Shown here piece by piece: positions 1 to 64,000 of a DNA stretch of 64,000 bases (position 1 is its first letter; each line of letters starts with the position of its first letter). This DNA is from Eledone cirrhosa (lineage: Eukaryota), in contig OZ024750.1 of NCBI GenBank assembly GCA_964016885.1, positions 17,236,001-17,300,000 of the forward strand, in the 5' to 3' direction. The notes beneath the pieces are model-generated. The model was not told where the DNA came from. It saw only the letters and a list, made by a program, of their open reading frames with translations, and did not search any database. Position numbers and translations under genes: made by a program.

Positions 1-13833: not shown

Positions 13834-14189
13834 TCCATGTACATACGCTCAAATGCGCACACTCTCTCTCTCACACACACACACGCACACACATATATAT
13901 ACACAAAGAGTAGGTAAACAGGGACTTCGAAGTTTTGTCGATAATCAACTTCGCTATATTGTCTGATGGAGCCGGCTCTCAGCAAAATTTCGAAACGTGT
14001 TTACTTGTTCTTTAAAAATGTGACAAAACAGTGCTAGCTATATAATATGACTGGGTCGTCACGACTGGAGCACCTTTGTTCATTGGCCTGTTGGAGTTCG
14101 ACTATATTAAATAACATCGGTAACAGCGGCAACATCATGCATTGGTCCCGTAATTCCCGAGAGGGTCGTAGGGTCACTGAAATACTGCG

Positions 14190-14455
14190 ATTCTAGGGTA
14201 TTTTTAAACCCCTGGAGAGACCAGATCTCTCCAGGTCTGAATACAGCCGATATCTTCCAGAGTAGGAGAAGGGGAGTGAGAGAATGGAAGAGAGAAAGAG
14301 ATATAGAGGAAGAATCGACCCCAGTACTTGACTGCTACTTTTTTTTATTGACCTTGAATGGATGGAAAGAAAAGATGGTTCTCGAAGGATTTGAACTCAG
14401 AGATCAGAAAGCCGAAATAAATGGCGCAGAGCATTCTATCCGAGGTTCTAAACAG
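14190..14455 (-). mobile_element. tRNA-derived SINE, long-tail variant
   Basis: GGATTTGAACTC B box on minus strand; tail shared with + copies at 31215-31470 and 34495-34750. Confidence 0.7.
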
Positions 14456-14499
14456 TCTGCAGCAACAACATCACCAACATGAACACAACAGCAACAACA

Positions 14500-15120
14500 A
14501 CAGAAGCTAGCAAGAATCTAACTCCAAGCATTAGGCCGCACCGCTACACCAGAGTGTGGTACCCTGGTTGCACACTAGTTGCACCCTCCCCCAACAATAA
14601 CTACAGCAATAGAAGCTAGCAAGAGACAAGCCCCAAGCATTAGGCCGCACCGCTACACCAGAGTGTGGTACCCTGGTTGCACACTAGTTGCACCCTCCCC
14701 CAACAATAACTACAGCAATAGAAGCTAGCAAGAGACAAGCCCCAAGCATTAGGCCGCACCGCTACACCAGAGTGTGGTACCCTGGTTGCACACTAGTTGC
14801 ACCCTCCCCCAACAATAACTACAGCAATAGAAGCTAGCAAGAGACAAGCCCCAAGCATTAGGCCACACCGCTCCTTCAGTTGTGGTTCCCTTGTTGGACA
14901 CTAGCTGCATCCCCCCACCCACCGTCAACAACAACAACAATAACAACAGGAATAGAAGCTAACATGAGACAAGCCCCAAGCATTAGGCCCCTACATTACA
15001 CCAGTTGTGGTTCCCTTCTTGGACACTTGTTGCATCCACCCCTCCGCCAACAACAACAACAATAACAACAGCAATAGAAGCTAGCAAGAGACAAGCCCCA
15101 AGCATTAGGCCACTACACTA
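14500..15120. repeat. 109-bp minisatellite (~5.5 copies)
   Basis: TTAGGCC at 14531, 14640, 14749, 14858; later copies diverge. Confidence 0.93.
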
Positions 15121-15723
15121 CTAAAATGTGTGTGTCAGTGTGTGTGTGTGTGGGAGGGGGAGGGGTCCCATCTCGTTGCAGAATAAGAAGGAGGATGTTT
15201 GCTCAGCTCCTATAGAAGGGTTTGTTGTTGAAGTGTAAGGAAGAGAGAGGGTAAATATTGGCGGATTGTCACAGGCACAGGTGACACACGCATACAAACA
15301 CACACATAAACACACACATAAACACACACATACATATATATATTTGTATATATGTATATATATATGTGTGTGTTTGTGTGGGTACATGTACATGTACATA
15401 TATATATATATATATATATATGCGCACGCACACACAGACACGCACATTTACAAAAACACACACACAACACATATATATGTATATACACAGAAAGATACAC
15501 GCACATACATAGGGATATGTATGTGTGTGTGTGTATGCATGAGTGTATGTGTGTGTGTGTGTGTGTGTGTTTGAATGAGGTAAAGTACATACATATTTAA
15601 CCATTAGCAAACATAGTGACACGCGAACATATACACATACATAACTACATACATGCATATATATACATAATATACACATGTATATAAGCATGCATACATA
15701 TATACATACATGGGTATCATCCA

Positions 15724-15803
<80 letters not shown>

Positions 15804-15920
15804 TTGTTACCCTAAACAGAAAAGCACACACATACATAGATAGACCAATACATTTACATAGCGATATACTCGCACACATATATACGTTCAGTGATATATA
15901 TATATATATGTGTGTGTATA

Positions 15921-15993
<73 letters not shown>

Positions 15994-16070
15994 GCATGTG
16001 TACATAGATATACACAGTTTTACACACAAACACTGACACATCTTCATGTAGGTTCTGCGTGTATGTATAA

Positions 16071-16120
<50 letters not shown>

Positions 16121-16168
16121 TTGTGAGTGTGTGTGTGTTTCTGTGTGTATGTGTGTGGTGTGTTTGCG

Positions 16169-16212
<44 letters not shown>

Positions 16213-16349
16213 CCTGTGGGTGGGTGTAGAGTTGCATACTTTCTTGACGTCGTATTTACACACACATGAGAAAAATACCTCGATCAGTTTGTGGGGGGTG
16301 GGAGTGGGGGTGGGTGGGGAGCTTTCACATACCCAAACCCATACGCACA

Positions 16350-16380
<31 letters not shown>

Positions 16381-16852
16381 CATTATCATTATCACCATCA
16401 TCGTTCGATTACAGTAGTATATAGCTTGTCTCTTGCTATAATCCATCGCCAACTTTTGCAGCTCTAATAAAATCAAATTTGATCCTGAAGTCGAGTAATT
16501 AAACCCTGGACATCGATGGAATATGAATCCCTAGACAGAATATGAACCCAGAACACATAAACCTGCTACAAATACCACAATGTATCTCGTCCAACTCTTT
16601 AAAAATTCCGCCAATCCACCGCACCTGGTCTAGTACTTTGTTTTAACAGAGTTCAGTCTGTACATTGTGACCAGATCTCCTGTATGGAGATACCTTCCTC
16701 CCACTAGTTTCGCAGGTTCTGGAAACAAAAACAATCGTTGAAGCTACCTTGCCCTCTCTGATATTCGATAAACGGATTCTATCCACTTCTTAATTCCTAC
16801 AGCTTCGATAAACTCCCCTTCTAACAAACATTATATCCAAATTGTTAACCTC

Positions 16853-16967
16853 GGAGTTCAAATTCCACCGAGGTTAACTTTGCCTTTCATCCTTACGGGG
16901 TCGACAAAATAAAGTACCAGTAATGTACTGGGTAATTGCTGGCCTTGTGCCAAAAGTAGAAACAATT
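16853..16967 (+). mobile_element. tRNA-derived SINE (5'-truncated)
   Basis: GAGTTCAAATTCC B box, GCCTTTCATCCTTACGGGGTCGA core, GGCCTTGTGCCAAAAGTAGAAACAATT tail. Confidence 0.85.
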
Positions 16968-17684
16968 ATACCCAAATTGTTACAATAATTCTCCAATAAT
17001 CCCAACACAATACAAATATTTCCCACGTCTCGTTCCATATTATTTTCCCCGTAAACTCTCTCACAACTAAACATTACATACTAAATGTTAAATTAAGACA
17101 ATCATATCTCCAATTTCCCCCACTTTAATACAAATATGTAATATATTTATCACTATTAAACACCAGCTTATTGGATGGTAGGCATAACCCGTAAATCAGT
17201 TCCACGCTATCACTGACTGGTCCTTGGGTGTCTTTAGCAGAATTCACATAGTTGTATTTGGGCCAGGTCTCCGATTTTAGGGAAACTTCACCCATGGAGC
17301 TCGCTCTCTTCAAATCTGGTTAAGAAGGAAAAAATTAAATAAAATTAGCAATAAATGCGCATGTGCAGGTATGGCTGAGGGATTAATGAATTCACCTCGT
17401 AGCCTTGTTGTTCTGGATTCAGTCCCATCACGCGGCACCTTAGTCAGATGTCTTCTACTACGGCCTGTCGGGTATATATATATATATATTCATATATGTA
17501 TATATATATATATATATACACACACATATATATATATATATAAATATATATATATTTATTTATATATATTAAGACCCTCTTCCTGCTATATCAAGCGTTA
17601 ACCTAATATATCCCTTCCATATACTGTACCGATTGTGTTGTTATTTCTGTTTACTTTTACATACATATATATATAAATGTATAC

Positions 17685-17770
<86 letters not shown>

Positions 17771-17786
17771 GTATATATATAAATAT

Positions 17787-17835
<49 letters not shown>

Positions 17836-17862
17836 AATATATATATATCAATATATATATAT

Positions 17863-17943
<81 letters not shown>

Positions 17944-18554
17944 TCTGTGTGTGTACTTTTACATTTGTGTTTGTATCTGTGTTTATCTTCCGTAAATTAG
18001 GGATTCGACAAAAAGGGACATCGATAAAGGTCGATAAAGTCTTGAGAAAATAAGTGCTGGGATCGATATAATGGACTAAATCAATGTAGTACCCTAGCAT
18101 GACCGCATTTTAATCATTGATCCAGTAAAAGAGTAGAGAAAGCTATAATTTGTTATGATTTGCTGCGTCATCAAAGTTTATATAAGTCCAGCGCCTGCAA
18201 TTGGTTTTTACACACTTCCTTACTTGAAACTATTCTTGCTGTATTGAATTGAAACTAATGTCGGCTAGGGAGTCCTCTGTGGGTTGGTCTTTGTTGAAGT
18301 CAATTAAAATGGCGACTATAAAGATATTCTCTTTATCTGAGAAGGACAATGGTGACTGTAGTTTGAGACAAACTGGCTTGTTGACGTTACGATTACCAAC
18401 TTCCTCCTGGGTTACGATTCAGCTATTGTTACAATGCATATTCATACACACAGACATACACCCACAGGTTTACATACATACGTATATACATATATACATG
18501 CATACACCCATACATACATACATACATACATACATACATACATACATACATACA

Positions 18555-18585
<31 letters not shown>

Positions 18586-18740
18586 TTCTATATATTTATT
18601 GGTATATGTATACGTGCATATATATATATCTATATATATATATATATACATACATATTAAATATATATTTACACATATACACCTACATTTATATCTGCGC
18701 GTACATAATATATATATACATACATAATATATATACATAC

Positions 18741-18799
<59 letters not shown>

Positions 18800-18897
18800 T
18801 GTGTCTATATGTGTATGTGTGTATGTATGTAAATGGGTGCGCGTGTGTGTGCGTGCATACGTGTTTGTGGATATATATATAGAAATAGTTACGTATC

Positions 18898-18950
<53 letters not shown>

Positions 18951-19633
18951 GTGTATGCATGCTTGCGTGTGTACGTATGTTTGAGTAGATGCGTATATGT
19001 GTGTGGTGTAATATATTTACAAACCCTGGCAGTATACATAGACTGAGGTAGACATATTGTAAGACAATGGAGAGATATGGTATATAGCTTATTGGAGGAT
19101 GGTGTGTTTGAGGATGGATTTAACTCCATTGTGTTGGTATTGTGGAAGAATTGTGAATCTATTGTAATTCTATTGTGGATTTCAATCTTACATATCTCCC
19201 ATACAGGACAAAATATCAATCTTTTCAATTAGCAAATTGTTTTTAGAAATACATACGTATTCGTATAAGAGTTTATCTAAATATATATATATGTGTGTGT
19301 GTATGTGTGTGTGTGTGTGAGAGTGTGTGATTGCCTGTCTGTCTATCTATCTGTATGTATGTATGTATGTATGTATGTTTGTATGTATGTGTGTATGTGT
19401 GTGTATGTGTGTGTGTGTGAGAGAGTGTGTGATTGTATGTCTGTCTATCTATCTGTAAGTATGTATGTATGTATGTATGTATGTTTATGTGTATGTGTGT
19501 ATGTGTGTATGTATGCGAATATAGAAGTATACGTATTTGTCTTGATGTCAACAAGACAATTTGTATATATACATATATATATATATATTTATATATATAT
19601 ACATTTTTACGAATACACACACACATATATATG

Positions 19634-19667
<34 letters not shown>

Positions 19668-20514
19668 TACATTATCAGTTCTGTAAAGTGCTATAGAGAA
19701 CATACTGTTAATCCTACACACGTTATTCGTAGTAAAATAATTAATACACACATCATGTGGAGATGGGTGGGTGCATTATGATGTGGTGGGTGTTTAATGT
19801 ACTTTTATGACCCAGAGATTTACATCAGACAGAGAGTGTATATAACATATGTCTGGTTCGGTCAAATCCAAAAGATCAAAGATATAAGGTATAACAAAAA
19901 AACCTAGTTCAAGATTTCAAAGGGGCTAACAGAGATAACAATTACACAATGTTTTATTAGTTTCATGTTTGCGGCAAAAGGAAAATGAATTTATTAACGT
20001 ATCTGATATTAGTCCTTCGTCGGGAAAAACTAAAGTTAGGCGTCATTGAGGATGTTGGAAGGTTTGGAAAATAATAGACTTTAAGCTGAATACCTCCTGA
20101 GGTGTATTCAGTTATATATTGGGAATTGTCGTAGTCAGAAAACAGATTTCTATATGATGTCTAACTAAATATAAAAAAATTAAATTTTGTAAAAAAAATT
20201 AGCAACTTTTTTTTAATTCGCTCGATAAGATCCCAGTCCTGATTCGCTTGCCAAGTGGGGTGGAACTCTGACCACAGAGACAATCTTTCCATTGATCTTT
20301 CCATTGTTGATACTATCTACCGATCGAAATTTCATGGCAGAAAGAACAACGAGAAATAAAATGTCTTGCTCAAGGATATAACACATCGCCCGCCCGGTTC
20401 GAGCATCGAACTCGCAACCCCACGATTGCGAATCCAATTCTTTAACCACCAAGTCACGGGCGTTCACTTAGCAACTTTAATGACCTTTAAATATTTTACA
20501 AGTGATGATAATGA

Positions 20515-20718
20515 AGGCGGGACTGAAGCTATACTTGGCAGAATCAATAGAGCGTCAGACACCCTGCTTTACAGCATAGAGTTACGTCCTTTTACATTCT
20601 GAGTTCAAGTACCGCCAAGGTTTGGCTTTGCCTTTCATCCTTACGGGGTCGATAAAATAAAGTACCAGTAATGCATTGGTATAATTGCTGGCCTTGTAGC
20701 AAAAGTAGAAACAATTAT
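20515..20718 (+). mobile_element. tRNA-derived SINE
   Basis: TGGCAGAATCAATAG A box, GAGTTCAAGTACC B box, same core and tail. Confidence 0.85.
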
Positions 20719-21042
20719 CTCTATTAATATAGTACAGAAAAGACAAGTCAATGCCATTGACGAGGAAATCAGAAGACCAGCTATTAAAGATGATATTCTT
20801 TAATATTCCAAAATGTTCTCAAGTGCAATATGGGACTGCTTCACTGGCTGATTATAACAAACAAGTGGTCTATAGCTGGATTTGAAACCATAGCGTAAAA
20901 AGCTGGAACTTGCACCACAATGAATCACTGAATATTTTATTGATTAGTCAAGAAGGAAAGGGCCATGACCTTTCTCCTGTATATATGTATATGTGTATAA
21001 ATATATACATATTTATATATATATATAAATATATATATATGC

Positions 21043-21074
<32 letters not shown>

Positions 21075-21264
21075 GTGTGTGTGTGTGTGTGTCCACACGG
21101 AATACTGCCTCAAACACACCCAAAATAAATTTGATATTCTGACTACAGTTAATTTTTTGTTTATTGACAGACAACTTGGAATATCAATGGTATATATAAA
21201 TATAATATAATATAATTTATATATATATAATTATTATTATATATATATATACATATATATATAT

Positions 21265-21295
<31 letters not shown>

Positions 21296-21347
21296 TACAT
21301 GTATATATATATATATATTACATGTATATATATATATATATATATAT

Positions 21348-21428
<81 letters not shown>

Positions 21429-22283
21429 TTATATATATATATAATATATAAATATATGTATGTATATATATATATAACATGTATATGTATGTGTATATAT
21501 ATATCACATGACATTTTCCTATATTACAGTATATATTGTTTATTATATCATATACAACAATATTATAAATATATGTCTATATATATGTGTATATACGTAT
21601 ATATACATGTGTATATATATATATGTGTGTCTGTGTCTGTGGAGAGAGAAAGAAAGAGGCAGAAACACAATATGTACATATTTATGTGTATGTGTACGTG
21701 TGTGTGTGTACTTGTGTGTCTATATGTGTATGTGAGTATGTGTGTGTGATATTTTGCTTTCAGCGCCAATTAGTCGTAACACTCTCTTAGAATCATATAT
21801 CAACATTTTGTTATTATTAAAATAATGTCCTCTCCAAATATGACACCCACCCAACACAGCATTTTCTCGCCTGTGCCATTACGTTTAAACCTTCAAATAT
21901 TTCTCTAGCCACCTCCTCATCATCTTTATCATCACTAACACCTTCACCACTGTCAACATCATCATCATCATCATCATCATAATCATCGTCAGAAGCTGCA
22001 TCAGCACCAATACGACCAAGGCCGCCGCCGCCACCAACACTAACACCATCACCACCACCACCATCACCACCAACATCATCACCTCCACAAACAACCACCA
22101 ACACCGCCATCACCACCACCACAAACAACAGCACCAACAACAGCACCACCACCACCACCTCCACCAACACCACCACCACCACCACCACTATTATCATTAC
22201 CACCAGTAACATTAAAAACATTATCATATTTATAGTCGTCTTCGTTGTTTTCGTCAACAATTGCCGACGCCATGTTTTTGTTA

Positions 22284-22326
<43 letters not shown>

Positions 22327-23055
22327 TTTTCTATTCATTTATTTATACATTTCTGCATATATCACCTCCACCCACCACCAGCAATCTCCCAGGGACTAAA
22401 TCTCACGCAGTGTACATGCAAAATATATTACAATTTACATAGTTTTCAGTAAAGAGCAGGCAATGAAAATGGATGAATCAACAGTTGTAATTAGCGAGAA
22501 ATAAAAAATAAAAGGTTTTTATGTCGCACCTCCCTATACTGTTAGTTTTTCATTTTCACAATGACTTTTATCCTACTTCCGGTAATACTGTCTGAGAAAA
22601 CACACATACAGTCGCCATTGCGTCTGATTGCACAGTTGTAATAGGTTTACATCGGCCATCTTCCAAAACAACAGCAACAACAGAACAACAACAATAATGA
22701 TAATAATAATGATGATGATGATGATGATGATGATGATTATTATTATTATTAGTAATAGTAGTAGTAGTAGTAGTATATATATATATATATGAAACTATAT
22801 CAATACTCGAAATAAATTGTGATTCTCTTTAATTTAACATGCAACATAAACTTTCATTGCATTTTTGAAGGGGAAAATTCCATTCATAGCCACTTGTTGC
22901 CATTGTTGTTTAATGTTGCTGCTTTTTAAATTGTTGTTGCTGTAGTTGTTGGTAGCGGTGGGGTGATGGTGGTGGTGGTGGTGGTGGTGGTGGTGGTGGT
23001 GGTGGTGGTGGTGGTGGTGGTGGTGGTGGTGGTGGTGATGATGATGATGATGCTG

Positions 23056-23893
23056 CTCCGGCTCCCTGTTGGCGAGGAATCGAACAAGATACTTCATTCC
23101 AGAAGAAGCCGGTTCTTGGTTCTCCCCACAGAAACTTGCAGAAGGTTTACCAAAAAGGATCTTAAGAAGTAGCCCTACAGAATACAGGCTCAACAAGAGC
23201 TTTCCCTAGTTGATATGACCAAGAGAGAGGCTATGGTTGAGAAAATACTGGCGAAGATGGAAACCTACCCAAATTTTCTGAATTTGCTGTGGACCTCTGA
23301 GGAAGGCCACTTTCACTTAGAGGTTAAGATCAACTTCAAAAACAATGTTTCTTGGGTGTCAGATAAACCCACCGAAGGGGCTGTGAAACCTCTCCACTCG
23401 GCTAAATGTAACATCTGGGCAGCCAATTCTCAGAGAGACTTCATTGACCCATTCTTCTTCGAAAAAAATAATATCACTGCTATAGTCACAAAGGAACGCT
23501 ATTTTGAGGTCTTACAGCCCATGTACCCATCTCGACAGAATCAGTTCTAGTTCCAGAAAGGCGGAGCAAGCCCTCACACATCCAATGAGTCGCGAGAATG
23601 GCTGAAAAATAACTTTGGAGAACATGTGATCAGTTTGAAGATCGAGTTTAGGTTGGCCCCGAAAAGCCCTGATTTAAGCCCACCCACCCCATTCTCCGAT
23701 TTCCTCCTTGGGGCTGTCTGAGGGATAAAGTATATGTCAATAAAACCAGGACCATCCCTAAACTAAAAGAAAACATCAGGTAAGAGATCAGAGCCAGTCC
23801 TAGACCTGTTTGTGGAGACATCATGGTAAACTTCACCATCCCCTCAGAAAATGCATGGATTCAAATGGGGATCACCTGGAACATGTGCTGTAA
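23056..23893 (+). pseudogene. Tc1/mariner transposase pseudogene, DD41D (rosa/VS)-like
   Basis: PYRIQAQQEL, LWTSEEGHFHL, PLHSAKCNIW, PFFFE, FQKGGASPHT, APKSPDLSPP, WGCLRDKVY, NGDHLEHVL*; stops and frameshifts; catalytic spacing fits ~41. Confidence 0.88.
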
Positions 23894-24071
23894 CTCTGGA
23901 CAGAAATATCAGAGGATATTAAACTTTTTATATGTTGTGTTTAATGGCTTCAGCTAAGTACATTCGGGGTTTCATCAGTTTTCATCAGTTTCAAAGAACG
24001 AATAATCTAGATAAAAATATAATGGAGCCTGTTTTGTTTGAGTGACTCGGTATTTATCTATCTATTTATTC

Positions 24072-24129
<58 letters not shown>

Positions 24130-24187
24130 ATATATATATATATATATACACACACACTTACACACATATAAATACATACATATAAAA

Positions 24188-24305
<118 letters not shown>

Positions 24306-24723
24306 ATGTATGTGTGTATGTATGTATGTATGTATGTATGTATGTATGTATGTATGTATGTATGTATGTATGTATGTATGTATAGCTGAAGAAAATAGTA
24401 GCCTAGATCATGCAGAATTTACGAATATCTAACAAAGATCTACATGTGTTAAGGTTTCTCTCTCCACGAGCTAGAGAGCTAGAAATGTTCATGGAAGAAC
24501 CTACTTGAAATAAGAAGTCCCACTCGAGTGTTGGAGTAAATCTCTTGTTGAGCACACCTCGAACAGAAATAGGTGAGAGTGAAGAAAAATCAAACGAATG
24601 AGAAACCAAATAAAATAGATTAAGGTGAGAATGCATCAGGCACTAGAATGGTCCTCCGTTGGTTTCGACGATGATCATTCCAGTTGTTCCATCAACGGAA
24701 CATCTTACGCATGAAATTAATAT

Positions 24724-24942
24724 GGTTTCTTATATAGGCACAAGGCCAGCAATTTGGGAGGAGGGGGAAAGTCGATTAAATCAATCTACCCCAGTGCGTG
24801 ACTGGTACTTTATTTTACCGACCCCGTAAGGATGAAAGGCAAAGTTTAACATCGGCGGAATTTGAACTCAGATGATAAAGGGCCGTAACTCTATGCTGCA
24901 AAGCATGGTGTCCGACCCTCTACCGATACTGCCAATCCACCA
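24724..24942 (-). mobile_element. tRNA-derived SINE
   Basis: Same family as 34193-34376, reverse strand. Confidence 0.85.
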
Positions 24943-25329
24943 AGTTGCAAGTATCTGAGTTCGCCACAGACACACCATATATACCGTTAACGAAATTCTC
25001 AGGGAGATTCAGCGTAATGAAGTATATGAAAAGAATGCACCTCACATATTCAGTGAGTCATGCAACAATATTTCTGTTTCCCATTCTCCAGTCGTTGAAG
25101 TCACCAACATTTTGTATATAGTGCATCACTCTTTTTCATACTTAGCTTTCAGCAAACACTGTTTTGCTACAAAAGATTTTCCGTCATATTCGTAATACAT
25201 ACATACATACATACATATATACACTGTTTTTCTCCCTCTTCTCTTCATTTCATCCTGCACTCACGGACGCTATTTTTTCTCTCTCTGCTCAATGGCCTTC
25301 GTTCGTGCTGGCACTATTCTCTAAGCGCT

Positions 25330-25592
25330 CATATATTCACCTAGCTTACGCTAACAGAATAATTTTTGAAGCTTGTTTCTCTCCCACGGTATGCTATATT
25401 TTCTGTTGTTCTCCTGTCTCACTCGCTTTACGCGTTTTAATTGTCCTAATAACTTATTTTGGTTATTATTGCACCGAAGTGAGATATATGATTTTTAATG
25501 CAATGAAATATCTATGATCTTCGGCAAATCACTGATGAGGGACGTATTTTATTACATGTTACCATGTGCTACCTGCAGTATTTTTCTCTATA

Positions 25593-25658
<66 letters not shown>

Positions 25659-25949
25659 TGTATCTTGATTGCTCATGAAATCCACCCAGCTTATGCTGAC
25701 CGGATAACCATGTTGCTTGTTTATTCCCATCTTTGCGTTGCTTTCTTCCTTCTATGTTGTTTACTTGTCTCACTCGCTTTACGCGATTTACTTGTCCCAA
25801 TAGCTTTTTTTAGTTATTGCTCGCACCAACCTGAGGTATATGATTTTTAATGCGATGAAATATCAATGATGGTTGGCAAATCACTGACGAAGGACTAATT
25901 TCATCATATGTAACCCATGTGCAACCACGCAGTATTCTTCTTTCTTCTC

Positions 25950-25950
<1 letters not shown>
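25330..25950 (+). repeat. Family C dispersed repeat, two diverged tandem copies (also 50830-51012 +, 53795-54020 -)
   Basis: GTCTCACTCGCTTTACGCG...GCGATGAAATATC...CAAATCACTGAYGARGGAC...CATGTGCAACCACGCAGTATT. Confidence 0.75.
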
Positions 25951-26035
<85 letters not shown>

Positions 26036-26219
26036 CTTACTTACTGTGGTTTCCCCCGATTGAACCCGGGATACACACACACACACACACATACACACAC
26101 ATACACACATATATATAACGAAGGAGGTATGGTAAAGAACCAGATGGACCATACCGCACCAGTGTACGAAATAGCCGTCGAAACGGCTTGAGCTCTGCCG
26201 TCGGGGTTAAACATTTTCC

Positions 26220-26251
<32 letters not shown>

Positions 26252-26311
26252 TTATATATATATTTATTTATATATAAACATATATATATGTATGTATGTG
26301 TGTGTGTATAC

Positions 26312-26342
<31 letters not shown>

Positions 26343-26804
26343 ATATATTTAGAAACACACAGATACATGCGGACACACACATATATACATGAATGCATCC
26401 GCACCCAACTGTGAGTTAAGGGTGCCAACTTCACCGATGTTGCTCAATGAATGACTGGGACAGACCAATTCAGTTGAACTAGACTGAACCATGTATATAT
26501 GTGTGTGTCCGCATGTATCTGTGTGTTTCTAAATATATTGTTAATAACTCCCTCTGGTCGAGCAATCTTTGAAGTCTGGGGACAGCTGGAAAGCTTCCAT
26601 TACTCATACTTCTCGCCTTCTTCACCACCTCTTCTGCGGCCTCGATATAAATACCCCCTCCGCCTCCGTGGTATTTTCTTCGGGGTTATAAGAGGCTTAG
26701 CTCTGTTTCTCGACCGTTATATCGCGTGACTGTCTCCCCCTCCGCCTTTTGGGATTCTTTCTCACGTCGTGTAGACGCGTTCTTGAGACTAGTAAAATGA
26801 GGTA

Positions 26805-26894
26805 TCCTCTTGATAAGTCGGCAGACCTCGCAAGGACTCTATATCTTTATGATATATTGTTTTTGTTTATGCCACGAAACTACGTAGTCGAGGA
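26805..26894 (+). ncRNA. Type I hammerhead ribozyme, U3-A8 core variant
   Basis: TCCTC-TTGATAA-[long stem II GTCGGCA...TGCCAC]-GAAAC-TACGTA-GTC-GAGGA. Confidence 0.8.
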
Positions 26895-27399
26895 ATTTAG
26901 GAGCAGTTTAGGTATGATACATTTTATTACTAATTATATCTAAATGTTTCTTCTCTCTTCATAATGTATTTTTAACTCTGATACTGGTTCAGTCTAGTTC
27001 AACTGAATTGGTCTGTCCCAGTCATTCATTGAGCAACATCGGTGAAGTTGGCACCCTTAACTCACAGTTGGGTGCGGATGCATTCATGTATATATGCGTG
27101 TGTCCGCATGTATCTGTGTGTTTCTAAATATATTGTTAATAACTCCCTCTGGTCGAGCAATCTTTGAAGTCTGGGGACAGCTGGAAAGCTTCCATTACTC
27201 ATACTTCTCGCCTTCTTCACCACCTCTTCTGCGGCCTCGATATAAATACCCCCTCCGCCTCCGTGGTATTTTCTTCGGGGTTATAAGAGGCTTAGCTCTG
27301 TTTCTCGACCGTTATATCGCGTGACTGTCTCCCCCTCCGCCTTTTGGGATTCTTTCTCACGTCGTGTAGACGCGTTCTTGAGACTAGTAAAATGAGGTA

Positions 27400-27489
27400 T
27401 CCTCTTGATAAGTCGGCAGACCTCGCAAGGACTCTATATCTTTATGATATATTGTTTTTGTTTATGCCACGAAACTACGTAGTCGAGGA
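27400..27489 (+). ncRNA. Type I hammerhead ribozyme, U3-A8 variant (second copy)
   Basis: Identical to 26805-26894. Confidence 0.8.
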
Positions 27490-27945
27490 ATTTAGGAGCA
27501 GTTTAGGTATGATACATTTTATTACTAATTATATCTAAATGTTTCTTCTCTCTTCATAATGTATATTTATATATATATATATGTATGTGGGTGTGTGTGT
27601 GTGTGCACGTGCGTGTGTGTGTATGTGTGAGCATGTGATGAGGGACAGCTACCTTCAGCACAATATATTTAACTGGCACGTGTTAACGGCGGTGGCTATG
27701 TAGAGCGCCGAATCCCACTACAACCCCATCCATTAATTTAGTAATCTTGAAGAACGCAGAAGTAAGACAGTCTTATAAACGCCGCGGTATCGTATCTAAA
27801 ACAACAACAACAACAACAACAGTAATGTGAAGGAGTGAGCAGAAAATCGTGAAAGGTAGTATGAGACAGACACACACACACACACACACACACATACATA
27901 CACACACATATACACATACACAGAGACACACACGCATATGCACAG

Positions 27946-27985
<40 letters not shown>

Positions 27986-28231
27986 CTCATTTAATTTTTT
28001 TTTTCCTTCATTTTAATTTTTTTTCACCTTTATTTTAATGTCTTTCCACCTCTCCCCTCTCACGCTCTCTCGGAACACCTTTCTCCTGATGAAGGGTTTA
28101 TGCCCGAATCGCCCCCCCCCCCCCCCCCCCCACTTTCAAGCGCGCCCCCCCCCCCCCACACACACACTCACTGTTCGTAACTGCACTCTTTGTTGTTGTT
28201 TTTGATTTTTTTACTTTGCTATAATATATAT

Positions 28232-44276: not shown

Positions 44277-45116
44277 TGTGGTAGAGGGGGTGATGGTGGT
44301 GGTGGTGGTTGTTCTGGTGTTGGTTTTGGTGGTGATGGTGGTAGTGGTGGTGGTAATGGGGGAGGGTGATGGTGGTAGTGGTTGTTCTAGTGGTGGTTTT
44401 GGTTGTTTTGGTGGTTTTCGATGGGAGTGGGAGAGTGTGGTAGGGGAGGTCCGTTTAGTGGGCGTTCTGGTGGTGGTGGTGGTGGTGGTGGTGGTGGTAG
44501 TAGTGGCGGTGGTTGTGGTGATGGTGGTGGTGGTGGTGTTGGTTTCGGTGATAGGTGGTAGTGGTGGTGGTAGTAGTGGCGTTGATGGTGCTGGTGCTGG
44601 TAGTGGAGGTGGTGGTTGTAGTGGAGGTGGTGGTACGGTGGTGGTGGTGGTGGTGGTTGTGGTGGTAGTGGTGATAATGGTGGTAGATGTAGTTATTGCT
44701 ACTGTGAAGGCGCGTGTCGTGTTGGTCAGTGGGTTTGTTTCACGATCGTAAAAACAAAAGTTCGAGTCCCAGCGGCCTATATATTCCACGATGCTTAAGT
44801 CCCCTCTGTTCTACCTGTGATTAAAAAAACCAGCTTTGTTAGACGTCGCCAAAATATTATGTTCACTCGTATGACCAATAAACTGCCCAGTTATCTATAA
44901 TACACACACAGGTATGTATATATGTGTGTATGTGGGTGGGTGTATATATATATATATATAGGTATGTTTATATATATACAGTATATATTCAGGGAGTGAT
45001 TCTGTCATTACCACCACAGTAGAGGTCCGACGAGCCAGGTCGATACAGATCGAACCTTGAACTGATCAATAACGAAACGCGTGTCATCAACCAATAAACG
45101 TCGTAATGAAGACATA

Positions 45117-45153
<37 letters not shown>

Positions 45154-45240
45154 ATATGTATATATATACACATATACATATATATTTATGTATATATAAA
45201 CATACGTATATACATACTTATATATATACACACACACATA

Positions 45241-45291
<51 letters not shown>

Positions 45292-45581
45292 GTATATATA
45301 TATATATACACATATACATATATATTTATGTATATATAAACATACGTATATACATACTTATATATATACACACACACATAACATATATATATATATATAT
45401 ATAATATGTATATATATATATATATACACATATACATATATATTTATGTATATATATAAACATACTTATATACATACTTATATATACACACACACATAAT
45501 ATATATATAAACAATACAAGTTTTTTCCCTTTCATAAATGTGTATCCATTGATAGAGACTTTACGAAACACACGCATGCAC

Positions 45582-45795
45582 ACATATACTTACATATACT
45601 TATATATACTTACATATACTTACATATACTTACATATACTTATATATACTTACATATACTTACATATACTTATATATACTTACATATACTTACATATACT
45701 TACATATACTTATATATACTTACATATACTTACATATACTTACATATACTTACATATACTTACATATACTTACATATACTTACATATACTTACAT
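45582..45795. repeat. (ACATATACTT)n decamer repeat
   Basis: ~21 consecutive TACATATACT/TATATATACT units. Confidence 0.95.
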
Positions 45796-46078
45796 AGCAG
45801 AAAACTGCCCGTTGGGCAGTAATTCTGTTAGTCACTAATAAACCGAATTTTCTTGATAAAATTGCAATTATTGATTAAGAAAAAAACAAAAAAAGAAGAA
45901 TTCTCTCAAATAATACGAAATTTCAATGAAGAAGAAAAGTTGTTAGTCATCATTGGAATAGTACTTATGACCCCTGGGGAGAGATTTAATCGGTTGGATA
46001 GAGTCAAGAGTCAAGGAGGTAACAGTTCCTATCGTCAAATTATCTGAGATAACGCCTCCATTTTTAAATCATCTCAAA

Positions 46079-47015
46079 TAATTGTTTCTACTTTAGGCAC
46101 AAGGCCAGCAATCACCCAGTGCATTACTGGTACTTTATTTTATCGACCCCGTAAGGATGAAAGGTAAAGTCAACCTCGGCGGGATTTGAACTCAGATCAT
46201 AAAGGGACGTAACTATGCTGGAAAGCATGGCGTCCGACCCTCTACCGATACTCCCAATCCATCGCCAAAATCATCTCAAATAATGGCCACCAAGATACGA
46301 CAAAAATGAAGTCAGGTTTGATGGGGTTTCTTAACAATTCGTCACAAGGCTTACAGACGACCGTATATTCTTTTAGCTGTTAAGAAGAACGTTGACAACC
46401 TGGCGATTTCTACCACATGGGAATTGGATGGTTTAATAATTGTTTCTATATTTGGCACAAGGCCAGCAATTACCTCGGTGGGATTTGAACTTAGACCGTA
46501 AAGGCCTGTAGCTCTATGCTGCAAAGCATGGCGTCCAACCTTCTAACGCTACAGCCAATCTAGTTAATGATTGTTTCTATTTTTGGCACAAGGCCAGCAA
46601 TTATCCCAGTGGTATTTTATTTTATCGACCCCGGAAGGATGAAAGGCAAAGCTCTACCTCGGCTGGATTTGAACTCAGGGCGTAACGGGCCGCAACTCCG
46701 TGTCGCTAAGCATAATGTCCGACGCTCTACCGATTCTGCGATGCTAAATTTCTCGTAAATTTGCCATTATAGTTACCGTGGTGCCGTACAAACAGTCTAT
46801 CTATTTCTACTTCCATCAAACATCAAATAATTGTTTCCACTTTTGGCACAAGGCCAGCAATTACCTCAGCGCATTACTGGTACTTTATTTTATCGATCCC
46901 CCGTAAGGATGAAAGGCAAAGCTAACCTCGGCAGGATTTGAACTCAGACCGTAAAGGGCCGTAACTCAATTCTGCAAAGCATGGTGTCCGACCCTCTACT
47001 GATACTGGCAATCCA
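46079..47015 (-). mobile_element. Cluster of four co-oriented tRNA-SINEs
   Basis: ATTGTTTC..TTTGGCACAAGGCCAGCAAT starts at ~46081, 46439, 46570, 46830, each followed by GGATTTGAACT. Confidence 0.88.
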
Positions 47016-47518
47016 GTTGATAATACTGCCGTATTAGAGAGGGTGAGAGGGATGGTGTGGGAAGAAGGGTAGAGATAGAGATGAATCTAGGAGGGAGGGA
47101 GATTGTGATAGAGGGTGGGATTAGGGTTAGGGTAGAAGAGGAGAGGGGAAAAGAAAAGCTGGGGGATAAGGGGGGGGAGGAAGAGAAGCGATTTTTCCGT
47201 GATTTAAGAGTATTCGGTTAATTTGTCTAAAAGGTAACGATTAATTTAAATCATTTTAGAAAATCTTAAGTATCATATCATGTGCGTATATGGGTGAGAG
47301 AGAAGGGGCGGAAGGGCGCATGCGCGTGCGTGTGTGGAGAGAGAAAGAGAGAGCGTGCGCGCGTGTGTGTGTGTGTATGTGCGTGTGCGTGTGCGTGTGC
47401 GTGTGCGTGTGCGTGTGTGTGTGTGTGTATGTGAAACAGTGTCTTCCTTCATTTATATTTTGAAAATAAAATTGAAAATAAAATAGCAATGTACGTTATA
47501 TATGAGGCTGAGATTATA

Positions 47519-47567
<49 letters not shown>

Positions 47568-47823
47568 CTGTGTGTGGTGTGTGCGTGTGTGTCTGTGTGT
47601 GTGTCTGTGTATGCATATATGTATACACACATATATATGTGTATAAGTCCGTTCGCATGTGTGTATGCATGTGAGAGTGTGTGCGTTCGCGTGCATGTGT
47701 GTGTATATATATATGTATTACATCATACAAGTTTTATTTGCTACACCTGTCGAAACCAAGATTAAACTTTTACTCGAGCAAACTGTCGCAGAAATTCTAC
47801 AACGTAATCATGTATGTGTTAGC

Positions 47824-47888
<65 letters not shown>

Positions 47889-48026
47889 CATATATATAGA
47901 CATATATATATATATATATATATATACAGACATATATATATATATATACAGACATATATATATATATATACAGACATATATATAGACATATATATATATA
48001 TATACAGACATATATATATATATAAA

Positions 48027-48064
<38 letters not shown>

Positions 48065-48377
48065 TATATATATACAGACATATATATATATATATAGACA
48101 TATATATATATATATATACAGACAAATATATATATTTATATATATATATATATACATATATATACATATACATATATTTATATATATATATATATATATA
48201 CAGACAAATATATATATTTATATATATATATACACATATATATACATATATATATACATATATATATATATACATATATATACATATATATACATATATA
48301 TATATACATATATATATATACATATATATACATATACATATATATACATATATATATATACATATATAGACATATAC

Positions 48378-48408
<31 letters not shown>

Positions 48409-48558
48409 CAATATAGACATATACATATATATACATATATATATATATATACATACATATACATATATATATACATATATACATATATATACATATATAT
48501 ACATATACATACATATACATACATATATATACATATACATATATATACATATATATAC

Positions 48559-48632
<74 letters not shown>

Positions 48633-48649
48633 TTATATGTGTGTGTATG

Positions 48650-48707
<58 letters not shown>

Positions 48708-49412
48708 ATGTGTAAGTCAGCGGGTAAAGGGGGATAGTTTATTGATTTATAAGCAGACTTAGTGAACCAATGCTGCTGTTTGTTGTTGTTGTTGTTGTTG
48801 TTGTTAGTGGGGCGATGGTGGTGAAGTGAGGTCAGTTGGTGCAAGTTGAGCAAGGGGAATCAGAGCCGCTCTACGTAACGAATGAAATCTATTGTGACAT
48901 TAGGGAATAATATATAACGAACGACTGGTTGGTATGTTTGTATATATGTATGCATATATATGTATCTATATATTTACGTGTGTATGTGCGTATGCCTCTA
49001 TATATATTTGTGTGTGTGTGTGTGTGTGTGTGTATGCATATATGTAGGTATGCAAAATGTAGAAGGATACATCAAAGCGTACAATACACTATAATGAAGA
49101 AATATATTAGTTTAACACTTCATATAGTAGAAAAGGAGTCTTAGCGTTTCGGATATTAGTGCTTCATCAGAAGATAGTATGAGAAATAGAAGAAAAATAG
49201 AAAAATAGAGTGTGAGAAAAGAAGTAACGAAAAACAAATTTTGGAGCAAAATACGTTTGTATTCAACCAACCATAAATTTATATCTGTATGGCTATCTTT
49301 TTATATATATCTATATATATATATATATAAAGGAAAAAAGTCAGGACCCCGACTAAGTATCGAGTTCTCTGATGCTTTATGGTCCACCTGGTTCCTTACC
49401 ACACTTCCTTCG

Positions 49413-49453
<41 letters not shown>

Positions 49454-49457
<4 letters not shown>

Positions 49458-49793
49458 AACAAGTAAGACCCCGACGGCTGAGCTCAAGCCGTTTAGACGG
49501 CTTGAGCTCAGCCGTCGGGGTCTTACTTGTTCCTATTACCCACTCTACTACCCTAAGTATTGAGTACTTTGGTGCGTTATGGTCCACCTGGTTCCTTACC
49601 ACATTTCCTTCGTTATCTAGCTCCTATCCCCGTAGTAGAGCACTTTCCGACCCTACCAGAATTAGCCGTCGAAACGGCTTGAGCTCAGCCATAGGGGTCT
49701 TACTTGTTCCTATTACCCACTCTACTACCCTAAGTATTGAGTACTTTGGTGCGTTATGGTCCACCTGGTTCCTTACCACATTTCCTTCGTTAT
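49454..49793 (+). mobile_element. Family B: inverted arm plus two tandem ~177-bp units
   Basis: TTGAGCTCAGCC at 49502 and 49679; inverted arm 49454-49493. Confidence 0.8.
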
Positions 49794-50004
49794 ATATATA
49801 TATATAGGAGTCGGTCGACTTTCGTCAAATCGGACCGAGGAAACAATGTTTCCGTTGATCTTTCCAATTGCCAATACTATCTATCGGTCGCAACTCCAGA
49901 TAGAAGGAACAACGTGAAATAAAGTGTCTTGCTCAAGGATATAACGCATCGGCTGATCCAGGAATGGAGCTCACAATCTCAGGATTGCGAATAAGGTTCA
50001 TCAA

Positions 50005-50357
50005 CTGATTTCTAATAAACATAGATTGACTAGATGTATCTTTTGCCATAGCAAGAATCTCCGTGTATGGAACGAATGTGTCCCAGCTTATTTTGAGTAT
50101 ATATGCCGGAGGCATATTTTGTGAGACTGCTCCAACATTTTAACATGCTGTGTGTGCAACGTCCATGTCTCGGATACAATAGTACAGAGAGTACGACTGA
50201 GACGTATACAGCAATCTTAGACTCCAATTTAATGTGACCTTGCAACCAGACTTTAATTTCTTGTCCACCATAGGCTTTTGCTGCTTTTCGTATACGAGGT
50301 ACGATTTCAGTATTCAATTTACCATCAGCTGGTATCCTACTGCCAAGGTATTCGTAT

Positions 50358-50358
<1 letters not shown>
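50005..50358 (-). pseudogene. RTE-clade LINE ORF fragment (post-RT region)
   Basis: YEYLGSRIPADGKLNTEIVPRIRKAAKAYG...KIAVYVSVVLSVLLY, ILKISWDTFVPYTEIL...IRNQL. Confidence 0.85.
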
Positions 50359-50419
<61 letters not shown>

Positions 50420-50456
50420 CTTATATATATATACATATATATAGGGCCTTATAAGG

Positions 50457-50510
<54 letters not shown>

Positions 50511-51022
50511 GTTATATGGTTATATTGATACATTTTTATGTGGATATAACAGAGTTAGATGTCTATGTATATGTATGTATATGTATAGACTTGTATGTCT
50601 TACTTCTCGTATTTATTTGTAATCTTTCCTCTAAGCAAACTAATGTACAGTATATATATATATATATATATATATATTTCTCCCCCCCCCCCGTTAGACC
50701 TGTGCGAAATTCTTTCCTTGCTCACATTTCAACCAGGTTTGATGGTCTTTTGTCTCTTGTTCACGATTTCACCGAGTTTATATTCATAGAGATCTGGGAC
50801 TTGTCTATTTCTTCTCACTTTCCGTTGCTTAAACCTTTTTGTTTGTTACCCTAACGTCCCCTTTATTTACGTGTCCCAACGACTTTTTTTAGCCGTTGTT
50901 CGCACCAACCTGAGGCATATGGCCCTTAAAGCGATGAAATGCCTGGGACGGTTGGAGGGTCACTGATGAAGGACTCACTTTTTCATATGCACCACCATTT
51001 GCAACGCGCAGCCATCATTATT

Positions 51023-51079
<57 letters not shown>

Positions 51080-51137
51080 AAGAAGAAATTAAAAGATCGA
51101 TGCATAGTTTTTTTGTTCTACAATATTACTCACCTCC

Positions 51138-51246
<109 letters not shown>

Positions 51247-51535
51247 TCTTTGAAGAAGTATATTTCTTTTAATTCATGTAACCCTACATTTAATTCTATT
51301 TTTGATAAAACTCTACGCAGAATAATTACACCTTTCTAATTCATTTTCTATAGAATCATATATTTTTGGTAACCTCTTGTGATTTAACACTCGCTATTGC
51401 TTATCTATACTTAGGCTCAACTATCTTTATATGTTCACAGTAATGTAAATTATAATTATTATGTTTTATGGCTATATATATTTTCATATGTACGCGGATG
51501 GTTGTATATGAACGTGCCTATATATATATATACAC

Positions 51536-51584
<49 letters not shown>

Positions 51585-51622
51585 TATAAATATATACATA
51601 TATACACATATAAATATCTATA

Positions 51623-51732
<110 letters not shown>

Positions 51733-51785
51733 GAGAGATTTATATGTGTATATATATATATATATATTGTATTATATTATATATG

Positions 51786-51854
<69 letters not shown>

Positions 51855-51868
51855 ATTTGTGTGTGTGT

Positions 51869-52120
51869 GAAGGCGCATGACTTAGTGGTTAGAGCATTGG
51901 GCTTGCAATCGAAAGGTTGTGAGTTCAATTATCGGACCGGGTGATGTGTTGTTTCCTTGAGCAAGACACTTTATTTCACATTGCTCCAGTTTACTCAGCT
52001 GTAGAAATTAGTACCAGCCTGCCCGCCCAGTCAGTGGGATGGCGTTATCTTATGGCTAAAACAGCATGACGTGCTGTGATCAGCGGCGCCGAATAGCGCC
52101 CGACAGACTGGTCGGTCAAG

Positions 52121-52125
<5 letters not shown>
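51869..52125 (+). mobile_element. tRNA-derived SINE, second family
   Basis: GGCGCATGACTTAGTGGTTAGAGC, GAGTTCAATT, CCTTGAGCAAGACACTTTA. Confidence 0.82.
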
Positions 52126-52163
<38 letters not shown>

Positions 52164-52178
52164 AGACTGTTTATATTG

Positions 52179-52244
52179 TATTTTGTCTGATGAAGGCATA
52201 CCATATTTTTAATATGATATCCCTGAAATATATATAATGAAATA
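52179..52244 (+). ncRNA. Type I hammerhead ribozyme, family D
   Basis: TATTTTGT-CTGATGA-AGG..CATATT-TTT-AATATG..CCT-GAAA-TATATA-TA-ATGAAATA. Confidence 0.72.
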
Positions 52245-52312
52245 AATATGGTTTTATAAATATAGTTTCCATTTATTTAATATCGTATATATATATATAT
52301 ATATATATGAAA

Positions 52313-52499
52313 ATCGTCAGGACCCCGACAGCTGAGCTCCGGCAGTTTCGAGAGTTTCGATGCGTTCAGCTGTCGAAACTGCCGGAGCTCAGCCGTCGGG
52401 ATCCTGACTCTTTTCCTATTGCCCTCTCTACTACTCATAGTATCTAGTACTCTGGTGCGTTATGGTCCACCTAGTTCCTTACCATACATCCTTCGTTAT
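52313..52499. mobile_element. Family B inverted-arm element
   Basis: GACCCCGACAGCTGAGCTCCGGCAGTTTCG ... CGAAACTGCCGGAGCTCAGCCGTCGGGATCC. Confidence 0.78.
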
Positions 52500-52519
52500 A
52501 TATATATATATTTTTTTAA

Positions 52520-52727
52520 TTTTTTTTTATTTTATAGAAGGAGCTTCTACAGGACTAGTACTGTTTCATTCAGATGAAATCTTCAGGAAGCTTTTCCTGA
52601 AGATTTCATCTGAATGAAACAGTACTAGTCCTGTAGAAGCTCCTTCTATAAAATAAAAAAATTTTACTCTGCCATGTATTGAGTACCTTACTTACTGTGG
52701 TTATACCCGACTCAACCAGGGACCTAC

Positions 52728-52730
<3 letters not shown>
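52520..52730. mobile_element. Family A inverted-arm element; HHRs 52542-52592 (-) and 52594-52638 (+)
   Basis: AGCTTC-CTGAAGA-T-TTC-ATCT-GAA-T-GAAA-CAG-TACTAGTC-CTG-TA-GAAGCT. Confidence 0.83.
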
Positions 52731-52809
<79 letters not shown>

Positions 52810-52811
52810 CC

Positions 52812-52955
52812 CATCTTTTTAGAAGAGCTTTAGAAAAAATGGAACTTAGGATTAAAGTAGCAGAAAAACCAAGAACTACCATATAATCCAGGATCAGTAG
52901 GACATAACCTTTTAGGAAAGACCCCTGCACTATATGTGTGTGTGTAATAAATAAT
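52812..52955 (+). pseudogene. Penelope-like element ORF remnant (RT to GIY-YIG linker)
   Basis: HLFRRALEKMELRIKVAEKPRTTI*SRISRT*PFRKDPCTICVC resembles the Cys-containing linker of Neptune-type PLEs (recognised by eye). Confidence 0.55.
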
Positions 52956-53063
52956 AGTGATTATTTTATGCCTGACACCGTCTGGACTGTTTAAAAATGA
53001 ATGGATGTTATAACCTGCTTTTAAATTCTTCTCTCTAAATGTCGCTTTCACATTTACCTTAAA

Positions 53064-53158
53064 TTATTCCTGATGAAGAAATGTAGAAAAGTAATTAATT
53101 AAATGAAATTATTGATAATGGATTGCTACTCATCATAATTGAAACGTGCGTAAGATAA
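53064..53158 (+). ncRNA. Degenerate type I hammerhead-like motif
   Basis: TTATTC-CTGATGA-[64 nt]-GAAAC-GTGC-GTA-AGATAA; weak stems I and II. Confidence 0.5.
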
Positions 53159-53225
53159 AAGAGAAGATGTTTTAAACCCTTAAAAGCCCTTGAACCTGTA
53201 CGGTATATATTATTTGTATTTAATC

Positions 53226-53296
53226 GATTCTGATGAGCTTACTCTAGCAGGAATGGAATATTCTTGTTAGTCTAGTGAAACGATCGTATAGCAATC
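53226..53296 (+). ncRNA. Type I hammerhead-like motif with damaged stem I
   Basis: CTGATGA-GCT..CTAGCAGGAAT/ATTCTTGTTAG..AGT-GAAAC-GATC-GTA; perfect ACGATCGT palindrome. Confidence 0.62.
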
Positions 53297-53481
53297 AAAT
53301 GATTTAATTTAAATCCATGTTAATCTTTGTTCTCCCCCACCTCTCTCTCTCTCTCCTCTCTCTCAGAGGGTTCTAAACCCCCACTGTCAGGCTAATATTT
53401 CTTTTGTCAAAAACAACGGTGAAAGCTTTTATTTCTAATTTCAAACTCGCTGGGTGTTTCAAACATACTTTCTTGTCATAA

Positions 53482-53592
<111 letters not shown>

Positions 53593-53649
53593 GAGAGAGG
53601 GGGAGAGAGAGAGAGAGAGGAGGGGAGAGAGAGAGAGAGAGAGAGAGAG

Positions 53650-53702
<53 letters not shown>

Positions 53703-54046
53703 CATGAATCAAAGTTCTGTTCAAACCATTTATTAGCTTACAATTGTTTCGTCCAATTGTTTCGTACTATATATATATATATATAAAAAAACATGAGAAG
53801 AATGAATACTGCGTGGTTGCACATGGGTTACATATAATAAAAATAGTCCTTCATCAGTGATTTTCCAACCTTCATTGGTATTTCATCGCTTTAAAAATCA
53901 GTTTCTTTTCTTTTACACCTCCAGTTAGTGCGAGCAATAGCTAAATAAAGCTATTGGGACAAGTAAATCGCGTAAAGCGAGCGAGACAAGTAAACAAACG
54001 TAGAAGGATAGCAACGCAAAGATTATATATATATATATATGGCTAT

Positions 54047-54080
<34 letters not shown>

Positions 54081-54349
54081 TAGGAACGAGTAGGACCCCG
54101 ACGGCTGAGCTCAAGCCGTTTCGTCGGCTAATTCTGGACTGGTGCGTTATGGTCCATCTGGTTCCTTACCATATTTCCTTCGTTGTATATAAATATGAAT
54201 ATATATATATATGCACCTGGTAATGACGGTTGCGAGAATGAATATTCAATACCATAGTATATTTTCTATTAATGCGAAGCTTTTTACTTAGGAGTTTCTC
54301 TTGTGAATACACAAGAGAAACTCCAGAGTAAGATTGGCCTTAATGAAGA

Positions 54350-54422
<73 letters not shown>

Positions 54423-54507
54423 GTAATAATAATAAATTTGAAGACTAAAATCCAAAGAGGGCTCGATAAGGATAAATATATATCAAATATATAAGAACCG
54501 TAGAGCA

Positions 54508-54644
54508 AATATTTATTAAAATAACAGATTAAAGTTTAAGCAAAGAATCGCTGCTTTCACCCTTAACGGATCTTCTGAAACTCAGAAGATCCCGTTAAGG
54601 GTGAAAGCATCGATTCTTTGCTTAAACTTTAATCTGTTATTTTA

Positions 54645-54652
<8 letters not shown>
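54508..54652. mobile_element. Inverted-arm element with degenerate HHR-like core (fragment also 40603-40656)
   Basis: ~140-bp palindrome; CAGAAGA-T-CCC-GTTAA-GGG-T-GAAAGCATCGATTC. Confidence 0.65.
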
Positions 54653-54712
<60 letters not shown>

Positions 54713-54751
54713 TATATATATATATATATATGCGTATATATATATATATGC

Positions 54752-54832
<81 letters not shown>

Positions 54833-54837
<5 letters not shown>

Positions 54838-54911
54838 GGTATCCCCCCAAAAATGTATACTCACTTTAACAGCATTCTGATAAATGTGTATACATTTTTC
54901 TGGGACATCCC

Positions 54912-54914
<3 letters not shown>
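54833..54914. mobile_element. ~80-bp Tc1/mariner-type MITE
   Basis: AGGGTATCCCCCCAAAAATGTATAC ... GTATACATTTTTCTGGGACATCCCG, TA flanks. Confidence 0.75.
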
Positions 54915-54943
<29 letters not shown>

Positions 54944-55084
54944 CGGTGTGTATGTGTGTGTTTGTGTAAAGATAAATATGTGACTCTTTGTCATGACACG
55001 GAATTACGAGGGGTTGAAAAGCACACACTTCACACATTCTTACATCCTTCCTCCACCTCCCTCCCCAGTCTCACTTCTCTAAAT

Positions 55085-55475
55085 TCTTCTTCTTCCTCTT
55101 CTTCTTTCTTCTTCTAAGACTTCTTTTTCTTCTTCTTCTTCTTCTTCTACTATTACTACTACTATTACTACTACTATTACTACTACTATTACTACTACTA
55201 CTATTACTACTATTACTACTACTAATATTATTACTATTGCTACTACTACTATTACTACTACTACTACTATTACTACTGCTATTACTACTACTACTACTAC
55301 TACTAATACTATTACTACTACTACTACTATTACTACTACTATTACTACTGCTATTACTACTACTACTATTACTACTACTACTACCACTACCACTACCACC
55401 ACTAACAACACTACTACTACTACCACTACTACTACTACTACCACCACCACCACTACTACTACTACTACTACCACC

Positions 55476-55507
<32 letters not shown>

Positions 55508-57860
55508 CACTACTACTACTACTACAACCGCTACTACTACTACTACAACCACTACTACTACAACCACTACTACTACTACTACAACCACTACTACTACTAC
55601 AACTACTACTACTACTACTACTACTACAACCACTACTACTACAACTACTACAACTACTACTACTACTACAACCACTACTACTACTACTACCACTACTACT
55701 ACCACTACTACTACCTTTTATTTTTCCTCNNNNNNNNNNNNNNNNNNNNNNNNNNNNNNNNNNNNNNNNNNNNNNNNNNNNNNNNNNNNNNNNNNNNNNN
55801 NNNNNNNNNNNNNNNNNNNNNNNNNNNNNNNNNNNNNNNNNNNNNNNNNNNNNNNNNNNNNNNNNNNNNNNNNNNNNNNNNNNNNNNNNNNNNNNNNNNN
55901 NNNNNNNNNNNNNNNNNNNNNNNNNNNNNACCACCACCACCACCACCACCACCACCAACACCGACATCACCACCAACACCACATCACCACCATCACCACC
56001 ACCAACACCACCACACCACCACACCACCACCAACACCACCACCACCCCACCACCACCACACCACCACCACCCCCACCATCACCACCAACACCACCATCAC
56101 CACCAACACCACCACCAACCACCACCACCACCACCACCACCACCACCACCACCACCAACACCACCATCACCACCACCACCACACCACCAACACCACCACC
56201 ACCACCCACCACCACCCACCAACACCCACCCCATCACCACCACACCACCACCACCTCACACCAACACCACCAACACCACCAACACCACCATCACCACCAT
56301 CACCACCACACCACCACACCACCACCACCACCACACCACCAACACCACCAACACCACCACACCACCACCACCACACCACCACCAACACCACCAACACCCA
56401 CCACACCCACCACCACCACCACACCACCAACACCACACACCACCACACCCACACCCAACACCACCAACACCACCATCACCCACCAACACCACCACCACCA
56501 CCACACCACCACCACACCCCACCAACACCACACCACCACCACCACCACCACCAACACCACACACACCAACACCACCACCACCACACCACCACCACCAACA
56601 CCACATCACCACCACCACCACCAACACCACCAACACCACCACCACCACCACCAACACCACCACCACCACCACACCACCAACACCACACCACCATCACCAC
56701 CACCACCACCACCAACACCACCACCACCACCACCACACCACCACCAACACCACCACACCACCACCACCACCACCCACCACCACCACCACCACCAACACCA
56801 CCACCAACACCACCACCACCACCACCACCAACACCACCACCACCACCACCAACACCACCACCACCACCACCAACACCACCACACCACCATCACCACCATC
56901 ACCACACCACCAACACCACCACCACACCACCACCCACCACCACACCACCATCACCACCATCACCACAACCAACACCACCAACACCACCACCACCACCACC
57001 ACCACCAACACCACCACCACCATCACCACCACCACCAACACCACCAACACCACCAACACCACCACCACCACCACCACCACCACCAACACCACCATCACCA
57101 CCATTACCACCACCAACACCACCAACACCACCAACACCACCACCACCACCAAGACCACCATCACCACCACCATCACCACCATCACCACCATCACCAATAA
57201 GACCACTATCACCACCAACATCACCACAAACACCACCATCACCACCAACACCACCACCACCACAAACACCACCAACACCACCAACACCACCACAAACACC
57301 ACCAACACCACCATCACCAACATCACCACCACCAACACCACCATCACCACCAACACCGACATCACCACCATCACCACCACCAACACCACCAACACCACCA
57401 CCACCACCACCACCACCAACACCACCATCACCACCATCACCACCACCAACACCACCACCACCAACACCACCACCACCATCACCACCACCACCACCACCAA
57501 CACCACCATCACCACCATCACCATCACCAACACCACCAACACCACCACCACCACCACCAACACCACCACCACCACCAACACCACCACCACCATCACCACC
57601 ATCACCACCACCAACACCACCAACACCACCAACACCACCACCATCACCACCACCACCAACACCACCAACACCACCACCACCACCACCACCACCACCACCA
57701 ACACCACCATCACCACCATCACCACCACCAACACCACCAACACCACCAACACCACCACCACCACCATCACCACCACCACCACCACCAACACCACCATCAC
57801 CACCACCATCATGGCCAAAACCAACACCAACACCACCGACAATATCGCCATCGCCACCAT
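55085..57860. repeat. Trinucleotide low-complexity block (CTT, CTA, CAC) around an assembly gap
   Basis: (CTT)n, then (CTA)n to ~55713, then (CAC/CAA/CAT)n from 55930. Confidence 0.95.
55730..55929. other. Scaffold gap, 200 N
   Basis: Run of N. Confidence 1.
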
Positions 57861-58059
57861 CAACAATACATTGGTGAATGTGCCCATGCATATGGATAGT
57901 TAATTTATGAATGGCTGCGTATACCTGTGTTGTGTGAGTGTTTGCGTGAGTATGCGTATATGCGTGTATGCATAAACGTATGTATGCGTAGATATACATA
58001 CATACTTTATCCCACATATATGTATAACTGTGCGCATGGATATATATATACATACATAC

Positions 58060-58128
<69 letters not shown>

Positions 58129-58714
58129 TGTGTGTGTGTGCATAAGTAAGTGCATGAGTATGCATTTGTGTTTGTGTGTGCATAAGTAAGTGCATGAGTA
58201 TGTGTTTGCGTGTGTATATATGTATATTTATTTGTGTGTGTACCAGCTGTGAGACACACGGGACCATGGAAGAGTTGAATCAATTAGATGAGGCCATTGT
58301 CCTCTTAAGAAGATAGAATACAGGTCTTTGTCCTATAACAGAACCCAACGACTCGTCCGTTGTATACAACCCCATTAATTGCCCTTCATTCATCTCAAAA
58401 ACAAACATACATTGGGTTTCTCTTTTGCCGATTTATACACATTGATGCGTGTACATTTATACATACATATGTATATATATGCCTACATATATATATATAT
58501 ATATGTGTGTGCGTGTGGGTGTGACTGAATGCTGAAGCTGGAGCATTTATGTAATATAACTTGCACATGGGTTGGCAGTATTGGTAGAGAGTCGGACGCC
58601 ATGGTTTGCATCATAGAGTTATGGCCCTTTGCCGGTCTGTGTTCAAATTCTGCCGTGGTTAACTTTGCCTTTCATCCTTACAGGATTCTGTAATTCTTTT
58701 GTAATTCTTGCACA

Positions 58715-59565
58715 TAATTCAGCCGCCTGCCTTCCATCCCCCATGAACACGGCCCCCGAGATACTTGAACTTCTTTACCTGCTTCAGTGGAACTCCATTC
58801 ATATGTAGAGTGCGCTGCGATGGCCTCCGTGAAAAGACGAGTGTCTCAGTTTCCACAGTACTGATTTTCATTCCAGCCATGCAGCACTCGGCATCAAACC
58901 TATCGAGTGAAAGTCAGAGGTCACCTGTCAAGTTAAGTAATACCATGTCATCTGCAAATTCCAGCTGACTGATTTTACACCCACCAGTCATGATACCACT
59001 TCCAAACAGGCTGTGCATGTCAATCCTGTTCATGTAAATAATTGTTTCTACTTTAGGCACAAGGCCAGCAATTACCCAGTACATTACTGGTACTTTATTT
59101 TATCGAGCCCGTAAGGATGAAAGGCAAAGTTAACCTCGGCGGGATTTGAACTCAGATCGTAAAGGGTCGTAACTATGCTGGAAAGCATGGCGTCCGACCC
59201 TCTACCGATACTGCCAATCCACCGCCCTACATGCAAATAATGAACAAGAAAGGTGACAGTATGCACCCTTGGCGGAGTCTGACTCCCACATTGAATGGTT
59301 TCAATTTAACACCATTTATCCGAATACAATTACCTGGACATTCATACAGAGATATCAGGGCAGCAAGGAGCTGACCATCGATCCCATACTCCTGCAGAAC
59401 CTTCCACAACATGTCCCGAGGAACGCAGTCATATGCCTTTTCAAGGTCAACAAAACAAGAATATACTTCTTGGCAATACTCCCACGATTTCTCGAATACC
59501 TACCGCACTGTGAATGTTTTGTCGGCTGTGCTGCGTCCGGGGTGAAAACCACACTGTTCATCAGC
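58715..59565 (-). pseudogene. RTE-like LINE reverse transcriptase fragment interrupted by a SINE
   Basis: EQCGFHPGRST, FVDLEKAYD, RLRQGCILSPFLF, LEFADD, FKYLG. Confidence 0.92.
59039..59226 (-). mobile_element. Full-length tRNA-SINE with probable ~12-bp TSD
   Basis: Flanked by CATGTAAATAAT / CATGCAAATAAT; splits the RT frame. Confidence 0.88.
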
Positions 59566-59604
59566 TAGCTTGGACAATATCCCTGCATCTATTTGCACAC
59601 ACGC

Positions 59605-59663
<59 letters not shown>

Positions 59664-59796
59664 CAAATGGAAACTATATTTATAAAACCATATTTATTTC
59701 ATTATACATATTTCAAGGACACCAAGAGCTTCCAACAGAAATGGTCGCATTCTTTAAGGGTATGTCAATATTTATTTATAAAACTGATCTATATTA

Positions 59797-59861
59797 TATT
59801 TTATCTGATGAAAGCACACCATAATTTAACTTGGTGTCCTTGAAATATGTATAATGAAATA
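59797..59861 (+). ncRNA. Type I hammerhead ribozyme, family D, within inverted-arm element 59657-59900
   Basis: TATTTTAT-CTGATGA-AAG-C-ACACC..GGTGT-C-CTT-GAAA-TATGTA-TA-ATGAAATA; 59657-59735 is an inverted copy of ~59830-59900. Confidence 0.75.
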
Positions 59862-59990
59862 AATATGCTTTTATAAATATAGTTTCCATTTGTTAATATA
59901 TCGTATTTTTACTCCAATAATTTGTTGAGTGCTTTATATCAGTTATAAAAATATTTGCTTGTTGTATCCCAACAATTTAAATAGGACTTC

Positions 59991-60069
<79 letters not shown>

Positions 60070-60783
60070 TTCCGAGTTTTTGATATGAAATCGTGTGCAA
60101 AAGAATATATATATATATATATTTATACGCATACATACATATATATATATATGTGTGTGTTTGTGTGTGTGTGTGTGTAACCATACACACATACATACAT
60201 GCATGCATACATACATACATACATACATACATACATACATACATACATACATACATACATACATACATACATACATACATACATACATTTGTTTGTGTAT
60301 GTGCGTACATACACAAGCCACGAAAGAAAACAAAGCGAAATATGTTGGGGTTTTTTTTTTCTTCTAGTCAGTATGGTTATCATAGCTGTGGTACCCTGTT
60401 GTTTTTGTAAGGCACCAAATGGTAGGAGATGATGCTTGTGGGATTGAATGGGAGGGAAGTGGTAGTGGTGCCCTGTTGTTATTGTGGGAGACCGATATGA
60501 GGAAGTGGCGGTTGTCGCCCCTGTTGTTGTGGAAGGTGATGTTCCGAATGTAAAGAAGTGGTTACTGCGGTGAATGTAGAGAACAACGGTAGGACAAAAG
60601 ACACAAGCTGGAATAAAGACATTTGAATATGTACACACATTTGTACAGACATATATGTACACATATGCGCACAGTCAGGTTATACGCGTTGTCAGCTTAC
60701 GATTTGAATATGTACACAAATATACATACTACAATGTTACTATATATACATATGTAAATATGTGTGTGTGTGTATGTGTATCC

Positions 60784-60841
<58 letters not shown>

Positions 60842-61082
60842 TGCCATGTCGCTATGCATATATTTGAATGTGTGCACATATACAGGCAGCCATCCTGTTA
60901 TGCATTTATTTATATACGTGTGTTAGATTGGGCTTATAATTTAAACATTAAAATTGTAATAAAAAAATAATTATTCTCCAAACTATGTACACACACACAC
61001 GCGCGGGCACACACAGATATATATGTGCGCGCGCGCGCGTCTGTGTGTGTACGTGTGTGTGTGTGTGTGTATGTGCGTATTC

Positions 61083-61792
61083 ACGTTTGGAGAAAAATTA
61101 CTCATTCGAAACCAACTGCGTTGGGCAGGGCTTTTAAGCCGGATGGGAGATGTGAGGTTGCCTAAGCGAATTATGTATGGAGAGTTAACTCTTGGTAAAC
61201 GCCTCAGACACAAACCCCCAAAAATGTTTCTGGGATGTCACAGGCAACCTGAAGACTTTTGTTATTAGTGTTGAAGAGTGGGAAGACGAGACGAAGAGTA
61301 GATCTGGTTAGAGAAGTCTGGTTTATGATGGTTGGGATCGTTTTGATGTCAAAAGAATTGAACATTCAGTGTTTAAAAAAGCATTAACATAAGGTGATGT
61401 TGACACAGTCCTGAAGGTTATCTGGTCGGAGCTAGCCTGTAACATCTGCGGAAATGTTCTTCTTTCTTGAGCTGAGCTTGCTAGTCATTTTAGAACTCAC
61501 AGCAATCAACAGCCTGGGGCTGATTATGTTGGTGTCTTCCCTGAAAGGACTGCGGTGTATTTGTGTCAGTTTGGTAACAAAGCCTATAGGTCTGCTGTTG
61601 GTCTCAAGCGGTACATGAGAGTCCATAAGGAGGAAGTTATGTTCTGGAGTATCCGGGAGCCTCGTGTATGTCACATCTGTAAAAAGTTATGCAGAAGCGA
61701 GGTGAGTTTGCAGAGTCCATAGCGGGCTCATGGCCGTTCAGCACTAAGTTGAAGAGATGACACTCTTCTGTAAAGAAGTCGCAGTTATCTTA
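61083..61792 (+). pseudogene. 3' end of RTE LINE with three C2H2 zinc-finger remnants
   Basis: IRNQLRWAGLLSRMGDVRLPKRIMYGEL; CNICGNVLLS*AELASHFRTH; CQFGNKAYRSAVGLKRYMRVH; CHICKKLCRSEVSLQSP*RAH. Confidence 0.85.
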
Positions 61793-61875
61793 TAATATAT
61801 ATATATATATGTGTATGTGTGTGTGTAGAAGTATCCGTAGGTGTCAAAAATGAAAAAAGAAAAGAGTGCATATAT

Positions 61876-61954
<79 letters not shown>

Positions 61955-62390
61955 TGTGCGGATGATATGTTTAACCATCATCTCAGTGTGTTTGGCCCTT
62001 AACGTATGTTGTAGCTCTGATTCATATGATTCATCGAGCGCTTACCACACATATCGGACGTTGATTTTCGTTAATTCCTGAGCTGAAAACGATTCTCGCT
62101 AATTTATATTTATATATATATATATATATAGACAGAGGGAGAGAGATGTGAGTGTATATATTTATATATGCAGAGAGAAAGTGACAGAGAGATTCTATAT
62201 GACTCTGTATGACAAAGCTGGCTCTTTGAATTACAGGTTCAAACAATCCGACAGGCTTCCAAACAGTCTCCGTCTAACAAATTTTACTCACAAGTCATGG
62301 GTTGACTGGAGGCTTTGGTAAATCCAACATATTAACCATTTGGTCATGCAGCATATACACATATTCACACACAGATACACACACACACTC

Positions 62391-62460
<70 letters not shown>

Positions 62461-62986
62461 GTGTGTGTGCGTGTATATATGAATATATATATACATAGGT
62501 ATATACAAACGTATATATACATACATACATACATATATATATATATGCACACACACACATAGATAGATATATACGTGTACGCACGTTTGCTTATACCCTC
62601 CATCCCATTATTTTGTTGTCTCTTAATGTTGTTATTAGTATTGTAGATGTTGTTGTTGTTGTAGTGAGTGGTCAGTGAATATAGGGGTCATTCGTGGACC
62701 AAAATTAACTGCAAACAACCCAACGTACAGCATTCAACTCTGTCAACAGAACCGCACATCATTAGCTGAGATTGACATAAAATATAGAAGTACATAGCAA
62801 AAACAACATGGCGGATGGAAGGCTGGGAGCATGTGTGGAAGGAGAGGAGTTCAAAGACCAGAAGAGGAGGTAGAGGCGAATGACAATGATAGTGATGGTG
62901 GGGGTGACTTCCTCTTCTCGCTTTTGAATATCACAGGTATACATGTGTTATACACGCACGCGCAAACACACACAAATACATACATG

Positions 62987-63054
<68 letters not shown>

Positions 63055-63056
63055 TG

Positions 63057-63089
<33 letters not shown>

Positions 63090-63093
63090 TTTT

Positions 63094-63181
<88 letters not shown>

Positions 63182-63217
63182 ATATATATATATATATTTT
63201 ATATATATATATATAGG

Positions 63218-63253
<36 letters not shown>

Positions 63254-63419
63254 TGTGTATCCCGGGTTCAATCGGGGGTAACCACAGTAAGTAAGTTTTA
63301 CAATACATAGCAGAGTGTAAATATTTAATATAGAAATGGCTTCTACAGGACTAGAACTGTTTCATTCGAAGGAAATCATCAGGAAAGCTGTTCTAGTCCT
63401 GTAGAAGCCATTTCTATAT

Positions 63420-63426
<7 letters not shown>
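63254..63426. mobile_element. Family A inverted-arm element; HHR 63339-63388 (-)
   Basis: Minus: TTC-CTGATGA-T-TTC-CTTC-GAA-T-GAAA-CAG-TTCTAGTC-CTG-TA-GAAGC. Confidence 0.8.
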
Positions 63427-63450
<24 letters not shown>

Positions 63451-63505
63451 CAAAATAAAACTTCACTGTTAACAAGTGTTTTTTAAGCTTCATATCATGT
63501 CTCCC

Positions 63506-63576
63506 TATTTTATCTGATGAGAACGCAGATATCATCCCATGATGATATTTGTTTTTGAAATGCGCATAATAAAATA
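63506..63576 (+). ncRNA. Type I hammerhead ribozyme, family D
   Basis: TATTTTAT-CTGATGA-GAACGCAGATATCATC-CCAT-GATGATATTTGTTTTT-GAAA-TGCGCA-TA-ATAAAATA: 8-bp stem I, ~15-bp stem II. Confidence 0.85.
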
Positions 63577-63624
63577 CATGGAACTCTTTTAACCATCTTT
63601 TGATCTTATATTATTTATACTCCA

Positions 63625-63715
63625 GTTGCCTTTCATCCTTACGGGGTCGATAAAATAAAGTACCAGTAATGCACTGGGTAATTGCTGGCCTTGTGCCTAA
63701 AGTAGAAACAATTAT
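63625..63715 (+). mobile_element. 5'-truncated tRNA-SINE with TSD
   Basis: Core and tail only; ATTATTTATACTCCAGT on both sides. Confidence 0.85.
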
Positions 63716-63826
63716 TTATACTCCAGTCCTACAAACTGTAGAGTGCTACTTATCCGATATTTGCATTGCTTTATTGTTCTACAATAAAACTCACCTCCTA
63801 CATATATATATATATATATATATATT

Positions 63827-63978
63827 GTATAGAAGGAGCTTCTACAGGACTAGTACTGTTTCATTCAGATGAAATCTTCAGGAAGCTTCCTGAAGATACA
63901 ATAAATATATTTTACTCTGCCATGTATTGAGTACCTTACTTACTGTGGTTATCCCCGACTCAACCCGGGACCTACGTA
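63827..63978. mobile_element. Family A element; HHR 63837-63887 (-)
   Basis: Same HHR as 52542-52592; right arm internally deleted, ends CAACCCGGGACCTACGTA(TA)n. Confidence 0.8.
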
Positions 63979-64000
63979 TATATATATATATATATATATA

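What the first reader, a model, noticed from the sequence alone, without database searches (positions are those of the whole stretch)
26342..27564. 595-bp element with a compensated U3-A8 hammerhead core and ~60-nt stem II
Seen: the core reads TTGATAA instead of CTGATGA, both changes at positions 3 and 8; perfect TCCTC/GAGGA stem I; 10-nt palindrome ACTACGTAGT; GUC site; stem II with GGCA/TGCC, GCAAGGAC/GTTTTTGT and TATATC/GATATA. Established: 3 and 8 form a tertiary Watson-Crick pair, and U3-A8 is a rare tolerated swap. The double change implies selection for catalysis, and standard CUGANGA searches would miss it. The inverted arm joins at a CA microhomology (26490-26491).
Basis: partly seen in the sequence, partly recalled or inferred. 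Interest (0 to 1): 0.75.

Follow-up and report, generated by a model that had tools for sequence, protein, structure and literature searches.

The report
Retrozyme with U3-A8 hammerhead, Penelope-type ends
This is one of thousands of recent copies of a small protein-free repeat that carries a predicted self-cutting RNA motif with an already published core variant, and its insertion ends match those of a young Penelope-type jumping gene in the same genome, which likely supplies the copying enzyme.

Summary
In detail: 595-bp tandem unit, type I hammerhead with U3-A8 core, 59-nt stem II, palindromic stem III, 150-bp inverted arm joined at CA. It is one insertion of a young non-coding family: 6,077 core matches in the genome, 6 with C3, 14 without A8, none C3-G8. 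U3-A8 is therefore inherited, and it is published for Penelope-like elements (PMC4209133). Selection shows elsewhere: an 82-84% identical older subfamily keeps the core and changes stem I C-G, U-G, U-A. Insertions sit in (TA)n and end at two fixed sites, 80 and 245 nt after the cut; two-armed copies use one of each (36 of 39; 13 of 13 classed older ones) and both arms share one template. A young autonomous Neptune-type element also has U3-A8 (35 of 35), a first end about 79 nt after its cut and a similar second-end motif: a candidate helper, without shared sequence. Verdict: a non-LTR retrozyme, a new member of a known kind. Cleavage, expression and circles are untested. This scan already noted the same family on other DNA.

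The parts
26342..26491 (-). Inverted arm: monomer positions 96-245 (counted from the cut site), outer end at fixed site B, abutting (TA)n
26490..26491 (.). CA microhomology joining the two arms
   Evidence: 23 of 39 arm junctions in other copies overlap, 5 are blunt, 11 have inserted letters (blast overlaps, so approximate)
26490..27564 (+). Direct arm, 1,075 nt = 1.8 monomers (196-595, 1-595, 1-80), outer end at fixed site A, abutting (TA)n
26646..26653 (+). TATAAATA motif (again at 27241-27248), kept in the older subfamily; possible promoter element, untested
   Evidence: sequence, alignment
26805..26894 (+). Type I hammerhead motif, copy 1: U3-A8 core 26810-26816, stem II 26817-26875, palindromic stem III 26879-26888, predicted cut after 26889
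26890..27484 (+). 595-nt monomer between the two predicted cut sites; longest ATG-started frame 76 codons; circular fold -178.8 kcal/mol, z -8.0 against 40 shuffles
26890..26960 (+). Hairpin A: predicted to capture the 3' strand of stem I (GAGGA) and to end about 10 nt before site A (again at 27485-27555)
   Evidence: (z -4.15)
27072..27111 (+). Hairpin B, ending about 20 nt before site B (27134); pairing kept by one-sided changes in the older subfamily
   Evidence: (z -3.1)
27400..27489 (+). Type I hammerhead motif, copy 2, identical to copy 1; predicted cut after 27484
26220..26341 (.). (TA)n-rich target, left side; the right side continues as a TA-rich run from 27565

Best explanation
The element is one insertion of a young, protein-free repeat family of thousands of copies with a U3-A8 hammerhead motif in each 595-bp unit, likely a non-LTR retrozyme that is copied into (TA)n sites by the enzyme of a Neptune-type Penelope-like retrotransposon. 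Steps: (1, inferred) a tandem copy is transcribed; (2, predicted) two adjacent hammerheads pair through their 10-nt palindromes and cut after GUC, releasing a 595-nt unit, which would be ligated to a circle as shown for other animal retrozymes; (3, predicted by folding) in the finished unit hairpin A captures the 3' strand of stem I, so the ribozyme would be off; (4, shown as a footprint, enzyme inferred) both DNA ends of a nicked (TA)n target are extended on the same template, one from site A (80 nt after the cut) and one from site B (245 nt), each running for a fraction of a unit up to nearly five units; (5, shown) the two arms are joined by microhomology or a short insert. U3-A8 is an inherited lineage trait kept by purifying selection, not an event of this copy.
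For: Family size and youth: 6,077 core matches; the best-matching copies average 99.5% pairwise identity. Ends: of 45 two-armed rows, 37 have one A and one B end, 3 A/A, 0 B/B, 5 unclassed; one row is a duplicate, so 36 of 39; single-armed 16 A and 5 B of 21. Older subfamily: of 18 two-armed rows 13 A/B, 5 with another end, none A/A or B/B. One template: arms of one insertion differ at 83 of 10,989 overlapping positions (0.76%) against 2.5% for shuffled pairs, 0 of 2,000 as low; 14 private variants are on both arms, 58 on one only (34 insertions). Selection: 95 majority differences between 16 older and 37 young monomers, 0 in the 35 nt of core, stem II base and stem III against 86 of 510 outside the motif (Fisher p 0.003); stem I pair C-G, U-G, U-A (5) of 18; 22 of 31 changed pairs of the predicted fold still pair, null 39%, 0 of 5,000. 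Dimer: inter-copy palindrome pairing 0.82-0.98, duplex -12.9 against +1.5 kcal/mol for the hairpin, as described for metazoan type I motifs (PMC4209133). Penelope signature (partial tandems, inverted 5' copy, tail at one end, two RT start sites, both strands extended): PMC8557442 passages, PMC11167929 parts 1-2. Candidate helper: RT plus GIY-YIG with a C-x5-CxxC linker, 150 of 150 scored matches 97-100% identical, U3-A8 in 35 of 35 motifs, ends mostly 78-80 and 142-145 nt after its cut, second end TTTCTAATATAT against TTTCTAAATATAT here, one-of-each ends in 6 two-armed loci and 3 of 3.
Against: No RNA evidence of any kind: transcription, cleavage and circles are untested. Li et al. found cleavage for only 1 of 9 predicted Xenopus retrozyme dimers in vitro (10.64898/2026.07.22.740005, part 3), and the Anolis element's hammerhead needed protein and was dispensable for insertion in vitro (PMC11167929). 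Core alone, 0 of 14 changes, is not significant (p 0.075); covariation on the hammerhead alignment does not beat the shuffle control (136 of 500 for two-sided pairs, 21 of 500 for the score), and the stem I series is one lineage event. The monomer shows no nucleotide or protein homology to the autonomous loci examined beyond short motifs and low-complexity matches (middle of the output was cut), only 150 of 10,597 GIY-YIG candidates were scored, and the tail lengths differ (165 against about 65 nt), so the helper is not identified. In the helper family one four-armed locus has three A ends and three loci could not be fully classed. Multi-unit arms can also come from a linear read-through transcript. 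Loci were not drawn at random (best matches, core variants, hand-picked stretches of one contig).
Confidence: 0.8

Rival explanations
1. Same element and Penelope-type enzyme, but the template is a linear multimeric read-through transcript of tandem donors; the hammerhead is kept for another job (end trimming, folding) or works rarely, and no circle is involved.
For: Hammerhead mutants did not change insertion by the Anolis protein in vitro, unprocessed RNA was the main substrate (PMC11167929 part 2). Equilibrium folding gives stem I a probability near 0 once the downstream 80 nt are present. No RNA holder to show a circle.
Against: Most donors hold only 1-3 units yet L070 has 4.8 plus 2.7 units with 5 private variants shared by both arms and no difference over 583 positions, easier to get by going round one unit; the motif is conserved more than the rest.
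Confidence: 0.3
2. The copies are 5'-truncated ends (pseudo-LTRs) of an autonomous Penelope-like element not yet found, rather than a separate non-autonomous family.
For: Ends and target are those of Penelope-like elements; most Penelope insertions are 5'-truncated (10.64898/2026.07.22.740005 part 3); the GIY-YIG search was not exhaustive.
Against: In the 70 loci mapped and the 27, the sequence upstream of a hammerhead is the previous monomer, an inverted arm or flank, not a coding frame; site B runs on into the next unit; no similarity to six Penelope proteins (best E 0.049).
Confidence: 0.07
3. A satellite or MITE-like DNA repeat spread by DNA mechanisms, in which a dead hammerhead mutated twice by chance.
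For: Tandem and inverted layout; long inverted arms look like terminal repeats.
Against: Two fixed outer ends with variable inner ends, dispersal over many contigs, (TA)n targeting, wobble-tolerant conservation of an RNA fold (G-U to A-U changes), an invariant core across 17% divergence, and U3-A8 in autonomous retroelements of the same genome.
Confidence: 0.03

Closest known systems
Metazoan non-LTR retrozymes (Cervera and de la Pena 2020, PMC7229834: passages and part 4 of 6 read; Li, Clavereau and Pollet 2026, 10.64898/2026.07.22.740005: parts 1-3 of 5 read)
   Same: Non-coding tandem units with one type I hammerhead each, dispersed as monomers to multimers, GC 42%, length within the 51-972 bp range reported, co-occurring with Penelope-like elements.
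   Different: U3-A8 core and 59-nt stem II; the ribozyme is predicted to be self-blocked in the circle, whereas that paper predicts most metazoan retrozyme circles leave it free; insertion ends are mapped here (not covered in the parts I read); expression and cleavage not shown here.
U3-A8 hammerheads: Schistosoma mansoni Cercyon Penelope-like elements (PMC4209133, parts 1-2 of 4 read); natural covariants in Perreault et al. 2011 (PMC3088659, passages and section 8 read)
   Same: Same 3-8 swap, in the same class of retroelement; palindromic stem III suited to dimers.
   Different: Those are minimal, heterogeneous, mostly single motifs; this one has a 3-bp stem III in a 10-nt palindrome, a long stem II, and is near-identical in thousands of tandem copies.
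EN+ Penelope-like elements, Neptune type (PMC8557442, passages read) and Poseidon of Anolis (PMC11167929, parts 1-2 of 4 read)
   Same: Partial tandems, inverted 5' copy, a tail at one end only, two internal RT start sites, AT-rich target, hammerhead just upstream of the ends.
   Different: No coding frame; tail of 165 nt instead of 30-40 nt; a strict one-of-each use of the two sites in two-armed copies, whereas in vitro the Anolis protein showed no difference in start site between strands.

Membership tests
Type I hammerhead ribozyme | Core N3-UGAN-N8-A, GAAA, NUH with a Watson-Crick 3-8 pair and three stems | tested here: met
   U3-A8, G10.1-C11.1, A15.1-U16.1, GUC; 94.8% of cells paired against 33-56% for slid controls
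Type I hammerhead ribozyme | Canonical CUGANGA core / Rfam hammerhead family match | tested here: not met
   Variant core; no Rfam hammerhead match. The variant is published as a natural covariation (PMC3088659, PMC4209133)
Type I hammerhead ribozyme | Self-cleavage after N17 | not testable with these tools
   Needs an in vitro assay
Type I hammerhead ribozyme | Tertiary contact between loop/stem I and loop II | not tested
   Loop I is the whole monomer; no contact was modelled
Non-LTR retrozyme | Tandem non-coding units with a type I hammerhead in each, at least two consecutive | tested here: met
   Two units in the window, up to 4.8 per arm elsewhere; longest ATG frame 76 codons
Non-LTR retrozyme | Dispersed, mobile family | tested here: met
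   6,077 cores; copies on many contigs; two subfamilies of different age
Non-LTR retrozyme | Expressed as monomeric linear and circular RNA | not testable with these tools
   No run on record as RNA was offered
Penelope-like element, autonomous | RT plus GIY-YIG reading frame | tested here: not met
   No such frame in the monomer or in window 18000-36000 ORFs of 100 aa or more near the element; tblastn of six Penelope proteins against the monomer best E 0.049
Penelope-mobilised element | Partial tandems, inverted 5' copy, tail at one end, microsatellite target | tested here: met
Penelope-mobilised element | Sequence homology to the pseudo-LTR of a named autonomous family | tested here: inconclusive
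   Only short shared motifs and matched spacing; 50 loci from 150 scored of 10,597 candidates were compared

The most novel reading that the evidence does not exclude
A complete, testable parasite-helper pair: a Neptune-type protein (U3-A8 lineage, two frames joined at a slippery site) grips one 595-nt RNA circle at two hairpin-marked sites and reverse-transcribes round it from both ends of a (TA)n break, while the circle keeps its U3-A8 ribozyme switched off by the same hairpin that marks the first start site. The hammerhead-to-start-site spacing of about 80 nt would be the recognition rule shared by helper and parasite.
Probability: 0.3. Interest if true: 0.7.

Novelty: new member of a known kind. 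Interest (0 to 1): 0.36.

Why it matters
The core variant itself is published, so the headline claim is ordinary. What remains useful: (1) U3-A8 motifs number at least 8,400 in this genome from two patterns alone (6,077 plus 2,334), so retrozyme and Penelope surveys built on CUGANGA or Rfam undercount; (2) how animal retrozymes are inserted is still proposed rather than shown in the papers I read, and this family gives fixed start sites, a one-template footprint and a young candidate enzyme, which together define a direct in vitro test of rolling-circle reverse transcription by a Penelope-type protein.

Tried and rejected
Rfam: no hammerhead match; the miRNA-type matches are below their gathering scores and follow hairpins and TA repeats; the Plastid-psbJ-2 match at 49392-49530 lies on a TA run and a palindromic repeat and was set aside. 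Search for a C3-G8 relative of this family: 0 matches, 1 unrelated match; shorter-stem II relatives: 11 matches against 2 for the control, by their letters mostly deleted or re-read family copies (loci not examined further). Expression: no RNA holder listed; this is no evidence either way. Contigs of four runs were laid once: they hold the unit, the tandem joint and variants like the older subfamily, with no listed difference at core positions 3 or 8 (4 rows were not shown); contigs cannot show ends or level. A second laying, on the older subfamily, gave no result, so the other labelled organisms were not compared with it. Homology of the monomer to autonomous pseudo-LTRs or proteins: none beyond short motifs. 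The tree of GIY-YIG fragments is a quick tree with 39 of 50 inner branches open; it separates families but cannot order the gain of U3-A8, and two C3-G8 motifs near L107/L108 belong to other insertions, so I did not use them. Count of T-run lengths returned nothing (pattern error). Przybilski and Hammann's paper on 3-8 exchanges is not held; I recall it but cite nothing from it. Paper searches: (hammerhead with octopus, or retrozyme with cephalopod) each listed only PMC8557442; PMC13282606 has no occurrence of 'ribozyme' in its main text. No supplements were read; those of PMC7229834, PMC4209133 and the preprint may list such motifs.

Full report
Observation. The direct arm runs 26490-27564 with period 595 and one mismatch between the repeated parts; the inverted arm 26342-26491 mirrors 26985-27134 and overlaps the direct arm by CA. 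Each unit holds a type I hammerhead motif: stem I TCCTC/GAGGA, core TTGATAA (U3, A8), a 59-nt stem II (z -4.1 against 200 shuffles), GAAA, the palindrome ACTACGTAGT and GUC with C at 26889. Rfam does not report it. Both ends abut (TA)n.

Family. The window lies in a 3.0-Gb genome; earlier scan notes call it a cephalopod, which I did not test. The 20-nt pattern with positions 3, 7 and 8 free matches 6,077 times, control 0; 99 of the 100 listed read TTGATAA. By my hand count those 100 fall in about 56 places, which would mean roughly 3,400 insertions; the pattern misses older copies with a TCCCC stem I. C at position 3 occurs 6 times, always with A8; a letter other than A at 8 occurs 14 times, always with U3. 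No C3-G8 relative was found. So U3-A8 is the inherited state and single changes look like mutation after insertion. Monomers between cut sites are mostly 595 (30) or 591 (13) nt among 69 loci. Best-matching copies average 99.5% pairwise identity; an older subfamily is 82-84% identical to the window copy and 94% within itself.

Is the motif under selection? Subfamily comparison does support selection. Majority letters of 16 older and 37 young monomers differ at 95 of 595 positions, at none of the 35 nt covering core, stem II base and stem III, against 86 of 510 outside the motif (Fisher p 0.003); the 14 core nt alone are not significant (p 0.075). One stem I pair reads C-G, U-G or U-A (8, 5, 5 of 18 distinct sequences), always paired; but two-sided changes do not exceed the shuffle control (136 of 500), and two distal stem II pairs are often open. 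Across the whole unit, 22 of 31 confidently predicted pairs touched by a subfamily change still pair, against 39% for the same changes placed at random (0 of 5,000; the structure came from the young copy). The circular unit folds at z -8.0 against 40 shuffles. Across families the 3-8 pair does covary: U3-A8 in two autonomous Penelope-like families (98 of the first 100 of 2,334 matches, with position 7 varying freely; 35 of 35) and C3-G8 downstream of two others (L104, L111) and in a 492-bp array of this window.

Predicted behaviour of the RNA. The 3-bp stem III hairpin is unstable (+1.5 kcal/mol) whereas two palindromes pair at -12.9, with probability 0.82-0.98 in the tandem transcript: dimeric cleavage, as described for metazoan type I motifs (PMC4209133). 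Once the next 80 nt exist, and in the circle, GAGGA pairs with a downstream pyrimidine tract (probability 0.92-0.96) and stem I falls to about 0; one of three older copies folded keeps all five of these pairs, the others four and three. This suggests cutting during transcription or with protein help, and a silent ribozyme in the finished unit. These are equilibrium predictions only.

Insertion footprint. Outer ends fall at monomer position about 80 (site A) or about 245 (site B), each shortly after a long hairpin. Of 45 two-armed rows 37 are A/B, 3 A/A, none B/B, 5 unclassed; L064 is counted twice, giving 36 of 39; five loci were dropped beforehand as the same insertion as another. Independent choice could give at most half. 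The older subfamily gives 13 A/B and 5 with a truncated other end among 18 (2 of 29 loci dropped as duplicates). Arms of one insertion differ at 0.76% against 2.5% for shuffled pairs, and share 14 private variants, while 58 are on one arm only (34 of 38 two-armed loci had 60 nt or more of overlap; six divergent or duplicated loci were left out). This is the Penelope layout of partial tandems, an inverted 5' copy and a tail at one end (PMC8557442), and the tail has been shown to be the interval between two RT start sites, with both DNA strands extended (PMC11167929). Here the tail is 165 nt. Loci were not sampled at random.

Candidate helper. [quoted passage not shown] It is young (150 of 150 scored matches 97-100% identical, many with a 775-codon frame), inserts in (TA)n, carries a minimal U3-A8 hammerhead, ends mostly 78-80 or 142-145 nt after its cut, and uses one end of each kind in 6 two-armed loci of the 20 (one four-armed locus had three A ends; three could not be fully classed) and 3 of 3. 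Its second end reads TTTCTAATATAT, ours TTTCTAAATATAT; both first ends follow a pyrimidine tract. No longer homology exists, and most Penelope families were not examined, so this is a candidate only.

Comparison with what is known. It works like, and meets the testable genomic criteria of, a metazoan non-LTR retrozyme (PMC7229834; 10.64898/2026.07.22.740005); expression and cleavage could not be tested. U3-A8 is published as a natural covariation (PMC3088659) and for about 1,300 Schistosoma Penelope motifs (PMC4209133). It is not an autonomous Penelope element. After I had reached this reading I looked up the scan's notes: the same 591/595-bp family and the two-armed pattern were noted before on other DNA (for example e1-8673856, e1-8667491); these are unchecked AI notes and not independent support.

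Verdict. Observation confirmed; interpretation partly supported; new member of a known kind; interest 0.36. The value lies in the testable parasite-helper model, not in the core swap.

Noticed in passing
window 7175-11515: A second two-armed array in (TA)n: 492-bp units, 3.5 copies on the minus and 5.3 on the plus strand, 100% identical, each with a canonical C3-G8 core (CTGATGA...GAAACTAGTA); another retrozyme-like family.
   Followed up: partly
L173, L176, L178, L179, L185 (autonomous Neptune-type family); L101: Five of five copies with the upstream region show two overlapping frames (409-410 and 775 codons) meeting at T TTT TTA, a -1 slippery-type heptamer (motif recalled); L101 has one more T and a fused frame. 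PMC8557442 Fig. 1 legend notes that ORF1 can be separated by a frameshift in some Penelope types.
   Followed up: partly
G000 genome-wide; L071-L119: A second autonomous family with TTGATAAtGCAT...GAAACCGGTA minimal hammerheads, 2,334 pattern matches, 98 of the first 100 U3-A8; two further U3-A8-like cores downstream of L117/L113 and L120.
   Followed up: partly
L101:300-700: Another short repeat with a U3-A8 core (TTGATAA gtac...gtac GAAA), ending in TTCTAATATAT before (TA)n, the same motif as site B.
   Followed up: no
window 26160-26210, 28240-28300, 49470-49530: A palindromic repeat (CCCCGACGGC.GAGCTC...) in several copies; it and a TA run explain the Rfam Plastid-psbJ-2 match at 49392-49530, which looks spurious.
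   Followed up: no
window 25532-25545, 25883-25895, 28086-28112: Decayed CTGANGA-type cores in neighbouring repeats, probably old Penelope ends.
   Followed up: no
window 1-3245: 35-bp satellite, about 92 copies, with strong strand skew.
   Followed up: no
L064: The same 1.3-kb two-armed insertion occurs twice 2,554 bp apart, a local duplication after insertion.
   Followed up: no
runs X4 and X6: Runs labelled with two other organism codes hold the unit and its tandem joint, so the family may be shared by related species or samples.
   Followed up: partly
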